Part shown: positions 1 to 64,000 of the stretch, one piece after another | Layout: every line of letters starts with the position of its first letter | Position numbering within the stretch: the stretch's first letter is position 1 | IMG/VR virus record: IMGVR_UViG_3300025333_000001 | Reading direction: 5' to 3' (one strand) | DNA: 64,000 nucleotides | Source: an uncultured virus (IMG/VR IMGVR_UViG_3300025333_000001) | Taxonomy: Duplodnaviria > Heunggongvirae > Uroviricota > Caudoviricetes > Thumleimavirales > Hafunaviridae | Program-made: the position numbers and the translations under genes | The notes under the pieces: model-generated | The model's input: the letters and a program-made list of their open reading frames with translations, nothing else | Told to the model about the DNA's origin: nothing | Databases searched by the model: none

Positions 1-137
1 CCATAGTCGGGTCCCCCCTCTCGGAAGATTTTTGCCACTTCTCTCGCTCCGAGGTGCTGCATGACTTCGTCGGTCAGGTCTTCGGCTCGCTGTCGTCGGG
101 TTTGGGTGTCGTATTTCATGATTTGATATCCGGGTAG

Positions 138-428
138 TTACCGCCACGATTCGCCTTTGTTGCTTTTGCCTTCGATAACATCCACCGATTCGCCATACTC
201 GGTGAGCATCACGGTGTTGTGGCTCGAAGAAGAGGCAACCAACCCCTCGTTATCCCACGTCGCCACGATCTGCCGGGCACGTTGTTGATGGATGCTGGTG
301 TTGTTCTCGGCGACTTGTGTGGACGAAATCTGGATGAACTCGCTGTTTTCGAGCGAGATCTTGAGTCGCTGCCAGAAGTGCTTTTCATCGGGTGCTACCT
401 GTCGTTTTGTCTCGTGTGTTTCGGTCAT
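138..428 (-). CDS. hypothetical protein
   Basis: 96-aa ORF whose start overlaps the stop of 425..736, in a minus-strand run of small ORFs. Confidence 0.6.
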   Translation of the reverse strand: MTETHETKRQVAPDEKHFWQRLKISLENSEFIQISSTQVAENNTSIHQQRARQIVATWDNEGLVASSSSHNTVMLTEYGESVDVIEGKSNKGESWR

Positions 429-736
429 TCGTCCGACTCCGTGATCTCGGTCTGTTTAATCGCCCAATCGATGCCGACCTCTTCGATGATGGAGATGCTG
501 GAATTGCGCCAGAACTTACCATCGGTGACATCGGCGAGGAACTCTTCGAGGTAGCCCACGGGATCATCAACGGCCTGTTGGGGAACCTGATAGAACTCGC
601 TGAGGTCGAACTCGTCGGCTTCGAACACGATGTGTTCATCTTCGCCATCGGGGGTGAGTACCCCCACCGCTCCGTCGTGGTGTTCTTTCAGTTGGCAGTA
701 CGATTTGTCAGCCGTGTCGTAGTAAATTTCTGTCAT
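425..736 (-). CDS. hypothetical acidic protein, tandem paralogue of 733..990
   Basis: MTEIYYD...AIKQTEITESDE shared with the neighbour; DNA nearly identical at both ends. Confidence 0.8.
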   Translation of the reverse strand: MTEIYYDTADKSYCQLKEHHDGAVGVLTPDGEDEHIVFEADEFDLSEFYQVPQQAVDDPVGYLEEFLADVTDGKFWRNSSISIIEEVGIDWAIKQTEITESDE

Positions 737-990
737 TCGTCCGACTCCGTGATCTCGGTCTGTTTAATCGCCCACTCGATGCCGACCCCTTCGAGGTCTT
801 CGAGGTAGCCCACAGGGTCATCAACGGCCTGTGTGGGAACGTAATGGAACTCGCTGCCGTCGAACTCGTCGGCTTCGAACATCATGTATGGATGTTCGCC
901 ATCGGGAGTGAGTACCACCACCGCCCCGTCTTGGCATTCTTTCAGTTGGCAGTACGTTAGATCAACCTTGTCGTAGTAAATTTCTGTCAT
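733..990 (-). CDS. hypothetical acidic protein, tandem paralogue of 425..736
   Basis: Same N- and C-termini; lacks an 18-aa segment present in the paralogue. Confidence 0.8.
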   Translation of the reverse strand: MTEIYYDKVDLTYCQLKECQDGAVVVLTPDGEHPYMMFEADEFDGSEFHYVPTQAVDDPVGYLEDLEGVGIEWAIKQTEITESDE

Positions 991-992
991 TG

Positions 993-1193
993 TCAGATTT
1001 CCTCAATCGAGTAGCCGTCGCCATTGCGCCAGACGTTCGCTTCATCGACTTCAACGTAAGTTGTTGCATCGTACACCGCAATCGTGTATCGCTCGCCAGT
1101 CGCCACCACTTCGCCGGGAACTACTCCCTCCACCGCACCGAGATCAGCCATCACGCTATCCCCTCGCTGGGGGGCGTCTTGCTGGATACTCAT
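993..1193 (-). CDS. small hypothetical protein
   Basis: ATG at 1193 overlaps the upstream stop; acidic composition. Confidence 0.6.
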   Translation of the reverse strand: MSIQQDAPQRGDSVMADLGAVEGVVPGEVVATGERYTIAVYDATTYVEVDEANVWRNGDGYSIEEI

Positions 1194-1456
1194 GCGGTTT
1201 CTCCGTAAAGCGCGACCTTTGCGTTCAACCATTCGACGAGGCCGGCGAAGTTGTGCTCGGTGACGTAGTAGCGTCCACCGAGAACCTCACCGTCTCGACT
1301 TAATTCGATGCTTCCGTTGTCGGTGCGGTTCACCAGAAAGCCACGGTAATTCACGCAGACAAACTTTCCGTCAATGAGACCGGACAACAGGCCGATTTCT
1401 TGTTGGTGGGTCGGTTCGTCAATGTTCGCAACGTCTTCGGGGTTCGTGTAATCCAT
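1190..1456 (-). CDS. hypothetical protein
   Basis: ORF 1190..1516, likely start MDYTNP at 1456. Confidence 0.6.
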   Translation of the reverse strand: MDYTNPEDVANIDEPTHQQEIGLLSGLIDGKFVCVNYRGFLVNRTDNGSIELSRDGEVLGGRYYVTEHNFAGLVEWLNAKVALYGETA

Positions 1457-1549
1457 GTTAGGTTTTGTCCCTTCGGGGGCTGGCCGTCCCACCGTTAGGG
1501 GAACGTGAGGGGTCATTGCCCACCGCCATCGTTTAGCTATCGCCTACAC

Positions 1550-1861
1550 TTAAACCGTTTCGCCAGCAAGCAGTTTCTCGCGGTTGCTTCGCCCGTCTGT
1601 CGTCCCCTCTTCGGGGTCGTAGGAATCGGGTATGTGTCGCCCGTCGTAGTGATCGGTTAACCGCCGACCATCGGCTTCGTCACTGTCGTCGGGGGCGTCA
1701 TCGAGTTCGACATCGTCCACGAATGCCAGTCCCTCTTGCTGGGTCATCGTCGGACCTTCTGCTCGCTCATTGACGTTGCGACTGACAGCCCCCAATGCAG
1801 GGTCTGTGTGGTCCAGCATCTCGCTCCGGTGGTTCCATCCGTCGTTTCGGTCGTCACTCAT
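1550..1861 (-). CDS. hypothetical acidic protein
   Basis: Likely start MSDDRN at 1861, coupled to the stop of 1858..2193. Confidence 0.6.
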   Translation of the reverse strand: MSDDRNDGWNHRSEMLDHTDPALGAVSRNVNERAEGPTMTQQEGLAFVDDVELDDAPDDSDEADGRRLTDHYDGRHIPDSYDPEEGTTDGRSNREKLLAGETV

Positions 1862-2193
1862 AGTTCGTCGTACTCCGATGCAATCGCGCTGTTGATCATG
1901 TCTGCGATCTTTGCGGTGTCTTTGACCTCGGTGTCTTCGAAGAGGGTCGAAGTCGTCCACACGTCAGTATCGACCTGTTCGACAACCTGACCGTTCTCAC
2001 CGAGAATGATAAGCCGGTCGTCGGTGTCTCGCGGCGTTTTGACCACGCAGAATCCGACGTGCCACCGGAATATTTCGCCGATCAGCAGATCACCCACAAT
2101 GCTGGGGTCAATACAGGGGGTAGTAGCTTCATCCATGTCGTCCCACTGGGCCTTAATCTCAGCATCGGCGGCATCGGGCAGGTCGCTACTCAT
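1858..2193 (-). CDS. hypothetical protein, paralogue of 6477..6773
   Basis: Shares GENG..V.TDVWTTS.L..TEVKD.AKIAD.INSAIASE with 6477..6773. Confidence 0.75.
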   Translation of the reverse strand: MSSDLPDAADAEIKAQWDDMDEATTPCIDPSIVGDLLIGEIFRWHVGFCVVKTPRDTDDRLIILGENGQVVEQVDTDVWTTSTLFEDTEVKDTAKIADMINSAIASEYDEL

Positions 2194-2368
2194 CGTCACC
2201 CTCCACGAGGCTGCCGTAGGGAGTCTTCTCTCGTTTCGCGTCGATTTGCGCCTGTTCAATCGCCTCTACCTCATCGTCGTCTAAGCTGTCTTCTACTGTC
2301 GTCATGGTTGTGTCCCGGCATTTGTATCCCGCCCCGGTCTGGCGGAAGTCCTCGCGGGTGAATTGCAC
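2186..2368 (-). CDS. small hypothetical protein
   Basis: 60-aa acidic ORF in the operon. Confidence 0.45.
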   Translation of the reverse strand: MQFTREDFRQTGAGYKCRDTTMTTVEDSLDDDEVEAIEQAQIDAKREKTPYGSLVEGDDE

Positions 2369-2428
2369 ACCCTACGCTAACACGAGGGGGGAACGAAGGA
2401 GGGAGTCAACGGGGGTTAAATGTTTGCT

Positions 2429-3508
2429 CTACAGCCCGACCATGGCTTTTGCTTCGTCAGTGTCCATCCCGTCGTCCTCAACCAATGACATCGCCATTTC
2501 GACCTTTGTGGCCTTGCCAACATCGTCCGTATCGACCGCGGTGGGGACTTCGGGGTCGCCACCGTTAGACTCTTTGGGTTCATCAAAGAAGCCTCCACTG
2601 CCGCCCGTGTTGCCATTCGAGGAGGGCGCCGGTTCCTCATTGCGCTCTTTGGCGCGTTTGAGGGCTTTCTCAAGGGCCGGCACTGCCGTCTTGCGGTTCT
2701 CGGTGGCTTTCTCGGCGTCCAGCATCATGCTAACCATCGCGACATCCGACGACCCCTCAACAGTCTCCATCATCTCATCAATCGTGAGTTCGAGAGGAAC
2801 GGGATACCCCTCAAGGTTGGAATCGATGTAATCCGGCTCGACTCCCATCGCTCGGGCTGTTTCCTCAAGGGGGTTGAGCTGATTTTCGGGAATGGCTGGC
2901 TCGTCTGGGATCTGGGCGATTAGTTCGAGCGCGTCTTCGAGTTCCGACTCGGTGGTCACATAGTGGGGGAGTGCCTTGCCATCGATCACGGGGAACCGGG
3001 GGGTCAGACCCCGCCCGATCTCGTCGGTACTCCCTTCGGGCCATGTCGGTTCGCCATCGCTGTCTTTTGCGACCCCCTCTTGGGCTTCAAGGGCCAGTAG
3101 TTCATCCCCCGTGGCATCGACCGTCTCGATGGTGGGTAGCTCGTTACCGAAGTGGTGGGCGTAACTGTCGTCTTCATGGCCTTCGGAGGGGTTGAACCGA
3201 ATCGATCCCGTCACCTCTTCGCGCTGTCGGGCGCCGATCTTCTGCTTGGCTTCGTAAAGGGCCTTGTAGTACTTGAGTTGAACCGACCGCTTTTCCTCGG
3301 GAATGCCGGACCATGTGGTCGTCTCGTCTTTGTGGGCCTTGAGGAATGCCGCTGCAACGTCTGTCGGGTGGGTCAGTGCGATGTACCAGTCGGAGGTTTC
3401 GTTAGGAATCACGTTCATGGTTGGGGTGTCGTCAGTTTCGTTCGTGTTGTCGTCGCCCGATTCATCGCCGAAAAAGCCGTCTTCTGCTTTGGTATAGCGG
3501 TCTGCCAT
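2429..3508 (-). CDS. hypothetical acidic protein directly downstream of the candidate large ncRNA
   Basis: Long acidic ORF; likely ATG at 3508 (MADRYTK). Confidence 0.8.
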   Translation of the reverse strand: MADRYTKAEDGFFGDESGDDNTNETDDTPTMNVIPNETSDWYIALTHPTDVAAAFLKAHKDETTTWSGIPEEKRSVQLKYYKALYEAKQKIGARQREEVTGSIRFNPSEGHEDDSYAHHFGNELPTIETVDATGDELLALEAQEGVAKDSDGEPTWPEGSTDEIGRGLTPRFPVIDGKALPHYVTTESELEDALELIAQIPDEPAIPENQLNPLEETARAMGVEPDYIDSNLEGYPVPLELTIDEMMETVEGSSDVAMVSMMLDAEKATENRKTAVPALEKALKRAKERNEEPAPSSNGNTGGSGGFFDEPKESNGGDPEVPTAVDTDDVGKATKVEMAMSLVEDDGMDTDEAKAMVGL

Positions 3509-3509
3509 A

Positions 3510-4765
3510 GTTGGTCCCCCAATTCGCGGGGGGTATCGTGTATCCAATGCCGGGGATACAAGCCGGTGTCGGGGGAGTCGCGCGGCTCATACCGGGCGAC
3601 CCCCTCACCGACAGAGTGAATACTGCTGGTGTTTGCAGACTATCATCGCTCGTAAGAACTTCGTGCTGGTTCGTAACGAACCCCCTAAATCGGGGGCCGC
3701 CCTAACAGTCGAAAGGAAGGCTCAATGCTTCCCGGCCCGGTAGGGGCCTAGGCTCCGTTGCGCCATTTGTAAACGGGTTCATGCCGATGCTACATCGTTC
3801 TCAGATGGATTCATCGGTTGTCACCGGGGGCTTAAGGCCCCCTTTTGCGCAGTATCGATCACTCCAATTCGCTCGCTTCCTTCCCCTCGCGGGGGTTTCG
3901 GGCGGGAATCTTCGACGTGTCGATTTCCGTGGCGGGTGAGCTAAGTCTGGTGGTGTCATGGGATTTTGATCGTCGGTCGGCCTTCGTCAGGGTCAATGGT
4001 GCGCAGTCAAAATCCTTTGCACTGCGATTACCCCTTTACAGGGGGGCAACACCTCTCCCTTCCGCGATTCGGTCCAATTCAGTTCTTTCCGGCTGCCATC
4101 TCTTCCTGCTTGCGCTTTCCGATAATGACAGTGAGGTCGCTGGTAGCTATTAGAGTCTCGATTTATCACCCGATTACGGGATTTCGCACCGCATCCCAAC
4201 CGAGTTTCACGATCCCGCCCCCTCTCGGGGTGCAACTGAGGAACACTCAGGGGTCGCTATTCGGGGGTGGAGACTTACTCCCACATCCACGACTGACATC
4301 TTGCCCACGCCATTGTATGACCCCCTTAAAGGGGGCACAGCGTGTCAATGCCGTCGCTTCAGCATGGCCCGAAGGCCGCGACGTGATTAACTCGTGATAC
4401 ATGAGGATTAGGGTCGAACTCGATGGGGGCTGTAAGGGGGCAACCCACCCCATCTTTAGATATTCGGCGGCCATTCACCACATCCCCCGTAGGGGATCTG
4501 ACTGACCGTCCCTCGTTAGCCCCCCTTACGGGATTTCACTGATCAACCTACCGGGGGGCATCTTCTATCGCACGAAGGCGATTTACACGTACCAGCCAAC
4601 CTCAAGGCCCCCCATACCACCCCTGAATCGGGGTAGATCACCGCCCTAAAACGGGGGGTGGGGGGCCTCTCTCTCGTGTGCGGACACACAGACAGAGTGA
4701 GGCAAGCGGACACCGACCCAGTCTAAACAGACCGGGCGTAGCCGCAGCGGGCTACGAGGTGTGAC
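3510..4765 (-). ncRNA. candidate large (~1.25 kb) structured non-coding RNA
   Basis: No credible ORF; continuous hairpins capped by GNRA/UNCG loops only in the minus orientation; TATA-like promoter at 4787-4792. Confidence 0.7.
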
Positions 4766-4785
4766 TTAGACAAAGAGGTGGCTGC

Positions 4786-4805
4786 ACTTAAAGGTTTGGA
4801 TTTCC
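4786..4805 (-). promoter_or_regulatory. archaeal BRE/TATA-type promoter
   Basis: Minus strand reads GGAAATCCAAACCTTTAAGT, about 25 nt upstream of the structured region. Confidence 0.65.
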
Positions 4806-5090
4806 TTAGACTACTACGTAGTAGTAGTCTATAGAGCAGATTCACCAGTCTCAACACTAAATTTAACCGTCTCAAACAGTGGAATTACCCAGTAATACAC
4901 CGAGTAATATCACTGCTTGACTTGCTGATCAAAAGTTACAGACGGCACGCAGCGGCCCTGTATGTACTGTTTACTGTTTAGACGGCGAAAAACCGCCGCT
5001 AAAATGATCTCACAGACAGGCAGCCACCCCCGGTTTGTAACTGGGGGGGTGGGGGGCCTAACCTCGTAGCTGGATCCACGATCCACACCA

Positions 5091-5409
5091 GTGTTGTAAC
5101 TGTGCGGTGCTGTGCTGTGCGGTGCTGTAGTTGCGGTGCTGTGCGGTGCTGTACTGTTGTGTTACTGTAGCAGCACCCTCCCCGAATTACAGCACGAGGG
5201 GTTAAACCTACGGTGTTAACCCCCGGTGTTGTAACTGTGCGGTGCTGTGCGGTGCTGTGCTGTGCGGTGCTGTAGTTGCGGTGCTGTGCGGTGCTGTGCT
5301 GTGCGGTGCTGTAGTTGCGGTGCTGTGCGGTGCTGTAGTTGCGGTGCTGTGCGGTGCTGTACTGTTGTGTTACTGTAGCAGCACCCTCCCCGAATTACAG
5401 CACGAGGGG
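5091..5409. repeat. two tandem copies of an intergenic repeat made of GTGCTGTGCG/GTAGTTGCG microrepeats plus a CCCGAATTACAGCACGAG tail
   Basis: Copies at 5091-5201 and 5226-5409; related to 35735-35895 and 54811-54970. Confidence 0.85.
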
Positions 5410-5757
5410 ATGCACCTCGTGGTTAGACCTCACAGTCTGCACCGTAAGGTGACACCCTCGGTTGTCCCTTTGAGGGACCGGGGTTGTTTGAACCTATGGC
5501 TCAAAACCGACCACTGACCTACCACCAGATTCCAATCAGAGGCTCCAGATAGCGTCACAGGCGCTTTTTCGAACGGTGGTGGTACCTGACACCGTTTGAC
5601 CTCCGAAAAAGCGCCTGACAAGCCTGTGAGCGGCTTTGGCGGTGTGGGTCCGAATCTGACCTACCCACGGTGCAAACTGTGATCGATTACAAGGCCGCAG
5701 CTAGGGTGGGTGGCAACAAGCCAAAAAAAAAAGTCCGACCGGGGTGGCTACGGGGGG

Positions 5758-6480
5758 TTAGTCTTCTGCCGTGGCGAGTGCCTTAGACGACACCATGCCG
5801 TCGTTACGCAGGGCGCGGAATACTGTCTGTTCGGTGTCACTGAGGCGTTCGACCGTCACGTCGTCGGCACTATGCTCGCAACCGTTGCAGAACGGGATAA
5901 GGCCGTCCTTCGTGAGTTTCGCACCCACCGTCTCACCCTCATGCTCGCTGCGATTGAGACACTCTCCCGCAAGGGCGACATAGTCTTCCCCCGTTTCCAG
6001 CAGGCTTCGGACCTGCTTGAAGTCGGTTTCCGATGGGTCAGTTTTGACGCTGGCTCGCAGATCATCCTGTTTGTCCTCGCTAAGGTCCTTGAACGACTCT
6101 GGCTCCGACTGTTCCGGGGTGTCGCCTGACGGATCATCGCCCGGCATGACACCCATGTCGGCGAGGGTGTCGACCATGGGTTCTCTTTTCATGTTTACGA
6201 CACCATGCTCCGCGGCGGCGGATTGGAATCTCGGCCAGTCGTCGGCCGCGATCTTTGCCCACGCGTCGCGGATCTCCGCTTCGCCCTGTTCGGGGGTGTC
6301 GGGGGTGGCTGGTTCGCCCTGTTCGGGGGTGTCGGGGGTGGCTTCGACTGCGCCCCACGTGTGATCCATGGTCGTTCCGTCGTCGAATTCGACCGTGACA
6401 GACACTCCGGTGGGGGTGTCGAAGCTGGCGGCCTTGGCTATGAACTGTGCGACATCGTCGGCTTCGATTTGGTTACTCAT
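5758..6480 (-). CDS. hypothetical acidic protein with a C-terminal Cys/His cluster
   Basis: Start MSNQIEADD at 6480; internal ATPDTPEQGE duplication; ECLNRSEH...FCNGC. Confidence 0.7.
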   Translation of the reverse strand: MSNQIEADDVAQFIAKAASFDTPTGVSVTVEFDDGTTMDHTWGAVEATPDTPEQGEPATPDTPEQGEAEIRDAWAKIAADDWPRFQSAAAEHGVVNMKREPMVDTLADMGVMPGDDPSGDTPEQSEPESFKDLSEDKQDDLRASVKTDPSETDFKQVRSLLETGEDYVALAGECLNRSEHEGETVGAKLTKDGLIPFCNGCEHSADDVTVERLSDTEQTVFRALRNDGMVSSKALATAED

Positions 6481-6773
6481 AGGTCTCCCTCCTCCGATGC
6501 GATCGCGCTGTTGATCGTGTCTGCGATCTTTGCGAGGTCCTTGACCTCGGTCTCCGACAGGGCGGAAGTCGTCCACACGTCAGTATTGACGCGCTTGATA
6601 AGATGGCCGTTCTCGCCGCGGACCAGCAGATCGTCGCCGTCCTTTTCGATCTTGCAAATCACGACTCGCCAGCTATCAAGTTCGCCAGTGAGCAAATCGC
6701 CCACGAGGCTGGGACCGACACTGGGGGTGTTCTCATGCTGTTCGATTTCGTCGGCTTCGATCTGGTTCGACAT
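6477..6773 (-). CDS. hypothetical protein, paralogue of 1858..2193
   Basis: ATG at 6773, about 27 nt below a TTAAGT box (6800-6805, minus strand), consistent with a leaderless transcript. Confidence 0.75.
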   Translation of the reverse strand: MSNQIEADEIEQHENTPSVGPSLVGDLLTGELDSWRVVICKIEKDGDDLLVRGENGHLIKRVNTDVWTTSALSETEVKDLAKIADTINSAIASEEGDL

Positions 6774-6994
6774 TGCGATTGGAGCAACGGGTTGGCTTGA
6801 CTTAAGGCTTGGGGTGCCCAAAACCGCAAGACGGCGCGGGGTTCACCGGCTCAGAAGGGGCTATACCAATACCCGCGCGTTGCAACGCGTGCGGAAAGGG
6901 AGACCGATACAAACCCCCCCAAAACACTACCACGCACCCCCCGCTGCGGGCCGTCTTCGATCATCGACACACCCCTCAAACCGACTGTGGGCAC

Positions 6995-7119
6995 CCCCAG
7001 TTTGAGCCACCCCAGACACCCCAGTTTGAGCCACCCCAGACACCCCAGTTTGGCCCACCCCAGACACCCCAGTTTGAGCCACCCCAGACACCCCAGTTTG
7101 GACCACCCCAGACACCCCA
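6995..7119. repeat. 24-bp tandem repeat, 5 copies
   Basis: CCCCAGTTTG(AG/GC/GA)CCACCCCAGACA at 6995, 7019, 7043, 7067 and 7091. Confidence 0.95.
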
Positions 7120-7987
7120 CGGGGGGGTTGTGATCGTGTTACTTTCCCCCCCACCCCCACCCCCCACACGGAACCCATATTTTTACACCATGGATACTGA
7201 CACACACACCCCCCACCATGGCACCCCCCACCGAGGGTGCCCCACCCACCCCCCACCATGGCACCGAGGGTGCCCCACCCACCCTCTAGATCCCCGAGGT
7301 GCCACCAAGGGCACCCCCCACCCACCCTTTCCGCATGCCTGCGCAATCAATGGGTGCCCCCCTCGGTGTGCTGCTACCTCCGGTTTGAGCCAATGACAGC
7401 GATTCGATGAGGCCGCCGAACACAGCAGGCTAACTCCGAGCAAGTCGGGGGGTGGGGGGAGGGGGGGAGACTCCCGGTGATCACCCAGTCAAAACCCACA
7501 GAAGGCAGAGGGTTGGAACACCAATCGGGCAGGCGGGCGCGCGATTTTGGTAAGTCACCCCCCGTTCTGATGCCCAAATCCGAAACATTTTGCCCAAATC
7601 GGGCCAAACCGGGGGTAACAACCGGGGGTAACATCTCTGAACAACAACTTTCGGCAAAAAATATCAGTTAGCCCCCAGTGGGTGGTTCCCATGTCGTGCT
7701 AACTCTCAAATTCCGACCCCCCAAGGTCGAAAGTGGGGGTGCAAATTCCACGAACCCCGACTCGGCGGACATCCACCGGGTGACTGACGGGGAAAACTCA
7801 AGTTCGCGCCCCAGTTGACATTCTGCGCGGCAATGCGATGAGGCCGTCGGTTTCGTCGGCAAATACCAATCTTAAAAAATTTTGAGCAACATTTTCGACG
7901 GGTTTAAGGGGTTTGGACCCAATATCGCGCGCTTTTCTCCCCCGTGAGGGTAAACATGGGGTTGAAACACCGGGCTACCCCCCTCCC

Positions 7988-8013
7988 TATATAAACCGTC
8001 TACCTTTCATAGT
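7988..8013 (+). promoter_or_regulatory. putative late promoter
   Basis: TATATAAACCGtcTACCTTTCATAGT; 24/26 identical to 26787-26812. Confidence 0.7.
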
Positions 8014-8199
8014 AGTGAGAACAGCGGTGCGGTATGGGTAGTTACACGGGGTTGTCCCCCTTGGGGTTGAACCCAGTGGTTGTAACTCGGTTGTAACTAC
8101 GCAAGAACAACGCGTACTGTCCGGCGGCGTCCTCGAATTACAACACGAGTCGTTACACCACGAGGTTGAACCCCGGAACGACCACACTCAATTACAACC

Positions 8200-9090
8200 A
8201 TGGCAGCCGGAGAATTAACGGGAGCGACCGCCGAGGAGCTACCCGCAATGAAAGAGCGGCACGAAGACGCAAGGCTCTACAACCGGAACGCCATCGAGTT
8301 CGAGGTCGCGTTTTGCCTCAGACGGATTGGCAAGCAACCAGACGACTACGACGGACCCGACCGGTTTTGCAAACGGTACGCGGCCCGGCTGACACGCGAA
8401 GAGTGGGAAAACCGGTACGATGACGAGTTTCCCACCACGAAAGGCCATGACAGTTTTGACGAGCGGGCCTACCACACTCAGTGTCAGTTCCACGGGCGCA
8501 GCGGAAACCCGAACGTCCACGACAACGTCGACGTGGGCTTCACGAATTTAAAACACGGTATGTACGCAGAAAATTGGCGACTCGCAGAGGATTTCTCGGA
8601 GGCAGACGCTGCCATGTTCGATTACATCCTCAGTTGGGCTGACATTTACGGCTGGCCCGACCGCGAGACAGATCCGGGACGGTACGACCTGCTCGAACAG
8701 TTCGCCTACGACCGGGTGCGATCACTTCGGGCCGAGGAGTACTTCGAGGAGATAGCCGCAGAGAACGACGGACAGTCCGAGATCGAATATCGGGATGTCC
8801 GCGACGACGAGGGTGTTGTCGTGGGCGAAGTTCCCGTGCCGAACACACTCGGCGAAGACCTACGGCTGCTCCGCAAGGACATGCGGGACCAGATGAAGGA
8901 ACTGGGCCTCACGCCCAAGTCCCGCGGCAAGATGGACGCGCTGGAAGAGCAGGCGTCGGCTCACGAAGCAATCGGCCAGTTGGCTGACGAAGCCCTGAAA
9001 GGCGACCATGAGTATGACCCGACGAGCTTTTCTGACGGTGATGGCGACGAGTCGGAACTCGATGAGGCGGGGACAGAGGTGGAGGACTGA
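8200..9090 (+). CDS. putative terminase small subunit
   Basis: Upstream of the large terminase; ELGLTPKSR resembles the P27-type TerS C-terminal motif. Confidence 0.65.
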   Translation: MAAGELTGATAEELPAMKERHEDARLYNRNAIEFEVAFCLRRIGKQPDDYDGPDRFCKRYAARLTREEWENRYDDEFPTTKGHDSFDERAYHTQCQFHGRSGNPNVHDNVDVGFTNLKHGMYAENWRLAEDFSEADAAMFDYILSWADIYGWPDRETDPGRYDLLEQFAYDRVRSLRAEEYFEEIAAENDGQSEIEYRDVRDDEGVVVGEVPVPNTLGEDLRLLRKDMRDQMKELGLTPKSRGKMDALEEQASAHEAIGQLADEALKGDHEYDPTSFSDGDGDESELDEAGTEVED

Positions 9091-9272
9091 TGCCGGAAAG
9101 ACTTCCGGTATGCTACGGTAACACGAGCTTCGTACACCGATTCTTAGCTCACCAACCCGCTCCGATGCAGGTCGTTGAGAAAAACGGTCTCGGAACAGTC
9201 TATCGTTGCGAGAAATGCCGAGCAACAATCCGCCATCACTACAAATACGAAGATGAAGACACCACAACTTGA
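9090..9272 (+). CDS. small Zn-ribbon-like protein
   Basis: Translationally coupled start; C..H and CEKC residues. Confidence 0.45.
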   Translation: MPERLPVCYGNTSFVHRFLAHQPAPMQVVEKNGLGTVYRCEKCRATIRHHYKYEDEDTTT

Positions 9273-9519
9273 ATCATTCTCTGCTGGCTACTGGCTGGCT
9301 GATGATGTGCAAGTCGATACTTACGATGGAGAAATCGCTCTCATGGACGAGACGCTCTATCGTGAACTGGTGGCCCTCATCGGCGAACCAATCACAGGAC
9401 TGATCGACAGTCTTCATTATGAATTCCAGCCCACGCGTTCTGTCCTTACCGGGCGTGTGGCAGTTCCCACGGAAAATCATCGCGGTTCTGGAAGCCGCAC
9501 ACTGTTACTTCAAAAATGA
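9253..9519 (+). CDS. hypothetical protein (resembles a small haloarchaeal family, possibly DUF5802)
   Basis: ESFSAGYWL N-terminal motif; family recalled from memory only. Confidence 0.5.
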   Translation: MKTPQLESFSAGYWLADDVQVDTYDGEIALMDETLYRELVALIGEPITGLIDSLHYEFQPTRSVLTGRVAVPTENHRGSGSRTLLLQK

Positions 9520-9811
9520 GTGAAAACACAGCAGACGACAAGTTCGACGTGACCGAAGACGGGAAGCTGGTCGAGAACAAGGAAACCGAAGCTAACTTCG
9601 AAGAGAATTTGACTTTCGATGAATGACTCCGATCTTGGCCCAGCGTTCATGCTGGGTCTGACTATGGGACTCATGCTGGCGGCTGGCTACGAGGACGACG
9701 AACCGTCTGACTGACCCAGCCGCCTCATCGAGTCACGACACCGTAGCCAGCAGCTCCCAGCAGTCGCGCTGATCGACTTTTCACATACAGACGACCCAAA
9801 CCTCTTACTTC

Positions 9812-11614
9812 ATGGAAGAACTCGCAGAGAAGCTCGCAGAGAGCGAGCATGGACTCGATAACGCCGAGGCACTTGTTAAGCGGTGGACCGGCCACCCTGA
9901 ACGAATTGCCGAGGACATCTTTCGGGTTCGAAACCTCGATAGCGGCGACATCGAGGATCTGGGCCTCTTTTACCCGTATCAGCCCAAGTTGATGCACGCC
10001 TATTTCTTCGGAGATGGGCGAATTATCAACGTGTATAAAGGTCGCCGTATCGGCGTGTCGTTCGTCTTCGGCGTTTGTATGGCAATTGACGGGTTGGCCT
10101 CTCCCGGTGCGTTCTTCCCGATTGTCTCACGGACGAAAAGCCAGTCAGAGTCTCGAATTGCGGATATTCGTGACCTGATTGAGCATTCGAAGGTTATCGA
10201 CATCGATGACCTCGTGACGGACAACAAAGGTGAGATCGAACTGCCCAATGGGGCGGTTTTCAAGGCATATACCGGCGATCCCGAGGGTGCGCGTGGTGAT
10301 GACTCCGCAAAAACCGTTTTCGTAGACGAAATGGCATTCTTGGACGACCAAGAAGCGACCATGCGGGCTTTCATGCCGTTCATCTCGCTTGGAGACGCGA
10401 AAATGCTCCAAGTTTCGACTCCACGCGTTTCGAGCGATCTTTTCCTCCGAACGCACAAACGAGGGTCGCCAACAGGCAATAACGGCGTTATTTCGGTCAA
10501 ACAGCCCACATTCAAGAATCCTGACGGCATTGACGTTTCAGTACCGCTTCAGGACCAGAATGTTCACCCCGTTCGCCCCGATCTCAACATCGATACGGTT
10601 GAGGCCGAGCGGGCACAAGACCCCCAAGGATTTGCACAGGAGTATCTGTGCAAGCCAGTTTCCGACGAATATCGCTTCCTATCGATGGATGCGATAGAAC
10701 GGGCACAAAAACGCGGTGCAGCCCAGCCTGAGAAGTTCGAAGCCGGTGTTGGCGGGGGGAAAGCAAAGGCTTCGAACGCATACTGGCACCCAGCGACTCA
10801 TGCGCGATCTGGCGGCATGATGGTGATGGGTGTTGACATCGGCATTGACCGGGACGACACCGCTATCTCTGTATTCGAACACGTTGGAGATAAGCGTTAT
10901 CTCCGGTTTCATACCCTTGTTGAACGGAATGATCTCCGACAAGTAGGCGTTTACCCCGAAGATCCGAAAAACCCCGACTCAATTGCCCAATATCTTTACC
11001 GCGTGTCCGAAAACATGGGCGTTGACAAAGTATTTGTCGATATGACGGGTCCGGGCCGTGGATTCCAACAGGCAATCCAACATCGGCTCGGAAAACGCGC
11101 TCAAGGCTTCAATTTCAGCAATAAAAACGAGCTTGAGCGAATGTGGGGTGATCTCAACTACGCACTCCACAAAAACCTGATCACACTGGTTCCAGACGAG
11201 GATATTCACGACCAGTTGGGTGCAATCGTCAAACAGCAGTCTTACGAGGATCAAACGCCACGATTTTCGGGCAAAGATCAATCCGAAGACGGCAAAGACG
11301 ATCTTGCGATGTCGATGGTCCTCGGGGCGTACCCCCCGAACTTCAAAGCTGATCGTTCTACATCGCCACACACGCGAAAGAACGCCAGTGGGACTGAGTA
11401 TTCGGATGCAGATGCCGGAGAAGACACCCAAGGCGACCCGGTGCGAGCAGCCAAGCAGCGCGAAATTAAGAGCCGCGATCAATCGGGCGATGCAGCCGAA
11501 GCGTTTGCAGCGGCAAACAGCGTTCGTGGTGTCCGAGCAAACACCAAGCGGTCAAACAACCGGCACAAACTTCGCCATTCACGCAACCGATCAAGCTCAA
11601 ATCGGAGACGCTAA
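9812..11614 (+). CDS. terL: terminase large subunit
   Basis: Walker A-like KGRRIGVS, Walker B VFVDEMAF, coupling motif VSTP, nuclease GVDIG..DDT and DDLAMS. Confidence 0.92.
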   Translation: MEELAEKLAESEHGLDNAEALVKRWTGHPERIAEDIFRVRNLDSGDIEDLGLFYPYQPKLMHAYFFGDGRIINVYKGRRIGVSFVFGVCMAIDGLASPGAFFPIVSRTKSQSESRIADIRDLIEHSKVIDIDDLVTDNKGEIELPNGAVFKAYTGDPEGARGDDSAKTVFVDEMAFLDDQEATMRAFMPFISLGDAKMLQVSTPRVSSDLFLRTHKRGSPTGNNGVISVKQPTFKNPDGIDVSVPLQDQNVHPVRPDLNIDTVEAERAQDPQGFAQEYLCKPVSDEYRFLSMDAIERAQKRGAAQPEKFEAGVGGGKAKASNAYWHPATHARSGGMMVMGVDIGIDRDDTAISVFEHVGDKRYLRFHTLVERNDLRQVGVYPEDPKNPDSIAQYLYRVSENMGVDKVFVDMTGPGRGFQQAIQHRLGKRAQGFNFSNKNELERMWGDLNYALHKNLITLVPDEDIHDQLGAIVKQQSYEDQTPRFSGKDQSEDGKDDLAMSMVLGAYPPNFKADRSTSPHTRKNASGTEYSDADAGEDTQGDPVRAAKQREIKSRDQSGDAAEAFAAANSVRGVRANTKRSNNRHKLRHSRNRSSSNRRR

Positions 11615-11620
11615 CAATTT

Positions 11621-13132
11621 ATGAAGGAAGGAACATTCGTTGACCCCCCGGACGATGACAGCAAGGAGTTCTATGCTGACTCACCGAAAGGGGTCATCAA
11701 AAGCACCCAAAATCAGGGTGGTGCCGGAGCAAATCGCGGTGTTGAGGCTCCGCAGAACGAGATCGAGAGGCATCGGGAAATTGCGTACACCGATCCCCAC
11801 GTTCATGAGGCAGTTTACACCCTCATAGACTGGATCGGCGGTGACAGCTACAATATCAAGCCACGGTCGTTCGAAGCCGCTCTTGAAGGCGGTGGTGGCG
11901 AGATTGCAGCCGATATTACGGGCGGTGCCGAACTCGGGGACGAGGAAGCCCAGCGGACGATGGCAGCCAAGCTGGAAATGCTGATGAAGTCCTCGCGGTT
12001 CCAAATCGTGTTCATTGAGTGGCTGTACTACGCGGTTGTAGACGGCCACTCGTTCATGGAACTCGTGGTTGAAGACGGGAATTTCGACCCCCGGCTTCTC
12101 CCCACGACGAACATGAGTCGGGAAACCGACGAATATGGTCGCGTTATTGCTTATCACCTCGATCCCCCCGAAGGCGGTGGGGATGGGGGTGGTGGGGGTG
12201 GCGATAACCGTGTGAGCTACGAGCCACACGAGGTCGCCGAACTCTACTTCCGCAAGCAACCAACCGATGATTTCGGGCGGTCGTTCATCGAGGCAATCGC
12301 GGAAGCTGCTGACATCCTCCGCGACATGGAGATGGACTACGCGAGGTTCGTGGCAACGAAAGCGTATCCCCCGATTCTGTGGAAGCTCGGGACGGAAGAC
12401 GAGAAATGGACTGAACCACAGATCGACAACTGGCTCGATACGGTTGAAGCCATCGAGCCGGACACGATGTTAGCGGCGGGTCACGACGTAGAAGCTGACA
12501 TCGTTGGCACCACATCGACCAGTTCAACGGCTGGTGCCATGCGGTTGGAAGAGACGTTTGACCACTTCCAAGATCGGATCGTGACCGGTCTTGGCGTGCC
12601 TGCGCTCCTGATGAACATGGAGGGTGGGGGTGGGGGTCAAGGAGAAGCAATCTCTGCGATGCCCTCGTTCAAGCGTCGTGTTCGTCGGATTCAGAACCAC
12701 ATTAAGACCGAGGTTGAACAGCAGATTCTCAAATCGCTGGTGTTCAATTCGTTGCAAGACGCCGAAGGACCAGTCCCCGAGTTCGAGTTCGGCGAATACT
12801 CGTCGGCAGAAGAGCGGCTGGACTCCGATGTGGCAATCAACCTGATGAATAACCTTCTGCTGAAACCCGAAGCCGCAGCGCGGCGTGCAGGCATCGATCC
12901 TGACTCCGAGCTTCCCGACATTTGGCAGGGGGCGGACGGTGAGCAGCAGATGGAGATCCTTCGACAGCTTGCGGGCAGCGGTGATGACATACAGAACCCC
13001 GACGGGGGTTCACCAACAGGTACAGGTGGTGGAGCCGAGTCTTCCGGTGGCGAAGTGACTTCTCGCCAGAATCCCGGCGGTGATGAAGACGGACGTAACC
13101 GTCAGTCTGTGACAGAAGGTGAAAACACCTGA
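11621..13132 (+). CDS. portal protein
   Basis: 503 aa directly after TerL; DDFGRSFIEAI resembles the portal yG.S motif. Confidence 0.85.
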   Translation: MKEGTFVDPPDDDSKEFYADSPKGVIKSTQNQGGAGANRGVEAPQNEIERHREIAYTDPHVHEAVYTLIDWIGGDSYNIKPRSFEAALEGGGGEIAADITGGAELGDEEAQRTMAAKLEMLMKSSRFQIVFIEWLYYAVVDGHSFMELVVEDGNFDPRLLPTTNMSRETDEYGRVIAYHLDPPEGGGDGGGGGGDNRVSYEPHEVAELYFRKQPTDDFGRSFIEAIAEAADILRDMEMDYARFVATKAYPPILWKLGTEDEKWTEPQIDNWLDTVEAIEPDTMLAAGHDVEADIVGTTSTSSTAGAMRLEETFDHFQDRIVTGLGVPALLMNMEGGGGGQGEAISAMPSFKRRVRRIQNHIKTEVEQQILKSLVFNSLQDAEGPVPEFEFGEYSSAEERLDSDVAINLMNNLLLKPEAAARRAGIDPDSELPDIWQGADGEQQMEILRQLAGSGDDIQNPDGGSPTGTGGGAESSGGEVTSRQNPGGDEDGRNRQSVTEGENT

Positions 13133-13400
13133 TACCATGGACGATGCTGAAAACGAAAAACTCAACGAAATTCACAACGCGGTACAAGAAACGCAGACCC
13201 AAATTCGAGTTATCCACGAACGAACCGGAAATATGGATAGCAGACTTCAAAATGTCAAAGAAGAGGCCGAGAAAAACAGCAATGACATTGACGACCTCGA
13301 ATCATCTGTTAACCGGAATACCACCGCCGTAGCTGGTATAACCAGTGCGATTACCGCCAGTGCGGTGTGGATTGGCAATAAGCTGATAAAATTATTTTAA
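13119..13400 (+). CDS. small coiled-coil protein with a C-terminal hydrophobic helix
   Basis: Heptad-like N-terminal part followed by AVAGITSAITASAVWIG. Confidence 0.6.
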   Translation: MKTPDTMDDAENEKLNEIHNAVQETQTQIRVIHERTGNMDSRLQNVKEEAEKNSNDIDDLESSVNRNTTAVAGITSAITASAVWIGNKLIKLF

Positions 13401-13401
13401 C

Positions 13402-14139
13402 ATGAGTAACCAACTAAATCTCGACGCTGATCTCGAATTTGCCGCCAGCACCCCCGACGACTCACAATCACTTGATTTTGACAGTGAGGAGTTCCGCCAG
13501 TATGCTGGCACTGGCTTCAACGAGTACGGCGTTCGACCAAACACCGACGAAGGCGGCAATATCGAATCGGTCGATGTTGTCTACGAAGCAATGGAGCCGG
13601 GACCGCCTGAACGGCGTAACGGTGTGCGGGTCACTGAAAATTTCCTGCGTAATCTGAGCGATAAAGATTACACCCAAGAACCGCCCCATCTTCTCGATCA
13701 CAAATCGAAAGAGACGTTTGCCAACATCGGTAACGTCCAAGAAATCTGGTTTTCCGAGCAGGCGGAAAAACTGGCACTAATGGTTCGAGTGCCAAACACT
13801 GGTGGTCCAACACACAACGAAGCAATCTCGCGATATACCCATGAACCCCCGGCAATCCGAAACGGGTCGGTAGGACTGGGCAACAACTACGAAGCAATTC
13901 GTAACGACGAGGGCGAACCAGAAATCAAAGACGGCAAACTCCGCGAATTTTCTGCCGTCAACTTCCCCGGTGGCTACGACGAGGGTGGCGTATCAGCCGC
14001 GTTCGCCGAAGCCGCCAGTGACGCGATCACTGAGTTTGATGACGAGGCACAAGCAGATGAGTCCACCGAGGACGAAGCCTCAGAGAACTCGGCAGCGGAT
14101 AACGACTTTTCGGTTGAAACCGAGGAGATCACTTTCTAA
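13402..14139 (+). CDS. prohead protease
   Basis: Position; LLDH, GSVG and LREFSAVNFPG match HK97-type protease motifs. Confidence 0.75.
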   Translation: MSNQLNLDADLEFAASTPDDSQSLDFDSEEFRQYAGTGFNEYGVRPNTDEGGNIESVDVVYEAMEPGPPERRNGVRVTENFLRNLSDKDYTQEPPHLLDHKSKETFANIGNVQEIWFSEQAEKLALMVRVPNTGGPTHNEAISRYTHEPPAIRNGSVGLGNNYEAIRNDEGEPEIKDGKLREFSAVNFPGGYDEGGVSAAFAEAASDAITEFDDEAQADESTEDEASENSAADNDFSVETEEITF

Positions 14140-14144
14140 TCACA

Positions 14145-14621
14145 ATGAAATTCAACAAGGTCAACTTCGACGGCGACCTCAGTGAGATGGACGACGATGA
14201 ACTCACTGAACTGGTAGATCAATACCAGAAGGCACAGGAAACGAACGTTGCCGAGTTCAAACAGGCAAAGGAGGCGATGGCTGAACTCGTTGACGCAGAT
14301 GAAAACGCTGACTTCGAGGATATTTTCGGTGAGGTGCAAGACTTCACTGATGCCAAGGACGAACTGGTCGATGAGGTCAAAGAGTTCGATGCGTTCGCCG
14401 ATTCTCCCGTCACCGAGTCGGAACTCGAAGACGGCGCCTTTTCGAAGGTTCGAGAATGGCACGCGTATTTCGCTGCGGCAGAAGCCGCCCCCGAAGACGA
14501 CGACGGCGAGTTCGATGACATGGGTAAGCGCGGCGAAACCGGTGGCGACGAAGAGGAGGCCGAACGTCAGTTCGCCGAAAAGCATCTCAGTGGCATGGCT
14601 GGCTTTCAGCGCAAGCAGTAA
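14145..14621 (+). CDS. putative scaffolding protein
   Basis: Acidic helical protein between the protease and capsid genes. Confidence 0.55.
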   Translation: MKFNKVNFDGDLSEMDDDELTELVDQYQKAQETNVAEFKQAKEAMAELVDADENADFEDIFGEVQDFTDAKDELVDEVKEFDAFADSPVTESELEDGAFSKVREWHAYFAAAEAAPEDDDGEFDDMGKRGETGGDEEEAERQFAEKHLSGMAGFQRKQ

Positions 14622-14640
14622 TTCTACAAGGTAAATCACA

Positions 14641-15189
14641 ATGGCAGACTGGAACGTAGCAACTGGTGCAGAACAGGCAATTAACCGAACCGGCGCGCCG
14701 AACTGTCGGGTCGTTGGCGAAGACGTGCAAGGCGCGCTCGTCGGCGTCTCGCAGAACGCCGATGACGAGTGGGAACTCGTTGAGGCCGACGCGGAAGCTG
14801 AGGCCAATGGTGGGACCGAGGTCAACGCTCTCGGGGTTCTGTTCCCCGAAGAGGTGGTCGATCTCGATGCGCTGCCGACTGGCGCATATCTGGCCGACAT
14901 CGAAGAGCAGCTTGTTCAGGAGAACAAAACGCTCGCTGGCGACCGAGCGGTGTTCATCGTCTTCGGCGTTGAGATGATCAACAACGACGAGGACACCAAC
15001 TTCACGCCGAACCAGCCGGTGTATCTCGACAGTGGTGGGGGCTTCACGCAGACCAAGCCTTCGACCGCTGGCGACATTCAGCAGGCGGTCGGTGTCTGCC
15101 TGCCACCCAACGAGGATGGCGGCAGTAACCGTGTGCAGGGCGACCGAATCTATCTCGACGTGGACCTCACTACGTGGACCACCGCGTAG
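14641..15189 (+). CDS. putative capsid decoration/cement protein
   Basis: Directly before the MCP; PVYLDSGGGFTQTKP...QAVGV pattern. Confidence 0.65.
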   Translation: MADWNVATGAEQAINRTGAPNCRVVGEDVQGALVGVSQNADDEWELVEADAEAEANGGTEVNALGVLFPEEVVDLDALPTGAYLADIEEQLVQENKTLAGDRAVFIVFGVEMINNDEDTNFTPNQPVYLDSGGGFTQTKPSTAGDIQQAVGVCLPPNEDGGSNRVQGDRIYLDVDLTTWTTA

Positions 15190-15230
15190 AGTAAGTTCAC
15201 AAACAATTAACACATAGGACATAAATCTTT

Positions 15231-16196
15231 ATGCCACGACACGAAATCAAGACGAAGGACGGCGTACCACTCGATGAACTGCTCGAACAGTCGCGCCGAC
15301 TGATCGACATTTACAACGACGTTGAGCGTCCGTTCCGCGACATGTTCGCGGAGATGGTCGATCAACAGACCTTCTACAACGAACCACAGGATGCAGAGGT
15401 CTACTGGGAGGAGCTTGCTGAAGGTGAGCATCCCCGCACGGTTGGCCGTGACAAGGACGACACCCAAATCTTCATCCGCGACAAGAAGTTCGGTCGCTCG
15501 GTGGGGATGTCGCAGGACTACATCGAAAAGCACACGCAGGAGCGCATTATGCGCAAGATCCGCGACATGCTGGAAGGCGCGGACAACACGATGCGGGAAC
15601 TCATCCTGTCGGCCCTGAAAGACGGGTATGCACAGGGGCAGGAACTCTGGTACGACGTTCCCGACTATGGTGAACACTCGTTCAGCCAGACTCACAGCCA
15701 CAAGTTCGAGACGACCGACGCTCTCTTCGATGACGACGGGAACGACGACACGGCCTACGAGGCCCACCGGCACATCGAAGAGGCCAAACAGGAGCTTACG
15801 CACCACGGCTTCGACGGGCCGTTCGTGGCTCTCGTCTCTTCGAACTTCAAGTACGCACTCCGCGACGAAATTTCGTGGGATGCCCAGTTCCACATCCCGA
15901 TGGCCACGGGGATGCGCAGTGCCGACATCAACGACCTCGACATCGTTATCGACGGTGTCCGACTCATCGAGAGTCCGTGGATGACCGGCAACAAGATGTG
16001 GGTCACGCAGGCGCAGAACGGCTCGCCGGTCAAAATCTACGAGGATTCGCCCGTCCACCTTCGCCAAGGCTCGGAAGGCGGCGGTCCTGTTCTCTCGCCC
16101 GGCGACCTCGTCGGTGCGAATGGCTACGCCCGTTGGGGTGTCAAGAACGTCGATCCGCTTCGAGCGGTCTACGTTGAGGCAACAAACGTCGCCTAA
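15231..16196 (+). CDS. major capsid protein (HK97 fold presumed)
   Basis: 321 aa; canonical position; strongly C/G-ending codons; AAACAATTAA upstream. Confidence 0.85.
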   Translation: MPRHEIKTKDGVPLDELLEQSRRLIDIYNDVERPFRDMFAEMVDQQTFYNEPQDAEVYWEELAEGEHPRTVGRDKDDTQIFIRDKKFGRSVGMSQDYIEKHTQERIMRKIRDMLEGADNTMRELILSALKDGYAQGQELWYDVPDYGEHSFSQTHSHKFETTDALFDDDGNDDTAYEAHRHIEEAKQELTHHGFDGPFVALVSSNFKYALRDEISWDAQFHIPMATGMRSADINDLDIVIDGVRLIESPWMTGNKMWVTQAQNGSPVKIYEDSPVHLRQGSEGGGPVLSPGDLVGANGYARWGVKNVDPLRAVYVEATNVA

Positions 16197-16209
16197 AGGG
16201 GTCTAACGC

Positions 16210-16674
16210 ATGGCTTCTTCTGATACCGAACTTCTCCCGCAACTCCGAATGCAGACAGGCTACTCAGAGCTTGTACTGGATTCTGACGACTGGGATGCAA
16301 TTTTCGGTATTGCGCGTCGGCACATTCGAGTTGAAAAGGGCATTACTCAAGAATGGAATGAGGCCGACTGGTACGAAGAGCAAAACCGAGAAGAAGCCTT
16401 GTTCTGGTTCGCCTGTCTGTTCGCCAAGGTCGCAACTGGTGAGCTTGATTCGCAGTCGGTGTCGGTCGGTTCGATCAACCAGAAAACGCTGATGTCGAAA
16501 GAAACCGGCTCGGCGACCATCTGGTATCGAAACGCGAAGAAAGCGATGGGTGGCATGGCTGGCTCCTCCGACAATCCCTACGGCACTGGCTCTCGAACAG
16601 TGGTCCGTGACAACCGCCTCTATGGCGATGACGCCGAAGAAGTCGGCACTGGAACGGATGTTGGTGAGTTGTAA
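16210..16674 (+). CDS. head-tail adaptor
   Basis: Synteny; SVSVGSI motif. Confidence 0.6.
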   Translation: MASSDTELLPQLRMQTGYSELVLDSDDWDAIFGIARRHIRVEKGITQEWNEADWYEEQNREEALFWFACLFAKVATGELDSQSVSVGSINQKTLMSKETGSATIWYRNAKKAMGGMAGSSDNPYGTGSRTVVRDNRLYGDDAEEVGTGTDVGEL

Positions 16675-17069
16675 TGCCATACAACCATCTCGCGGTGCTT
16701 GCACAGATTGACCGTCTCGGTCGGTCTGCACAAGTTTACACCCGATCTGATGGCGAAGATGGCGAACTGCGTAACTCGTTCGGACAGTTGAACTCCGAAT
16801 ATACGCTGGCTACAGACAGTGAGGGAGATCCCGTTGAACTGCTTTGCCTTCGAACGTACCCCAGCCAAAACGAGTACCAGCGAAACGCGAGCGGCGACCG
16901 GAACTCCGATGAGCCGCTGTTCGTGTTTCCATTCGAGGACGCCCCGGACACAGATGCTCGTATCGAGTATCCCGAACCCGGTGGCACGGCCACACTGTAT
17001 CAACTCAAAGCACCAACCCGCTACGACACTCACGTTGAGTTCGGCGCGGAAGTTGTAACCAACCAGTAA
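16674..17069 (+). CDS. head closure protein
   Basis: Synteny and size. Confidence 0.55.
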   Translation: MPYNHLAVLAQIDRLGRSAQVYTRSDGEDGELRNSFGQLNSEYTLATDSEGDPVELLCLRTYPSQNEYQRNASGDRNSDEPLFVFPFEDAPDTDARIEYPEPGGTATLYQLKAPTRYDTHVEFGAEVVTNQ

Positions 17070-17072
17070 TCC

Positions 17073-19154
17073 ATGGCAAAGCTCAAGCTCGAATGGTCAG
17101 TCGATGACAAATCCGTCACCAAGACGTTTCGACGGTTTCGAGCGGGGGCGAAAGAGGGGATGGAAGAGAGTGTAGACACACTTTTGGATCATGGGAAAGG
17201 TGCGGCCCGCGAGCGGATCATGCAGCAGCGGCGGGTGTGGAACTTCGAAGTTTACAGCGAGTGGATCTCCGACGTTTCATCGAAGTCCGATGGCGTCACG
17301 GGGAAACTCGTTGCCGTAGCACCGCACGCTGGCGTGGTCAACTACGGTCGCAAGCCCGGTCGGGCACCACAAGCCCAACACATCATCGACTGGGTGGACG
17401 ACAACGTGATGCCGCGTGGCGGCCCCTCCGGCGACGTTACTGGCGGGGGCGGTGGCGGGGATGGCGGTGACTCGGGGTCGGCCGCGTCCTCGATTAAGAT
17501 CCCGAACTACGACCCCGTCGATGTTGGCGGTCACGATGATCGCACCCAAAACATCGAAATCAAGGGCAACAAAGCGGCTTCGGAGTTAGGACTCGATTCT
17601 TCATTCAGCTACAACGACAAGCCCGTCAACGGCTTTGAACTCGGTAGCAGTTTCGTTGGTCAACGCTTGATCGTGTGGGATCGTGACGAAAAATCCTACC
17701 GGCGAGCAGTTGTGATCGACGTGAAAGAGCGTAAACACCTTCAAGTTCGCTTCGGCGATAAGATGGTTGAAAGGCAGCTCGAAGGAGGTTCGAACGCGCT
17801 GACGAAAAAGCACGTTGTTGCGTATGAAAACCGCGATCTCCTGTCGGACGACGAAAAATGGGATATTGCTGATGAGCAGTTCGATCTGATTCCCAAGGGC
17901 AATTATCTTGATGAAACCGCGAAAGACGAGATCAATCAGGTGTGGCGCGAATATACCGCGGCGATAACCAATCCTGACGAAGCCATCGAACTGGCAAACA
18001 ACATCAAGAACATCCAAAAGGCAGCACCGGATGAAAGCGCGAACGTCACACCAGATATCTTTGACGACCAGACTGTTCGAATCAAGCTCCACAATCCTGA
18101 CAGCGAGTTCACGAGTGATCGTAGCGAGGGTAAAACCAAAACTATCCGCCACGAAATGATGCACGCGTATCTCATAACGAATGGGTACGACCACCATCAA
18201 GATGCTCGTCGTGGTGATTGGAATAAGGTTAAGGTGTATCGAAACACCAACGAGGTTGATTTCGATTATGTCGAACGCGGCGGTGTCTCCGAGATAACCA
18301 AGTACGATAAAGATGCTGGCAGCGCAAAGCCAACGGCGTACATGATGCTGAGTAAAAATCAGCGTGATGATTACGACGACGGCAATCTCGGAAGTCCCGA
18401 GTGGCTTCAACACATCTACGACAACACCGTAGCCGAAGCCCAAGACGCTGGTAAGATTGAATACGACGGCAAGTATGATTTCCGCCATGACTTGGTTTTT
18501 GGACCCAACCCCGATCTTGAAGAAGGCGGCTACGTCAAAGTAGCACTCCCCGACCACGATGGTCGTGAGATCGAACTTCTGGTAGTCAAAGGAATACACG
18601 AATACAACGGTCAACAGGTGTTCGCCGCTGATTGGAAGGAGGTTACAAAACGGATTCCGGTAGACAGAGATACCGGCCAGATCATCCCCGACGAGATGGA
18701 GTTTCGGCAGTATGCTCCTGAAAGCGATGTCAAAGTCGATTACGGGGTTGACCCCGATGATATTGCCTCCGATCCCGGCTTTCAGCGAACTGACGAAGGT
18801 TCGTTAGCCGTGTTCGCCGAGGCTCTTTCTCGAAGCCACTTCCGAATGGCAATCTCATCCGAGGTGTTCTTCGGAGAAGACCGCAATGAACGCTACATAG
18901 ATACCCCATACAGTGCGACAAACTCGCAGGAAACTGCGGCAAAGTTCGCCGAGGTGCTATTCGATGATGTTCTTAGTCAAGTGTATTCACAAGAGGAAAT
19001 CGAAAATCTCTACGAACATCACGAAGAACTTATATGGGCAGCAAACCAACACTTCGTCATTCCGGCCTATATCCGAAACGAACTGTCAGTCGCGGTTGAA
19101 CGGGACTGGGAAGACATCATCGAAGACCTCAATCGGAGATACGGAGAACTGTGA
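17073..19154 (+). CDS. neck (HK97 gp10-like) N-terminal domain fused to a zincin metallopeptidase-like region
   Basis: APHAGVVNYGRKPG..P...IIDW, Gly linker, HEMMH (18150-18164), YSATNSQE (18909-18932). Confidence 0.7.
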   Translation: MAKLKLEWSVDDKSVTKTFRRFRAGAKEGMEESVDTLLDHGKGAARERIMQQRRVWNFEVYSEWISDVSSKSDGVTGKLVAVAPHAGVVNYGRKPGRAPQAQHIIDWVDDNVMPRGGPSGDVTGGGGGGDGGDSGSAASSIKIPNYDPVDVGGHDDRTQNIEIKGNKAASELGLDSSFSYNDKPVNGFELGSSFVGQRLIVWDRDEKSYRRAVVIDVKERKHLQVRFGDKMVERQLEGGSNALTKKHVVAYENRDLLSDDEKWDIADEQFDLIPKGNYLDETAKDEINQVWREYTAAITNPDEAIELANNIKNIQKAAPDESANVTPDIFDDQTVRIKLHNPDSEFTSDRSEGKTKTIRHEMMHAYLITNGYDHHQDARRGDWNKVKVYRNTNEVDFDYVERGGVSEITKYDKDAGSAKPTAYMMLSKNQRDDYDDGNLGSPEWLQHIYDNTVAEAQDAGKIEYDGKYDFRHDLVFGPNPDLEEGGYVKVALPDHDGREIELLVVKGIHEYNGQQVFAADWKEVTKRIPVDRDTGQIIPDEMEFRQYAPESDVKVDYGVDPDDIASDPGFQRTDEGSLAVFAEALSRSHFRMAISSEVFFGEDRNERYIDTPYSATNSQETAAKFAEVLFDDVLSQVYSQEEIENLYEHHEELIWAANQHFVIPAYIRNELSVAVERDWEDIIEDLNRRYGEL

Positions 19155-19435
19155 TCCACCTAACCATACTTTCCAAGAAGATCGAGGAAATGGGAACTGC
19201 AACAATCGATGGCCATGATGTCACCATCGACCTTTTCGGTGATGATCTTGAGGATGGATTAGCCGAGTTGGCAGCCGATTTCAACGAGTCGAAGATCGAC
19301 TTGACGATTGATCAAGAAGTGTGGGAAGATCCGTCTACACCGGAATATTTCACCGAAGATATAATCGAAATGCGAGTCAACTGGTGGTTTCGGGAGTTCG
19401 ACTCGTTTTTCGGAACCATTCGCACTGATCAATAA
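19151..19435 (+). CDS. small acidic protein, candidate immunity/partner protein
   Basis: GTG start overlaps the TGA of 17073..19154. Confidence 0.5.
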   Translation: MIHLTILSKKIEEMGTATIDGHDVTIDLFGDDLEDGLAELAADFNESKIDLTIDQEVWEDPSTPEYFTEDIIEMRVNWWFREFDSFFGTIRTDQ

Positions 19436-19444
19436 CTGATTTTT

Positions 19445-19657
19445 ATGCAAGATAGCAACCCCGAGATAGACGCATTAGTAGCCCGCTATGGCGAGGACAC
19501 GGTTCGTGCGGCATTTGCTATCGCCCAGTCAATCGGTGACAGTGGTTTCGATGGCATTCATTTCAAACGCGCAGCAGAAGGCCGAATGCGACAAACAGCG
19601 AGCTTAACCATTCGGTCGAAAGTCGAATCGCGGATACGCCAGCGAATGCGGTCATAA
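19445..19657 (+). CDS. probable C-terminal half of the neck protein
   Basis: AAFAIAQSIGDSG...HFKRAA resembles the gp10-like C-terminus; basic composition like the N-terminal half. Confidence 0.55.
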   Translation: MQDSNPEIDALVARYGEDTVRAAFAIAQSIGDSGFDGIHFKRAAEGRMRQTASLTIRSKVESRIRQRMRS

Positions 19658-19660
19658 CAA

Positions 19661-20179
19661 ATGAATCAAAAACAAGCACTTAACTCCCTCGTGAGTTACC
19701 TCTCCGGCCAGCTTTCAGTTCCGGTGTTCGTTAAAGGAACGCGGAACGAGCGGCCTACCCCCGCGGTAGTCATTGAAAATTGGTCAACCACCGAGTTTAC
19801 CTACCACAATGACGACTACGTGGGGCTATTCGATGACCCCGCCGACGGTGTGCAGAAAGAATACTACCGATTCTACTGGGGTATGCGCGTTGAACTGCTC
19901 ATTCGTCACACTGACGACGTTGAGGGGGTTGGACTGGACGATGATGTCATTCGGAGTTTGCGATTGCTTCGAACCAAGCCAACTACCCTCCACGATCATA
20001 CGCGAACTGTCTCACTCAGTAATGGTGGTGGAATCGACCACCAGTTTGTCGAAACCCCAGAGGCCGAACTCAATCAGGCGCTTACGATCAATGGATTGCA
20101 CGATCTGAAAATCGGTCCAGCAAACAGTCAGCACGAAACGCTCGAAGAAATCAAAAACGACATCACTTACACAGACTAA
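19661..20179 (+). CDS. tail terminator/completion protein
   Basis: Synteny before the sheath gene; PAVVIE motif. Confidence 0.6.
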   Translation: MNQKQALNSLVSYLSGQLSVPVFVKGTRNERPTPAVVIENWSTTEFTYHNDDYVGLFDDPADGVQKEYYRFYWGMRVELLIRHTDDVEGVGLDDDVIRSLRLLRTKPTTLHDHTRTVSLSNGGGIDHQFVETPEAELNQALTINGLHDLKIGPANSQHETLEEIKNDITYTD

Positions 20180-20182
20180 CAC

Positions 20183-21481
20183 ATGGCAAACGAATACGGC
20201 AGCTACGACGAACCCGGAATTATCACCGAAGAGGTTTCGGATAATTCTTTCAGTAACACTACCGAAGCACCAACTGATGTTGGTGTTGTCGGGCAAGCAA
20301 ACCTTTCTGCGGCAGAAACCCCAGCAGACCCCAACACGGTCTACGAAATTTCTCGTGTTCGCACAGCCGAAAAGCGGTTTGGGCCACGAGAAACAAGCCT
20401 GCTGACGACCGCCCTCATCGATTTGCTGAACGAAGGTGCATCCCCGCTGTATGCAACCGCGCCAGAATCGATGGATGTGGTCGAAGAGGATCATTCGGAC
20501 GAGGCAACCACGTCGGTTACTCTCGATAACGAATCCCTATCCGAGAACACTGACGACATTACTGTTACCCTCGATGGGACAGTTCAAAATGTCACGGTGG
20601 TCTACGAGAACGCAAGCAACTTCAGCCCCGATGAAGGGGATGTCGTTCTCGACCCAGTTAATGGCGAACTCGAACTGTTCGAAGCGCCATCGGCCTCACT
20701 CGACGTGTCGTACACCTATTACGACTACGTAGCAGCCCTCGATGCAATCGAAGCCAACGCCGAGGCTGCCGAGGCTATCGACTTCCTGCACGCTCTGTCG
20801 GAAGCCGATACCGTTCAGGGCAAAGTCGATTCGGTTGTTGACTCGCTGGCATCCGAGAAAAACTACTGCATCGCACTTCTCGCAGCCGGACTGGAAATCA
20901 CCCCAGTGGATTACGAGCAGGTGTACAACTCGTCTCGTATTCAAGTTCTGTACTCCACTCGATTCGAAGATGGGAGTTCGGCACTGGCAGCCTATGCAGG
21001 CAAGCGGGCCGATCTCGGTCTTGATCGAACGTCGGTCAACGCTCCACTCGAAACCGAGAAGCAACTCTACACCAAGCTCGACAGAATCGAGCGCGGGCAG
21101 CTAATCGATGAAAACGTTGTTCCGCTGCAAAACACGGCGTCTGGACCAGTCATCAAGGACGACCCAACGGCTGTAATGCCAGACAACAGCGACGAGCAAA
21201 ACATCGATTATGGCTTCAAGCGGCTGGCACTCGACTACGTGTATGCCGTCGCCGAAGCCAACGAGCAACCATTCATTGGGCTACTCAACCGCCTGCCGGT
21301 TCGAAATGCGCTTGAGGAGGTAATCAATGATCAGATGCTGTCGCTGCAAAAGTCGAACATCGTTCAGGGGTACGAAGTCAACGTTATTCCAGAATCGGCA
21401 TCACGGGCACGACTTGAACTCTCGGTTACTGCCCCAAGCCCACTTCGCTTCATCATCAACGATGTGAGCATCGGAAACTGA
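20183..21481 (+). CDS. tail sheath protein
   Basis: 432 aa; PGIITEEV N-terminus; FIG.LN...RN and P.PLRFI C-terminal sheath motifs. Confidence 0.85.
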   Translation: MANEYGSYDEPGIITEEVSDNSFSNTTEAPTDVGVVGQANLSAAETPADPNTVYEISRVRTAEKRFGPRETSLLTTALIDLLNEGASPLYATAPESMDVVEEDHSDEATTSVTLDNESLSENTDDITVTLDGTVQNVTVVYENASNFSPDEGDVVLDPVNGELELFEAPSASLDVSYTYYDYVAALDAIEANAEAAEAIDFLHALSEADTVQGKVDSVVDSLASEKNYCIALLAAGLEITPVDYEQVYNSSRIQVLYSTRFEDGSSALAAYAGKRADLGLDRTSVNAPLETEKQLYTKLDRIERGQLIDENVVPLQNTASGPVIKDDPTAVMPDNSDEQNIDYGFKRLALDYVYAVAEANEQPFIGLLNRLPVRNALEEVINDQMLSLQKSNIVQGYEVNVIPESASRARLELSVTAPSPLRFIINDVSIGN

Positions 21482-21520
21482 TCTCGATAGTTCAAACAAT
21501 TTATTCTACAGAGTTAAATC

Positions 21521-22036
21521 ATGGCTAAGCAAACTCCTAACGGAATCGACCGCATCGAATCTGCCGCCAACATCAGCCTCGTTGTTACACAGAGTAGCAG
21601 TTCGGGCGATGACAAAAAGGCGAAAGTCGCAGAAGTCCCCATTTCCCGTCTCGATACCACCAAGGATATTGAGATCGAGGAAATCCGAGAGTCTTCGCTC
21701 AAGGCGACTGGCTACAGCATTACCGCGATCTCCTATTCGGGGACGATGATGTTCAAAGGCAGTACGCTGACTCGTTCTTTCGGTGACGTGCAGAGCATCA
21801 ACAACGTGGTCTACGACAAAAACGGCGTTCCTACTCCGGTTTCTATTACAATCACTCACGATAGGAACGGCCAACCCGACAGTTATCAGACGGTCCTCGT
21901 GACCAGTGACAGCTACGAAGTTCGCAACGAGGAAGTCACCGAGACTGCCTTCGATTGGGTCGCTATGGACCGTACCAGCGATCAGCCGGATGAAGGGGAA
22001 GAAACTGACGACGGCACTGACGGCGAAGGGCAGTAG
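21521..22036 (+). CDS. tail tube protein
   Basis: Follows the sheath gene; beta-rich, 171 aa. Confidence 0.75.
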   Translation: MAKQTPNGIDRIESAANISLVVTQSSSSGDDKKAKVAEVPISRLDTTKDIEIEEIRESSLKATGYSITAISYSGTMMFKGSTLTRSFGDVQSINNVVYDKNGVPTPVSITITHDRNGQPDSYQTVLVTSDSYEVRNEEVTETAFDWVAMDRTSDQPDEGEETDDGTDGEGQ

Positions 22037-22070
22037 AACAGTCCAATAACCACTTTTCAATACACCATTC

Positions 22071-22604
22071 ATGACTGAACAAATCGAAGCAGAAGCCGAT
22101 ACCGAAGCCGAAGAATCCAGCGTTAACCTCTCGAAACTCCGCGAGATGGCCCTTCGTGGCGACGAGTATCGTGAGTGTATCGAGGACTTCACGTACTACG
22201 GCCTGAGTGGCGACCTGTATTTTCGCCCGCTTACTGACCCCGAGTTCCTGCCGATTGCAGCATTCCTCGAAGATCGGCTGGACATCGACGCGGGCGAAGC
22301 CCAAGAGATGCTGGAAGAAGAAAAAGACGTGGAGGAGGGGGAAATCGACGCCACGCAGTTCGATGAAGAGTTCGTCTACATCATGGCCCAAGCCGCGGTC
22401 AAAGGCATCGACCGCACACAGGGAATCGCTCAAGGCGAAACCGAAGAGGGTATCCGCGAAATCTTCGGCGTGGCCGGAAACAGCGGTCAAGAAGGCATGG
22501 GGCTACAGGGCGGCAAAACCCTGTTCATCGCCGAGCGCGTTCTCTCCATTAGTTCGGACGCGGAGAGTGCGGAATCCTTTCGCCGAGACGGGGGCGGCGA
22601 GTAG
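22071..22604 (+). CDS. tail assembly chaperone
   Basis: Between tube and tape measure; in-frame TCC TTT CGC near the 3' end. Confidence 0.75.
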   Translation: MTEQIEAEADTEAEESSVNLSKLREMALRGDEYRECIEDFTYYGLSGDLYFRPLTDPEFLPIAAFLEDRLDIDAGEAQEMLEEEKDVEEGEIDATQFDEEFVYIMAQAAVKGIDRTQGIAQGETEEGIREIFGVAGNSGQEGMGLQGGKTLFIAERVLSISSDAESAESFRRDGGGE

Positions 22605-22884
22605 CTTCGTTTTCCTACTCGAAGACTACGACATGGGGTTCCACGGGTCGGATTCACAACTCACACTGACGCCCCTACAGCGACAGATTATCGAAGCTGA
22701 AAAATCGAGACAAGCAGAACAGCAAGAAGAAAGAATGCCAGATGACGGGCCGTCCTCGAATCAACCCTCGCCATCTCGACCCCTTAACAGCAAAGGTTCT
22801 GCTGGGGGTGGCGGTAACAAAACCAGTCAGCAAGAAACTGTTCGCTACGTCAACACCAGCGAAAACCCGGATTACGATAGCTAA
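22575..22884 (+). CDS. +1 frameshift extension of the tail assembly chaperone
   Basis: TCC_TTT_CGC at 22575-22583; +1 frame stays open to 22884 (FAETGAASSFVFLLEDY...). Confidence 0.7.
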
Positions 22885-24881
22885 TGTCAGTTGATATTAA
22901 CCTCGACCTTGACGCCAAAGCGTTCTACGCTGAGTTAGCACAGGTCGAAACGCTCATGCGATCTATCGGGAAGGATCTCGATGGCATCGACTTTGGGACT
23001 GACATCGAGGGTATCAGCGGCGAGATTCAGAAACTCACGTCGGAACTCGAAGACGCCGAAGACCGGATGCAGCGCATCTCTCGTGAGATGAAAGAGAGTG
23101 CCGACGCATGGGATGACGTTGACGTTGGTGGCTCACCGCAGAACTTTAACAATAAGCGCAGCGAAGACGGTGGGCCAAAAACCGGACCCCCCAACGGGGG
23201 CATCGGGTCGTCCGCTCGCGGTGATGGCCGGGGGTCAAGCCCCACAGCTATCGCACGAAGGATTGAAAATCGCTTCAGCCTGAAAGACGGAAAGATCAAC
23301 GCTGATACAATTCGGGGGATGACGATCAAAGAGGTCAACTCCGAAATTGCCGATTCGCTATTCGAGGAGCGCGGTGTTGGATACCCAGCCCGTAACTTCG
23401 GAGCCGGATGGAACGGCTTTGACGAGGTTGATATGCTCAACTCCGACGGTCGGTTCCACAGCCCACGAGAACCCTCGTCGGGGAGTCTATCGGCATCTAT
23501 TAGTCGTGGTCGATCACGGGGCGGTCGTGGAAAGAACGTTCCGATGATGGGTTTGCGGAAAGACGTGAAGTTGTCGAAGATCAGAAAGCGGATTGGAAAA
23601 ATCCGAAGAGCGACCAATAAATTCGGCAGTGCCGTTGCCCGCCTCAAGCCAGATATGACCTTCTGGTACAACATCTTGGCGGCCATGATTCCGATGCTGG
23701 CGGCATTCGCCGTTCACGCATTCGGTGTGGCAGCCGCGATGGGGGCACTCGCTGTCGCCGGAGCAGCAGTCGTCGGACTGGGCCTGATTGGCTACGGCGA
23801 GGACATGGACGCAGCGTGGCAAAACGCGACAAGCACGTTAGCTGACTTCAAGAAAGAACTATTCCAAGTCTTCCAACCATCGGCCCAGCAGCTTGCTTCG
23901 ATCAGTGACGAGTTCTTCGATTTCGCACCCGAAGCAATGCGACCGATTGCGGAGTCGATTGCTGAACTCGCCGTGTTCGAAGACGCGATCTTCGCGGCAT
24001 TCGAGGGTGGGAGTCAGTTTATCGCTGACTTTTTTACCAAGATTGCTGACTACGAGGGGATAATCACGCAGCTTGCGATGCGATTCGGCGACATCCTCGG
24101 AACGGAAATCATCGATCTGTTCATCTGGCTAACTCAAGAAGCATACGCGAATCAGGAAACGTTGATCGCACTAAGTAGAAGTGCCAAATACGTTGGTTTG
24201 GCGTTCTACGAGGTCGCACTCATGATTGCGAAGTTCGTTGCCACACTTGAGCCGTTGTGGGTACTGCTGTACAAGATGTCCACGCTGCTCGGTAACAAGT
24301 TCGCCGCTGCAATGATAATTGCTACGGCACTTCTACTCGGGTTGCTGTTCGTCTTCGCCAAAATTGCAATCGGTGCGATGAACCTGATGATCGCCTTGCA
24401 AACACTTGGTATAGTCGGCAGTGCTTCAATCGCTGGGCTGGCGACCAGTGCTATGACGTGGTTAGGCGGAATGCAAGCCGCGATCATGAACACCATTCGG
24501 TCGCTGACGGCACTCAAGCTGGCGTTGATTTCAACCGGTCTTGGTATGCTGCTCGTCGGTGGGGGGATGATTCTCTCAGCCGCGTATAGCTCCGCTAACG
24601 AGTTTGACGGTCCAGACGATGGTGGCCCCTCGTGGCCCGGCGGGAGCGGCCCATCACCGTCTGCTGGCGGCAGTAGTAGTCCAAGCCCATCCAACAGTGG
24701 AACAACGAACAACTACTACAACTACGAGTTCAACAGCGGTGGCGGCGAGATGAACAGCGACGAACAGCAGCGATGGCGGTCGCATCTCTCAGAAATGGAA
24801 AGTGAAAATAAGGCGGTCAACCCACCGAGTCCGGGTAATTCCACCAGTACGTCTACAAGTTCGAGCGATGGTGGTAACTGA
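22884..24881 (+). CDS. tape measure protein
   Basis: 665 aa; Ala-rich helical, with hydrophobic stretches; canonical position. Confidence 0.85.
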   Translation: MSVDINLDLDAKAFYAELAQVETLMRSIGKDLDGIDFGTDIEGISGEIQKLTSELEDAEDRMQRISREMKESADAWDDVDVGGSPQNFNNKRSEDGGPKTGPPNGGIGSSARGDGRGSSPTAIARRIENRFSLKDGKINADTIRGMTIKEVNSEIADSLFEERGVGYPARNFGAGWNGFDEVDMLNSDGRFHSPREPSSGSLSASISRGRSRGGRGKNVPMMGLRKDVKLSKIRKRIGKIRRATNKFGSAVARLKPDMTFWYNILAAMIPMLAAFAVHAFGVAAAMGALAVAGAAVVGLGLIGYGEDMDAAWQNATSTLADFKKELFQVFQPSAQQLASISDEFFDFAPEAMRPIAESIAELAVFEDAIFAAFEGGSQFIADFFTKIADYEGIITQLAMRFGDILGTEIIDLFIWLTQEAYANQETLIALSRSAKYVGLAFYEVALMIAKFVATLEPLWVLLYKMSTLLGNKFAAAMIIATALLLGLLFVFAKIAIGAMNLMIALQTLGIVGSASIAGLATSAMTWLGGMQAAIMNTIRSLTALKLALISTGLGMLLVGGGMILSAAYSSANEFDGPDDGGPSWPGGSGPSPSAGGSSSPSPSNSGTTNNYYNYEFNSGGGEMNSDEQQRWRSHLSEMESENKAVNPPSPGNSTSTSTSSSDGGN

Positions 24882-25372
24882 TGATCGCTGGACCGGACGA
24901 GCTAGTATACGACAGTCAGATCCCCAGCGATCCGAACAAGCCACTTCCATTCGGGATGCAACCCCGCGAAGACAATTGGGAGTTCTTCCCTGAATACTTC
25001 CCTGACCGTCTGCCTCAAACCAAAGACAAGAAGCTCAACCGCGAATCGGTGCAATGTGCTGGCGAAGACGTGACTATCGAGACGATCAAAAACCGAGAAG
25101 TCCACGTCAGCGGCGTCGTCCTCGCGTCGGAAATTGATATTTTCCAAACGCTAACTGACTACGACAAACCCATCGATCTCTACACCCCACTGCTGCCGTA
25201 TGGTGGCATGGAGTGTATTATCAAAAACACCGAAATCGACGCCAACCCCGATGGCTTTGACGCGTATTTCCGCCAGTGGCGGTTCTCCTACACGATTGAT
25301 CTCGTGAGTACCGGCTACGACGAATACGACACGGGCGACAACGAGATTGTCAGTGCGATTATTGACGAGTAA
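24881..25372 (+). CDS. tail tube initiator/baseplate protein
   Basis: Synteny. Confidence 0.5.
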   Translation: MIAGPDELVYDSQIPSDPNKPLPFGMQPREDNWEFFPEYFPDRLPQTKDKKLNRESVQCAGEDVTIETIKNREVHVSGVVLASEIDIFQTLTDYDKPIDLYTPLLPYGGMECIIKNTEIDANPDGFDAYFRQWRFSYTIDLVSTGYDEYDTGDNEIVSAIIDE

Positions 25373-25375
25373 CCC

Positions 25376-26773
25376 ATGAGATGTCAAAGTATGTGGACTA
25401 TCCGGTGGCCCGAGGTTGCCGGAACAAACGGGCCGTTGGAGCTTACCCCACGTAATCTCACGTTTAAATCCGAAAACCGAAAATACGACTACTGCAAAGC
25501 CAAGTTCTCAACTGAGATTGGCGAAATGTTGAAACCCGAAACCGGTGGTAGAACCGGGCAGTTGCGCGATCCCCAGCCCGTCGAGTTGCTACTCGATAAC
25601 GAGCGGATTGCGGCACTGTATTTCAAGCCCGATTCAGTTCGCTACACCGACGGTGGCACGCACATCGAGTTCTACGACCTACAAGAATCGATGGACAGTG
25701 GGGTTGTTGACATGCAGTGGAACGAAGTTAAACTCCGCGACATCTACGAGTACGTCTTTGAGAAGCGTGAAAACGATCTGATCAAAGAAATCAAGTTCGC
25801 ACTACCGGATGAAGCTCCCGGCGGTACGAAGTTCAAAACGGAGACAATAACAATAGACCGGCGCGGCAGTTTTGAAAAACTGTTCGGTCCCGAGCGGATC
25901 GAAGCCTATGAAACTAAAAAGATGATCGAGAGTACGTATCTGTTCGACACCGAAAACACCTCGCCGATTGAAGCCATTTGGGAACTCAACGAGCTGTTCC
26001 AAATCCAAACGTGGGTTGACAAAGACTACACCATGTGGGTCGGCGTTCCCGAAACCCTCGGTGTCGGCCACGTTGCAGCCCCGGATGACAGTCGCGCACT
26101 TCGGTACTCGAATGTCAACGTCAGCCACCCCCGCGAGCCAATCGCAATGGTTGTGGTCGAGGGGTCGTGGGTTGACACACCCGGCATTGGTGCTGACGCT
26201 GGTTCGTTCTTCAACCCATGGTCGAAAGACGGGGTTGGCAACAGCGGCGATGTCCGCGCTGAGGGCTTCGTGAAAAATCCTTTGGTAGACATCGAACGGG
26301 GTCAAACGTTCAAGGTCAGCGTTGAACAGGCCAAAAAAGAGGCACTCCCCACAATCGCGTGGAACTATTACTCCGAGAAGATGAAAGAAGCCTACAACGG
26401 GTCGGTGCGCCTCAATCCCGAACTATCGGGTAACAGCTTCACGGACATCGAGGACATCAAAGTTGGGGACTACCTCTACGTTGTTCCCGACGATGATCTA
26501 TTCGATGACCCCGCCGCCTCGTCGGGTCAACTCGGTTTCGGCCCGGACAAAAACGATTACTGCGGTCAGTTCGTTCACAACGAGATTTACATCGTTACCG
26601 GTGTCACACACAGTGTCACCGGCAGTGAATGGACGGTCACGGTCGATATATCCATGGTTCCCGACATGATCGGGCAAGACGACATGGGGCTTCGCTACTT
26701 TGACCCCCGGTCGGACGACTATCTCACCGAAGAAGACGTGTTCAGTGGGCCTCGATTGTTCGAGGAGTTCTGA
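25376..26773 (+). CDS. baseplate hub protein
   Basis: Synteny; YIVTGVTHSV...WTVTV C-terminal pattern. Confidence 0.65.
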   Translation: MRCQSMWTIRWPEVAGTNGPLELTPRNLTFKSENRKYDYCKAKFSTEIGEMLKPETGGRTGQLRDPQPVELLLDNERIAALYFKPDSVRYTDGGTHIEFYDLQESMDSGVVDMQWNEVKLRDIYEYVFEKRENDLIKEIKFALPDEAPGGTKFKTETITIDRRGSFEKLFGPERIEAYETKKMIESTYLFDTENTSPIEAIWELNELFQIQTWVDKDYTMWVGVPETLGVGHVAAPDDSRALRYSNVNVSHPREPIAMVVVEGSWVDTPGIGADAGSFFNPWSKDGVGNSGDVRAEGFVKNPLVDIERGQTFKVSVEQAKKEALPTIAWNYYSEKMKEAYNGSVRLNPELSGNSFTDIEDIKVGDYLYVVPDDDLFDDPAASSGQLGFGPDKNDYCGQFVHNEIYIVTGVTHSVTGSEWTVTVDISMVPDMIGQDDMGLRYFDPRSDDYLTEEDVFSGPRLFEEF

Positions 26774-26786
26774 TCACCCCCCTCAG

Positions 26787-26812
26787 TATATAAACCGATT
26801 ACCTTTCATAGT
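26787..26812 (+). promoter_or_regulatory. putative late promoter (leaderless)
   Basis: TATATAAACCGatTACCTTTCATAGT directly before the ATG at 26814. Confidence 0.7.
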
Positions 26813-26813
26813 T

Positions 26814-27245
26814 ATGGAACACGGGATTATCACCGCGACGTATTACGAGAATGGCGTTGTAAAATGTGACGTGCAAGCGCTTCGAGTTGATACCGAGTAC
26901 GACAAAGTACCGGTACTCAGGTCGGCTGCCGCGCTCACCGTAATGCCTGCTATCAAGCAGAAAGTGACGATGGAAAAACTGGGCGGTGAGCGGTTCATCA
27001 CAAACGTCATGGCGGCGTTGGAACCGGATTCGCGGCCCGATGAAATAGACAGCAACGAGTTTGCACTTCAGTTCGACGCCGATACTAAACTGACGTTCAC
27101 CAAAAACGATAGCGGCGATTACGACATCGACATTCAAGCCAGCGGTGATGTGACGATCAACGGGATTTCATTCAGCGATCACGTCCTTTCATTCAACAAT
27201 CACGTCCACAGCACGGATACTGGCACCACTGGTACACCCGAATAA
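26814..27245 (+). CDS. baseplate central spike (gpV/gp45-like)
   Basis: C-terminal HVH metal-binding motif followed by TGTP. Confidence 0.75.
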   Translation: MEHGIITATYYENGVVKCDVQALRVDTEYDKVPVLRSAAALTVMPAIKQKVTMEKLGGERFITNVMAALEPDSRPDEIDSNEFALQFDADTKLTFTKNDSGDYDIDIQASGDVTINGISFSDHVLSFNNHVHSTDTGTTGTPE

Positions 27246-27562
27246 TGGATTACGCACTAAACAAAGAGTTGGACATTTTCACCAACGAATGGGGCAAGTT
27301 TGTCACCGTTGAGGGCCAAGCCGAGTTCGAACAATCGGTGACAGTCGATCTCCACGACCGTCAGTCGGAACTGATTGGAAGTGGATTTGATTTGCCGGAC
27401 CTTCGCCAGAAAATCAAGCTGATAATCAGTCGTCTCGCCAAAGAGTACGCGGTTATCGATGCAATAAGCGAGCTATCAATTCGAAGATCAGCGTCCGCGG
27501 ACGACACCCTCAGAGTATCAATCGTGTATGACACCGGAGACGAATTTACGGAAACGATTTAA
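27245..27562 (+). CDS. baseplate wedge, gp25/W-like
   Basis: Size and synteny. Confidence 0.6.
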   Translation: MDYALNKELDIFTNEWGKFVTVEGQAEFEQSVTVDLHDRQSELIGSGFDLPDLRQKIKLIISRLAKEYAVIDAISELSIRRSASADDTLRVSIVYDTGDEFTETI

Positions 27563-29376
27563 TGCCACTCACAGAAGACGGGTACGTACCCCTCAACACG
27601 GATCAAATCTACCGCCGCCTGAAAAACGACTTTCAGGACCGGTTTGACCAAACAGTTCAACCGGGGAGTATAGTCAATGACCAACTCATGGCCGAAGCCG
27701 AGACACTGGCTGAAAACCAAGAAAAATCTATTCAGCGGGTCTATGAGTCGGCCTATATTGAGGATGCAACAGGCAAGAACCTTGAAAAGCTGGTCAAACG
27801 CATTGGACTAACGCGACGTGAGGCTTCACGGGCGGCCGGCGTCATCGAGTTTCGACGCGAGGAGGTCGCCGAAACAAACTACGTTATTCCCCGAAACGAA
27901 GTTGTCCAAACACGGGGCAAAAACCCCATCGAGTTCACCACCCGAGAAATGGTGGAAATCCAACCCGTCTCTGATTTCGAGAACGACCTCGAAGATTGGA
28001 CGGGGGATGAAGCCGATTTCGCCATCGAAACGACAACCCCACTTGATGGTGATAAATCGTTGGTTGTTCCGGCAACGGTTGGTTCTCGCATTGTCACAAC
28101 TGACGAGGAGTTCGGCATTGGAACTACATTCGACCTTTCGCTTCGACAGGGCGCAGATGCGTCCACAGCGATTCAATTCGGTGTGAACGGTCCAGACAAC
28201 TACCACGAGGTAGAAATCGATCAGGGAGCCAGTGACCTGCGTCTGCGCTCGGTTGTGGATGGTGTCGAAGATGGGTTGAAGACCGAGACGGTTACAACCG
28301 CCGCCGATACCACCTATCACATCGAGATTGACTGGTCGATTTTCGGCCAGTTGGTCGTAACTGTGTATGGTAGCCAGTCAAAAGAGACGGTTTTCGGAAC
28401 CGTGTCACTCGATTACGAACCCGACTGGACTGAAGGCGCGATTGCAATCGTTTCTCGTGATTCGTCTGCAACGGCATTGGCTGACACGATTTACACGTCG
28501 GCTGTAACAGCTAACATCCGAGCGAAAACTGGTGGGGTAGACGGCAACGTTGGCCCGAATCAGATCGCCGTTTCGCGGGATGGACTAACAGGCGTCACTG
28601 ACATTACAAACCCAGTTGCGACTGGTGACAGTTCGTATTTGGATACCAACCTATCGCCGTTGACTCTCGGGCAGAAACGCGAGGACGATGCCGCTCTCCG
28701 CCAACGAGCATTCGAAAACTCGTCTATCGGCGGGGCGGCGTCTCGCAGTGCGCTTGAGGCGGCGATGAGTCAACTCGATTCGCTACAGTCGGTCAACACG
28801 AAACGGAACCGCTCGGATGAAGTCGTTGATGGTCTTCCACCCCACTCTTACGAACTCATTATCTACGGGGGCGATGCGGCCAAGATCGCCGAGATGATGG
28901 ATCAGACGGCATCTATCGACTCACAAGATGTGGGGGGTATTCATGGCACCGAAGTTACCTACGATGTCGAATCCGATGTAACTGGTTCGGCTGACACCTA
29001 CCACTGGTCGTCGCCAGCCGAGATTAACCTCGATATAACCATCGATCTGATTGTTGATGGCACCTACATTGGCGATTCAGCCATTCGGTCGTTGATCGTC
29101 AACTACATTGGTGGAACTGACAACGATGGCTCGCAAGTTGCGGGCTTAAGTAACGGCGAGGATGTCTATCTCTCGGTTCTCAAAACCAAGCTCATCAACC
29201 CGGACGAAACGGGAGTGTGGGAAGTTGACGCACTCACAGTAGACGACAACGCCGATGGCACAGACGACACGGTCGAACTTGCCAACGGAGCGAATGTCTA
29301 CTCAATCAGCGACGAAGAGGTTGCGATTACGAACGCACGGGACGGTTCGATCACCGTCAACACGGTAATGAAATAA
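27562..29376 (+). CDS. baseplate J-like protein with an inserted beta-rich domain
   Basis: ATGKNLE..., GGVDGNV, REDDAALRQR; ~180-aa insertion. Confidence 0.8.
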   Translation: MPLTEDGYVPLNTDQIYRRLKNDFQDRFDQTVQPGSIVNDQLMAEAETLAENQEKSIQRVYESAYIEDATGKNLEKLVKRIGLTRREASRAAGVIEFRREEVAETNYVIPRNEVVQTRGKNPIEFTTREMVEIQPVSDFENDLEDWTGDEADFAIETTTPLDGDKSLVVPATVGSRIVTTDEEFGIGTTFDLSLRQGADASTAIQFGVNGPDNYHEVEIDQGASDLRLRSVVDGVEDGLKTETVTTAADTTYHIEIDWSIFGQLVVTVYGSQSKETVFGTVSLDYEPDWTEGAIAIVSRDSSATALADTIYTSAVTANIRAKTGGVDGNVGPNQIAVSRDGLTGVTDITNPVATGDSSYLDTNLSPLTLGQKREDDAALRQRAFENSSIGGAASRSALEAAMSQLDSLQSVNTKRNRSDEVVDGLPPHSYELIIYGGDAAKIAEMMDQTASIDSQDVGGIHGTEVTYDVESDVTGSADTYHWSSPAEINLDITIDLIVDGTYIGDSAIRSLIVNYIGGTDNDGSQVAGLSNGEDVYLSVLKTKLINPDETGVWEVDALTVDDNADGTDDTVELANGANVYSISDEEVAITNARDGSITVNTVMK

Positions 29377-29377
29377 C

Positions 29378-29749
29378 ATGGCGGAACTCACATCAGACGC
29401 ATACCAGAGTATCAGAGACTTCGTGAACAGTTCGACGGGAGTTCCAAACGACTGGGACTACATCGAACTGTACGACGATGCAAGCAACGCAGTCACCCGC
29501 GTTTCGATCACTGGCGATGGCCGGTGTCAATGGCTCGATGTAGACGGTGACAAAACACTACAGATCGAGTTCGACGTGACCGGCAGTGACAGCGATATTC
29601 CCATTCCAACGACACTTAAGTATTCGGCAGTATGGGATTCGGCGAGCGGGGGGCGACAGATCACGGTCAAAGAGCAGTTCGCAGAAGCGGTCATCAACCA
29701 AAGTGGTGACAACGTGGTCATCACTCACAGTATCGACATTCCACAGTAA
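29378..29749 (+). CDS. virion structural protein
   Basis: AVWDSASGG motif typical of tail-associated proteins. Confidence 0.55.
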   Translation: MAELTSDAYQSIRDFVNSSTGVPNDWDYIELYDDASNAVTRVSITGDGRCQWLDVDGDKTLQIEFDVTGSDSDIPIPTTLKYSAVWDSASGGRQITVKEQFAEAVINQSGDNVVITHSIDIPQ

Positions 29750-29768
29750 CCCGGTAGTACATTTATAG

Positions 29769-31529
29769 ATGGCATCACCACCACCACCACCAGAGAACGT
29801 TGTTGCGACGGTTAATGCCAACGACAGTATTTCACTCGAATGGACGTTTGACCCAACGTGGTTCGCGTTCGATGGCACAGACGATTCACTCGGTGGTTTC
29901 AACGAGGGGATGTGGTACTCGTCGGACGGCGGCTTCCGAGTTCACCAAAAATCCGATTCATCATCTTGGCAACAACAGGCAGACTTAGCTCCCGAGTACC
30001 ACCTCGATCTAAGTCGAACTGAAGTACCACTCACCACTGATAAAACTCTCAGTGCAACTGGGGGAACATTCCTCGTAGAGTTTGAACTGGACTCACCAAA
30101 TTCGGGGATCATTGGTGGAAAATATGGAGCTAAAAGTATGATCGAAATCGGTGGTGATGGTGGTCTAAACTGTGAAACTGATGCAAGCGGGAATTCCTTT
30201 GTACCTGATGAAGATCCTAAAATCCCAACTGGTGAACGCGTCTGGCTTGCTGTACGCTTCGATAACAGGGAAGCAGACTGGTTCATCAACGGAGATTACT
30301 ATGATGTCAGCAACTATGGTTTTGATCCCATTACTGATGAAACGAGAACTGAAATTGATGCAGACTTAAATGTAGATGCACTTGGTGGAAGCGGCTATGA
30401 AAATCCCATGGATGGGAGATTCATTCGAGCTACGTGGTATGATAGAGCGTTAACTGAAGCCGAAATACTACACTGGTCTGGTGGCGGTAAACCGTCAACC
30501 CCATCTGTCAACTACGATCTCAACGAAGGTTCTGGCGATACGATCACCGACAGTGTAAGTGATGAAGTAAGCACGACGGCTGACCCAGCTTCAACTTCAT
30601 GGAACGGTCCTTTCACACCAACATTCACTGCAACAAGTCTGACTCAGAACACCAGCTACGACTTCTACGTTGAAACCTACACCGAACACGCTGCTTCATC
30701 CAGCAGCACATCCTCGGCTGAAACATTCCTCAACGAACTACGGTCGGCAGCCAGTCACTCGGCGATTAGTACTTCGTCAGCAAAGCGAGTGTTGAGCATT
30801 TCTGAGTCGGTAACTTCGAGTAGTAACTCGATGACCTCGCAGAGCCGCAGAGTTCTCAACCTGCTCGAAACCGTGTCATCGGCCCTGTCGGGTGGATCTT
30901 CGCAGTCCGACAGAGGCCCATTCACCGGAGTTCGAGCCAACGGTTCCCACAGCAACCAACTGTCGTCGGACTCGATCAGAGTCACATCGCTGTTTGAATC
31001 GGTCGGCTCTCACAGCAATGCGCTCAGAAGCAGCAGCAAGCGCGTGGTGAGCTTGCTCGAAACCGCGTCATCGGCCCTGTCAGGTGGTTCGTCGCGGTCT
31101 GACAGAGGCCCATTCACCGGAGTTCGAGCGGGGAGTTCCCACAGTCGAGGATCGTTCACCACCGTGTTCAACGACCGAACGTCACTCGAACTGCTTGATT
31201 ACCCACTTGAGTGGGACGACGGAGAAGTCGCGTGGTACACCGATTGGTTTTCTGAATCTAAGATCCTCGGTAGTGAGGACACATTAGCCATTCGTGGGAT
31301 GGTCGTGCCGAGTGCGAAAGAACCAGCCGCTACGGTCTACGTGGAATACGACGCTGATGGCAACGGCAACCCCGACGCGGTCAGTGATCCAGTTGATACT
31401 GGGCACAATGAAGCGATACACATTGTCGAGGGTATTCCCCTCGACGAAGGCGGTTGGTACCGGCTGAAAATCACCAATCACAGTGGGTACAACGAACTGT
31501 ACTCGCTGGATCTCGGGATGGTACACTAA
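29769..31529 (+). CDS. FN3/LamG-like adhesin with Ser-rich repeats
   Basis: PPENV..ISLEW and LTQNTSYDFYV (FN3); YDRALTEAEI (LamG); ~21-aa Ser-rich repeats. Confidence 0.65.
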   Translation: MASPPPPPENVVATVNANDSISLEWTFDPTWFAFDGTDDSLGGFNEGMWYSSDGGFRVHQKSDSSSWQQQADLAPEYHLDLSRTEVPLTTDKTLSATGGTFLVEFELDSPNSGIIGGKYGAKSMIEIGGDGGLNCETDASGNSFVPDEDPKIPTGERVWLAVRFDNREADWFINGDYYDVSNYGFDPITDETRTEIDADLNVDALGGSGYENPMDGRFIRATWYDRALTEAEILHWSGGGKPSTPSVNYDLNEGSGDTITDSVSDEVSTTADPASTSWNGPFTPTFTATSLTQNTSYDFYVETYTEHAASSSSTSSAETFLNELRSAASHSAISTSSAKRVLSISESVTSSSNSMTSQSRRVLNLLETVSSALSGGSSQSDRGPFTGVRANGSHSNQLSSDSIRVTSLFESVGSHSNALRSSSKRVVSLLETASSALSGGSSRSDRGPFTGVRAGSSHSRGSFTTVFNDRTSLELLDYPLEWDDGEVAWYTDWFSESKILGSEDTLAIRGMVVPSAKEPAATVYVEYDADGNGNPDAVSDPVDTGHNEAIHIVEGIPLDEGGWYRLKITNHSGYNELYSLDLGMVH

Positions 31530-32114
31530 ATGTACGGCACAACTGAAACGCAAAGCGACGACATTATTGACAACTGGGATGGCCCAGTATCACTTGAACC
31601 GGGCGATAACCTGTATAAACTACTACAGGTGGTTGGCAGTGAAAACCGCCGACTCGATCTCGAACTGGAATCACTGTACGACAACCGATTTGTTGATACG
31701 GCAACTGGCAGAGAACTCGAAAAACTCGGTAGATACGTCGGTGTCACTCGAAAAACCGACGAGAAGGACGACAAGCTCCGAATTCGAATTAATGCTGCGT
31801 TCGCCTCACAGGCATCGGACACAACGCGTGATTCATTTGCGACAGTCGCGCTGGTTGTTCTCGATGCCGACGCAGAGTCGGTTTCATTCAGTTCACCACC
31901 CGAGACAGAACCCAAAACGGTTGAACTGACGGTTGACGGCAGTATTATCGACGCAAGTCCATTGACTATAGACGAAATCCAAGTCCTACTCAACGGGGCA
32001 CTCAGCGTTGATGCACAGGCGGTAATCATTTCGGGCGGCGGCTTCGCGTTTGCAGGCGATGACGCCTCGCTCGAAGGGTTCAACGAAGGTACGTGGTCAT
32101 CCACGGTTAACTAA
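31530..32114 (+). CDS. baseplate wedge subunit (P2 I-like)
   Basis: TATGRELEKLGRYVGVTR...DDKLRIRI. Confidence 0.75.
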   Translation: MYGTTETQSDDIIDNWDGPVSLEPGDNLYKLLQVVGSENRRLDLELESLYDNRFVDTATGRELEKLGRYVGVTRKTDEKDDKLRIRINAAFASQASDTTRDSFATVALVVLDADAESVSFSSPPETEPKTVELTVDGSIIDASPLTIDEIQVLLNGALSVDAQAVIISGGGFAFAGDDASLEGFNEGTWSSTVN

Positions 32115-32116
32115 CT

Positions 32117-32818
32117 ATGGCACGAGACAACATTGACTACAGTCACGGCGACAGCGGCACCGAACCACCATCCGATCATGACTTTCAGCATAATCAGCGG
32201 CCCGACGCACAGAATTTCGACTGGTTTTGGTCAACGGTAATCAACCGGATCAACGGGATTATCTCCGAGTTCAACCGAATCGATAGCAACGACGATGGGA
32301 AGGTTGACGCGGCTGATCAGGCGGACAACGCAGATACGCTCGATGGTGAACACGCCGATGCGTTTGCCGATGCTGGTCACGATCACCCTAAGAGCTACAT
32401 CAACGGCTATCAATCGAACACTCTGAGCGATGTAGACTTTGGCACGCTCGCTAACTGTTGGGAGGCTATCGAAGTCAACAGCGGCGATTTCACGATAGTC
32501 GATAACAACACCATTGAGGTCAATGAAGCCGGGGTGTACTCGGTTGACTACACCTGTAGCTTTCATCGGCCGGATGGCAACGACCGAGCTATCATGCACG
32601 CCAGAGTTCTCATTAACGGCAACGGCAACTTCGAGCAGACTGGCACGCGTTGTTACATTCGGCGTTCAGATATGAATGGAGACAGAAACAGCGTCTCAAA
32701 CCACTCGATGCACAGTCTCAACGCTGGAGACACCATTGAAGTCCGCGTGAATCGTGGCAGTGGGGTTGATGACCACGAACTCACCGAAGCAAGCTGTGTT
32801 GTTCAAAAAATCGCATGA
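32117..32818 (+). CDS. tail fibre/receptor-binding protein with a C1q/TNF-like tip
   Basis: ADNADTLDG motif; EAGVYSVDY and LNAGDTIEV; chimera of the next two genes. Confidence 0.75.
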   Translation: MARDNIDYSHGDSGTEPPSDHDFQHNQRPDAQNFDWFWSTVINRINGIISEFNRIDSNDDGKVDAADQADNADTLDGEHADAFADAGHDHPKSYINGYQSNTLSDVDFGTLANCWEAIEVNSGDFTIVDNNTIEVNEAGVYSVDYTCSFHRPDGNDRAIMHARVLINGNGNFEQTGTRCYIRRSDMNGDRNSVSNHSMHSLNAGDTIEVRVNRGSGVDDHELTEASCVVQKIA

Positions 32819-32893
32819 ACCTCGGCGCTAACGTCGCCTTCGACTGCTCGAAGGGTTCAACGAAGGTACGCGGTCATCCACGGTTAACTAACT

Positions 32894-33439
32894 ATGGCAC
32901 GAGACAACATTAACTACAGTCACGGCGACAACGGCATCGAACCGTCATCCGCTCTTGACTTTCAGCGGAATCAACGGCCCGACGCACAGAAATTCGACTG
33001 GTTTTGGTCAACGGTAATCGACCGGATCAACGGGATTAACTCCGAGTTCAACCGACTCGATAGCAACGACGATGGGAAGGTTGACGCGGCTGATCGGGCG
33101 GACAACGCAGATACGCTCGATGGTGAACACGCCGGGGCGTTTGCCGATGCTGGTCACGATCACAACCACGATGAACTGACCAACGTCGGTTCGAGCGATC
33201 ACCACAGTCGGTACACTGACAGTGAAGCGGTTGCGGCAGTCAATGGCGAAACATCGCTAACGGTAGACATCGCAGGAGATGCAAACTCAGTTGACGGCCT
33301 CGATTCAACTGATTTTGCTCGCCTGTATGATGGCGTTCAACTTCCAACGTTTGCTACGACTGGCGACGTTCCGGCAATGAGCAAGGGTGAAGCAGTGTTC
33401 GTTGATGGTGACGGACTTTACATCGAGGATGGTACATAA
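32894..33439 (+). CDS. tail fibre protein
   Basis: N-terminal 90 aa nearly identical to 32117..32818; HHSRYTDSEA motif. Confidence 0.75.
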   Translation: MARDNINYSHGDNGIEPSSALDFQRNQRPDAQKFDWFWSTVIDRINGINSEFNRLDSNDDGKVDAADRADNADTLDGEHAGAFADAGHDHNHDELTNVGSSDHHSRYTDSEAVAAVNGETSLTVDIAGDANSVDGLDSTDFARLYDGVQLPTFATTGDVPAMSKGEAVFVDGDGLYIEDGT

Positions 33440-33441
33440 AT

Positions 33442-33975
33442 ATGGTATTGGAAAAAATTCCAACGTTCAGTGAAGTACAAACATGGGCCAACAATAATCT
33501 CGTTTCAAGTGTTAACGGCAACACTGGTGACGTTACTGTTGGTGGTAAGGGCTACATCAACGGCTATCAATCGAACACTCAGAGAGATGTAGACGGTGGC
33601 ACGGTCGCTAACTGTTGGGAGACTATAGAAGTCAACAGCGGCGATTTCACGATAGTCGATAACAACACCATTGAGGTCAATGAAGCTGGGGTGTACTCGG
33701 TTGACTACTACTGTGGCTTTCGTCAGAGGAGTGGCGATGATCGAGCTACCATGCTCGGCAGGGTTCTCATTAACGGCACAGGCAGCTTCTCCCATACTGG
33801 CTCGTTTTGTTACATTCGGGGGACACAAGACGGTGAAGACAGAAACAGCGTCTCAAACCACTCGATGCACAGTCTCAACGCCGGAGACACCATTGAAGTC
33901 CACGTGGATCATGGCAGTGGGGTTACTGGACACAACCTCACCGGAGCAAGCTGTGCTGTTCAAAAACTCGCATGA
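33442..33975 (+). CDS. tail fibre tip/adhesin, C1q/TNF-like
   Basis: VSSVNGNTGDV motif; C-terminal 140 aa paralogous to 32117..32818. Confidence 0.75.
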   Translation: MVLEKIPTFSEVQTWANNNLVSSVNGNTGDVTVGGKGYINGYQSNTQRDVDGGTVANCWETIEVNSGDFTIVDNNTIEVNEAGVYSVDYYCGFRQRSGDDRATMLGRVLINGTGSFSHTGSFCYIRGTQDGEDRNSVSNHSMHSLNAGDTIEVHVDHGSGVTGHNLTGASCAVQKLA

Positions 33976-34066
33976 ATGTCGGCACAGTAGTTAATGTTCG
34001 AGCAATCGAACTCAACGGCTCAAAAGCAGTTTCATCTGATTCCATCAAAGTCGATGTAATCTAAAA

Positions 34067-34576
34067 ATGGTCGAACAATTACTTGGTGCAGACGACGACT
34101 GGCAAGAGCCTGTCGCGAGCTATCTGTATCCGAAACTTCATCAGTATCTCGTCTGGCTCGGCGGCCTCATCGGAGTACCACTCTATGCTATTGGCGGGAC
34201 TGGTAGCTCACAGTATGTCGGCACGGTCGATATTGACGAGGAAACCCTCGAACACGAGTTCGCTGACCTTGGCCTGCTCCGCAACCCGATTACAGCGTAC
34301 AAAATCAAGGCCGATGGCCGCGAGCAGGAAGGCAGTTGGGTGCTGTGGAACGACTACGACAGCCGTGGCCTCGTAGAACCGCGCAGACAGCTTCACATCA
34401 TGATTTTCGAGCGGGCCGATGGAAAGCCCGGACGCGAAATCTACGCCCACTACGAGGACGACTGGCGGTCGGCTCCTATCGCTCACCTCCGAGAAAAGAA
34501 CTTCGACGTTGAACAGGGCGTCGAAAAAGCAACTGACCTGTTCGATGACTGGTCGTTCATCACGCTGAAAGACTAA
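34067..34576 (+). CDS. hypothetical protein
   Basis: 169-aa ORF with RQLH..F and YAHYE. Confidence 0.7.
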   Translation: MVEQLLGADDDWQEPVASYLYPKLHQYLVWLGGLIGVPLYAIGGTGSSQYVGTVDIDEETLEHEFADLGLLRNPITAYKIKADGREQEGSWVLWNDYDSRGLVEPRRQLHIMIFERADGKPGREIYAHYEDDWRSAPIAHLREKNFDVEQGVEKATDLFDDWSFITLKD

Positions 34577-34595
34577 ACGACCACGGAGATAATTC

Positions 34596-34820
34596 ATGCA
34601 AGAACTACTCAACTACGTCCCCGAAGTAATCGTTATTGGAAACATCGAGTTCGCCGTTGCCGGTGCGGCTCTCGCACTGGGGTTCCCGAAGGCAGCCCGC
34701 TGGGTTGTCGAACGGCGAACTAGCACCGATCTGAACGGTGACGGCCACGTTGGCAAGCCACCGGGTGATACATCCGAGTCGCAAGTCGAGGACGCCGCCG
34801 ACCGTACAGGTGACAAGTGA
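34596..34820 (+). CDS. small membrane protein (holin-like position)
   Basis: One hydrophobic helix; DLNGDG; at the end of the late operon. Confidence 0.55.
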   Translation: MQELLNYVPEVIVIGNIEFAVAGAALALGFPKAARWVVERRTSTDLNGDGHVGKPPGDTSESQVEDAADRTGDK

Positions 34821-34865
34821 CATCCTCGCCCGCCGTAAACGGCGGGATTCTCGCCTTGAAAAAAG
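34817..34865 (-). mobile_element. 49-bp minimal IS200/IS605 derivative (PATE-like)
   Basis: Single CCCGCCGT-hairpin joining left- and right-end sequences; ends in TCAC; follows CTAT. Confidence 0.8.
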
Positions 34866-34868
34866 ATA

Positions 34869-34973
34869 GTGGCCGGATTTGCTGATACCTGCAAGGAGTG
34901 TCGTTCGAAAAACGTTCAGCAAGTCGGCGGATGCCCGACCTGCCACGATTGCGGCTGGTCGCCCTGTAGCTAA
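34869..34973 (+). CDS. 34-aa Cys-rich Zn-ribbon peptide
   Basis: GTG start; CKEC...GGCPTCHDCGWSPC. Confidence 0.5.
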   Translation: MAGFADTCKECRSKNVQQVGGCPTCHDCGWSPCS

Positions 34974-35227
34974 CTCCGCGGCGTCCTCGAATTACGACCC
35001 GACAAGCATCCGCTCGGCTTTTTGCCGAATCTGAGACGCTTGATGTCGGGCTGATGTGTGGCGAAATTCGTCATTCTCGATCTCGTCCATCTCATCAAGC
35101 AGAAATGCCGCTTCCCGTGAGTTTAGATCCATGTTTTAACTTCGGTAGACTGCCACTTATACCTGAGTGTTAATTGTTTACCAAAATGCAAATATCCCCC
35201 CAGCGGGGTAGGACACTGATGTCCTAT

Positions 35228-35711
35228 CTTTAATCAGCGAGAGAATCCCGCCGTTCACGGCGGGCGTGAATCGCGTCCGTTCCGTGACGCAACCGCCGTC
35301 AGTGGCACGGCCGGAACCCCCACCGAAACCGTTAAGTCGTCCGCAAACGTGTGTTTCGATAGGGTTACGCCACATTCCATTGCTAACGAGCGTGGGATGT
35401 GGGCCGCACTCCACCCATGTTTGCGGCGCGCGGGAAGCCCGGTTGATGGCCTTTGGCCGACAAGGTGTGAACCGTGCCGACACAGAACCGCGAGGTTCGA
35501 CCGATTGGGTGAGAGCGGTCGGTTGAAAAGTCGACCGCGATGACACGCTTTCGGATGGGAGCGCCCGTGACAGCGCCACAAGACGCTCCCGGCTGAGGGT
35601 CGAAACCCGCCCCATCGACGCCGGGAGAGCCAGTCTTGAAACCGAACCGGACGACCGGGTTCCCCGCTGTGGAAGGGAAGCCCCGCCGTTTACGGCGGGC
35701 GAGGATGTCAC
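35228..35711 (+). mobile_element. 484-bp non-autonomous IS200/IS605 (IS1341-type) element with no ORF
   Basis: Left-end hairpin CCCGCCGTTCACGGCGGG; right end GAAGCCCCGCCGTTTACGGCGGGCGAGGATGTCAC; inserted 3' of CTAT with no target duplication. Confidence 0.85.
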
Positions 35712-35734
35712 CCTACTGGGGGGAACATTTTGCG

Positions 35735-35895
35735 TTTAGACTGCGGTGTTAAACAGTGGGTTTATACCTCTGTAGCAACTAAGCTGTGCTGTAGCGGTGC
35801 GTTGCTGTGTGGTGCTGTGTGGTGCTGTACTGTTGTGTTATTGTAGCGCCCCCCTCCTCGAATTACAACACGAGTTGTTACACCACGGGGTTGAC
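35735..35895. repeat. ~160-bp intergenic repeat, direct copy of 54811-54970
   Basis: Near-identical alignment by eye. Confidence 0.9.
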
Positions 35896-36127
35896 CCCCG
35901 AGGGGATACTGCGGGGATGTGTGCTACTGGTGTGGTCCCCGGTATGCAGTGTGCCGTAGCGGCAGGTCAATACCCAGTGCGAGTAACGTCGTTCCCACAC
36001 AGCCGCCGACGAGCAGGGCCAGCAGGGCCGCAGTCAGCATAGAAGCCATGGATATGACCGCGAGTACCAGTACGATGGAAAACGCCACAGCGGCGATCCT
36101 GTGGGTTCTGACGATTGCTGTCTCATG

Positions 36128-38800
36128 TTAGAATGCTCCGAGTTGCGACTGGGTTTGTGCTTGCCCCATCACCGCGGCTTCCATTTCCATACCGAACGCA
36201 TCGAGGATGTCGTCCATGGGGTTGACCAACACCTTTTCCTGCATATTTTTGTCCGCGAGATCGACCTTGATGCGGTCTTTGATTGGTTCGAGATCGTGTT
36301 CTTTTTCGAAGCAAATTACGTCCACGGATTCGCCGTTGACGGTTAGCTCCGGTTTGATATACACGCGTTTTGGCTGGTCGTCCTGCCCGTAGTTTACGTC
36401 GAGCAGATGATTGGCGAACCACGCACCGCGGGCGTGAGCCTGCTGTGGGTAGTCACCCGTTGACGACCAGTCGTAGTACTCGTCGCCACCCGCTTTTTCT
36501 CGGTCGATCTTTTGACCGAGGCCCTGCGGCATCCCGATTGACTCCCAGTCGGGGTTAGCGGGGTCGATGCTGTTGGCCGCGGCAAACATGATGTCGGCTA
36601 CGTCCTGTTTGCTACCTCCTTCGAGGATGGTGGTCAGCACGTCTTTTTGGGTTGTCTTCGTGATCTCCGAGAAATTGGACTTCTGACACGCGTACCCCGA
36701 GATATTGATCTTACCGTCGCCGCCGTTGACTACGGCATCGAAGTCCATCCCCTCGTTCCAGATCGATTTGTACGCGTAGAACTTCTTGCCACCCGATTGG
36801 AAGAAGGTTTCAGCCAGCATTTCCAACTCGATGAACCAGCGGTTTTCACTGGGGTCAATGTTGAACTGGTTGCACAAGTCGGGGTAGACCTCGTCGTTGA
36901 GCGTGTCGCAAATCTCGCTGGCATATTCGAGGACGCGCTCTTGATCCCAATCGTGGGGATACTCCACATAGTTTGAATCAGTGTCACCATATGTAACTTC
37001 GGCGACAGTTTCCTCGTTGATGTAAGCCGCGGTCTTCTTGATGACGACCTGCCCGGTGAGCGTGACAGCCGCGGCAATTTCTGGGTCATACAATGGGGAT
37101 TTATCCCAACCCGTAAATCCGTAGAAGCTGTTGTAGACGGTTTTGGTCGTGCCATACGCCTCATCCAACCGTTCGTACTCTTCGGTTCCGTATTCGACCT
37201 TCTTTTTCTTCCGCTTGAACTCCATTTTGAGTTCGTCGTATTCGTCCACCAACTCCCGAATGATGGAGTCTACGTCGGTACGGAAGCAAGCCCCATTCTC
37301 TGCGATGACGTGGGGGATGTCGTGTTTGAACGCGACCTTCCGATTAATCTTCGTATCCGGTGACGCGTTCAGCATGGCCTGCGTCATCGGGTAGAGACTC
37401 GCAAGGTCTTTGCCCACCACGTTGCGCTTTAACCCACGAAACGCGGGGAACACGTAGGCCCCCTCGTAGTTCACACCGTCGTTCTGGTTCTTGGCTGCCT
37501 CTCGAACGTGGGGGTTGTCCCACGCCGTGATCATCACAACGCCTTGCTCGCGGCACTTCCGGCGAACAGACATGGATATGAACTGGTTGTTTTCACGGGT
37601 TTCTTCCCAGTCTACACCGATCATGTCGCGCAGTCGCTTTTTGAACCCGAACACGTTCTCGGCCTCATCGATTTCGACGGTCAGTCTCGTGTCCTTCGTG
37701 TTGTAATCGATGAACTTCTGCGGGCTATCCTCGTACATTTCGAAGTAGCCCTGCTCCGTGTGGGGTATTTTCGCGTCGTCAAGCGAGGACGCCGCCACGT
37801 CGTCCAGCCGTTTCGAGTCGGGCTTTGTGAACTTGGTTCCAGCCCACGCGTCCATCAGGTCGTAGGTTGTCCGCCCCCGGATGCTAACCGTCCAGTCGTC
37901 GTTGTATTCCTCGCAGTTGACGTACCCCTCGCGTGACAACCGCCGAGGATTGACACTGATGGCTTTCATCCGCTCAACGAGGTGGGGGAGGTCGAATCCA
38001 TCCTCCCGGTCGTCGCCGGAGTTCCACCCCGTGATAATGTCGGGGTTACACTCATCGATCCAGTTGGCGAACTCCATGACCATCTGCCGCTCTGACCCCT
38101 TGGCGATCAGTTCATCGGGTTCATCCAGCCCGAGATCGGCTAACGACTGGGGTTCGCCCACGTTGAAGAACTCGCCGGTCGTCTTTCCGTCAGTGTCGAG
38201 AAACGTGACCAACTCGTCGTCGTATGAATCGTATGCTGCTATAGACAAGATGCGAGCCTCGCCGGGGGCTGGGAACCCCTCGCCCCGGTCGTCGGTTTCA
38301 ATATCGAAGAACACGACTCGCGGGTCAACGTCTTCGATAGTGACCGGCTCGATCTCGCTGTGGTGGCACCCGTCGGACGGAGCGCGAACCCCTGTCTTGA
38401 TCCCCTTGTCGATGCGCAGCCGGTTAGCGAAGTCCACGTCGGCACTCCACGTTCGATCCCAGTGCTGGCGCACCTGTCGGGCGACACTGGGCTTGGTGAT
38501 GACCGCCTTGGCGAGCTTCCGGGGTTCCATGCCGGGAGTGATGTGGTCGAAGCGGTCGGCCAACGGAATGAGATCGCTCTCCTCGTAGCGAACCAGATGC
38601 TCGTGTTCCTGTGGCTTCAGTAGGTCCGTCTCATCAGCCGGAACGTAGAAGTACGGCTCGTACCCCTTGATGGTGATCGTCTCGTCGTCACCGGCCCGTG
38701 TTCGCCCGTAGAATCGCACTGCGACACCATCGAGGTTGTTGGTTTTGTGTGGGTAGACGGTTTCGGTGTTCGTCACGTACATTTCGATCTCGTCTGTCAT
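36128..38800 (-). CDS. polB: family B DNA polymerase
   Basis: FDIET (ExoI), FDLP (ExoII), DLASLYP, K..YNSFYG, YGDTDS; start MTDEIE at 38800. Confidence 0.95.
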   Translation of the reverse strand: MTDEIEMYVTNTETVYPHKTNNLDGVAVRFYGRTRAGDDETITIKGYEPYFYVPADETDLLKPQEHEHLVRYEESDLIPLADRFDHITPGMEPRKLAKAVITKPSVARQVRQHWDRTWSADVDFANRLRIDKGIKTGVRAPSDGCHHSEIEPVTIEDVDPRVVFFDIETDDRGEGFPAPGEARILSIAAYDSYDDELVTFLDTDGKTTGEFFNVGEPQSLADLGLDEPDELIAKGSERQMVMEFANWIDECNPDIITGWNSGDDREDGFDLPHLVERMKAISVNPRRLSREGYVNCEEYNDDWTVSIRGRTTYDLMDAWAGTKFTKPDSKRLDDVAASSLDDAKIPHTEQGYFEMYEDSPQKFIDYNTKDTRLTVEIDEAENVFGFKKRLRDMIGVDWEETRENNQFISMSVRRKCREQGVVMITAWDNPHVREAAKNQNDGVNYEGAYVFPAFRGLKRNVVGKDLASLYPMTQAMLNASPDTKINRKVAFKHDIPHVIAENGACFRTDVDSIIRELVDEYDELKMEFKRKKKKVEYGTEEYERLDEAYGTTKTVYNSFYGFTGWDKSPLYDPEIAAAVTLTGQVVIKKTAAYINEETVAEVTYGDTDSNYVEYPHDWDQERVLEYASEICDTLNDEVYPDLCNQFNIDPSENRWFIELEMLAETFFQSGGKKFYAYKSIWNEGMDFDAVVNGGDGKINISGYACQKSNFSEITKTTQKDVLTTILEGGSKQDVADIMFAAANSIDPANPDWESIGMPQGLGQKIDREKAGGDEYYDWSSTGDYPQQAHARGAWFANHLLDVNYGQDDQPKRVYIKPELTVNGESVDVICFEKEHDLEPIKDRIKVDLADKNMQEKVLVNPMDDILDAFGMEMEAAVMGQAQTQSQLGAF

Positions 38801-39045
38801 GTTGCGTTCCTCATTTTCCGCTCCATTTGTTCGGTTTCTTCCGAGTCGGCCAATGATGGACATGGCCGGGGTGCGTACTCGGTTTCTGGCATTGGATTTC
38901 CACAGAGAGCGCACCGCGAGCCGACACCCATGCAGGTGTGGTTCAAATCGCTAAACGACAGTCGGTTAGCTCGTTCCATTGTCATTGTTCGATCACCTTC
39001 AGTTCGGATTCGACGTACTGGATGTTTTCTTCCGTCCGTTCCCAC
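38797..39045 (-). CDS. small Cys-containing protein
   Basis: HTC...CALC...PCP; coupled to the polB start. Confidence 0.45.
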   Translation of the reverse strand: MGTDGRKHPVRRIRTEGDRTMTMERANRLSFSDLNHTCMGVGSRCALCGNPMPETEYAPRPCPSLADSEETEQMERKMRNAT

Positions 39046-39164
39046 CGGTTAGTTTCCATCAGGTAGTCAGCGAGGTGGGCTTCGTTGCAGAAGATGATCC
39101 CACCGTAAACGACGATGGTGTTCATCTCTCCGGTGTTAGATTCGCAGTGTGCGCAAGTCATCAG

Positions 39165-39542
39165 TCAGTTCTCGATCTCCACCGCGGGCCGACTGTACTT
39201 GGTCATTTTATCGACCGGGAACCTGCGGCCAGTAATATCCGTTCCGTACTTGGTAGCAGTATGTGCATCCCCGAGTGCGAACTCCGCCGGTCGGGCGTAG
39301 TAGACGTGATGTTCATCGAGAATGTAGATGTGATCGTTTCCGGTCGCGTATTTCGTTGGGACCACCCAGTGGGTAACGCCCGGCCCGTCGCGGATAGCGG
39401 GCAGTTCCTCGGCTTTGAGAACCACACAGTCGTGACCCATCTTTTGGTTTCGCGCTTCGAACCCGAGGACGCGAACGTCCTCCGCCGGGTGGGAAATCGT
39501 CTTGCGAAGCTTCAACTTGGGGTTGATACCAGCGGCACTCAT
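39165..39542 (-). CDS. hypothetical protein
   Basis: 125-aa ORF with a coupled start. Confidence 0.6.
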   Translation of the reverse strand: MSAAGINPKLKLRKTISHPAEDVRVLGFEARNQKMGHDCVVLKAEELPAIRDGPGVTHWVVPTKYATGNDHIYILDEHHVYYARPAEFALGDAHTATKYGTDITGRRFPVDKMTKYSRPAVEIEN

Positions 39543-39739
39543 GCTGCGATCTCCTGTTCGGCGGCCTCATCGAGTTTCGACGCGAGTCGCCCACACTCGG
39601 CTGCGCTCTCTTCATCGAGATACACGGCATCACCCATCGAATCAGCACCACTCAGCAGGCTCAGGGCTGTTGTAATCGTGTTGTACTCCTCGTCTGTCAG
39701 ATCGTCTAATTTCGTGTTCATGGTAGGTTGTGTCGGCAC
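39539..39739 (-). CDS. small acidic protein
   Basis: ORF below the AAACAATTAAGT promoter at 39810-39821. Confidence 0.55.
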   Translation of the reverse strand: MPTQPTMNTKLDDLTDEEYNTITTALSLLSGADSMGDAVYLDEESAAECGRLASKLDEAAEQEIAA

Positions 39740-39825
39740 AGATGCCGCCGCCCCGGCCCCGTTGACCGAGACGATTCCGACTCTGTAGACACAAAGAGTA
39801 ACTACCGCGACTTAATTGTTTGTTC

Positions 39826-40671
39826 CTACTGCTGGGCTGCCCGGTCGAGGTTGTCGCCGAGATCCACATAGGACTCGAACTTGCTGAGACTGGCAACAAA
39901 GTCGAACACCTGCCGTTCGAGATTTTCGCCGTCTATCCCTTCGTTGGTGAACACAAAGTTTTGCAGACCGGCTTGGCCCATGTCGATGTCGTCGGGGAGG
40001 AACTGATCGTCCGACCATTCGAGGACGCCCCGCAGGCCGAGGGCATCCAGTTCATGTTCATCCCGATTGACAAGATCGTGGGCGTCGAACTTGGCTTCTT
40101 TCTCTCGGCCTCGATCTTGGACGCGATCCAGCCGCGTGTAGAAGTCGGCTTTGACGTTGATGAGATCGAAGTCGTTGAAGTAGTCGTCCAGCACTCGGAA
40201 GTCAGTTACCGAGCGGACGCCGTCGATCACGAACGCGTTGGCTCCGTGGTTGTTAGACGCGATGTCAACCACCCACTCGGGGATGGTGCGGGGGTCATCC
40301 TCACGGGTTCGGGCTGCGAACTCACCCAGCGACTCCGACTCGGCGGCGATTCGCTCTGGGGCGTTGTCTCGGATGGCATCGCCCATCGAAATGGACATCG
40401 CGCCATCGATTGCGTTGGTTGCGAAGTCGGTAATCGCCGTTTTGCCCGCACCCGGCAGCCCACAGAAGGCGATCACTGGGATGTTTTTGACTCGCTCGTG
40501 GTTGAGGCGGCTGCGCAGTTCGTCTGCTCGCTGCTCTTTGCCCCCCATGTCACCTGCGAAGAGGCACATTTCTCGGAGGTCTTCGAGTTCTCGGCCCGTC
40601 AGTTCCACGGTGTAGACGTTTTGTGCTTGCGATTCTTCTTGGCTGTCGTCTGTGTTGGTTTCGTCTGTCAT
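39826..40671 (-). CDS. P-loop nucleotide kinase (dephospho-CoA/NMP kinase-like)
   Basis: GLPGAGKT, SMGDAIR, VIDGVRS, R..R...RGR lid. Confidence 0.8.
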   Translation of the reverse strand: MTDETNTDDSQEESQAQNVYTVELTGRELEDLREMCLFAGDMGGKEQRADELRSRLNHERVKNIPVIAFCGLPGAGKTAITDFATNAIDGAMSISMGDAIRDNAPERIAAESESLGEFAARTREDDPRTIPEWVVDIASNNHGANAFVIDGVRSVTDFRVLDDYFNDFDLINVKADFYTRLDRVQDRGREKEAKFDAHDLVNRDEHELDALGLRGVLEWSDDQFLPDDIDMGQAGLQNFVFTNEGIDGENLERQVFDFVASLSKFESYVDLGDNLDRAAQQ

Positions 40672-40980
40672 GGTCGTGTGTTCCGAATGTCCGCCAGCAT
40701 ATCTTCGTACTGCTCCTGTTCATCGTCGCTCGCCGGGGGGATGTGGTAGCCGTCTGCTCGGATCTCCAACAACTCCTCGATGTGATCGAGAATGTCGCTT
40801 TCGATAACGACTGATTCGCGGGTCACTGGTTTTTGTACTCCTTGTAGCGGTCACTACAGCGTTCACACTCTTTCATGACCCAGTCTTCGGCTCGGGCGAC
40901 AACCTCGTGTTCACACCGCCAGAACCAACACCACAGACAGCGTGCTGCGTCGGCGGCGTCATCGAGTAACGACTCACTGT

Positions 40981-42054
40981 TCATTTACTCGATGGACAGA
41001 TGTTGTAGAAGTGGCAGTTACCCCCACTGTAGTTACACAGGGGTTGTTCCTCGTAGTCGAAGTTCTCCGGTGGTCCATTACCTTTGACCAGTTCCGGCTG
41101 TTTCTGCATCCCGAGAACAGCCTTCTTGATGTCGAACCTCCGCTCTTGGTTGGGATACGGCGAGACAACGAACTCGTCTTCTTGGGGGTAGTAGCCAGCG
41201 ACGGCGTCGATCTCGTGGTCGAACTCGGGGTTCAACTCGAAGAGCCAGCCGTAATACTCGCCCTCAAGGAAGATCCCCTCATTGAGAATCTGTTCGAGCA
41301 TCGGGTGTCCGTCGTAGCGAATAGTGGGGCACGACCCCGTTTTGTAGTCCACGATGACGACCCCCGACCCCTCAACGTCGGGGACGGACTCCGTGTGAAC
41401 TATCAGGTCAGCCCGCCCCATCCACGGGGCGTCCCCGACTGGCGGCTCGCCTGCAACGTAGTCGGGGTCGGCATCTACGTGGTCGTTGTCGAACCACCCG
41501 GCTGGTGGCTCGCCGAGCCATGCTTCGGCTTCGACTTCGACGGGTTCCCACAGTTCTAATGCCTGTTGTTTGGCAGCATCGGCATCACCGTCTGTGAATA
41601 TTTCACCGTATTCATCGAGAACGTGATCACTGGCAGTATCCCACCGCCGTTCCTCAAACATGATAAACGCGCCGAACTGTTCGAGCCATTGCGACCAGTG
41701 TTTCCACGTTGGTAGTAGCTCGTGGAACCGATCAGGGCGTTCGCCGTGCTCCTCGATGTACGCCATGAGGTTGACGTGGAACTGTTCGAACGTATAGTGC
41801 AGTCGCCACCCCTTCTCCGTGTGGATTGAACCGGGGGTACGGTGTTCACACCAGTACTTCCAGTAGAACTTGGCGGGACATTGGACGAACGTCTTGATCC
41901 GCGACTTCGATACGTAGGGGATGCCCGCTTCCAACCGCTCGGGCGACGGTTGCAGGATCTCACCGGGGTCGATGCCCGGTAGCACTGCATCGCCCGTGGG
42001 TTCGACGGCCTCCCCACCGTCTTTGCTTTTGGTTTGTGCTGTGTATCGTGTCAT
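40981..42054 (-). CDS. Cas4/RecB-like PD-(D/E)XK exonuclease with Fe-S cysteines
   Basis: QCP N-terminal Cys, GRAD, VDYKTG, C-terminal C..C..C. Confidence 0.85.
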   Translation of the reverse strand: MTRYTAQTKSKDGGEAVEPTGDAVLPGIDPGEILQPSPERLEAGIPYVSKSRIKTFVQCPAKFYWKYWCEHRTPGSIHTEKGWRLHYTFEQFHVNLMAYIEEHGERPDRFHELLPTWKHWSQWLEQFGAFIMFEERRWDTASDHVLDEYGEIFTDGDADAAKQQALELWEPVEVEAEAWLGEPPAGWFDNDHVDADPDYVAGEPPVGDAPWMGRADLIVHTESVPDVEGSGVVIVDYKTGSCPTIRYDGHPMLEQILNEGIFLEGEYYGWLFELNPEFDHEIDAVAGYYPQEDEFVVSPYPNQERRFDIKKAVLGMQKQPELVKGNGPPENFDYEEQPLCNYSGGNCHFYNICPSSK

Positions 42055-42281
42055 AGGTCTACACCCGGTGGCTGCGGACTGTCCGGCTCATCATCGAGAT
42101 CGTTCTCCATCTCGGCGACGTGTTCGGTGATGTCAATCGCTTGCGAGAGGTGCGTGTTGCCGCTGGCTGTCTCTGTGGTGCGGAACTCGATGACCGTCCG
42201 CTCCTGCGAAGCTGCATGGCTGAGGATCGAAGACAGCGAGTCACGAAAGCTGGGGGTTAGCCCCACCTCGTCGTCACTCAT
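42051..42281 (-). CDS. hypothetical protein
   Basis: Coupled ORF. Confidence 0.5.
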   Translation of the reverse strand: MSDDEVGLTPSFRDSLSSILSHAASQERTVIEFRTTETASGNTHLSQAIDITEHVAEMENDLDDEPDSPQPPGVDL

Positions 42282-42489
42282 CGCCCTCTACCACACTTTC
42301 CACCTCCCGAATCGCGTGGTCGAGGTCTTCCTCGCCGAGTTCGAGTTTCAGTTCGAACCGGCGAACCTCTTTGGGGGTGTCGCGGTCTTCGTGTACCTGT
42401 TTGGCCTCGCGTAGACTGTTGAGGAAGTCTTGGGGATTTTCACGGTCGATGGCAACTCGCTGTAGGGTCGTGAGGGTGTCTCGTGTCAT
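42274..42489 (-). CDS. hypothetical protein
   Basis: Coupled ORF. Confidence 0.55.
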   Translation of the reverse strand: MTRDTLTTLQRVAIDRENPQDFLNSLREAKQVHEDRDTPKEVRRFELKLELGEEDLDHAIREVESVVEGDE

Positions 42490-42854
42490 TGGTCTTCTCT
42501 GTCGGTTGCAGCGGCTTCTTCTGCCAGTTCGGTGTGCATCGCGGCGTATGGCACGTCGTCGTTATGCGTCTCAGCAATGGACTCGTTGACCTGTAGTTCG
42601 TCGGCGGCAAACCACCCGTTTACCTCGCGGGTGAACTTGTCGCCACGCCGGAAAAAGAGGCCAAGACTGTTGAGTGCGTTGGCTTCGACCGGGATGGTGA
42701 GTTCGTCCATGCCCTGATGTTGAAGGGTGGTCGCCAGCAGTTCACCCACGAGCTTCCACGAGTCGCCGTAGTCGGCGTTCTTTCGCTCGTAGAGGTCAGC
42801 ACTGTCGGCCAGTACTTCGAGGGCGTCTCGCGGGTCTTGTGTCTGTTCGTCCAT
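42486..42854 (-). CDS. nucleotide-modification-associated domain protein (DUF1599/Nmad1-like)
   Basis: RKNADYGDSW motif. Confidence 0.65.
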   Translation of the reverse strand: MDEQTQDPRDALEVLADSADLYERKNADYGDSWKLVGELLATTLQHQGMDELTIPVEANALNSLGLFFRRGDKFTREVNGWFAADELQVNESIAETHNDDVPYAAMHTELAEEAAATDREDQ

Positions 42855-42855
42855 G

Positions 42856-43056
42856 TTAGTTGGCCTCACTGTCAGATGCTTCATGTTCACTGATGCTAAC
42901 GATCTGCCCACACGGACTCATGTCGGTTTCACCATCGGGGTAGGTGAGCTTGATCTTCTCCATACTCGGGATGTTGATGGCTTTCGAGACGTTTTCGTAG
43001 TCGGTCAGTTCGTTCTCGCCGTTGACTTCGCGCTCGATTGCTACGTCGAACGTCAT
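42856..43056 (-). CDS. hypothetical protein
   Basis: Coupled ORF. Confidence 0.5.
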   Translation of the reverse strand: MTFDVAIEREVNGENELTDYENVSKAINIPSMEKIKLTYPDGETDMSPCGQIVSISEHEASDSEAN

Positions 43057-43304
43057 TTGTTGAACAGGTCCATCTTGTTGATGACGGTGACGTACATATT
43101 CGACCGCGCTCCGGCACTGTCATGGTACAGTTTCTTGCCAATGACGTGGCGGTAGAGAAGTCCGTTGTCGTCGGCGAACTTCTTTTTCGCAGCTTTCACC
43201 GCGGAGTTAGCCGCGCCGCGGTGGCCTTCGATGTAGTAAACTGTGTGGTTCGCTTCGGTTTCTTCTTCGGGTGTGATAGTGGGTTGCATTGTGTTGTGTC
43301 CCAC
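43053..43304 (-). CDS. hypothetical protein
   Basis: ORF in the operon; start uncertain. Confidence 0.5.
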   Translation of the reverse strand: MGHNTMQPTITPEEETEANHTVYYIEGHRGAANSAVKAAKKKFADDNGLLYRHVIGKKLYHDSAGARSNMYVTVINKMDLFNK

Positions 43305-43370
43305 CCATTCCGGCTTTCATCGGCGGGGTGGTCGCCTATTTTCAAACTACTGCGTGGTGGTTTCGTGTCG

Positions 43371-43598
43371 TTACTCGATGACGCCGCCGACGGGGGAGTC
43401 TTGCTCCTGCGTGCCACGAACGCGGGGAATACCCGCCCGGCGTGCCCGCAGCAGGTTGACCCCCAGTTCGTTCGTCACGCGGATGAGAGCTTCCCAGTCG
43501 GTTTCTCCCTCTCGGGGATTGACAGCGAGTCGATGCTCGGTTTTCTGCTCACCGCTCGCCTTCTCCATGTCCACGATGAAGTTGACTGAGTCTCTCAT
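43371..43598 (-). CDS. hypothetical protein
   Basis: Coupled ORF. Confidence 0.5.
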   Translation of the reverse strand: MRDSVNFIVDMEKASGEQKTEHRLAVNPREGETDWEALIRVTNELGVNLLRARRAGIPRVRGTQEQDSPVGGVIE

Positions 43599-43903
43599 GG
43601 CTGGGGGATGAACTTCTCCGAGATGGCATCAACCATCTTTTCTTTCGGGAGGTTGCCCTTGATCCCGTGATCAGTGGCGAACGACTGTAGCTCGTTGTAC
43701 GGCTTGTCAGCCAACATCTCGCCTTCATCAAGGAACTCCGCAAGAGGATTGGCGGGGTCTTCGAGTTCCGACTCGGAGGGTACTTCCACCCGTTCGAGAA
43801 TCGTGAGTGATCGGCTCGTGTAATTGAGCGTGTCCATGTATTCGCCGTTCGGTTCTTCGTAGGCGTCGTCGCCGACTTTCGATAGTGTGGTAACTCGTAG
43901 CAT
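43595..43903 (-). CDS. protein with a C-terminal HeH/Rho-N-like motif
   Basis: YNELQSFATDHGIKGNLPKEKMVDAI. Confidence 0.55.
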   Translation of the reverse strand: MLRVTTLSKVGDDAYEEPNGEYMDTLNYTSRSLTILERVEVPSESELEDPANPLAEFLDEGEMLADKPYNELQSFATDHGIKGNLPKEKMVDAISEKFIPQP

Positions 43904-43905
43904 TG

Positions 43906-44289
43906 TTATTCCTCGGTTGCGAAGTAGCCTGAGTACTTGCCCTCTCGGTCGCCCATCAGTTCCTCGTCGCCGCGTTTGATGCGCAGGTAGATACCGAAGG
44001 CGGTACTCTTCAGTTCTTTGAGAACATCGACTACTTCGTCGTTTCCGGCGTCCTCATGCTCGATGATTGCTTCATCGATTGACTGGCTGATTGAGAGCGC
44101 ACCAGTTTTGTACGCTTCGATCTCGTTGTGCGCCACCACGATGTCAGTTGCGACCTGAGCGAGACTGCCGCATTCACCGTCCGGCATTTCGATCTCGTGT
44201 TCGGTGAGCAGTTCGGCTGCTTCCGAATCGGTTAGCTCTTCAAGAGACAGCACATCCTCGTTATCTGGTGTAGGTGTAGCTTCTGACAT
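43906..44289 (-). CDS. hypothetical acidic protein
   Basis: Start MSEATP at 44289. Confidence 0.65.
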   Translation of the reverse strand: MSEATPTPDNEDVLSLEELTDSEAAELLTEHEIEMPDGECGSLAQVATDIVVAHNEIEAYKTGALSISQSIDEAIIEHEDAGNDEVVDVLKELKSTAFGIYLRIKRGDEELMGDREGKYSGYFATEE

Positions 44290-44296
44290 GAGATAG

Positions 44297-44620
44297 TTAA
44301 TCTCCTTTGACCCGACCGGCTGACTTGGCATCCGACAACAGAGGTTGGCCGTCCGCAGTTCGTGGCGCGGCCCCACCAAAGATACGCCCGCAGTTTTCAC
44401 ACACCGGCTCCTCGTCTTCATCGTAGTAAATGTCAATTTGGCAGTCAGGACACGAGACGGTGTACTGAATGATAGACTTTTCGATGACATTAACACTTAA
44501 ATTGCCATTTACGATTGTGGTAAGAATCGGCACGCCATTGTTATAATACCGCGTATGGGGTGTGTCGTTGATCTTGAATTGGTCAGCCCGACACCCAGCC
44601 CGAGATGTGTTTTCTACCAT
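44297..44620 (-). CDS. Zn-ribbon protein
   Basis: CPDC...CENC. Confidence 0.6.
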   Translation of the reverse strand: MVENTSRAGCRADQFKINDTPHTRYYNNGVPILTTIVNGNLSVNVIEKSIIQYTVSCPDCQIDIYYDEDEEPVCENCGRIFGGAAPRTADGQPLLSDAKSAGRVKGD

Positions 44621-44672
44621 TTAGCGTGACTCTGTTGAATACAGACGAGTCAACGACTTAAGTCTGACGGGC

Positions 44673-45935
44673 TTAATTCTTTGGCGGCTTGAAGTCAACG
44701 GGGTAGAAGAACGTGATTGGCCGCTCGTCGGAAACCCCGTGAACCGTGGCTGCTGGCTCTGCATAGGCCGCGAACGATTCTTCGTAATCCGCGGGCGGGC
44801 AAATCGCCCCCGACATTACGACCGGGCGGTTGTCGATGTTCTCTACGCGCCACTCGTGGAAGTGACCCCGGTAAGCGAGGTCGAACTGATGGCGGTCATG
44901 CCAGCCGCGCCAGCGGTTTTGACCCGAGGACGTGCCGATATGGAACAGGCTGTTCTGCCCATGCCGGAGGTGGCCACGGTGGCCCGACTGGTTGGTTGGT
45001 GACAGTTCCGACACGTCGATGTCCAACGCATCAGCCTTCCACTCGTCTTCTTCGTGGTCCACACGCATTCGGAAGTTCGTGTAGTAGCCCGCCGCCGACG
45101 AGATGAACGACACGTTGTCGTAATCGCGTTGGGCAATGCGGTCTTCGAGCATCATGAACGCGATGTCGTCGGCGTTGGCGTCGGGACTCATGCCGTCCCC
45201 GCGTAGTTCCCCGTGGTTGCCGTTCTGCCCGACGACCTGAACGAAGGGGAACTCCTTGGCAGCCCGGTCGATGAACTCGCTGTAGAGATCCACGTAGAGG
45301 GCGATCTGCTCGATGAGGGTGAGACACGACTCCCACGGCTGATCATCGTGGATGCCCTCGCCGTGGATGCCATCCCCACCCAGTAGGACGTGAACGCAGT
45401 CGAACTCAACCCCCGCGGCTTCGTGCCGCTCCTTGAGGTTGAACACCCGGTCTGAAACCGTGCGAACGCGCTTGGCGGCGATCTCGTCGTCGTAAATCAC
45501 CTCCCCAGTTTCATCCTCGTAGTATGCCCCGAGGTGTTCGTCTGACCGATGGATAACCATGTCTTCGTTCGACGGGCGGCATGGGGCTGGACCATCGGGA
45601 ACAACTGCGCGGCCCGTCAGATCGTCTGCGAGCCATTCTTTGAGATCGCAGAGGATGTTCTTTTTCGCTTTGGTGTGAGCGGCTTTAGACGATGCTGGGG
45701 CTGGGCGTTCTCGTTCGAGTGCCCGCCGAGTTTCCTCGCTGCGATAGAACGTCTTCTTGCCATTGCGCACCCCCTCTCCGAGTGGGATGCCCGCAGCCCG
45801 AATCCCGCGGATGTGATCACGGGCGGTAGACTGGGTGATGTTGAGGACATCGGCCAGTTCTTCGTAGGTGGTTGGGGCATCGAGAAGTGTCAGTGCGTTT
45901 TGCTGCGATTCGCGGAGTTCTGCGTGTTCGTGCAT
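44673..45935 (-). CDS. HTH + calcineurin-like metallophosphoesterase
   Basis: N-terminal HTH; SDEH, GD, GNHG, HG and GHFH motifs. Confidence 0.85.
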   Translation of the reverse strand: MHEHAELRESQQNALTLLDAPTTYEELADVLNITQSTARDHIRGIRAAGIPLGEGVRNGKKTFYRSEETRRALERERPAPASSKAAHTKAKKNILCDLKEWLADDLTGRAVVPDGPAPCRPSNEDMVIHRSDEHLGAYYEDETGEVIYDDEIAAKRVRTVSDRVFNLKERHEAAGVEFDCVHVLLGGDGIHGEGIHDDQPWESCLTLIEQIALYVDLYSEFIDRAAKEFPFVQVVGQNGNHGELRGDGMSPDANADDIAFMMLEDRIAQRDYDNVSFISSAAGYYTNFRMRVDHEEDEWKADALDIDVSELSPTNQSGHRGHLRHGQNSLFHIGTSSGQNRWRGWHDRHQFDLAYRGHFHEWRVENIDNRPVVMSGAICPPADYEESFAAYAEPAATVHGVSDERPITFFYPVDFKPPKN

Positions 45936-46049
45936 TGAGTAGGTGTGCGTCGATCCAGACGCGAGGAGAGTGAGCATGAAATACCGGGTGGTTGCTGTGG
46001 GGACAGCGGGCGATACAACTGGTTTCGGAGGTGGGTGGGTGCTACATGA

Positions 46050-47309
46050 TCAGTAGGTCAGATCGAGGTTGTCAGACCGCTCGTAGATGCCGCAGTCGCC
46101 GCCGAGACAGAACGTTCGGGCCTGACCTGATACCCACGTCCCATCGCTTTTCTCGCCGCCACAGACGTTCGCACATTGGAACTCGCTGTAGCCGCGACCG
46201 ATCAGGTCTTCGATGAGATCTTGCGTGTACGCTTCGTCGTAGCCGGGGATCTCGGCAAAGAACTCGTGCATCACATCGATGGGAACGTTCTTTTCAATGA
46301 ACCGGCCCATGATCGAGATTTCCATCATGCGGCTTTCGTGACCGTGACTGTAGGCATCATCCCGCTGACGAAATGCCTGCACACAGGGTTTGTCCCCCAT
46401 GATGATCGGGTCCATCAGGTCTTCGACTTCGAGTCGGTCGTTTGAGTTCTTTCTGTAGGCTTTGACTGCCTTGCGATTGAAGGTCGATCCACCACCCCCC
46501 GACCCGTTGGTCGAGGTTGAAGCATTTCGAATCCGCTGGGTTGCCTTGTAGCCCGCCTTGCGTGACGGTGATCGGTGCATTGACTCGATGACGGCGCGAG
46601 GTTGTTTGGTCAGTTCGAGGTAGTCGTCAACGGTCACTGACGCCAACTCCTCGATTGTGACCGGGACACACCAGCGGTCAACGTCATCGTACTCCGTCCC
46701 GCGGTGTCTCGTGTTGGGATGACGCCCCAACCGGGCGAGATCCGACCCGTCAACGTCGAACCACGGACGGATGTCAACCCCGTTTGCCAGCGCATCGAGG
46801 TGGTCGATCACGTCTTCGCCGTAGGTTTTCAACCCGGACTTGAACTGTTGGAGCGTGCCATTCTCTGGGGCGATTGTCGGGAAATCAAGATAGAGGTGAA
46901 CCCCCTTGTGACCCGACAAGACAGCGCGGAACTGTGCGTCTGCCCCGTCATCGAGTAGCGACTGGGCGATCATCCGCGAGCGTGCCAACAGCGCACTCAT
47001 CTCGCGTCGCCAATCGGCAATGTCAGTCAGCCCCCGCTTGGGGTTATAGCTGTCACCGATGATGTCCAGATCGATGAAGATGCAGTCTACATCGGGGATG
47101 AACCCATCGGACGAGTGACCCCTCGGGAACGAATACACCGAGTAGTAGCCCGGCATGGCGTTGTCGCTTGCGGATTCGAGTGCGGCAACGAACTCCCCCC
47201 GGCCATGGCGACTGCGCTGAACGGTGTGACTACTGGCCGACTGCCGGGGGAACGACGGGGCGAAGTGCTTACTCGCTTGCCAGAGTTTCTTTTTGTTCTC
47301 GCCTTTCAT
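46050..47309 (-). CDS. archaeo-eukaryotic primase (catalytic domain plus C-terminal Cys-containing domain)
   Basis: FIDLD, SGHKGVHLY, R..RHPNT; C-terminal PC and C..C..C. Confidence 0.8.
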   Translation of the reverse strand: MKGENKKKLWQASKHFAPSFPRQSASSHTVQRSRHGRGEFVAALESASDNAMPGYYSVYSFPRGHSSDGFIPDVDCIFIDLDIIGDSYNPKRGLTDIADWRREMSALLARSRMIAQSLLDDGADAQFRAVLSGHKGVHLYLDFPTIAPENGTLQQFKSGLKTYGEDVIDHLDALANGVDIRPWFDVDGSDLARLGRHPNTRHRGTEYDDVDRWCVPVTIEELASVTVDDYLELTKQPRAVIESMHRSPSRKAGYKATQRIRNASTSTNGSGGGGSTFNRKAVKAYRKNSNDRLEVEDLMDPIIMGDKPCVQAFRQRDDAYSHGHESRMMEISIMGRFIEKNVPIDVMHEFFAEIPGYDEAYTQDLIEDLIGRGYSEFQCANVCGGEKSDGTWVSGQARTFCLGGDCGIYERSDNLDLTY

Positions 47310-47471
47310 TTTCTCGCGCTTCGTCTCGTTCCCGCTCGATACGCTGTTCGATCTCCCGCTCGGAGTGTTGGGCATGGAGTGCCGTGCATCCCGAGCGAAT
47401 ACAGATCGGACAGAGGTTGTGACGACGGGCATACTTCGGATTCAGCACGTTGTTACAACAGGCGCAGATAG

Positions 47472-47678
47472 TCACGCCTTCTCACCGTTCAAACTATCGT
47501 ACAGCCGATCTGCAATGTTCTCAACGGCGCCCTCATCGAGTAGCGACACGTCGTGAGGCAAACTGACTACCCGAACGTCGTCGGGGACTGCGCCTTCAAT
47601 CGCGTCCATGAAGTCCACGAGTTGCTGTTCGGTCCACAGTTCATCCATCTGGATAAAGGCCGTGCGTTTGTCACTCAT
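47472..47678 (-). CDS. hypothetical protein
   Basis: Coupled ORF. Confidence 0.5.
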   Translation of the reverse strand: MSDKRTAFIQMDELWTEQQLVDFMDAIEGAVPDDVRVVSLPHDVSLLDEGAVENIADRLYDSLNGEKA

Positions 47679-49120
47679 GAGAACCGATCAAGCCCCTCGC
47701 TATCGTCGTTTGAATCGTCGTTGTCGAACACTTCTTCGTCCATGGTGTCAGCTTGTTCATCCTCTTTGGCCGCTAACTCGTTCGCGGTTTGTTCCGTGAG
47801 GTTGACCGTCTCACCGGTTAGTGGATGGGTCACAAGCAGGCCATCACCCTCGCAGAACCGGTCGATGTACTGATCGGCAATACGACCGGGCAGAGCCTCT
47901 TTGGCCGTGTCTTTCGTGGCATCGACTACCTCCGACCAGTCGAGATCCACGTAGCGTTTGGCTTTGGTGGCGAACGGCGTGGAGTTGTAGGTGACGGGGG
48001 TGTCCTGATTCTTTGTGACGTAGCCCTTGTACTGCATGTTATCCATGCTGGACCGAACGTCGTGACTCGTGATATTGAACCCATGCTGCGACATCTGCAT
48101 TTGGAGTTCGTCGGCAGTCAACGCCCCGACATCGGGGTCGCGCAGGATGTTGAGCAGTTCGAAGTCCTTTTCGCGGAGGTTGAGTGCCGACAACACCATC
48201 GTCTCGCCGAAGACCCGCATGGCGAGCCACGCGTCGGCTGGTGTCACCATCATGTTGACCATTCCCTGCGAAGCATCACCCATCAGCTTGGCCGGTACTT
48301 CGAGGTGGTCGTCGTAGTGGAACAGTGTCACGGATTCCATGAAGCCCAACAGCCGGGAGAAGTCCCGGCGAGCTTCGGTGAAGTGCTGGGGGAGGGGGTT
48401 CTGGTTGTTGATGGCGGGTGCCACTGGGTTGAGAATGCCCCCCGACCCGTCGTCACCATAGGCTTCCATGGGGATGGCCCCCACGTAGTCGCGGATCTCC
48501 TGTGCGCGTTCCTCGGTGAGTTTCTTCTCGGAGACGCCCGCTGCCATGGCCGCTTGCCGGGCGTTGACTCGCTCGGTCAACTCCTGCGAGTCGTCAATCG
48601 AAACGACCAACGCCCGGTTTCGAACCTCGGCGTAGTCGTTGAGATCCACCTGTTGGTTGTCTTCGGCGAGGAACAGGATCATACAGTTGGGCGGTTGCAA
48701 CGTTTGCGAGCGCGTTTCACGCTCGTTTCCGCTCACCTCGGTCCACGAGTGAGTGATCGACTTGCCTTCGCCGTGGGCCTTCCACACGTCTTCAAGGAAC
48801 GCCTTGTCCTTGATAGACGAAATGTCCATGTGGCGGTGGACTGGCTTGCTGTTGATCACGCGATGATCGCTATACAACTGAGTTTTCGACATGGAGGTTG
48901 ACACCTTGTAAGTCCACGAGCTTGGAGCGCAGAACTCAGCCGCGTCAACCACCTCGTCTTTGCCACCCGAAGACAGGCCCGTCATGATGACGAACCCACC
49001 TTTGATCATGGAGAGGAAGACCGTCAGATGGGTGGTTTCCTCGCCTTCGAGTCCATAGTCATGAGATAACTGTGAAACCTCATGGAGAGTCGGATTGCGA
49101 ATACTGTCGATGTTAGTCAT
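47675..49120 (-). CDS. AAA+ ATPase, putative replicative helicase
   Basis: GLSSGGKD P-loop, EVRNR Arg finger, C-terminal wHTH-like region; next to the primase. Confidence 0.65.
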   Translation of the reverse strand: MTNIDSIRNPTLHEVSQLSHDYGLEGEETTHLTVFLSMIKGGFVIMTGLSSGGKDEVVDAAEFCAPSSWTYKVSTSMSKTQLYSDHRVINSKPVHRHMDISSIKDKAFLEDVWKAHGEGKSITHSWTEVSGNERETRSQTLQPPNCMILFLAEDNQQVDLNDYAEVRNRALVVSIDDSQELTERVNARQAAMAAGVSEKKLTEERAQEIRDYVGAIPMEAYGDDGSGGILNPVAPAINNQNPLPQHFTEARRDFSRLLGFMESVTLFHYDDHLEVPAKLMGDASQGMVNMMVTPADAWLAMRVFGETMVLSALNLREKDFELLNILRDPDVGALTADELQMQMSQHGFNITSHDVRSSMDNMQYKGYVTKNQDTPVTYNSTPFATKAKRYVDLDWSEVVDATKDTAKEALPGRIADQYIDRFCEGDGLLVTHPLTGETVNLTEQTANELAAKEDEQADTMDEEVFDNDDSNDDSEGLDRFS

Positions 49121-49251
49121 TGTCGTTTGTCATGGGTTGTGTCGCGCCGCTCCGCGGGCTGTCGCCGGGGTGGGGAAATGTCCAAAACCCTACCCCAAAG
49201 GCGGCCCACGGAACGACCCGAAAGTTAGTTACCGCGCTGTGCTACAACCGG

Positions 49252-49545
49252 TTAGTTGTCGAACGCTTCTTTCCGAACGTGCTCCTCGTATCGGCGGGCG
49301 AGATTGCGTTCACACGCGTCGCGTGAAAGCTGGCCCAGCGAATCGAGAACATCGAGCGTGTCTTGTGGCGACAGGTCGCTCAGGTCGGCGGTGACTTCGG
49401 CGTTCTCGTCAATGGGTTCGAACTGTTCGAGTTGAACTTTCTTGCCGGACGCCGTCGCACCGACCGTGATGAAGTCCGCCGCGTTGACCGTCTCGCCGTC
49501 TTCGAGTGTTACCTCGTAGTCGGCGGCATCGAGATCGTCGGTCAT
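49252..49545 (-). CDS. hypothetical protein
   Basis: Acidic ORF. Confidence 0.6.
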   Translation of the reverse strand: MTDDLDAADYEVTLEDGETVNAADFITVGATASGKKVQLEQFEPIDENAEVTADLSDLSPQDTLDVLDSLGQLSRDACERNLARRYEEHVRKEAFDN

Positions 49546-49548
49546 GGA

Positions 49549-50742
49549 TTAGGCCCGCCGTTCGACTTCCGCGGCGGCTGCTTCCCAGTCGATGGAGTCG
49601 AGGTCGTCAACCTCGTCTTCGGAGAACTCACGGAGTTCGTCCGGTTCGACCTCGCCATCGGTGCGGGCGAAGTAGTCGAGCAGATCATCGATCTCTTCGA
49701 AGTCGTCAGCGTTGGACTCGGTGTCGTCGCCGCTCTCGTCAGAGACGCTGGTGGCCTCGTCAGCGGCTTCCGGCTCGTCAGCCGACTCGGTGGTGTCGGG
49801 GGATGCCGTCGCGCTGTCGTCGGACGTGCTGGCGGCCTGCGTGCCGCCGTCAGCCGTCGCGGTCTGCTCGGCCTCGCTGTCGGCCTCGTCCTCGGCTTCC
49901 GACGCGGTGTCAGACTCCGACTCTGACTCCGACTCGTCGCCATCGAAGTTGTCAATGGTGATGCGCTCGCCAGTCTTCGCATCGAGGAGGATGGGCGTGG
50001 TGTACTGCACCTCTTCGTCGCCGAACTCGGCTGTCTCCTCGATGATGAACAGCTCCATCTCGCGGCCTTCGATGCCCTCGCGGAGTTCGGGGTCCATGTT
50101 GGTAAGCCAACCGTGGCTTTCAGTAACCGACACCATGTCGCCGTTGTCGCCCTCTTCTTTGGCGATGATGTCGTCACCGTCGGCGGTGATGAGCTTCGCC
50201 AGCGTGCGGACCCACGAACTGTTGGATAGAAGCATCGAAACCTCTCCAACCACGATGGAGTCCGACGTGGTTTTCACTTCCAGATCGTTGTTAGTAGCCA
50301 TGTCGCCCGACCCTTCGACAATCGCCCCGACAGGCGTGTAGAAGTAGTCGTTGCCACCGAACGTCTCGGAGAAACCGACCACTCGTGGGTGGTCGAGAAT
50401 TTCCTGCGCGGACATCTCGTTGCTGTACTCCACGCCGTTGTCGCCGGGCGTTGCCTGCTCGTAGACTTTGCCGGTGTCGGGGTCCACGTTGAAGAACTTG
50501 CCCGGCGAAAAGACCTTCCACGTCCCCGGCTTGTTGTCGCGCTGGAAGACGATGCCGTCGAGGATTTCGACATCATCGAAGCCTGCGATGAACTTGTCGC
50601 CGTACTGCGAATCGAAGGCGTTGACTCGATCACCTGTGACACGGATTGCGCTGTACTTCTGAAGTTTCAGCGTGATGTCATCGAAGTCGCCGCTGGTTGA
50701 ACTGCCGGTGCCGCTGCCTGAGTGCTGATTGTAGCGTGACAT
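49549..50742 (-). CDS. putative ssDNA-binding/recombination protein with a long acidic tail
   Basis: Start MSRYNQ at 50742; strong codon bias; promoter at 50821-50832; function inferred from context. Confidence 0.55.
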   Translation of the reverse strand: MSRYNQHSGSGTGSSTSGDFDDITLKLQKYSAIRVTGDRVNAFDSQYGDKFIAGFDDVEILDGIVFQRDNKPGTWKVFSPGKFFNVDPDTGKVYEQATPGDNGVEYSNEMSAQEILDHPRVVGFSETFGGNDYFYTPVGAIVEGSGDMATNNDLEVKTTSDSIVVGEVSMLLSNSSWVRTLAKLITADGDDIIAKEEGDNGDMVSVTESHGWLTNMDPELREGIEGREMELFIIEETAEFGDEEVQYTTPILLDAKTGERITIDNFDGDESESESESDTASEAEDEADSEAEQTATADGGTQAASTSDDSATASPDTTESADEPEAADEATSVSDESGDDTESNADDFEEIDDLLDYFARTDGEVEPDELREFSEDEVDDLDSIDWEAAAAEVERRA

Positions 50743-51176
50743 TGTTGCGTTAGGTTGTGTTCTCCGCTGCACGGTAGGACACTCGTCGTGAGTGCCTACT
50801 CTAACAGTATTGACCCGCCGACTTAATTGTTTGGTTATTAAGCCGGGGTACTGTCTACGGTGGAGTAGGCCGTAGAGGCTACGTCTCGGAATCGAACCGA
50901 GAATCGCCCAGTCGTAGCGACCGCGTTGTTGGTTGAGTGTGGAGCAAAACAGGGCAACGCACAGCCCCACGAATGTGCGTTGATACCTCCGGGGGACAAC
51001 CCCGGTAAGCAATTCAGTGGTGTAATCACTCGTGTTGTAACTCGATGACGCCGCCCGCCTGCTGTAACGCAAGAGGAGTTACTACCGAGGGTGCTACTGG
51101 GTCTTGATCCCGTGGTGATCCACCGCGGTTGTCGTCGTGGCAACTACATTTGCAGAAGTCGCCACATTGCTCACAT

Positions 51177-51734
51177 CTACATTCCATGGGTTGTTGCTTG
51201 GCCGTCTGACTCTTGAGTCTTGGCTTCGGAGTCGGCGGCCTCATCGAGTGGCGACACGTCGGATTCCACGATTTCGTCCACCTCTTCCTCACTGATCGGC
51301 TCATCGATGTCTTCTTCGTTCGACTCGATCAGGGCGTCCCAGAACACCGTAGGGTTGCCGCTGATGACTTCCATCGGGACAACTGTACCTTCGATGTCCG
51401 CGATCTCATCGGCACCCACTGCGTTCATAAGAACGTAGAGGTACGAGTCGGGATCTGTTGGACCACCGGGAAGGTCGAAGATCAGATCACCGGGGTCGGT
51501 GTAGTCGGATGAAGTTGCGGGAACGACCACCTTCCAGTCGTCTCGATAAACGCCCCCGTAGTTACGGAGTTGGGGTTCACCGAGAGTGACTTTGAACAGC
51601 CGGTTTCGGATGTAGGACATCTCGTTGATGGCTGCTTCGACATCGGCTGCGCCGAGGATGTTTGGCTCATCTTCGCTGAAAAATGGTGAGAGTAATGCAC
51701 CGACAACGCCTGCGACGTAAGTTCCTACTGACAT
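51177..51734 (-). CDS. hypothetical protein with an N-terminal hydrophobic segment
   Basis: 185-aa ORF. Confidence 0.65.
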   Translation of the reverse strand: MSVGTYVAGVVGALLSPFFSEDEPNILGAADVEAAINEMSYIRNRLFKVTLGEPQLRNYGGVYRDDWKVVVPATSSDYTDPGDLIFDLPGGPTDPDSYLYVLMNAVGADEIADIEGTVVPMEVISGNPTVFWDALIESNEEDIDEPISEEEVDEIVESDVSPLDEAADSEAKTQESDGQATTHGM

Positions 51735-51787
51735 GGTTGTGTTCCACGCGTTAATTATTTGCGTCGGACGCGTGTTTCCGACGAAAG

Positions 51788-51860
51788 TAGTTCCACGCGG
51801 ATTCGAACCGCGGTCGTTTGGCCCAAAACCAAACAGGATTGCCCGCTACCCCATGGAACT
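51788..51860 (-). tRNA. tRNA-Gln(UUG)
   Basis: Full cloverleaf; anticodon arm TTTGG-TTTTGGG-CCAAA; TTCGAAT T-loop. Confidence 0.9.
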
Positions 51861-51947
51861 AACCGAAGCTGTGCGCTCTATAGATGCCCGGCAGAAGCCC
51901 ACGGTGGCAACGTGGCAACTAACCGTTTCTGCGCAACGCACAGCTAA

Positions 51948-52020
51948 TAGTCCCACTTGGATTCGAACCAAGGTCGTCTGCCCCAAAAGCAGACAGGATT
52001 GGCCGCTACCCCATGGGACT
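51948..52020 (-). tRNA. tRNA-Gln(UUG), second copy
   Basis: Cloverleaf; anticodon arm TCTGC-TTTTGGG-GCAGA. Confidence 0.9.
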
Positions 52021-52058
52021 GCCGTGACGACGGCTCTCTCAGAGGTTGTGGTTATCTT

Positions 52059-52544
52059 TTATTTATCATCTTGAGTCCGAATTGATTGAACGACTCCGAA
52101 GCCACTCAATACCTCTGTTAATTCGTCGCTTGGCTCACCTATCACAAACATGTGACTTGCAAATGGGGCTGACGAATTTCCTTCGCCGAAAGACAATCTC
52201 TGATCAATGAAGCACACGAACGATGCGTGTTCATACAAATCGTGCCACCAATTCGTCGATGAGTCCCCCTTTACAAGGAAGATAATCAGTTCAACATCAT
52301 CTTTCGAGGACTCCGAGATCCCCTTATTGACCCACTTGTCTGGTTCCGAGTAAGGTGGATTACAGTAGACCGTACCAAACCACGGATTCGCTAAACCATC
52401 ATCTTCTATAGTGTATCGTTCATCTGCGATTGGGATTTTCTCAGCTCCTGAACAGGGATCAAGATCAACTCCGTTGGTTCCCTTGTTGATTCTCTTGGCC
52501 ACCCATCGAGGTGTCGCATATTCATTTGAGGAATTCTTAGCCAT
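52059..52544 (-). CDS. phage-type DNA N6-adenine methyltransferase
   Basis: YATP, DLDPC, DGL..PW, NPPYS. Confidence 0.85.
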   Translation of the reverse strand: MAKNSSNEYATPRWVAKRINKGTNGVDLDPCSGAEKIPIADERYTIEDDGLANPWFGTVYCNPPYSEPDKWVNKGISESSKDDVELIIFLVKGDSSTNWWHDLYEHASFVCFIDQRLSFGEGNSSAPFASHMFVIGEPSDELTEVLSGFGVVQSIRTQDDK

Positions 52545-52597
52545 AATTGGTCCTTTGAGTCGTCTCGCTCGTTGTGATGCGGTGAGCTACCCCGCGA

Positions 52598-52670
52598 AGA
52601 TCAGGGCCGGATTCGAACCGGCGTCTGTACGGATCTGCAATCCGTTGCGTAACCACTCGGCCACCTGATC
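52598..52670 (-). tRNA. tRNA-Cys(GCA)
   Basis: Cloverleaf; anticodon arm ACGGA-TTGCAGA-TCCGT. Confidence 0.9.
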
Positions 52671-52973
52671 GAACGGAATGAAGCGGGAGTGCGGTCAATG
52701 GGATGTTTCATCACGGTCAACAACGAGTTTTCATGGTTGACTTACTCGGTAGTGTAATCATAATGTCGTTCATATTGTTCTAACATCTGTGAGTGTCGTT
52801 ATTCTTACGGCCCCTTACCTCCGTTGGCTACAGCCCGCTCTAACGGGGGCACACCGACGCGGAGTTCCGGTTAGCACTCGCTCTGATGGTATCGGGTAAT
52901 AGTTGTTTTACGTCCCACGGAGGGGGTTGACCACCCCACTATCCGATCAAGGGTAATTCACTCGTGAGACGAA

Positions 52974-53068
52974 TGGTTCCAGTGGGATTTGAACCCACGT
53001 TGCATGTCAGAGTAGGTTGCTCCTACCCGTGCTACGGAAGCGTGTTGTCCGTGCTACACTATGGAACC
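52974..53068 (-). ncRNA. tRNA-like RNA with an aberrant anticodon/variable region
   Basis: Perfect acceptor, D and T arms; the central ~42 nt do not form a normal anticodon arm. Confidence 0.7.
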
Positions 53069-53448
53069 GAAAACGGACGGGCGAACAACCCGTCCACGTC
53101 CTACCGGAACGGCGGGACACAACCTATTTGCCAACGAGGGGTAAGCGGCCCTCACCCTACACCATGCGCCCATGAGGTTTAACTCTGCATGGTAGAAACG
53201 AAGGGAGTGTAGGGAGAGAACCGACAAGTACTCGGAGGAGGTCGCCACCCTGTCTCGGGTCACGTCCTCACTAAACTATTTCTCGCCTAATGACTTAAGT
53301 CTTGCGAGTATATTCTTTCGGGCAAATCAACACATTTGGTAAGCAAAAAAATCCTATTTGCACAGTAGGGACCGCCTACCCGGTCATTATCGCCGTTTAG
53401 CGCCAAAACGATTAAGTCGGTAGGGAATGATCTTATAGATGAACAATC

Positions 53449-54006
53449 ATGAGTGAGTCCCCATCATCTGCGCACTCCAACGGCGAGCGAACGGTCAAAT
53501 GCCCAGTCGAAGGGTGTGATCACACTGGCCCGTCACGCGGGCTACACCTTCATGTCCTGCGCAAATCGGGCGGTGGTCACGGTGAACAAAACGATGTTCC
53601 CCCGGACCTTAACCTTGTCAACGCCGAAACCGTAGGCCGACAGGAGATAACGGTTGACTACCCCGAAACGCGAAAAACCGAGAACGTCGCCCGGCAGTGT
53701 CCGTACTGTGGACAGGTCTACCGCGGCAAGCAAGGACTGGCCATTCACTTCGGGCAGGTCGTCGGACGAAAGAACCATCCGTCTGACCGCGCTGAGTTCC
53801 CCGCAGCGTCCGACTGTGCTATTGTTCACGTTGATGATGACCAGAACATCATCGAAGTACTCGAAGCCGATCAGAGCAACGTCATGCCGTCTACACGGCT
53901 TCGGCGACAAGACTCCGACCGAGTGGAGCAACTGTTGTCGGAAATCGAGGACGCCGCCGGCGGAGAAACAGCAGATAAAGTTCGGAACCTAATGCTCGCC
54001 GATTAA
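53449..54006 (+). CDS. double C2H2-type zinc-finger protein
   Basis: CPVEGC...H...H and CPYC...H...H; TTAAGT box at ~53412. Confidence 0.75.
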   Translation: MSESPSSAHSNGERTVKCPVEGCDHTGPSRGLHLHVLRKSGGGHGEQNDVPPDLNLVNAETVGRQEITVDYPETRKTENVARQCPYCGQVYRGKQGLAIHFGQVVGRKNHPSDRAEFPAASDCAIVHVDDDQNIIEVLEADQSNVMPSTRLRRQDSDRVEQLLSEIEDAAGGETADKVRNLMLAD

Positions 54007-54551
54007 GCTGCGAGGTCTTCCGACCACTCTTCGCGGAAGAACTCGGCTGTGTATTTTGGGTTTTTTCCTTGCCGCGTTTCGTCTCGGATTTCATCTAACG
54101 CTTTGATGATCTCGTAGAACCCCTGCTTGGTGAGGTGTTTTCGCTGTTCCATACTCGGGATGATAAACGAGAGCATGATCTGGGCGTTCTCGAATTGTGT
54201 CACGAGGTATGGCATCAGCGGTTCGAGAAACCGTGTAACCGAATTAGGCTGCTTGATGACAAACTCGAACGACTCGGTTCCGTTACGGGTGACCTCATTC
54301 AGCGAGAACTGGACGCCATGCTCACTGCAATACTCGTCTATCTTGCCGAAAATGTAGGAATCCTCGGCAGGTCTGGTGATTCGAACCATCGGTTCAAACC
54401 GATACCCGATTGTTGCGTCTCCTTTTACGATGTGACCGCTGATTGTTCCGGCAGCATCGAAGAATCCAGCAATGTGGGCTGTGTCTGGTTTGTCCATATC
54501 TACTTGTTCTACCCGCTGGGTTGATAACGGTTGTGATTGGTTTTCAGTCAT
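54003..54551 (-). CDS. LAGLIDADG homing endonuclease-like protein
   Basis: HIAGFFDAAGTI; FLEPLMPYL; HLTKQGF. Confidence 0.8.
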   Translation of the reverse strand: MTENQSQPLSTQRVEQVDMDKPDTAHIAGFFDAAGTISGHIVKGDATIGYRFEPMVRITRPAEDSYIFGKIDEYCSEHGVQFSLNEVTRNGTESFEFVIKQPNSVTRFLEPLMPYLVTQFENAQIMLSFIIPSMEQRKHLTKQGFYEIIKALDEIRDETRQGKNPKYTAEFFREEWSEDLAA

Positions 54552-54810
54552 GATTGCAAACGTTTAAGTCGCTCCGCGATAATTGTTTAGTGAGAGCAAG
54601 CCAGCCACGGCGAGCTACTGCTATTCCATTCGTTGGGGTGTTGAGGGTTGGTACTCCGAGTATCAACTCTCCGCGCTTCAACTGGGTTTCAACTGGGTTT
54701 CAACTGTGGGGTTCAACCACTGGGGTTCAACCTCACAGTAAGTACAGTACTACAGCACTAACCGTTAGAGCAACCTCATCGAGTTACAACACCGAGTTGT
54801 TACACCACGG

Positions 54811-54970
54811 TTTAGACTGCGGTGTTAAACAATGGGTTTATACCTCTGTAGCAACTAAGCTGTGTTGTAGCGGTGCGTTGCTGTGTGGTGCTGTGTGGTG
54901 CTGTACTGTTGTGTTATTGTAGTAGCCCCGTCCTCGAATTACAACACGAGTTGTTACAACACTGGGTTGA
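54811..54970. repeat. ~160-bp intergenic repeat, direct copy of 35735-35895
   Basis: Near-identical alignment. Confidence 0.9.
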
Positions 54971-54976
54971 TACCTT

Positions 54977-55073
54977 CAGTAGTAACCCTACAGTAGTAAC
55001 CCTACAGTAGTAACCCTACAGTAGTAACCCTACAGTAGTAACCCTACAGTAGTAACCCTACAGTAGTAACCCT
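54977..55073. repeat. 14-bp perfect tandem repeat, ~7 copies
   Basis: (CAGTAGTAACCCTA)x6 plus 13/14 nt. Confidence 0.95.
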
Positions 55074-55143
55074 TAAGGTAATCCCCCTTCTGTATGTTTC
55101 CCCCTTTGTAGCAAACCGTGGGTGGCTGCCCTCGTGTTTCCCG

Positions 55144-55629
55144 ATGGAACGAGTCAACGAAAAGCAGCCGCCAGAGGTTGTCACGTCTGATACTGACAAC
55201 GCCACGGCTATCCACCCGAAAGACGCACCGAGTCACAAACAAGCGCAGTACAAGCGGTTCCGAGCGTACAACACTGGCCTGTGGAACGGCCCCCGACGTG
55301 AAAACAAAGAAGCGATGTACCGACAGGACAACCTGCATCGGTACGATGCCATTGCTTCACAGGTCGGCATTACTGACTACCAGAAAAGCCGAGGTCGGGA
55401 AATTCTCGATGGTATCGACATCCGAGATACTGGCAAGCCACTCGACCACCTCGCGTTTGCCGTCTGTGTGATCGTGGCCAACGCCGACTGTCAAGGCAAG
55501 CGGTACTGGCCACATCCAGATAAAACTGACAACGACGAGGAGTTCGCTGCCATGGGTCACGATCTCGGCATGGATTCAACTGACCAAATAAGTGTTATCA
55601 TGTCAGTGAAAAACCGCACGGAGTTATAG
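55144..55629 (+). CDS. hypothetical protein, possibly cyclin/TFB-repeat-like
   Basis: IASQVGI...R..EIL...LAFAVC helical pattern; weak evidence. Confidence 0.5.
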   Translation: MERVNEKQPPEVVTSDTDNATAIHPKDAPSHKQAQYKRFRAYNTGLWNGPRRENKEAMYRQDNLHRYDAIASQVGITDYQKSRGREILDGIDIRDTGKPLDHLAFAVCVIVANADCQGKRYWPHPDKTDNDEEFAAMGHDLGMDSTDQISVIMSVKNRTEL

Positions 55630-55630
55630 C

Positions 55631-56122
55631 ATGGCAGTATTTACCATTCTCGTTGACCGACGAGAACAGAAGCCATGGCTGTTCGAGAACTACCCGGTCG
55701 ATACCAAAGAAGTAACGCTCGAAACCGGCGACTACACCATTGCGGAACTCTGTGAGTACAACGACGAATACGACACCTGTGTTCCCTCACTGGCCGTCGA
55801 ACGGAAGTCCGGCCCCGATCTTCTACAGTCGATTACTCACGAACACGCTCGATTCCGCCGCGAGATTGTTCGTGCAGAGGATTGGGACGAACCGCTGCAA
55901 ATCTACGTCGAAGAGCCATGGGGGACGTTCATGAACAACCGCGGGTTCATGGACTACCGCGATGTCAGCCCGGCACAAGTCAATGGCATTGTCACGACCA
56001 TGGGAAGGAAATACAACGCCGACTTCAACTTTTACTCGGATCGTCAACGAGCCGAGCAAGCGGCGTTCGATAAGCTGATGACGTGGTATCGTGCAGAGCA
56101 GTACTCGCCAGCCTCACCGTGA
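55631..56122 (+). CDS. ERCC4-domain (XPF/Mus81-like) nuclease
   Basis: VDRREQ, GDY, VERKS..DL..SI. Confidence 0.88.
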   Translation: MAVFTILVDRREQKPWLFENYPVDTKEVTLETGDYTIAELCEYNDEYDTCVPSLAVERKSGPDLLQSITHEHARFRREIVRAEDWDEPLQIYVEEPWGTFMNNRGFMDYRDVSPAQVNGIVTTMGRKYNADFNFYSDRQRAEQAAFDKLMTWYRAEQYSPASP

Positions 56123-56226
56123 CCGGGCTAGCAGGGCGGCTGCTGTCGTCTTTGCACTGGATATGACCAATGACACTCGGTTGGACCAAACGCGCTGAGA
56201 ACGGCTGTCAGCGGCTCGTGTTTCAT

Positions 56227-56655
56227 TCACGATTGATACTCGCCATACAACTCCGACATGTGTTCGGCTAAGGAATCAGAATCTGCCGGATCGATTGTTT
56301 GACCGGTTGCACTGTCGTTGTGGCGCACCAGATCGAGACACTGCGGGCAGACCTCGTTGCGTCCGACCGTTAGCTCGTTGCCACAGACCTCGTGGTGGAT
56401 GCACTGTTTCGTCTCGCCCTGTTCGGCGGCCTCCTCGAATTGCGACTCGTCGTATTCATACGCCTTGTCCATCCAATACGAGATTTGACTCGGGGACGCC
56501 CCGAGAACGTGGGCAATTTCATACTGGTATTCATGCCGTTTGTCCAACTTCAACATCAGCTTGGGATCTTCCCACGGCTCATTCTTTTTGGCGAAGAATG
56601 GGTTGGGACTGGGGCCGAGTTCGGCTTCGAGATCGCGTTCTGATTTGGTTGCCAT
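56227..56655 (-). CDS. HTH + Zn-finger protein
   Basis: QYEIAHVLGASPSQISYW; C..C and CPQC. Confidence 0.65.
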   Translation of the reverse strand: MATKSERDLEAELGPSPNPFFAKKNEPWEDPKLMLKLDKRHEYQYEIAHVLGASPSQISYWMDKAYEYDESQFEEAAEQGETKQCIHHEVCGNELTVGRNEVCPQCLDLVRHNDSATGQTIDPADSDSLAEHMSELYGEYQS

Positions 56656-56658
56656 GGT

Positions 56659-56973
56659 TTACTGGTCAAGATCGCCATGTTCGATGAGCGAGTCAAGCGC
56701 ATCTGCGAACTCTTGGATCTGCTCGCGAGGCAAATCGTCTTCCGGATCTACTTCCCATTGCTCCGTTGTGGTCCATTGATTCCGGCCTTTCCGCCGCCCG
56801 GTTTTCTTTTGGATGCGAACGAGGTACGTTCCATAGACTGAGACGCGCCACCCGGCGACACCGTGTTTTCGGAACAGATCACCATCTTCGCCGCTGTACG
56901 GGAAGAAACTGCGGGCTTGGAGTTCATCCATCACACACCCGTCATCGAAGTCAGCGTCACTGAATCCAGTCAT
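56659..56973 (-). CDS. hypothetical protein
   Basis: Start MTGFSD at 56973. Confidence 0.55.
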   Translation of the reverse strand: MTGFSDADFDDGCVMDELQARSFFPYSGEDGDLFRKHGVAGWRVSVYGTYLVRIQKKTGRRKGRNQWTTTEQWEVDPEDDLPREQIQEFADALDSLIEHGDLDQ

Positions 56974-57082
56974 TCGTCGCCATCCTCGCGGTTTTGCCGT
57001 TTGTACCGTCGCGCTCGCTCTTCCTCGGTTCGCCGTCTCGTTCCGCCGTACCAACTGATTTGTTCGTATTTCATAGCTTCAG

Positions 57083-57164
57083 TCCCACACGATGTGGGAA
57101 AGCTGCCGAGGGGGCGTGACCCCCGTGGAGTCTTACTCTTCGGCAGTTACCGCACTGTCAACAC
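57083..57164 (-). repeat. ~82-bp structured repeat, copy 1 (tRNA-like fold)
   Basis: Matches 59270-59351. Confidence 0.85.
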
Positions 57165-57221
57165 GCTCGGCGACACGGCAGTCAGCCCCGGTCGTTGTAC
57201 ATTCCAACCACATCACATTCA

Positions 57222-57833
57222 ATGACACGAAAACTCCATCAGCAAGATGTCTGCGAGGTCACGGATAACGACCTGCAGACCGAGATCACTCGTCACCTCA
57301 CTGGTGATGTCCTCGCGCTTGCAGTTGAGGACAGTCGCCTACAGTCTCTCGTCCCGATCGCCGGGCAAACCACGCTGTTCGGTGGCCACCTCGACTTCGG
57401 AGAAACCTCGGACCTGTACGCTGCACCGTTGTATGACCCGAACAATGAACAAGCGGCGTACTTCCCGCGGAACAAGAACGAACGCTTCCACTACGGCACA
57501 AACTCGTACGATACCATCGTGACGCTGTTCCCGAAATGCGGGTACTTCCAACGCCCACCGCCGTTCATGGACATGACTCGAATCGTCCGTCCCGGTGGAA
57601 CGCTCGTTGCGGTGACTGGCTTACAGCCAGAATCACCGGATGACCATGACGCGAAATGGTGGGTGCCTGCCAGCGATGACGTTGACTTGGATACCATTCG
57701 CATCCTTCGGTCGAGTGGGTTCAAAACCCCGATTCTCGTGAACGTCTTCACCGTCACGACAAGTACGGAACGGCATCCTGAAGCAGCAGTCGTCACGGGG
57801 CCTGCAGACCGCCGAGAGGAGGTTCAAGCATGA
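57222..57833 (+). CDS. degenerate methyltransferase-like protein
   Basis: NSYDTIV and RIVRPGGTL resemble class I MTase strands. Confidence 0.55.
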   Translation: MTRKLHQQDVCEVTDNDLQTEITRHLTGDVLALAVEDSRLQSLVPIAGQTTLFGGHLDFGETSDLYAAPLYDPNNEQAAYFPRNKNERFHYGTNSYDTIVTLFPKCGYFQRPPPFMDMTRIVRPGGTLVAVTGLQPESPDDHDAKWWVPASDDVDLDTIRILRSSGFKTPILVNVFTVTTSTERHPEAAVVTGPADRREEVQA

Positions 57834-58945
57834 AGCTAACCGATTACACTGACAACGCTGAAACGGACAGTCAGGACCGTCCTGTTGACGCGTTCGATAG
57901 CGAAGCGCTGCACGAAGAAGAACACGAACAGAACGACAATTGGGAATGGAGCGCGGAATTTACGGAGTTCATCCACGACGAGATCGAAGGGCGGTCGTTG
58001 AAGGTCTGTCCGGGACTCCGTCCGATCTGCGACGTGAATCTGGACATCAAACATCTCGGTGACATCGCTGACTCCGACAACGCAGCTTTCAACGTCGAAC
58101 CCATCACGAGTAGTTCTGACCGGCTGCAAGACCTTCGTGGAACGGTTAGTGATGATGCCGGGGAAGACATCATCTACGGTCGCATCACCGGTGAGAACGG
58201 CGACACGGACGGCCTGTACGACGGGTACGCGTGCTACGGCGACATGTTCGAACTACCGTTCGATGACAACTCGTTCGACACGGTCGTCGGGGACCCGCCG
58301 TGGTTGAACCTCACAACAGAGGAACGTCGAGTGCTCTTCGAGGAAATCGTTCGCGTCACTGCCCCGACAGGGAAAATCATGTACAACGCCACGTGGATAC
58401 CGGAGGATGAACACGCTCGACAGTTCCAACTCCGATTCCGGCAACAACTGGACTATTGGGGCGGACCGAGCTTCGCAGCGTTCTACCGCCGTTCCGCTCG
58501 TGACATCCCCGAACTGTTCGATGCACATGATTACGAATCCGTAGAGCGATACCCGGAGGAATCCGCGTTCTGGTCAGAGGCGTTGAGTACTGAGCATAAC
58601 ACTGACCCGAAGAAAGTCAGTGGTGACTCTGACTATCACCAGTACTGTTGCCCGATGTGCGGGTGCGCGCAACTCGGGCACCTTCGCGGCGAGTTCTTCG
58701 AAACCAGTGACGGTGAGTACAACACGTATCAGTGTCATAACTGCGAATTCCGTGTTGATTCTGCGGAAGTTAATCGTCTCGCTGAGGCACTGGAAACCGC
58801 AACTGCTGAACAGAACGTCTCCGTACAGGAACTCACCGATATTGAGTACACGCCTTCCTGCGTTGAACAACAGTTAGAACAACTCGGTCCAAATGACTCG
58901 TTGGATGATGCTCCGTTCTCTGCGGACCTTCCGTGGGTACCGTGA
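57830..58945 (+). CDS. SAM-dependent amino-methyltransferase-like protein with a Zn ribbon
   Basis: GDMFELPFDDNSFDTVVGDPPW; CPMC...CHNC. Confidence 0.7.
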   Translation: MKLTDYTDNAETDSQDRPVDAFDSEALHEEEHEQNDNWEWSAEFTEFIHDEIEGRSLKVCPGLRPICDVNLDIKHLGDIADSDNAAFNVEPITSSSDRLQDLRGTVSDDAGEDIIYGRITGENGDTDGLYDGYACYGDMFELPFDDNSFDTVVGDPPWLNLTTEERRVLFEEIVRVTAPTGKIMYNATWIPEDEHARQFQLRFRQQLDYWGGPSFAAFYRRSARDIPELFDAHDYESVERYPEESAFWSEALSTEHNTDPKKVSGDSDYHQYCCPMCGCAQLGHLRGEFFETSDGEYNTYQCHNCEFRVDSAEVNRLAEALETATAEQNVSVQELTDIEYTPSCVEQQLEQLGPNDSLDDAPFSADLPWVP

Positions 58946-59063
58946 TACGAGCATGCAGTCGCATCTGAAACCCCGTCCCCGCATTGCAGTCCACCGTGCA
59001 GGCATAGGAGTATGATCACTCTCAGTCCTATCAGTGCTATTCCCGCGACGACCATCACGGTGA

Positions 59064-59264
59064 TTACCCTTCAGTCCATGTCTCAAACTCGTTACCGCAT
59101 GTTTTACAACAATGCTGGTAAACCATTGAGTCGGAATATTTGGGAATTGCTTTGGTGCCATAAATCGCGTCTTCGCCACATTCACACGGCTGTCCTTTGT
59201 TGATGTGCAATCCACACCGGTCGATCTGATCGAGTGATTTCTTTTGTGCGTCAGTGAATGCCAT
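59064..59264 (-). CDS. small Zn-ribbon protein
   Basis: CECG...CKTCG. Confidence 0.6.
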   Translation of the reverse strand: MAFTDAQKKSLDQIDRCGLHINKGQPCECGEDAIYGTKAIPKYSDSMVYQHCCKTCGNEFETWTEG

Positions 59265-59269
59265 AACTA

Positions 59270-59351
59270 CCCCACACGGTGTGGGAAAGCTGCCGTGGGG
59301 CCGTGAACCCCGTGGAGTCTTACTCTTCGGCAGCGGTCGCACTGTCAACGC
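59270..59351 (-). repeat. ~82-bp structured repeat, copy 2 (tRNA-like fold)
   Basis: Matches 57083-57164. Confidence 0.85.
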
Positions 59352-59594
59352 GGTTGGCGACCCGCCTCAACATGGCCGCCTGATACTGCTCGTCGGTTGC
59401 TTCTTTCGGGTTTTCACGGTGATACCGTGCGAACCCCGTTGCCAACTCGCGGGCGTCCTCGGGTGACAACGCCCGTTTTTGCTCGCCGATCTGTACCCCC
59501 ACTCGTTTACCATCTTCCGCGACCCATACCTTCATCTCATCGGGACCGCGCATCATGTTCCAGTCGGGGTCGTCAGCAAAGCCGAACGCCACGA

Positions 59595-60956
59595 CTACTC
59601 GTCGGCTGCCGTGGGGGCAACCAACATTTCTTGGAGTTGTTCCTGTCGCGTTTCGAACTCTTCTTTCTGGTCTTCGACCGTGGCTTGGAACTTCTCGACG
59701 GCTGCCCCGTAGGACATGGCATCGAGTTCGCCCTCATCTTCGGCGGCAGCCCGCTGTCGGGCTTCGCGCTGCTGGGCGTTGTTTTCCGTCCGGTCGATGG
59801 CCTGCGCCGGATTCATGATCATGTCGTTGCTCGCCGATACCAACTCGTTGAGGCGGTTGGTGTTCTCCCCACCGCGGTAGTGGTGCGTGATGGCGTAGGT
59901 TGCCCCACTCTGCATCTCCCACATGGTGGGGAGGAACTGGTTGTCGGCACGACTCCGAACGTGACTGGACGCCTCACGGGCGAGGTACGACGGGAAGCCC
60001 GCCATCTCGAACCACGCTTGCAGGTCGTCGGTGTGGCCCACAAGCTCCGAGAACTCGAAACTCAGGTAGTCCACGTCGATCTGGTTGGCCGTCTCGATGA
60101 CTTCGGCCAGTTTGTCAGTCATGAGATCCATGTCGGCAAGAATCTCGTCCCACCATTCGCGGGTTTCCGATGGCTCACCGACGTGACGACGCGACTTCTG
60201 GTCGGTCACGTTGCGGATCGAGTTGGAACACCACGTATCCTGTGCGAACCCTTCGGCGTACATGGCTGTTCCACCGAAGTAGTCGTAGCCAGTGCGGATA
60301 CCGAGGAGGATCGGGCCGCCCGACTCGCCCCCATCGGTAGCCACGTTGGGGTCGGCTCCGGGGTTGTCAATGCGGAAGGCATCGAACAGCATCTCGATGT
60401 GAACCTCACCGCCACCTTTGTAGGTGCGGATCTCCCCGAACACGGCGTCCCCGAGTTCCTCCTCGCGGATGGCCTCTTCGAGCGGGCCGTAGAAGTCGAG
60501 GGGGTTGACAATCGCGTAGTCTTTTGTCGGGTTGTGCCACAGGGGGTCGATCCACTGGTTGTTGTCGTCCCGTCGGGCATCACCCTGAATCCAGCTTTCG
60601 AGCTTGTCGGGCGAGATCACCGACTGGAACCGGTCGGTTTGAACGAACACGTTGCCGTCCATCGTTTCGTGGAACGTGACACCATCGGGGGTGTCGTCGC
60701 TCAGTTCGTCCACGTCGATGTTGCGAGCGACCTGCTCGGGAATCTTCCACGCGTTGCCCGTTTCTTCTGCTCGTTCAAGGCCACGGATGGCTGTTGCGAG
60801 CGAGGTGTCGGGCATATCGTCGGGGTAGAACCCGTTGTCTCGGCTGTGATCACCGCTGGCTGCGTCTGCTGCCTTCTCGCTGAGTTCGACATTGTTATGG
60901 CTGGTTAGTCCTGCAAACTGTACCGTTTCGTCTGGGGTTGAACTTCGTCGGTTCAT
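59595..60956 (-). CDS. DUF932-like protein
   Basis: YAIVNP, WCSN, RHVG and TMWE motifs. Confidence 0.65.
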   Translation of the reverse strand: MNRRSSTPDETVQFAGLTSHNNVELSEKAADAASGDHSRDNGFYPDDMPDTSLATAIRGLERAEETGNAWKIPEQVARNIDVDELSDDTPDGVTFHETMDGNVFVQTDRFQSVISPDKLESWIQGDARRDDNNQWIDPLWHNPTKDYAIVNPLDFYGPLEEAIREEELGDAVFGEIRTYKGGGEVHIEMLFDAFRIDNPGADPNVATDGGESGGPILLGIRTGYDYFGGTAMYAEGFAQDTWCSNSIRNVTDQKSRRHVGEPSETREWWDEILADMDLMTDKLAEVIETANQIDVDYLSFEFSELVGHTDDLQAWFEMAGFPSYLAREASSHVRSRADNQFLPTMWEMQSGATYAITHHYRGGENTNRLNELVSASNDMIMNPAQAIDRTENNAQQREARQRAAAEDEGELDAMSYGAAVEKFQATVEDQKEEFETRQEQLQEMLVAPTAADE

Positions 60957-61008
60957 AGGTTTGTCCCACCAATTGTTTAACCGGAGTCGATGGCGGGTTT
61001 CGACTCGA

Positions 61009-61048
61009 TGAGGCGGCGCAGAGTCGAACTGCGCTACACCAACGCCTC
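61009..61048 (-). ncRNA. tRNA minihelix-like element
   Basis: GAGGCG-N8-GCGCAG UUCGACU CUGCGC CGCCUC A. Confidence 0.65.
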
Positions 61049-61087
61049 GGCGGCTACCGGTCGCTAACTATTCGTTTCCTCGTTGAT

Positions 61088-61573
61088 TTATCCGTTGACG
61101 ACTGCCTCGGCGAACAGACGACCCGACTCAAAGTCGTCTGGCTTAGCGATTACGACTGGGTAGCTGTATCCCCAGTTGTAGTCAGTGAGCCGCTTTGCAA
61201 TCGAGTGCATCACACCACTCACTGCGTAATGGTAGTCCGTCGTGTCGTGTCCCGTGGGAGATAGGTACTCCTTATACCGCGCATCATCAGTAGCTAACAC
61301 GATCACGTCGTCTGTTTCCTCTACAAGCCGGTAGTGACCTTGCTCGATACCATACATGTGCTCACTCCACGTCTCCTCAGCGGACCGCTGGAACGTTTCG
61401 AGAGCTTCGCGCACTTTATTGATATCTTGGATCGCCCCGCCGTCGGTCCCGTGTTCGATGTCGTCGTTGGTGATGTGCTGGGTTCGATCATCGATCTCAC
61501 CGCCGTCGGTTCGGATCTCTGTTGTTTCGCTGACGCACTCTTCAAGATCGTCAAAGTGGACTCGTGGGTTCAT
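61088..61573 (-). CDS. hypothetical protein
   Basis: Start MNPRVH at 61573; TDGG motifs typical of haloarchaeal mobile elements. Confidence 0.65.
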   Translation of the reverse strand: MNPRVHFDDLEECVSETTEIRTDGGEIDDRTQHITNDDIEHGTDGGAIQDINKVREALETFQRSAEETWSEHMYGIEQGHYRLVEETDDVIVLATDDARYKEYLSPTGHDTTDYHYAVSGVMHSIAKRLTDYNWGYSYPVVIAKPDDFESGRLFAEAVVNG

Positions 61574-61574
61574 G

Positions 61575-62180
61575 TTATTGCTCAATTGTAGCTGCGGTTT
61601 GTTCGTCGTCCTGTTCGGCGGCGTCTTCGAGTTCCGACCCGAAGAGGGTCGGCGGCATTTCACCCTGATGGCTGCCATCGTAGGCTTCGGAATCGTCGGC
61701 CTCAACTAAGATGAGTTGGGCGACTGGGTACCCCACTGGCAGGTGAACACAGTCCAACGACTGTGGCACTTGCAGGAGGCCCTCACCAACGCCGTTGTAG
61801 CCTTGATCCCACACCGCAGTGGTGATCTCCATTCCCGACCGCATGAACCGACTGCGCGGCTTCACGAGGCCGACGTGGCCTTCAGGAATGGTGATGTGTT
61901 CGCCGTACTCGATGATATATGACCCCGAATAGACACGGTAGAACGGCGACTTGGTGTTACCCATTGGGTCAAACGTTCGCATTCGAGTTCGCTGGCCGTG
62001 ATCGTAGCCATCGTCGTTGCCCTCGGCGTCGGCATAGAAGTGAACTGTTCCGCTCGTTCGGAGCAGATCACCAACTGTCAGGTCAACCCCGTTGGGCTGA
62101 ATTTGGTCGTCGTCAATCGGTTCGCCGGTTCGGTTTTTGGTGAGGTGTTCAACTACGAACTCCCCGGATCTGACTGTCAT
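61575..62180 (-). CDS. dUTPase/dCTP deaminase family protein
   Basis: QIQPNGVDL, PRSRFMRSG, AVWDQGY.G, VAQL. Confidence 0.88.
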   Translation of the reverse strand: MTVRSGEFVVEHLTKNRTGEPIDDDQIQPNGVDLTVGDLLRTSGTVHFYADAEGNDDGYDHGQRTRMRTFDPMGNTKSPFYRVYSGSYIIEYGEHITIPEGHVGLVKPRSRFMRSGMEITTAVWDQGYNGVGEGLLQVPQSLDCVHLPVGYPVAQLILVEADDSEAYDGSHQGEMPPTLFGSELEDAAEQDDEQTAATIEQ

Positions 62181-62256
62181 AGTTTGGATTTTATGTGTTT
62201 GTTCATCAACTATTCGCTCTCGAAATTTTGGGCGATTTTCCGTGAGTTTTGACCGT

Positions 62257-62730
62257 TTATGCTATCGCCCCATTGTGATTTATCGACCATTCAACGTAAT
62301 CGCTCCATTCTTTGGCGAAGTTGTTGCGTTTTTTCGCGTTGAACTCGCGGATGGTATCGAGATCTTCGGCACTCCACCCGTATTCAGCCGCCTGTTCTCT
62401 ATCACGAAGATACGGCCATGCGGTTACGGCGATCAGATAGCCGTCGTGGTGGTGTCCGGCAATGAACCACCATTCGACGCCGTCGTTGTGTCTCATCCAA
62501 TGAAAGGATGAACAGCCGTCGCCGTTGTTTTTCAACTCACCCTCAACGATTGTTCGCTGAATGACCTCGTTGGTCAAAAACCGCTCAGGATCTTTGAACC
62601 GCTGTCGGAAGTGATCTGTTCGCCGGTATTTGTGTGGTTGGTGAGGGTAATCAGCGGGGTCAAACGTTCGTGACCGATCAACGGGAACCCGCTCATCGGA
62701 ATTGTGCGGTACTTGTACTGTTGGATTCAT
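62257..62730 (-). CDS. hypothetical protein
   Basis: Start MNPTVQ at 62730; TDHFRQR. Confidence 0.6.
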   Translation of the reverse strand: MNPTVQVPHNSDERVPVDRSRTFDPADYPHQPHKYRRTDHFRQRFKDPERFLTNEVIQRTIVEGELKNNGDGCSSFHWMRHNDGVEWWFIAGHHHDGYLIAVTAWPYLRDREQAAEYGWSAEDLDTIREFNAKKRNNFAKEWSDYVEWSINHNGAIA

Positions 62731-62766
62731 GGTAGTATTTGTCCCGTCGAACTGCACGACGGGGGA

Positions 62767-62808
62767 TGCACTGCCGGGGAATCGAACCCCGAGTCGCCCA
62801 TTCAGTGC
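62767..62808 (-). ncRNA. tRNA minihelix-like element
   Basis: GCACUG-N10-UCGGGG UUCGAUU CCCCGG CAGUGC A. Confidence 0.65.
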
Positions 62809-62905
62809 TGGCATCACGAGTCCCCACTCGATGACGCCGCCGACGGAGGTTGCTCACTCCGAGTAAATAATTAACTCGGGGGGACTTAGTTGTTACGTCC
62901 GGGGG

Positions 62906-64000
62906 TTACTCGTCGTCCAGAATGATGACGCTTCGAGCCATCGGCTCCTCCTCGTGCCGCTCGATGTCGAAGGCTACGTTGACCCCCTGTTCGATGCTGT
63001 CGATCTCGATCTCCGTGGGATAGAAGAACACGTCGTCAGCAACATCTTCGGACTCGATGAAGCCGTAGCCACCAACGTCGTTGAAGAAGGCGACCTCACC
63101 CCCGTAGTCTCGACCGTGGAGTGGGTCTTTCCCTTCGGCGACCTCCTCGCTTTCCTGCTCGCGTTCTTTGACTGCTTCGACTTCGGCTTCAAGTTCGGTT
63201 CGAAGATCGTCAATAACGTTGCGTGTCTCGCCTGCAATCGGAGCGCGGTTGGCAGCCTGTTTGATGTCATGCCATCGGCCGAAGAACAGGTGTAGCTCTT
63301 CGGCAATATCCGATGGAACCGAATGAACCGCTCCAATCGATTCGAGAGCTTCGGCAATCGTCGGCTGGGTATCCCGCGTGTGATCGTTGACCATCTCTCG
63401 GTACTTGTGGCAGAAGTCCATCAGCACGTCGTTGTCTAGTTCCAGCACGCTTTCGAACTTTTCCTGATCTTCGAAGACAACCACGTTGGAAAAGGCGATG
63501 AAGTCGATCCACATCGCCAACTCGTTGACCCCACAGTGACAGAACGGGCAGAACTCCATCTGACTGGTGAACGCGTCTCGAACGTTGAGCGAAGACCGAA
63601 TGTCGTGGTTGTTCTTACCATCCGAGTGGCCGTGGTACAGCCCACAGACCTTACACTCGTACCCCGAAGTTTCGCTGTGTTCGACCATGCTACTCGCTTC
63701 TTCGAGAACGCCAGCCAAATCGGGGTTGACATCCTTGATCCGGCTGATCTCGTTTTCGATCTCGTCTTTGCTGATCCCCGATGGGACGCTGTGACTACCG
63801 AGCTTCCACTGGCTTACATAATCGGGTTCTTCCGGGGGAGTGTAGGACTCGCCCTGTTCGGCGGCGTCCCCGGTTTCCGACTCCTCTTCGTCCCCAGCGA
63901 GCCGACCGAGGAAATTTCGCACCGGGTCTTCGAATTTGCGTGCGGTTGATTCGTCGTTGGTTTCTGCGTCGTTGCTACCGTTGTTGTTGTTGCTTCCGAA
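62906..64000 (-). CDS. Zn-binding + C-terminal cold-shock domain protein (5' end outside the window)
   Basis: CKVC..H and CPFCHC; GEVAFFNDVGGYGFI..DVFF; frame open to the window edge. Confidence 0.75.
   Translation of the reverse strand, partial: FGSNNNNGSNDAETNDESTARKFEDPVRNFLGRLAGDEEESETGDAAEQGESYTPPEEPDYVSQWKLGSHSVPSGISKDEIENEISRIKDVNPDLAGVLEEASSMVEHSETSGYECKVCGLYHGHSDGKNNHDIRSSLNVRDAFTSQMEFCPFCHCGVNELAMWIDFIAFSNVVVFEDQEKFESVLELDNDVLMDFCHKYREMVNDHTRDTQPTIAEALESIGAVHSVPSDIAEELHLFFGRWHDIKQAANRAPIAGETRNVIDDLRTELEAEVEAVKEREQESEEVAEGKDPLHGRDYGGEVAFFNDVGGYGFIESEDVADDVFFYPTEIEIDSIEQGVNVAFDIERHEEEPMARSVIILDDE

Follow-up and report, generated by a model that had tools for sequence, protein, structure and literature searches.

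Probable new family of giant structured RNAs ahead of the early genes in Mincapvirus-type haloarchaeal viruses

The stretch of viral DNA analysed here (64,000 nucleotides, called the window) very probably contains a conserved, structured RNA that belongs to a new family. The initial annotation had proposed that the minus strand encodes a large structured RNA of no known class, reaching from a promoter near 4790 to the ORF that starts at 3508, and this proposal is supported by conservation, covariation, the conservation of the promoter and the lack of an Rfam match. We also lean, although only slightly, towards the fuller reading in which this is an undescribed giant RNA family of Mincapvirus-type haloarchaeal myoviruses, which acts as an RNA by the mechanism outlined below. 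No description of this RNA was found in the open-access literature searched or in passages of PMC8651126, PMC8707807, PMC7230728, PMC3950731 and PMC10544981.

The RNA is located in an ORF-free stretch (3509-5757) that is bounded by two ORFs of the minus strand. The features that surround it are the following.

2429..3508, minus strand: ORF of a 359-aa acidic protein (phrog_32210) with its ATG at 3508; first ORF after the RNA and its conserved neighbour, ending the ORF-free stretch on one side
4787..4799, minus strand: candidate archaeal BRE/TATA promoter, with BRE-like CCAAAC at 4799-4794 and TATA-like TTTAAG at 4792-4787
4807..4831, no strand: perfect palindrome with 11-nt arms and a 3-nt spacer, just upstream of the promoter
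5758-6576, minus strand: 272-aa ORF, ending the ORF-free stretch on the other side

No credible ORF was found within 3510-4765 from the ORF list and composition, which bears out the earlier claim that no acidic, halophile-like ORF is present there; the gap is in fact larger than claimed. The small frames in the gap are basic and rich in P, R, G and S, whereas the flanking proteins are acidic, and those of the minus strand measure 52, 80, 75 and 56 aa. Among relatives of 93-98% identity, indels of 1, 2, 4 or 5 nt occur eighteen times and indels of 3 nt twice, at these places.

near 4585, 4559, 4519, 4451, 4335, 4172 and 4136: indels among the 93-98% relatives
near 4093, 4046, 3847, 3797, 3701 and 3673: the rest of these indels

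The consensus of haloarchaeal promoters is a purine-rich BRE-like element placed directly before a TATA-like hexamer. The BRE/TATA-like promoter noticed near 4786-4805 is real and reads CCAAAC-C-TTTAAG on the minus strand (4799-4787). By pattern scan, a CGACAG/CGATAG-N-TTTAWG or TATAWR element was recovered in 12 of 13 sequences; in the remaining one, L088, inspection by eye showed the variant GCAAAACTATAAG at the corresponding position. Across lineages the promoter stands 137-227 nt upstream of the conserved core. Its form (CGACAG/CGATAG/CCAAAC-N1-3-TTTAWG or TATAWR) and its conserved position make it a candidate promoter by sequence, and the usual archaeal spacing between TATA and start predicts a transcription start near 4765-4760. 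The palindrome at 4807..4831 is a candidate operator for a dimeric regulator; close relatives have a shorter version of it, and Mincapviruses carry a different palindrome, with 12-nt arms, in the same position. Iteron-like 10-nt tandem repeats (5093-5378) adjoin the RNA region. In the Mincapvirus records the RNA locus is placed within a few kb of the genome terminus.

Homologues were identified at the same position in six isolated Mincapvirus-type haloviruses that infect Halorubrum and Haloarcula (HSTV-2, HRTV-2, HRTV-7, HRTV-11, HCTV-6 and HCTV-15), and a further ten or so lineages, known from uncultured viruses or metagenomes, also have one there. The RNA measures about 1.25 kb in the window and 0.9-1.1 kb in its relatives, its central region being much shorter in L002. 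The sample comprises no more than about 12 well-separated lineages; its clades are 43-62% identical to one another and share invariant blocks, and the identity of the neighbouring protein is only 21-49%. Pattern scans yielded homologues confirmed by nhmmer at 7 of 19, 8 of 54, 7 of 16 and 8 of 8 loci. Chance pattern matches accounted for 12 of 19, 46 of 54 and 9 of 16 loci and for 5 of 5 in genome_contigs, the 14 loci of the last two groups giving no nhmmer match at E <= 1. No provirus copy was found by this exact pattern in species-representative genomes, and the F-clade copy had no blastn match in the phage collection.

Covariation among homologues had been named as a check on the RNA, and pairing was found to be conserved, with double changes well above those of slid controls. 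The consensus structure obtained with RNAalifold from 17 sequences has 151 pairs in 33 helices. These pairs are 87.5% paired vs 37.5-45.8% with the partners slid, a value counted on the same alignment from which the structure was derived, to which a cross-clade test is a partial answer. Both sides have changed in 91 of the 151 pairs (368 cells vs 63-96 in slid controls), and none of 500 shuffles reached the observed value on any of five measures. In the cross-clade test the structure derived from 8 sequences (clades A, B and C) was 63.7% paired in 8 others (D, E and F), compared with 36-43% for slid and 38.7 +/- 2.3% for permuted partners, and there were 232 double changes vs a control mean of 106 and a maximum of 141. 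Within the clade of the window the change rate is 0.014 per paired site vs 0.045 per unpaired site, and the pair is kept in 13 of 17 substitutions at paired sites. Less than 80% pairing was seen in 11 of the 33 helices, and the alignment of the variable parts is poor. The compensatory changes include helices that join sites 300-400 nt apart. The locus has the attributes of a large ornate structured RNA, that is, a non-coding length greater than 400 nt and covarying helices in diverged homologues.

From 5' to 3', the RNA is composed of the following parts.

4576..4765, minus strand: variable 5' segment, with MFE z-scores of -3 to -5 and inverted repeat I4
4736-4717; 4695-4670 (UCCG loop); 4668-4605 (optional, 64 nt), minus strand: hairpins of the 5' segment
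4405..4575, minus strand: multi-helix junction forming the conserved 5' domain; between 70.8% and 99% of cells are paired in helices 2-8
4559-4553/4525-4519, 4513-4510/4413-4410 and 4508-4503/4473-4468, minus strand: helices of the 5' domain
4494-4492/4487-4485 (UACG loop), 4466-4463/4418-4415 and 4454-4448/4428-4422, minus strand: remaining helices of the 5' domain
4382-4370/3986-3972 (region 3972..4382), minus strand: long-range helix 10, 13 pairs, 99.1% of cells paired
4369-3987, minus strand: lineage-variable central region enclosed by helix 10, with GAGA, GUAA and other hairpins
3636..3949, minus strand: conserved 3' domain, closed by helix 3949-3944/3641-3636
3940-3938/3651-3648, 3934-3930/3765-3761 and 3756-3753/3658-3655, minus strand: inner helices of the 3' domain
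3922-3856, minus strand: long arm of the 3' domain, capped by a GCGA loop at 3890-3887
3516..3613, minus strand: 3' tail (helices 29-33, 81-94% paired)
3613-3567 (3613-3608/3572-3567 plus 3604-3594/3584-3573), minus strand: tail hairpin
3560-3554/3545-3539 and, terminal, 3530-3526/3520-3516, minus strand: further tail hairpins

The 5' segment, from the start site to the core, aligns poorly between clades (alifold energy -4.5). In L086 and L091 a U-A pair of its stem 4736-4717 has become C-G through changes on both sides, and the hairpin at 4607-4674 is missing in L086, L088 and L091 and in one RNA-library contig (joint 4606>4675). In the 5' domain the invariant blocks are GCCGCCGAAUAYCUAAA and AGUUCGACCC, and helix 8 has 7 of 7 pairs changed on both sides. 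By eye only, the AGUUCGACCC block resembles the T-loop consensus. Helix 10 brings together GUCGCGGYC and GRCCGMCGAC, the Y/R position being C-G in 8 sequences, U-A in 7 and U-G in 1. The 3' domain contains the invariant blocks CACGGAAA, GAAG, ACAAAUGGCGCAACGG and CUUACG-GCGAUGA; helices 19 and 27 are 100% paired, the former with both sides changed in 5 of its 6 pairs and the latter with an invariant G-U, and helices 23-25 are 85-93% paired. Of 12 lineages, 11 have a G[A/C]GA loop. In the tail, both sides have changed in 9 of 11 pairs of helix 30 and in 7 of 7 of helix 32, and the terminal hairpin is followed by GGGAC(AC)AAC and then by the start codon. The tail model CM R1, whose automatic structure is poor and has 15 pairs, scores 85 bits against 3509-3623 (minus strand), as expected by construction.

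The hairpin loops were also analysed. Among 14 tetraloop hairpins found in 3510-4765 (Watson-Crick stems of at least 4 bp), 7 carry a GNRA or UNCG loop on the minus strand, as against 0 on the plus strand, whose loops the initial annotation had called non-canonical. In the rest of the window stable tetraloops make up 21 (plus) and 17 (minus) of 287, i.e. 6.6% per strand, and against this background the probability of at least 7 of 14 is about 1.3e-5. The initial annotation counted nine stable tetraloops on the minus strand, six of which stand as written: GCGA 3887-90, GUAA 4036-39, GAGA 4223-26, UUCG 4370-73, UACG 4488-91 and UCCG 4681-84. The other three are weaker when the sequence is read, since GCAA 4110-13 is closed by just 2 Watson-Crick pairs, GUAA 4526-29 by 3, and UUCG 4573-76 is part of a hexaloop. 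The tetraloop scan gave one loop beyond these nine, GGGA 3515-18. MFE z-scores, computed in 150-nt windows, range from about -0.2 to -2.8 across 3450-4650, where the single positive value is +0.65 (4051-4200, minus strand), and from -3 to -5 across 4576-4950; those of the flanking coding DNA are mostly about -1.4 to +2.5.

The functional strand is probably the minus strand, judging from the promoter, the A-rich unpaired blocks, the loop motifs and the flanking genes, which are on the same strand as the proposed RNA. Unpaired positions have an A/(A+U) of 0.63, the conserved unpaired columns are A in 38, G in 16, C in 13 and U in 8 cases, and homologous hairpin loops are GNRA or UNCG 19 times in the sense and 3 times in the antisense orientation. 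The tetraloop asymmetry is strong in the clade of the window only (Mincapviruses have 1 sense vs 3 antisense), and T-run and A-run counts give only a slight strand hint. It had also been argued that stems gain G-U pairs on the minus strand, an argument that fails, as pairs common to both strands show 62 G-U vs 43 A-C cells. These counts, like the folding energies (alifold, -233.5 vs -213.2; in 10 of 17 sequences the antisense has the lower single-sequence MFE), do not discriminate and were rejected as a strand test.

As for transcription, contigs from two metatranscriptome runs, both of one study and available as assembled, strandless sequence, cover 3804-4384 and 3696-4606 (plus 4675-4737). 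The late genes at 8.1-12 kb are also covered in these two runs, and run X24 has slight depth in 4801-5600. Contigs are missing over 1-3600 and almost missing over 4800-8000, which was not used to judge the separateness or abundance of the RNA because absent contig cover proves nothing. The transcriptome of HRTV-DL1 was set aside, this virus belonging to a different family.

The public records of HRTV-2, HRTV-11 and HCTV-6 present the homologous stretch as a row of small protein genes, with 4-5 small CDS that run in the same direction and encode hypothetical proteins of 47-85 aa, and the minus-strand frames of 52, 80, 75 and 56 aa could be read in the same way. We give this reading practically no credence: the frames are basic and proline/arginine-rich in a virus whose proteins are otherwise acidic, the HSTV-2 and HRTV-7 records annotate just one 144-nt ORF there, and the substitutions track base pairing. 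Moreover every frame is broken by 1-nt indels between the 93-98% relatives. The small frames of 3510-4765 are neither kept in close relatives nor acidic in composition, and the conserved coding frame that would have spoken against the RNA is absent. The annotations of 4-5 hypothetical small proteins are thereby corrected. It is very improbable that the hairpins are incidental to a DNA element such as an origin of replication, a packaging site or a site related to the terminus. The nearness of the genome terminus in Mincapvirus records and the adjoining iteron-like repeats would suit such an element, but compensatory changes preserve helices whose two sides are separated by 300-400 nt, for which double-stranded DNA has no need, and the promoter, the base bias at unpaired positions and the RNA-library contigs also argue against it. 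We hold as improbable an antisense RNA running on the plus strand from 3510 to 4765. Single-sequence MFE is as low or lower on that strand in 10 of 17 sequences, the pairs predicted on the plus strand only hold 200 G-U cells, and long counter-transcripts are reported for HF2 in the available part of PMC8707807. However the conserved promoter faces the opposite way, transcription would have to begin inside the 359-aa ORF, the conserved unpaired columns would read U-rich (38 U vs 8 A) and the near-universal GAGA loop would become UCUC.

More difficult to set apart is a giant leader that acts only in cis, never in trans, and controls the following early operon through the translation start of the leadered mRNA, transcript stability or terminator read-through. 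The 359-aa ORF is kept beside the RNA in 10 of 10 testable lineages, in agreement with the co-occurrence that had been suggested, and the last conserved hairpin of the RNA ends 7-15 nt before its ATG. No promoter-like or oligo-T element was found between the two, so their co-transcription is plausible. In L036 a different ORF follows the RNA, yet the terminal hairpin and the GGGACACAAC motif are kept. The closeness of the RNA to the start codon, the lack of such elements in between and the kept hairpin and motif would agree with a leader, as would the similar GUGACACCCAAC ahead of the first gene of HF2 and a location directly after the early promoter, like that of the put RNAs of phage HK022. 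Nevertheless we find the leader unlikely as a full explanation, given that 1.1-1.25 kb with domain-closing long-range helices and invariant unpaired blocks far exceed the needs of known leaders (put about 70 nt, EAR about 120 nt) and that the constraint extends over the whole length and not the 3' end alone. The conserved neighbourhood makes the 359-aa protein the first candidate for a partner of the RNA. This protein, of gp102/gp104 type, has no Pfam family and no recognisable RNA-binding, HNH or RuvC domain, and its AlphaFold2 model, a mediocre one (mean pLDDT 64.8), gave no Foldseek match in the PDB at E <= 0.001.

For the reading that we prefer, an RNA that acts as such, we infer the exact ends, stability, partner and biological role as follows. 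Host RNA polymerase would start at the conserved BRE/TATA promoter that heads the leftward early gene block, and the first 1.1-1.25 kb of the transcript would fold into a compact multi-domain RNA whose pairing is evident from covariation. The variable 5' segment would be followed by the 5' junction domain, the long-range helix around the variable centre, the 3' domain closed by a second long-range helix and three terminal hairpins, the RNA ending just ahead of the start codon of the conserved acidic protein. It may be produced as infection begins and serve as a stable scaffold or as the core of a ribonucleoprotein; it could either stay as the leader of the early mRNA or be cut off, and its conserved A-rich unpaired blocks might be tertiary contacts or binding sites for viral or host partners. 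A more novel but rather unlikely reading is that the RNA is not a passive leader but an active machine, self-assembling or catalytic. It would combine with the acidic protein next to it into a particle, within the first minutes of infection, and so seize or disable the host. If this were true, together with the unrelated RNA of the HF2 type, a giant early RNA would be a hallmark of a whole archaeal virus family. The defined promoter, the fixed context and the existence of cultured Halorubrum and Haloarcula viruses make the transcript, its structure, its partners and a knockout directly testable.

RNA classes that exceed 500 nt and have a conserved three-dimensional architecture are few, and to our knowledge none of them comes from an archaeal virus. 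With the Rfam 15 families, cmscan gave no match in 3510-4765, either at the gathering score (window) or at E <= 10 (3300-5900), and the RNA thus stays unclassified. The families covered include GOLLD, ROOL, OLE, HEARO, RNase P, group I/II introns, tmRNA and SRP RNA. At the gathering score the window has only 4 tRNAs (51.8-53.1 kb), and the 2 weak matches at E <= 10 in 3300-5900 are both outside 3510-4765. ARAGORN found 0 tRNA or tmRNA genes in 3300-5900.

GOLLD and ROOL are giant ornate RNAs of more than 500 nt, with many helices supported by covariation, that are often found in bacteriophages and prophages; they are reported to self-assemble into cages. The halovirus RNA is likewise a very large non-coding RNA with many helices in tailed viruses. 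Unlike them it occurs in archaeal viruses, is about twice as long, and has a fixed location where the early operon begins, with a conserved ORF directly after it. The tRNA genes of the window are not its neighbours, lying at 51.8-53.1 kb; no match to either was seen at E <= 10.

HEARO, the omega RNA of IscB, resembles it as a structured RNA placed directly upstream of a conserved ORF with which it is probably co-transcribed, and an arrangement of this type, with the RNA in the 5' UTR of the gene of its partner, makes the partner-protein reading plausible. However the halovirus RNA is three to five times longer and has no HEARO match, and its neighbour is without an HNH, RuvC or other Pfam domain; the search for an adjacent IscB-type nuclease or known RNA-guided protein gave PHROG 32210 only.

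The put and EAR leaders have two hairpins and act in cis as antiterminators on bacterial RNA polymerase; we know of no archaeal counterpart. Like the halovirus RNA they come right after an early promoter and open a long operon, but they measure 70-120 nt, whereas the halovirus RNA exceeds 1 kb and has closed domains.

A parallel in position is the strongly structured 1.66-kb non-coding left end of the HF1/HF2-type viruses (Haloferacalesvirus), which occupies the equivalent place, from the terminal repeat to the first early gene, and is read in the sense of that gene like the Mincapvirus-type RNA. Its 476 alifold pairs are 93.4% paired vs 36-45% when slid (10 sequences). The GUGACACCCAAC of HF2, similar to GGGACACAAC, precedes the first gene, and a similar GACACNCAAC motif is found before the ATG in the HF1/HF2 type. 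The HF2 left-end RNA is longer, the protein of the following gene is not homologous to the 359-aa protein, and the two RNAs have no detectable sequence similarity (nhmmer best E = 1, no CM R1 match). The sister genus bears at this place a second folded RNA of its own, whose sequence is not related to the first, which points to a general requirement for a giant RNA at the start of early transcription in hafunaviruses.

The virus in the window is a tailed haloarchaeal virus and kin of the genus Mincapvirus, family Hafunaviridae. Its 359-aa protein (3508-2429, minus strand) has matches in eight phage records, which represent six viruses (HRTV-2, HRTV-7, HRTV-11, HSTV-2, HCTV-6 and HCTV-15), with identities of 40-43%, and ORF 8200-9090 encodes the small terminase subunit. 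Gene direction is leftward over 1-6576 and, for the structural genes that begin at 8200, rightward; the large RNA therefore lies close to where the leftward block, presumably an early one, begins. The genome also carries four tRNA genes (minus strand, 51788-53068), distant from the large RNA. Two blocks of tandem repeats of about 10 nt (TGCGGTGCTG type, 14 copies in register) occupy 5093-5378, in the gap that separates the RNA promoter from the upstream gene, with inverted repeats at 5187-5234 flanking them; they are iteron-like in appearance and could represent an origin or an element linked to the terminus. In the DNA run X1, one contig links 5388 to 8146; 2757 bases are missing from it and 13 other letters stand at the join. 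This may reflect either a variant genome without the region of the 272-aa gene or a terminus or concatemer junction.

The large-RNA stretch is non-coding, judged from sequence comparison. No credible gene was found between the 359-aa ORF and the 272-aa ORF (5758-6576), where the small frames are basic and rich in proline and arginine; the initial description of 3510-4765 as lacking an acidic, halophile-like ORF is borne out. Relatives of 93-98% identity differ from the window by indels scattered across the region, eighteen of 1, 2, 4 or 5 nt and two of 3 nt, so that every small frame is broken. In the public records of HRTV-2, HRTV-11 and HCTV-6, four or five small hypothetical proteins (47-85 aa, basic) are annotated over the homologous stretch, and in those of HSTV-2 and HRTV-7 a single 144-nt ORF; the small proteins of the first three records are probably not genes.

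In the Mincapvirus isolates the equivalent gap is about 60% identical to the window's non-coding stretch, includes long invariant blocks and aligns better than the adjacent protein gene. Uncultured homologues were sought by pattern scans and confirmed by nhmmer, which retained 7 of 19, 8 of 54, 7 of 16 (metagenomes) and 8 of 8 loci, and 0 of 5 in species-representative genomes. The set comprises about 12 well-separated lineages in six clades (A-F), with 43-62% identity between clades, and several relatives 93-100% identical to the window.

In the window's own sequence, MFE z-scores are slightly below zero over 3450-4650 and far below it over 4576-4950; in the flanking coding DNA most lie between about -1.4 and +2.5. 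RNAalifold on 17 sequences of the RNA alignment gave 33 helices with 151 pairs; duplicates (HRTV-2 and HRTV-7 of HSTV-2, L092 of the window, L083 of L020) were left out, as were L082 and L087 (partial). Scored on the same alignment that yielded the structure, standard pairs fill 87.5% of cells, against 37.5-45.8% when the partners are slid, and 91 of the 151 pairs have changes on both sides (368 cells vs 63-96 slid). None of 500 shuffles attained any of the five measures. The best-supported helices are long-range:

Well-supported long-range helices of the large RNA
3949-3944 / 3641-3636, minus strand: 100% of cells paired, both-side changes in 5 of 6 pairs
4382-4370 / 3986-3972, minus strand: 99.1% of cells paired, one position C-G (8 sequences) or U-A (7 sequences)
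3756-3753 / 3658-3655, minus strand: 100% of cells paired, both-side changes in 3 of 4 pairs, with an invariant G-U

Eleven of the 33 helices are less than 80% paired, mostly within lineage-variable parts. Because this structure was derived and scored on one alignment, a second one (251 pairs) was obtained from 8 sequences of clades A-C alone and scored in 8 of clades D-F, where 63.7% of cells are paired (36-43% slid; 38.7 +/- 2.3% with permuted partners) and double changes number 232, the mean for comparison being 106. In the clade to which the window belongs, substitution is three times slower at paired than at unpaired sites, and the pair is kept in 13 of 17 changes at paired sites. The structured RNA first proposed here is supported, and there is little doubt in our view that it is real, conserved and very large, and constitutes a new family.

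The promoter-like element first noted at 4786-4805 proved to be conserved. In the window it reads CCAAAC-C-TTTAAG (BRE/TATA, 4799-4787), the conserved type being CGACAG-N-TTTAWG. A pattern search locates the element in 12 of 13 sequences, 137-227 nt upstream of the core, and the thirteenth has a variant. The window's element predicts a transcript start near 4765-4760. Just upstream, the window has a perfect palindrome with 11-nt arms (4807-4831) and the Mincapviruses a different one with 12-nt arms in the equivalent relative position; the former may be an operator for a virus-specific regulator. The first ~190 nt of the RNA are variable. They include a GC-rich 64-nt hairpin (4668-4605) found only in the window and the identical L092, and missing from three relatives of 93-98% identity (L086, L088, L091) and from an RNA-library contig; it behaves like an expansion segment. 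Two metatranscriptome runs of one study gave a 582-nt contig over 3804-4384 and a 1007-nt contig over 3696-4606 that resumes at 4675-4737, which carry no information on strand or ends; the same runs contain contigs on late genes too.

The strand is the weakest element of the structural case. Folding energies do not discriminate between strands. The view that G-U pairs mark the minus strand was not sustained, as pairs predicted on both strands give 62 G-U and 43 A-C cells. A scan requiring a Watson-Crick stem of at least 4 bp found 14 tetraloop hairpins in 3510-4765, of which seven are GNRA/UNCG when read on the minus strand and none when read on the plus, in agreement with the initial annotation; among 287 in the remainder of the window, 21 (plus) and 17 (minus) are stable (P ~1.3e-5 for the excess). 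Of the nine tetraloops listed originally, six stand as given and the stems of the other three are weaker. The tetraloop asymmetry is restricted to the window's clade. Among homologous hairpin loops, 19 are of GNRA/UNCG type in sense as against 3 in antisense, and a G[A/C]GA loop (window 3890-3887) occurs in 11 of 12 lineages. Structured RNAs are typically rich in adenosine at unpaired positions; here A/(A+U) is 0.63 at such positions, and conserved unpaired columns comprise 38 A, 16 G, 13 C and 8 U. The flanking genes also run on the minus strand. Given the conserved promoter, the unpaired-base composition, the loops and the gene orientation, the minus strand is very probably the RNA sense.

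The suggested co-occurrence with ORF 2429..3508 was found: a homologue directly follows the RNA in nine lineages, and in L036 it lies ~1 kb further, beyond an inserted ORF (L059, whose contig ends at that point, is outside the count). The 359-aa protein has no Pfam family, belongs to PHROG 32210 (function unknown) and has 11 relatives in a large protein collection; its predicted structure, a mediocre model, gave no fold match. In the protein and its homologues a short FFG/FFD motif stands close to the N-terminus, with acidic residues after it; the window's subgroup has the motif again ahead of the C-terminal helices. The motif may be a short docking site for a host factor.

The last conserved features of the RNA are a hairpin with covariation and a GGGAC(AC)AAC motif, and these stop 7-15 nt short of the ATG of the following ORF. 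No oligo-T run is found in between and a TATA-like loop is absent in most lineages, so transcription is likely to continue into that ORF. As to mode of action, a purely cis-acting leader is rather doubtful, and we rank it below a stable scaffold or RNP core that would be produced as infection begins, to which we give about an even chance.

The suggested search for a known family gave no Rfam 15 match in 3510-4765, even at E <= 10, and no tRNA or tmRNA was found in the region. No printed description of the large RNA was found in the freely accessible literature covered, including PMC8651126, PMC8707807, PMC7230728, PMC3950731 and PMC10544981.

As regards known systems, the large RNA is alike in kind to GOLLD and ROOL, the giant ornate RNAs of bacteriophages. 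Its arrangement resembles that of HEARO/omega RNA, which is encoded in the 5' UTR of its partner's gene, and its position that of put and similar leader RNAs at early promoters; these likenesses, to the systems as generally described, imply no family membership. HF2 has no sequence or CM match to the window's RNA, and carries 1.66 kb without annotation (L105:307-1969) between its terminal repeat and first early gene. Across 41 phage records this HF1/HF2-type stretch shows 72-90% conservation; in 10 sequences (L105, L109-L117), counted with a custom script on the alignment that supplied the structure, 476 alifold pairs are 93.4% paired (36-45% slid) with 178 double-change cells (28-49 slid). 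From these alignments the stretch apparently encodes a second giant RNA without sequence relationship to the first, and together with the Mincapvirus-type RNA it suggests that the early genes are headed by a giant folded RNA in both genera.

Follow-up and report, generated by a model that had tools for sequence, protein, structure and literature searches.

Cleavage of a longer transcript at a tRNA-like fold is known from the MALAT1 mascRNA and MEN-beta modules, which are cut by RNase P and RNase Z and which, unlike the viral elements described here, are eukaryotic. Among the nearest known counterparts of the viral elements is the t-element of Haloferax volcanii, reportedly the subject of two studies (Hölzle et al. 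2008 RNA 14:928, 2012 Biochimie 94:940). This tRNA-like element lies upstream of 5S rRNA and is cut by tRNase Z (PMC4326828, PMC4946936, PMC7714728, PMC3296008). In these sources, both RNase P and tRNase Z act on the haloarchaeal t-element in vivo, the element serves as a processing cassette, and no role other than that of a processing signal is given for it. In plant mitochondria, the ends of tRNA-like t-elements coincide with mRNA 5' or 3' termini, and the elements are believed to guide RNase Z and RNase P to their cleavage sites in long transcripts (PMC1920247). tRNAs and t-elements serve there as interchangeable punctuation (Hanic-Joyce 1990; Forner et al. 2007, PMC1920247), as may also be the case in the virus. 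The plant elements are organellar, are usually about 70 nt long, form imperfect cloverleaves and have no sequence relation to the viral ones, in which 8-10 nt replace the D and anticodon arms and which are known here from sequence.

Non-coding tRNA-derived sequences have also been described in the same viral family, Hafunaviridae, as the tRNA genes and attP sites of the HF1 group (PMC8707807, PMC7230728). According to these two papers, the attP sites are partial tRNAs of 57-72 nt, identical to a host tRNA and adjacent to an integrase gene, whereas the viral minihelices have both acceptor strands, no anticodon arm and no host match, and occur several times per genome. How haloarchaeal viruses pass from very long primary transcripts to the RNAs of 0.5-9 kb seen on blots is a question raised by the HF2 authors, who report long primary transcripts yet short Northern species and suggest an unexplained processing. 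Our search of the openly accessible literature turned up no account of t-elements or tRNA-like minihelices in viruses of archaea.

Three minihelices in the viral window

The window, by which we mean the whole 64,000-nt stretch of DNA that was analysed, contains three minihelices on the minus strand. The first (el1, 61009..61048) represents a subtype with an 8-nt linker, a TTCGACT loop and the discriminator A, and its minus-strand sequence is GAGGCG/TTGGTGTA/GCGCAG/TTCGACT/CTGCGC/CGCCTC/A. The second (el2, 62767..62808) has the 10-nt linker AATGGGCGAC, a TTCGATT loop and the discriminator A, and reads GCACTG/AATGGGCGAC/TCGGGG/TTCGATT/CCCCGG/CAGTGC/A. In both, a 6-bp acceptor stem is stacked on a 6-bp T stem with a UUCGAYU loop, and the linker measures 8-10 nt. 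Reading of the minus strand thus bore out the coordinates and geometry given in the initial annotation. That annotation also called the two elements unrelated in sequence, which holds only in part: they have the linker GG and the T-loop in common, and a single covariance model scores both. The third (el3, 50877..50918; linker ACTGGGCGAT, loop TTCGATT, discriminator C) is an additional minihelix that was found by a descriptor scan of the window.

The covariance model, R1, was built from 6 viral copies alone. It assigned 47.0 bits to el1, 53.7 bits to el2 and 53.3 bits to el3, and the next match in the window was at 16 bits. As a control for chance, we used a descriptor that called for a perfect 12-bp stack, a TTCGANN loop and a linker of 3-20 nt; it detected five sites in the window, as compared with a mean of 0.08 and a maximum of 1 in 100 dinucleotide shuffles. 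These are el1, el2, el3 and two others: a site within tRNA-Gln, which is a spurious internal pairing of a true tRNA, and an AT-rich site (13283-13323) to which the covariance model gives no score.

For el1, energy minimization yields the proposed structure (-19.6 kcal/mol, z -2.85). The minimum-energy fold of el2 keeps the outer stem and re-pairs the inside, so that it is not the T-arm fold (-20.3, z -2.53). In an 81-nt context neither element is thermodynamically exceptional (z -0.29 and -0.12), and the support for the structure is therefore comparative and not energetic. ARAGORN identified four tRNAs in the window, none of them at the elements, and the Rfam tRNA model had no match at E<=10 at el1 or el2. 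Being only 40-42 nt long and without a cloverleaf with an anticodon arm, the two are not considered tRNA genes. A comparison of Rfam RF01684 with the window left the elements unmatched, and its only sub-threshold match was the true tRNA-Gln.

Gene context of the minihelices

The minihelices occupy defined positions ahead of genes. The gene downstream of el1 (59595..60956, minus strand) matches phrog_13083 and is annotated as DUF932 in relatives, and the gene downstream of el2 (62257..62730, minus strand) matches phrog_14318. Their start codons lie at 60956, 52 nt past el1, and at 62730, 36 nt past el2, in agreement with the placement 35-55 nt before a gene noted at the outset. PHROG profile alignments confirmed the start at 60956 and are compatible with that at 62730. 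The third element lies 134 nt upstream of the ATG at 50742, where a PHROG profile puts the gene start. Other ORFs near the elements encode a dCTP-deaminase-like protein, a cold-shock-domain protein and unknowns. Between the minihelix and the start codon the sequence is GC-rich, structured and devoid of an obvious TATA box, and the flanking ORFs are on the same strand.

Each minihelix is followed by a hairpin on the minus strand, as read from the sequence: GAGTCGA/TCGACTC (60984..61006) 2 nt past el1, CCCGTCG/CGACGGG (62743..62763) 3 nt past el2, and CTACGG/CCGTAG (50855..50875) 1 nt past el3. A motif scan also found GGGACAAA on the minus strand at 60960..60967, 3 nt ahead of the ATG at 60956, and at 62738..62745, 7 nt ahead of the ATG at 62730. 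The same motif precedes start codons after minihelices in relatives.

In the same gene string, slots equivalent to those of the minihelices hold true tRNA genes, which were identified with ARAGORN and Rfam. A tRNA-Gln (51787..51860, minus strand) lies 53 nt before the ATG at 51734 and is followed by a hairpin and GGAACACAAcc, like those after the minihelices. A tRNA-Cys (52598..52670, minus strand) lies 53 nt before the ATG at 52544 of a Dam-type methyltransferase gene.

A conserved family in halovirus genomes

A search across haloviruses, which the initial annotation had proposed as a check, found family members in 4 of 4, 14 of 14 and 5 of 8 records searched. The carriers include all 14 further related viral records, HF2, HRTV-5, HRTV-8 and HRTV-4. 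The 34 viral matches comprise 22 distinct sequences, with one to four copies per ~70 kb. All 24 contexts examined are intergenic with the minihelix on the same strand as the flanking ORFs, and 18 of them have a start codon 31-60 nt past the minihelix. A GC hairpin of 5-7 bp comes 1-5 nt after the minihelix in most of these 24 family members.

Between copies the stems differ, but the linker GG is constant in all 22 distinct sequences. The T-loop is TTCGANT in 21 of these and TTCAATT in one, while the discriminator and the acceptor- and T-stem sequences vary freely. Despite this variation, 95.8% of 264 pair cells are paired, compared with 58.6% in shuffles and 42-54% in slid controls, figures that apply to seeds chosen by a pairing descriptor and to an alignment fitted to the model. 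Both-sided changes occur at 11 of 12 pairs across the 22 sequences. In helix 1, 93% of the cells are paired and all six pairs show a both-sided change; the first acceptor pair is unpaired in nine of the 22 sequences. A compensatory difference is also seen between orthologous copies, GCTCCG/CGGAGC in HF2 and GCCCCG/CGGGGC in HRTV-8. The element at 56117-56158 of HSTV-2 is the positional counterpart of el2, and its stems are entirely different; the genes upstream of the two are homologous (40% identity, E 9e-49). Taken together, these observations support the conclusion that el1, el2 and el3 belong to a conserved, covarying and strand-specific intergenic family.

A protein scan of species genomes found no further relatives, and a metagenome scan for relatives recovered four near-identical fragments only. 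With the pattern GGGCGN6GGTTCGANTCC in IMG/VR, 7 of 80 loci among the matches listed are minihelices, and most matches are true tRNAs. A stricter pattern had 101 matches in species genomes; the 80 examined included one strong minihelix (Natrinema) and one weak one (Halovenus), and the rest were tRNAs or coding sequence. The Natrinema minihelix has a provirus-like context. ARAGORN calls a 77-nt 'tRNA-Arg' over this copy, which we read as a forced call because the context matches the viral loci.

The minihelices are hitherto unannotated features of published halovirus genomes. Copies in HSTV-2, HRTV-7 and HF2 place them in culturable virus-host pairs.

Relationship to the haloarchaeal 23S-5S spacer t-element

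R1 also recognizes a host element. In searches of 151 Halobacteria genomes, with 42-150 candidates scored per genome, R1 matched in 33 genomes, and at least 54 host matches were listed. At 9 of 20 loci checked with Rfam, the match follows the 23S 3' end and precedes 5S rRNA, which begins 1-2 nt past it; the spacer elements score 32-39 bits. By eye, 13 of 30 host loci are of this 23S-5S type, with a 42-nt layout and the linker A-N-T-GG-T-A-T, which is common to host spacer elements and viral copies. Like the viral minihelices, the Haloferax t-element has an acceptor stem of 5-6 bp, a GG linker of ~10 nt, a 6-bp T stem, a TTCGAYT loop and a discriminator. In contrast to it, the viral copies lie between protein-coding genes, occur several times in a ~70-kb genome and are followed by a hairpin and a start codon, and the stem sequences are unrelated.

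The minihelices share with t-elements an acceptor-like stem stacked directly on a T arm that has a canonical T-loop, as well as the loss or reduction of the D and anticodon arms, and in both sequence and structure they also resemble the 23S-5S spacer element. Since R1 finds the Haloferax t-element that is cut by tRNase Z, the viral minihelices can be regarded as viral t-elements. As the host group is common to the two, viral and host elements would be exposed to the same tRNase Z and RNase P. The known range of t-elements is thereby widened to viruses and to haloarchaeal chromosomal loci by protein genes, as host copies also adjoin protein genes, several of which encode Tat-signal proteins. 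In some host-genome copies the start codon lies 1-3 nt past the discriminator, which suggests that such a cut could also yield leaderless mRNAs. The 2012 paper on Haloferax reportedly lists further elements, some of which may resemble the non-rRNA host copies found here.

The likeness to tRNA also raises the question of descent. The 3' half of el2 is 86-88% identical over 29-33 nt to 3' parts of host tRNA-Gly(UCC), making descent from a tRNA gene likely, and HF1-group viruses are described as carrying partial tRNAs that serve as attP (PMC8707807, PMC7230728). The minihelices might accordingly be remnants, either partial tRNAs of the attP type or functionless decaying pseudogenes, but we regard this as highly improbable. 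The initial annotation had named a match to host tRNA 3' halves as the finding that would speak for att remnants. Among 401 Halobacteria genomes per query, a sample from which the true host may be absent, no match reached 90% identity over the whole 3' half, the best being that of el2 to tRNA-Gly at 85-88%. The exact host matches were at most 22 nt long and fell elsewhere in the element, not over the acceptor end. With no host tRNA 3' half matching, att remnants are unlikely. Moreover, all 22 different sequences have, at 8-10 nt from the T arm, a complementary 5' strand that a remnant would not retain; the several copies per genome all lie on the coding strand at fixed distances from start codons; and a Pfam scan of 24 window ORFs detected no integrase.

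A possible role in mRNA punctuation

We favour, by a modest margin over its negation, the view that the minihelices are viral t-elements serving mRNA punctuation by cleavage. The close match to a host element cut by a tRNA-trimming enzyme suggests that the virus probably uses host tRNA enzymes on its mRNAs, and hence that it probably cuts its long messenger RNAs with them. The enzyme pair already shown to process the host look-alike would provide the candidate cutters. The conserved linker GG would stand in for G18-G19 of the D-loop, and with this replacement the minihelix RNA could still form the tRNA elbow. The leftward gene string, presumed to be co-transcribed, would be transcribed through the minihelices; host RNase P would cut at the 5' end of the acceptor stem and host tRNase Z past the discriminator, and the two cuts would part the upstream from the downstream message. 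The downstream mRNA would then begin 1-5 nt ahead of the GC hairpin and 30-60 nt ahead of the start codon, and true viral tRNA genes in equivalent slots would do the same job. The predicted 5' ends of the tRNase Z products (discriminator+1) are 61008, 62766 and 50876 in the window, 4416 in HF2 and 56116 on the minus strand of HSTV-2. The minihelices are thus concrete, conserved candidate signals with exact predicted cut sites. More broadly, it is possible, and we propose it tentatively, that viruses of the Hafunaviridae type use a mitochondrion-style tRNA punctuation of early and middle transcripts, in which tRNAs and 42-nt mini-tRNAs are interchangeable and the resulting 5' ends are capped by hairpins. 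If true, archaeal viruses would have their first example of a system of this kind, and the unexplained processing of long halovirus transcripts would be accounted for.

A mapped 5' end in HF2 bears on this proposal. Primer extension placed it at 4384 ('TSS T-4384'), which the authors read as a transcription start. This nucleotide is the first linker G, position 10 of the minihelix at 4375-4415, and coincides with neither of the predicted cuts, at 4375 for RNase P and after 4415 for tRNase Z. The initial reading of the elements as tRNA mimics that punctuate mRNAs is partly supported, being strengthened by the conserved covarying intergenic family and by the likeness to the host element, and weakened by an HF2 end at neither predicted cut. 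The element could instead overlap a promoter, with transcription starting at the linker G and no tRNA enzyme involved, which we consider unlikely; that the T-arm hairpin and the next hairpin would then tune stability or translation from within the mRNA leader seems no more probable. A promoter was proposed just upstream of the HF2 end, and the constant spacing to the start codon would be in keeping with a leader element. In 17 of 27 viral copies, an A/T-rich hexamer is present 21-36 nt ahead of the linker G, versus 22% of random positions, although these positions fall mostly in coding sequence and the stop codon of the upstream gene forms part of many of the hexamers. Together with the HF2 end, the A/T box seen in many copies suggests that transcription starts in the element or close to it. 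However, RNA initiated in the linker would be missing the 5' half of the acceptor stem, although it is this half that covaries with its 3' partner. The layout is shared by the host 5S-leader copies, within an rRNA operon in which no promoter is expected, and at the corresponding position el2 and el3 lack an A/T box (3/6 and 4/6). Primer extension, furthermore, cannot separate primary from processed 5' ends.

If cleavage does occur, the released 42-nt minihelix could itself be the product, a stable small RNA that is perhaps CCA-tailed, with mRNA cutting as a by-product; it might bind or titrate host or viral factors that recognize the acceptor/T-arm half of tRNA. Conservation of the linker GG and T-loop exceeds the need of a bare 12-bp stack, and copies are far denser in viruses than in the host genomes. 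Nevertheless, both versions of this idea appear improbable. The stem sequences and discriminator are free to vary, so a specific partner would find no common identity in the copies; their fixed distance from start codons is indicative of action in cis; and accounts of the host counterpart, as mentioned, speak of a processing signal only.

Of the 23 DNA-type metagenome runs and one metatranscriptome retrieved by a run search, four runs were examined. The single RNA contig, from the one metatranscriptome, covers 61946-62209, away from the elements. Among the variants listed for the DNA contigs, many fall in flanking genes and none inside 60919-61109 or el2.

Type C repeats and possible DNA-level boundaries

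Elements at 57.1 and 59.3 kb had initially been grouped with the minihelices, and a related geometry, an outer stem with an inner hairpin, is indeed present in them. The 59.3-kb element (59290..59333, minus strand), which we call type C, has the outer stem CTGCCG/CGGCAG, a 15-nt linker that contains the upstream stop codon, and the inner hairpin GGGG-TTCACGG-CCCC with a non-canonical loop. The second copy (57103..57146, minus strand) is part of repeat D17, 94 nt in which the 57.1-kb copy is 87% identical to the 59.3-kb copy. R1 gives the type C element no score. RNAalifold recovered the inner and downstream hairpins but not the outer stems, which were read by eye; the alignment was offset by one column, which explains the miss. 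HSTV-2 and HCTV-6 have the type C linker and inner hairpin upstream of a DUF932 gene, with GGCGT/ACGCC as the outer stem instead.

The two repeats flank a cassette on the opposite strand (57.2-58.9 kb) that encodes a methyltransferase. This arrangement would suit minihelices that act at the DNA level, as boundaries or recombination junctions between gene modules. Identical copies of el1 stand ahead of the same DUF932-type gene in two IMG/VR relatives with differing upstream genes, and metagenome contigs part from the window at two places, 61609-61642 and 62826, the latter a short way upstream of el2. We nonetheless give a junction function very little probability, as the contig breakpoints fall in a GGCGGCGTC[AT]TCGAGT motif and not in the minihelices, and covariation and strict strand bias are marks of an RNA. 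An RNA role and a DNA-junction role could coexist.

Minihelix Elements in the Viral Genome

Nucleotide and protein matches identify the sequence as a haloarchaeal tailed virus. The relatives to which they point (HSTV-2, HRTV-7, HRTV-2, HRTV-11 and HCTV-6/15), whose records assign them to the genus Mincapvirus of the Hafunaviridae, match it at about 70% in nucleotide sequence, and the 453-aa gene at 59595-60956 matches the same relatives at 67-71% in protein sequence. Salt-lake metagenome runs carry DNA near-identical to the window.

The minihelix geometry claimed by the initial annotation for two intergenic elements is borne out by the minus-strand sequence. Element 1 (61009-61048, minus strand) consists of a 6-bp outer stem, an 8-nt linker and a 6-bp stem with the loop TTCGACT, and element 2 (62767-62808, minus strand) of a 6-bp outer stem, a 10-nt linker and a 6-bp stem with the loop TTCGATT. 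In both, the two 3' strands are stacked directly with no gap, and an A follows the stem. The next start codons lie 52 nt downstream of element 1 (60956, confirmed by PHROG profile alignments) and 36 nt downstream of element 2 (62730, with which such alignments are compatible), in agreement with the proposed spacing of 35-55 nt. A descriptor scan added a third element at 50877-50918 (minus strand). The perfect-pairing descriptor finds five sites in the window, whereas 100 dinucleotide shuffles average 0.08; one of the five sits within a real tRNA, and another, 13283-13323, looks like a chance match. ARAGORN places four true tRNA genes in the 51.8-53.1 kb region and none at element 1 or 2, where the Rfam tRNA model also has no match, even at E up to 10. 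The best fold of element 1 is the proposed one, that of element 2 differs from it, and neither is distinguishable from shuffles when folded in an 81-nt context. Thermodynamic support taken alone is weak.

Two local features were also observed. The T-loop of element 1 plus one base (TTCGACTC, 61021-61028) is perfectly complementary to GAGTCGAA (60999-61006) just downstream, which can alternatively pair with TCGACTC (60984-60990, minus strand) in a trailing hairpin. The element could thereby alternate between a tRNA-like and a masked state, or the complementarity could be coincidental. A decayed look-alike of element 2 lies at 50986-51020 (minus strand), about 70 nt upstream of element 3. Its sequence CCACTGAAT has the 5' strand and linker start of element 2, and a CCGGGG-TTGT-CCCCCGG hairpin comes next, without a matching 3' acceptor strand; the motif GGCGGCGTCATCGAGT precedes both the look-alike and element 2.

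A Conserved Family in Haloarchaeal Viruses

A covariance model (R1) was seeded with the three window copies and three descriptor-found copies from two relatives. With filters off, its strong matches in the window are exactly these three (53.7, 53.3 and 47.0 bits); the next best, at 16.1 bits, falls on a true tRNA's T arm. Copies are present in all four of the first relatives, in all 14 further viral records and in five of eight other haloarchaeal tailed viruses, being clear in HF2, HRTV-8 and HRTV-5, moderate in HRTV-4 and weak in HGTV-1; HHTV-1, HCTV-1 and HVTV-1 have no match at E<=0.01. In multi-copy genomes, strong matches (>34 bits) always share one strand.

The 34 matches collapse to 22 distinct sequences with freely variable stems. 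All 22 have GG in the linker (displaced two columns in one). Of their loops, 21 read TTCGANT and one TTCAATT; none has the TTCGAAT found in three of the four true window tRNAs. Pairing occurs in 95.8% of 264 cells, compared with 58.6% in shuffles and 42-54% with slid partners, in an alignment fitted to the model and including six seeds picked by a descriptor that demands pairing; both sides change at 11 of 12 base pairs. Positional counterparts offer less circular support for the pairing. The genes upstream of element 2 and of the HSTV-2 copy are homologous (40% identity, E 9e-49), while the two minihelices have no stem sequence in common, and the HF2 and HRTV-8 copies, which precede the same gene, show the compensatory change GCTCCG/CGGAGC versus GCCCCG/CGGGGC. 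The minihelix structure is real.

Placement Between Genes

All 24 contexts examined are intergenic. In 23 of them the preceding ORF, on the same strand, has its end anywhere from 16 nt within the element to 158 nt ahead of it, the exception (locus L173) being 447 nt away. A downstream same-strand ATG ORF begins at 31-60 nt in 18 of 24. Of the other six, element 3 has its ATG 134 nt downstream, one locus ran off its contig, and at least three (L155, L156 and L003b) show a nearer ATG that the ORF-length filter passed over. The HSTV-2 copy sits between genes 90 and 89, in a gap of 139 nt that carries no annotation. The discriminator is followed by 1-5 nt and a 5-7-bp GC-rich hairpin (60984-61006, 62743-62763 and 50855-50875 after elements 1, 2 and 3, respectively), and in Mincapvirus-like genomes GGGACA(C/A)AAcc comes next, immediately before the ATG. 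True tRNA genes occupy the same type of slot: tRNA-Gln (51787-51860) and tRNA-Cys (52598-52670) each lie 53 nt before a start codon, the former with the same hairpin and motif after it.

The motif GG(G/A)ACA(C/A)A(A)cc also stands 1-7 nt ahead of several leftward start codons, with or without a minihelix (first bases 62745, 60967, 51745, 43302, 40684, 2316 and 1471, minus strand). It recurs in relatives, the HF2 version being GGGTGACACCG, and does not match a Shine-Dalgarno sequence. The tRNA-Ala(AGC) gene (52974-53068, minus strand) is 95 nt long with an insertion of about 34 nt in the anticodon region of the Rfam alignment, which may be an intron. The HRTV-7 minihelix (54584-54625; 3900-3941 in locus L142) shares 16 nt with the 3' end of a LAGLIDADG endonuclease gene. 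The annotated start of HRTV-7 gene 84 (DUF932) is probably mis-called, since it lies 60 nt upstream of the start in other viruses and abuts the minihelix.

Likeness to the Host t-Element

Haloarchaeal genomes entered the analysis through a pattern scan of species genomes (three haloarchaea). R1 matches occur in 33 of 151 Halobacteria genomes (E<=0.001), often as 2-6 equal-scoring copies each. In 9 of 20 loci checked with Rfam, the match lies between the 23S rRNA 3' end and the 5S rRNA, which starts 1-2 nt past it; this placement explains the multiple equal-scoring copies. Visual inspection assigns 13 of 30 loci to this spacer type, for example ACCGAG/ACTGGTATCC/TCGTGG/TTCGACT/CCACGA/CTCGGC/G followed by 5S. 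Citing papers on the haloarchaeal t-element, which tRNase Z and RNase P cut, describe exactly such a 23S-5S spacer element (PMC4326828, PMC4946936, PMC7714728, PMC3296008). The host linker A-N-T-GG-T-A-T also occurs in viral loci L164 and L171, and the HRTV-7 copy has GGCATA. The minihelices very probably belong to a family that includes this experimentally validated element.

The remaining 17 of 30 host-genome loci are intergenic, and in 10 of these 17 the start codon of an ORF of at least 50 aa lies 1-27 nt past the discriminator. At L292 and L283 just 1 and 3 nt intervene, so that tRNase Z cleavage would yield leaderless mRNAs. Several of the ORFs behind host-genome minihelices open with twin-arginine signal motifs; at four loci on haloarchaeal chromosomes (L305, L307, L289 and L297), the minihelix lies 17-94 nt upstream of such genes. 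Loci L277 (Natrinema) and L281, whose context matches that of IMG/VR viral contigs, are probably proviral.

Origin and Proposed Processing

The initial annotation had raised the alternative that the elements are att remnants of host tRNA 3' halves. In comparisons of each element, extended by 12 nt on either side, with 401 Halobacteria genomes, no match reached 90% identity over the whole 3' half of any element, which speaks against that origin. The best host matches of element 2 are 85-88% identical over 28-39 nt, and it was rejected as a host att-site copy within the sampled genomes. Two of its six best loci overlap tRNA-Gly(UCC) genes and one an 84-nt ARAGORN call. The features likened to tRNA-Gly are GCACTG...CAGTGCA and the linker AATGG, and element 2 probably descends from a tRNA-Gly-like gene via loss of the D-stem-to-variable region. 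The exact host matches of element 1 (17-18 nt) fall on CTGCGCCGCCTCATCGAG and are probably a coincidence of acidic-peptide coding, because the window has many copies of such motifs. The best match of element 3 is 22 nt, covering linker and T arm.

A promoter in or beside the elements has to be weighed against cleavage. According to the HF2 paper, primer extension gave a 5' end, "TSS T-4384", and the promoter is described as overlapping CTAAAGACTTAGAA. The HF2 minihelix occupies 4375-4415 in AF222060.2, so that base 4384, the first G of the linker, coincides with neither predicted cut; the cited motif includes the upstream gene's stop codon. Primary and processed ends are indistinguishable by primer extension. 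An A/T-rich hexamer lies 21-36 nt upstream of the linker G in 17 of 27 viral copies versus 22% of random, mostly coding, positions, and because of this excess a promoter plausibly adjoins many copies. Some RNAs must nevertheless span the whole element, because the 5' and 3' acceptor strands covary, which a start in the linker leaves unexplained. Initiation at an internal promoter and processing of read-through RNA may occur side by side. The HF2 paper also contrasts long RT-PCR transcripts with 0.5-9-kb Northern species and proposes unexplained processing. Cutting of the viral copies by tRNase Z and RNase P, which would separate and shape mRNAs, is the best-supported mechanism, and the evidence leans modestly towards it. 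The literature searched holds no account of such elements in archaeal viruses.

Related Elements, Repeats and Junctions

The initial annotation had tentatively grouped with the minihelices two elements at 57103-57146 and 59290-59333 (minus strand; type C). In each, an outer stem CTGCCG/CGGCAG is combined with an inner GGGG...CCCC hairpin, whose loop is non-canonical, and a 15-nt linker containing the upstream gene's stop codon; a CCCAC...GTGGG hairpin and then a start codon follow. HSTV-2 and HCTV-6 have the same linker and inner hairpin before the DUF932 gene, with the outer stem GGCGT/ACGCC instead, and a further HSTV-2 variant (61210-61258) combines the canonical loop TTCGACT with a linker of 17 nt and is trailed by the same hairpin. 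A related class is thus a reasonable guess; R1 gives these elements no score and RNAalifold recovers only the hairpins.

Ahead of many elements, among them those of L162, L165, L167 and HF2 (4344-4357), a conserved GACT follows the upstream stop codon, as (T)AAGACT(T/C); it also occurs within the type C linker. In HF2 it is the 'alpha' motif of intergenic promoter repeats, and in L165 it is part of a 12-bp hairpin reaching the minihelix 5' end.

The type C elements lie in 94-nt direct repeats (D17; 57084-57177 and 59271-59364, 87% identical), which flank an opposite-strand ORF pair (57195-58945, plus strand) encoding proteins of 212 and 371 aa, the first of unknown function and the second with a methyltransferase domain. 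Relatives have an integrase at the syntenic place. The region resembles an inserted or exchanged cassette with duplicated tRNA-like elements at its boundaries.

Copies of GGCGGCGTC(A/T)TCGAGT (repeats D2 and D12 to D15) lie at 62819-62846, 61611-61639, 51033-51060 and about 15 other places, many of them coding for acidic D/E-A-A peptides. They may mark mosaic recombination junctions, because metagenome contigs part from the window sequence at precisely 62826 and at 61609-61642. Another family, TCCTCGAATTACAACACGAGT.GTTACACCAC..., occurs at 5179, 5387, 8130, 35855 and 54931 (plus strand) and about 51045 (minus strand), and includes a 161-nt pair (35734-35894 and 54810-54970) that is 95% identical; these repeats may be promoter or regulatory sequences like the HF2 intergenic repeats. 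Tandem repeats are present at 54959-55087 (14-nt unit, about 9 copies), 6971-7119 (24-nt unit, about 5 copies) and 5100-5365 (GTGCTGTGCG-type array).
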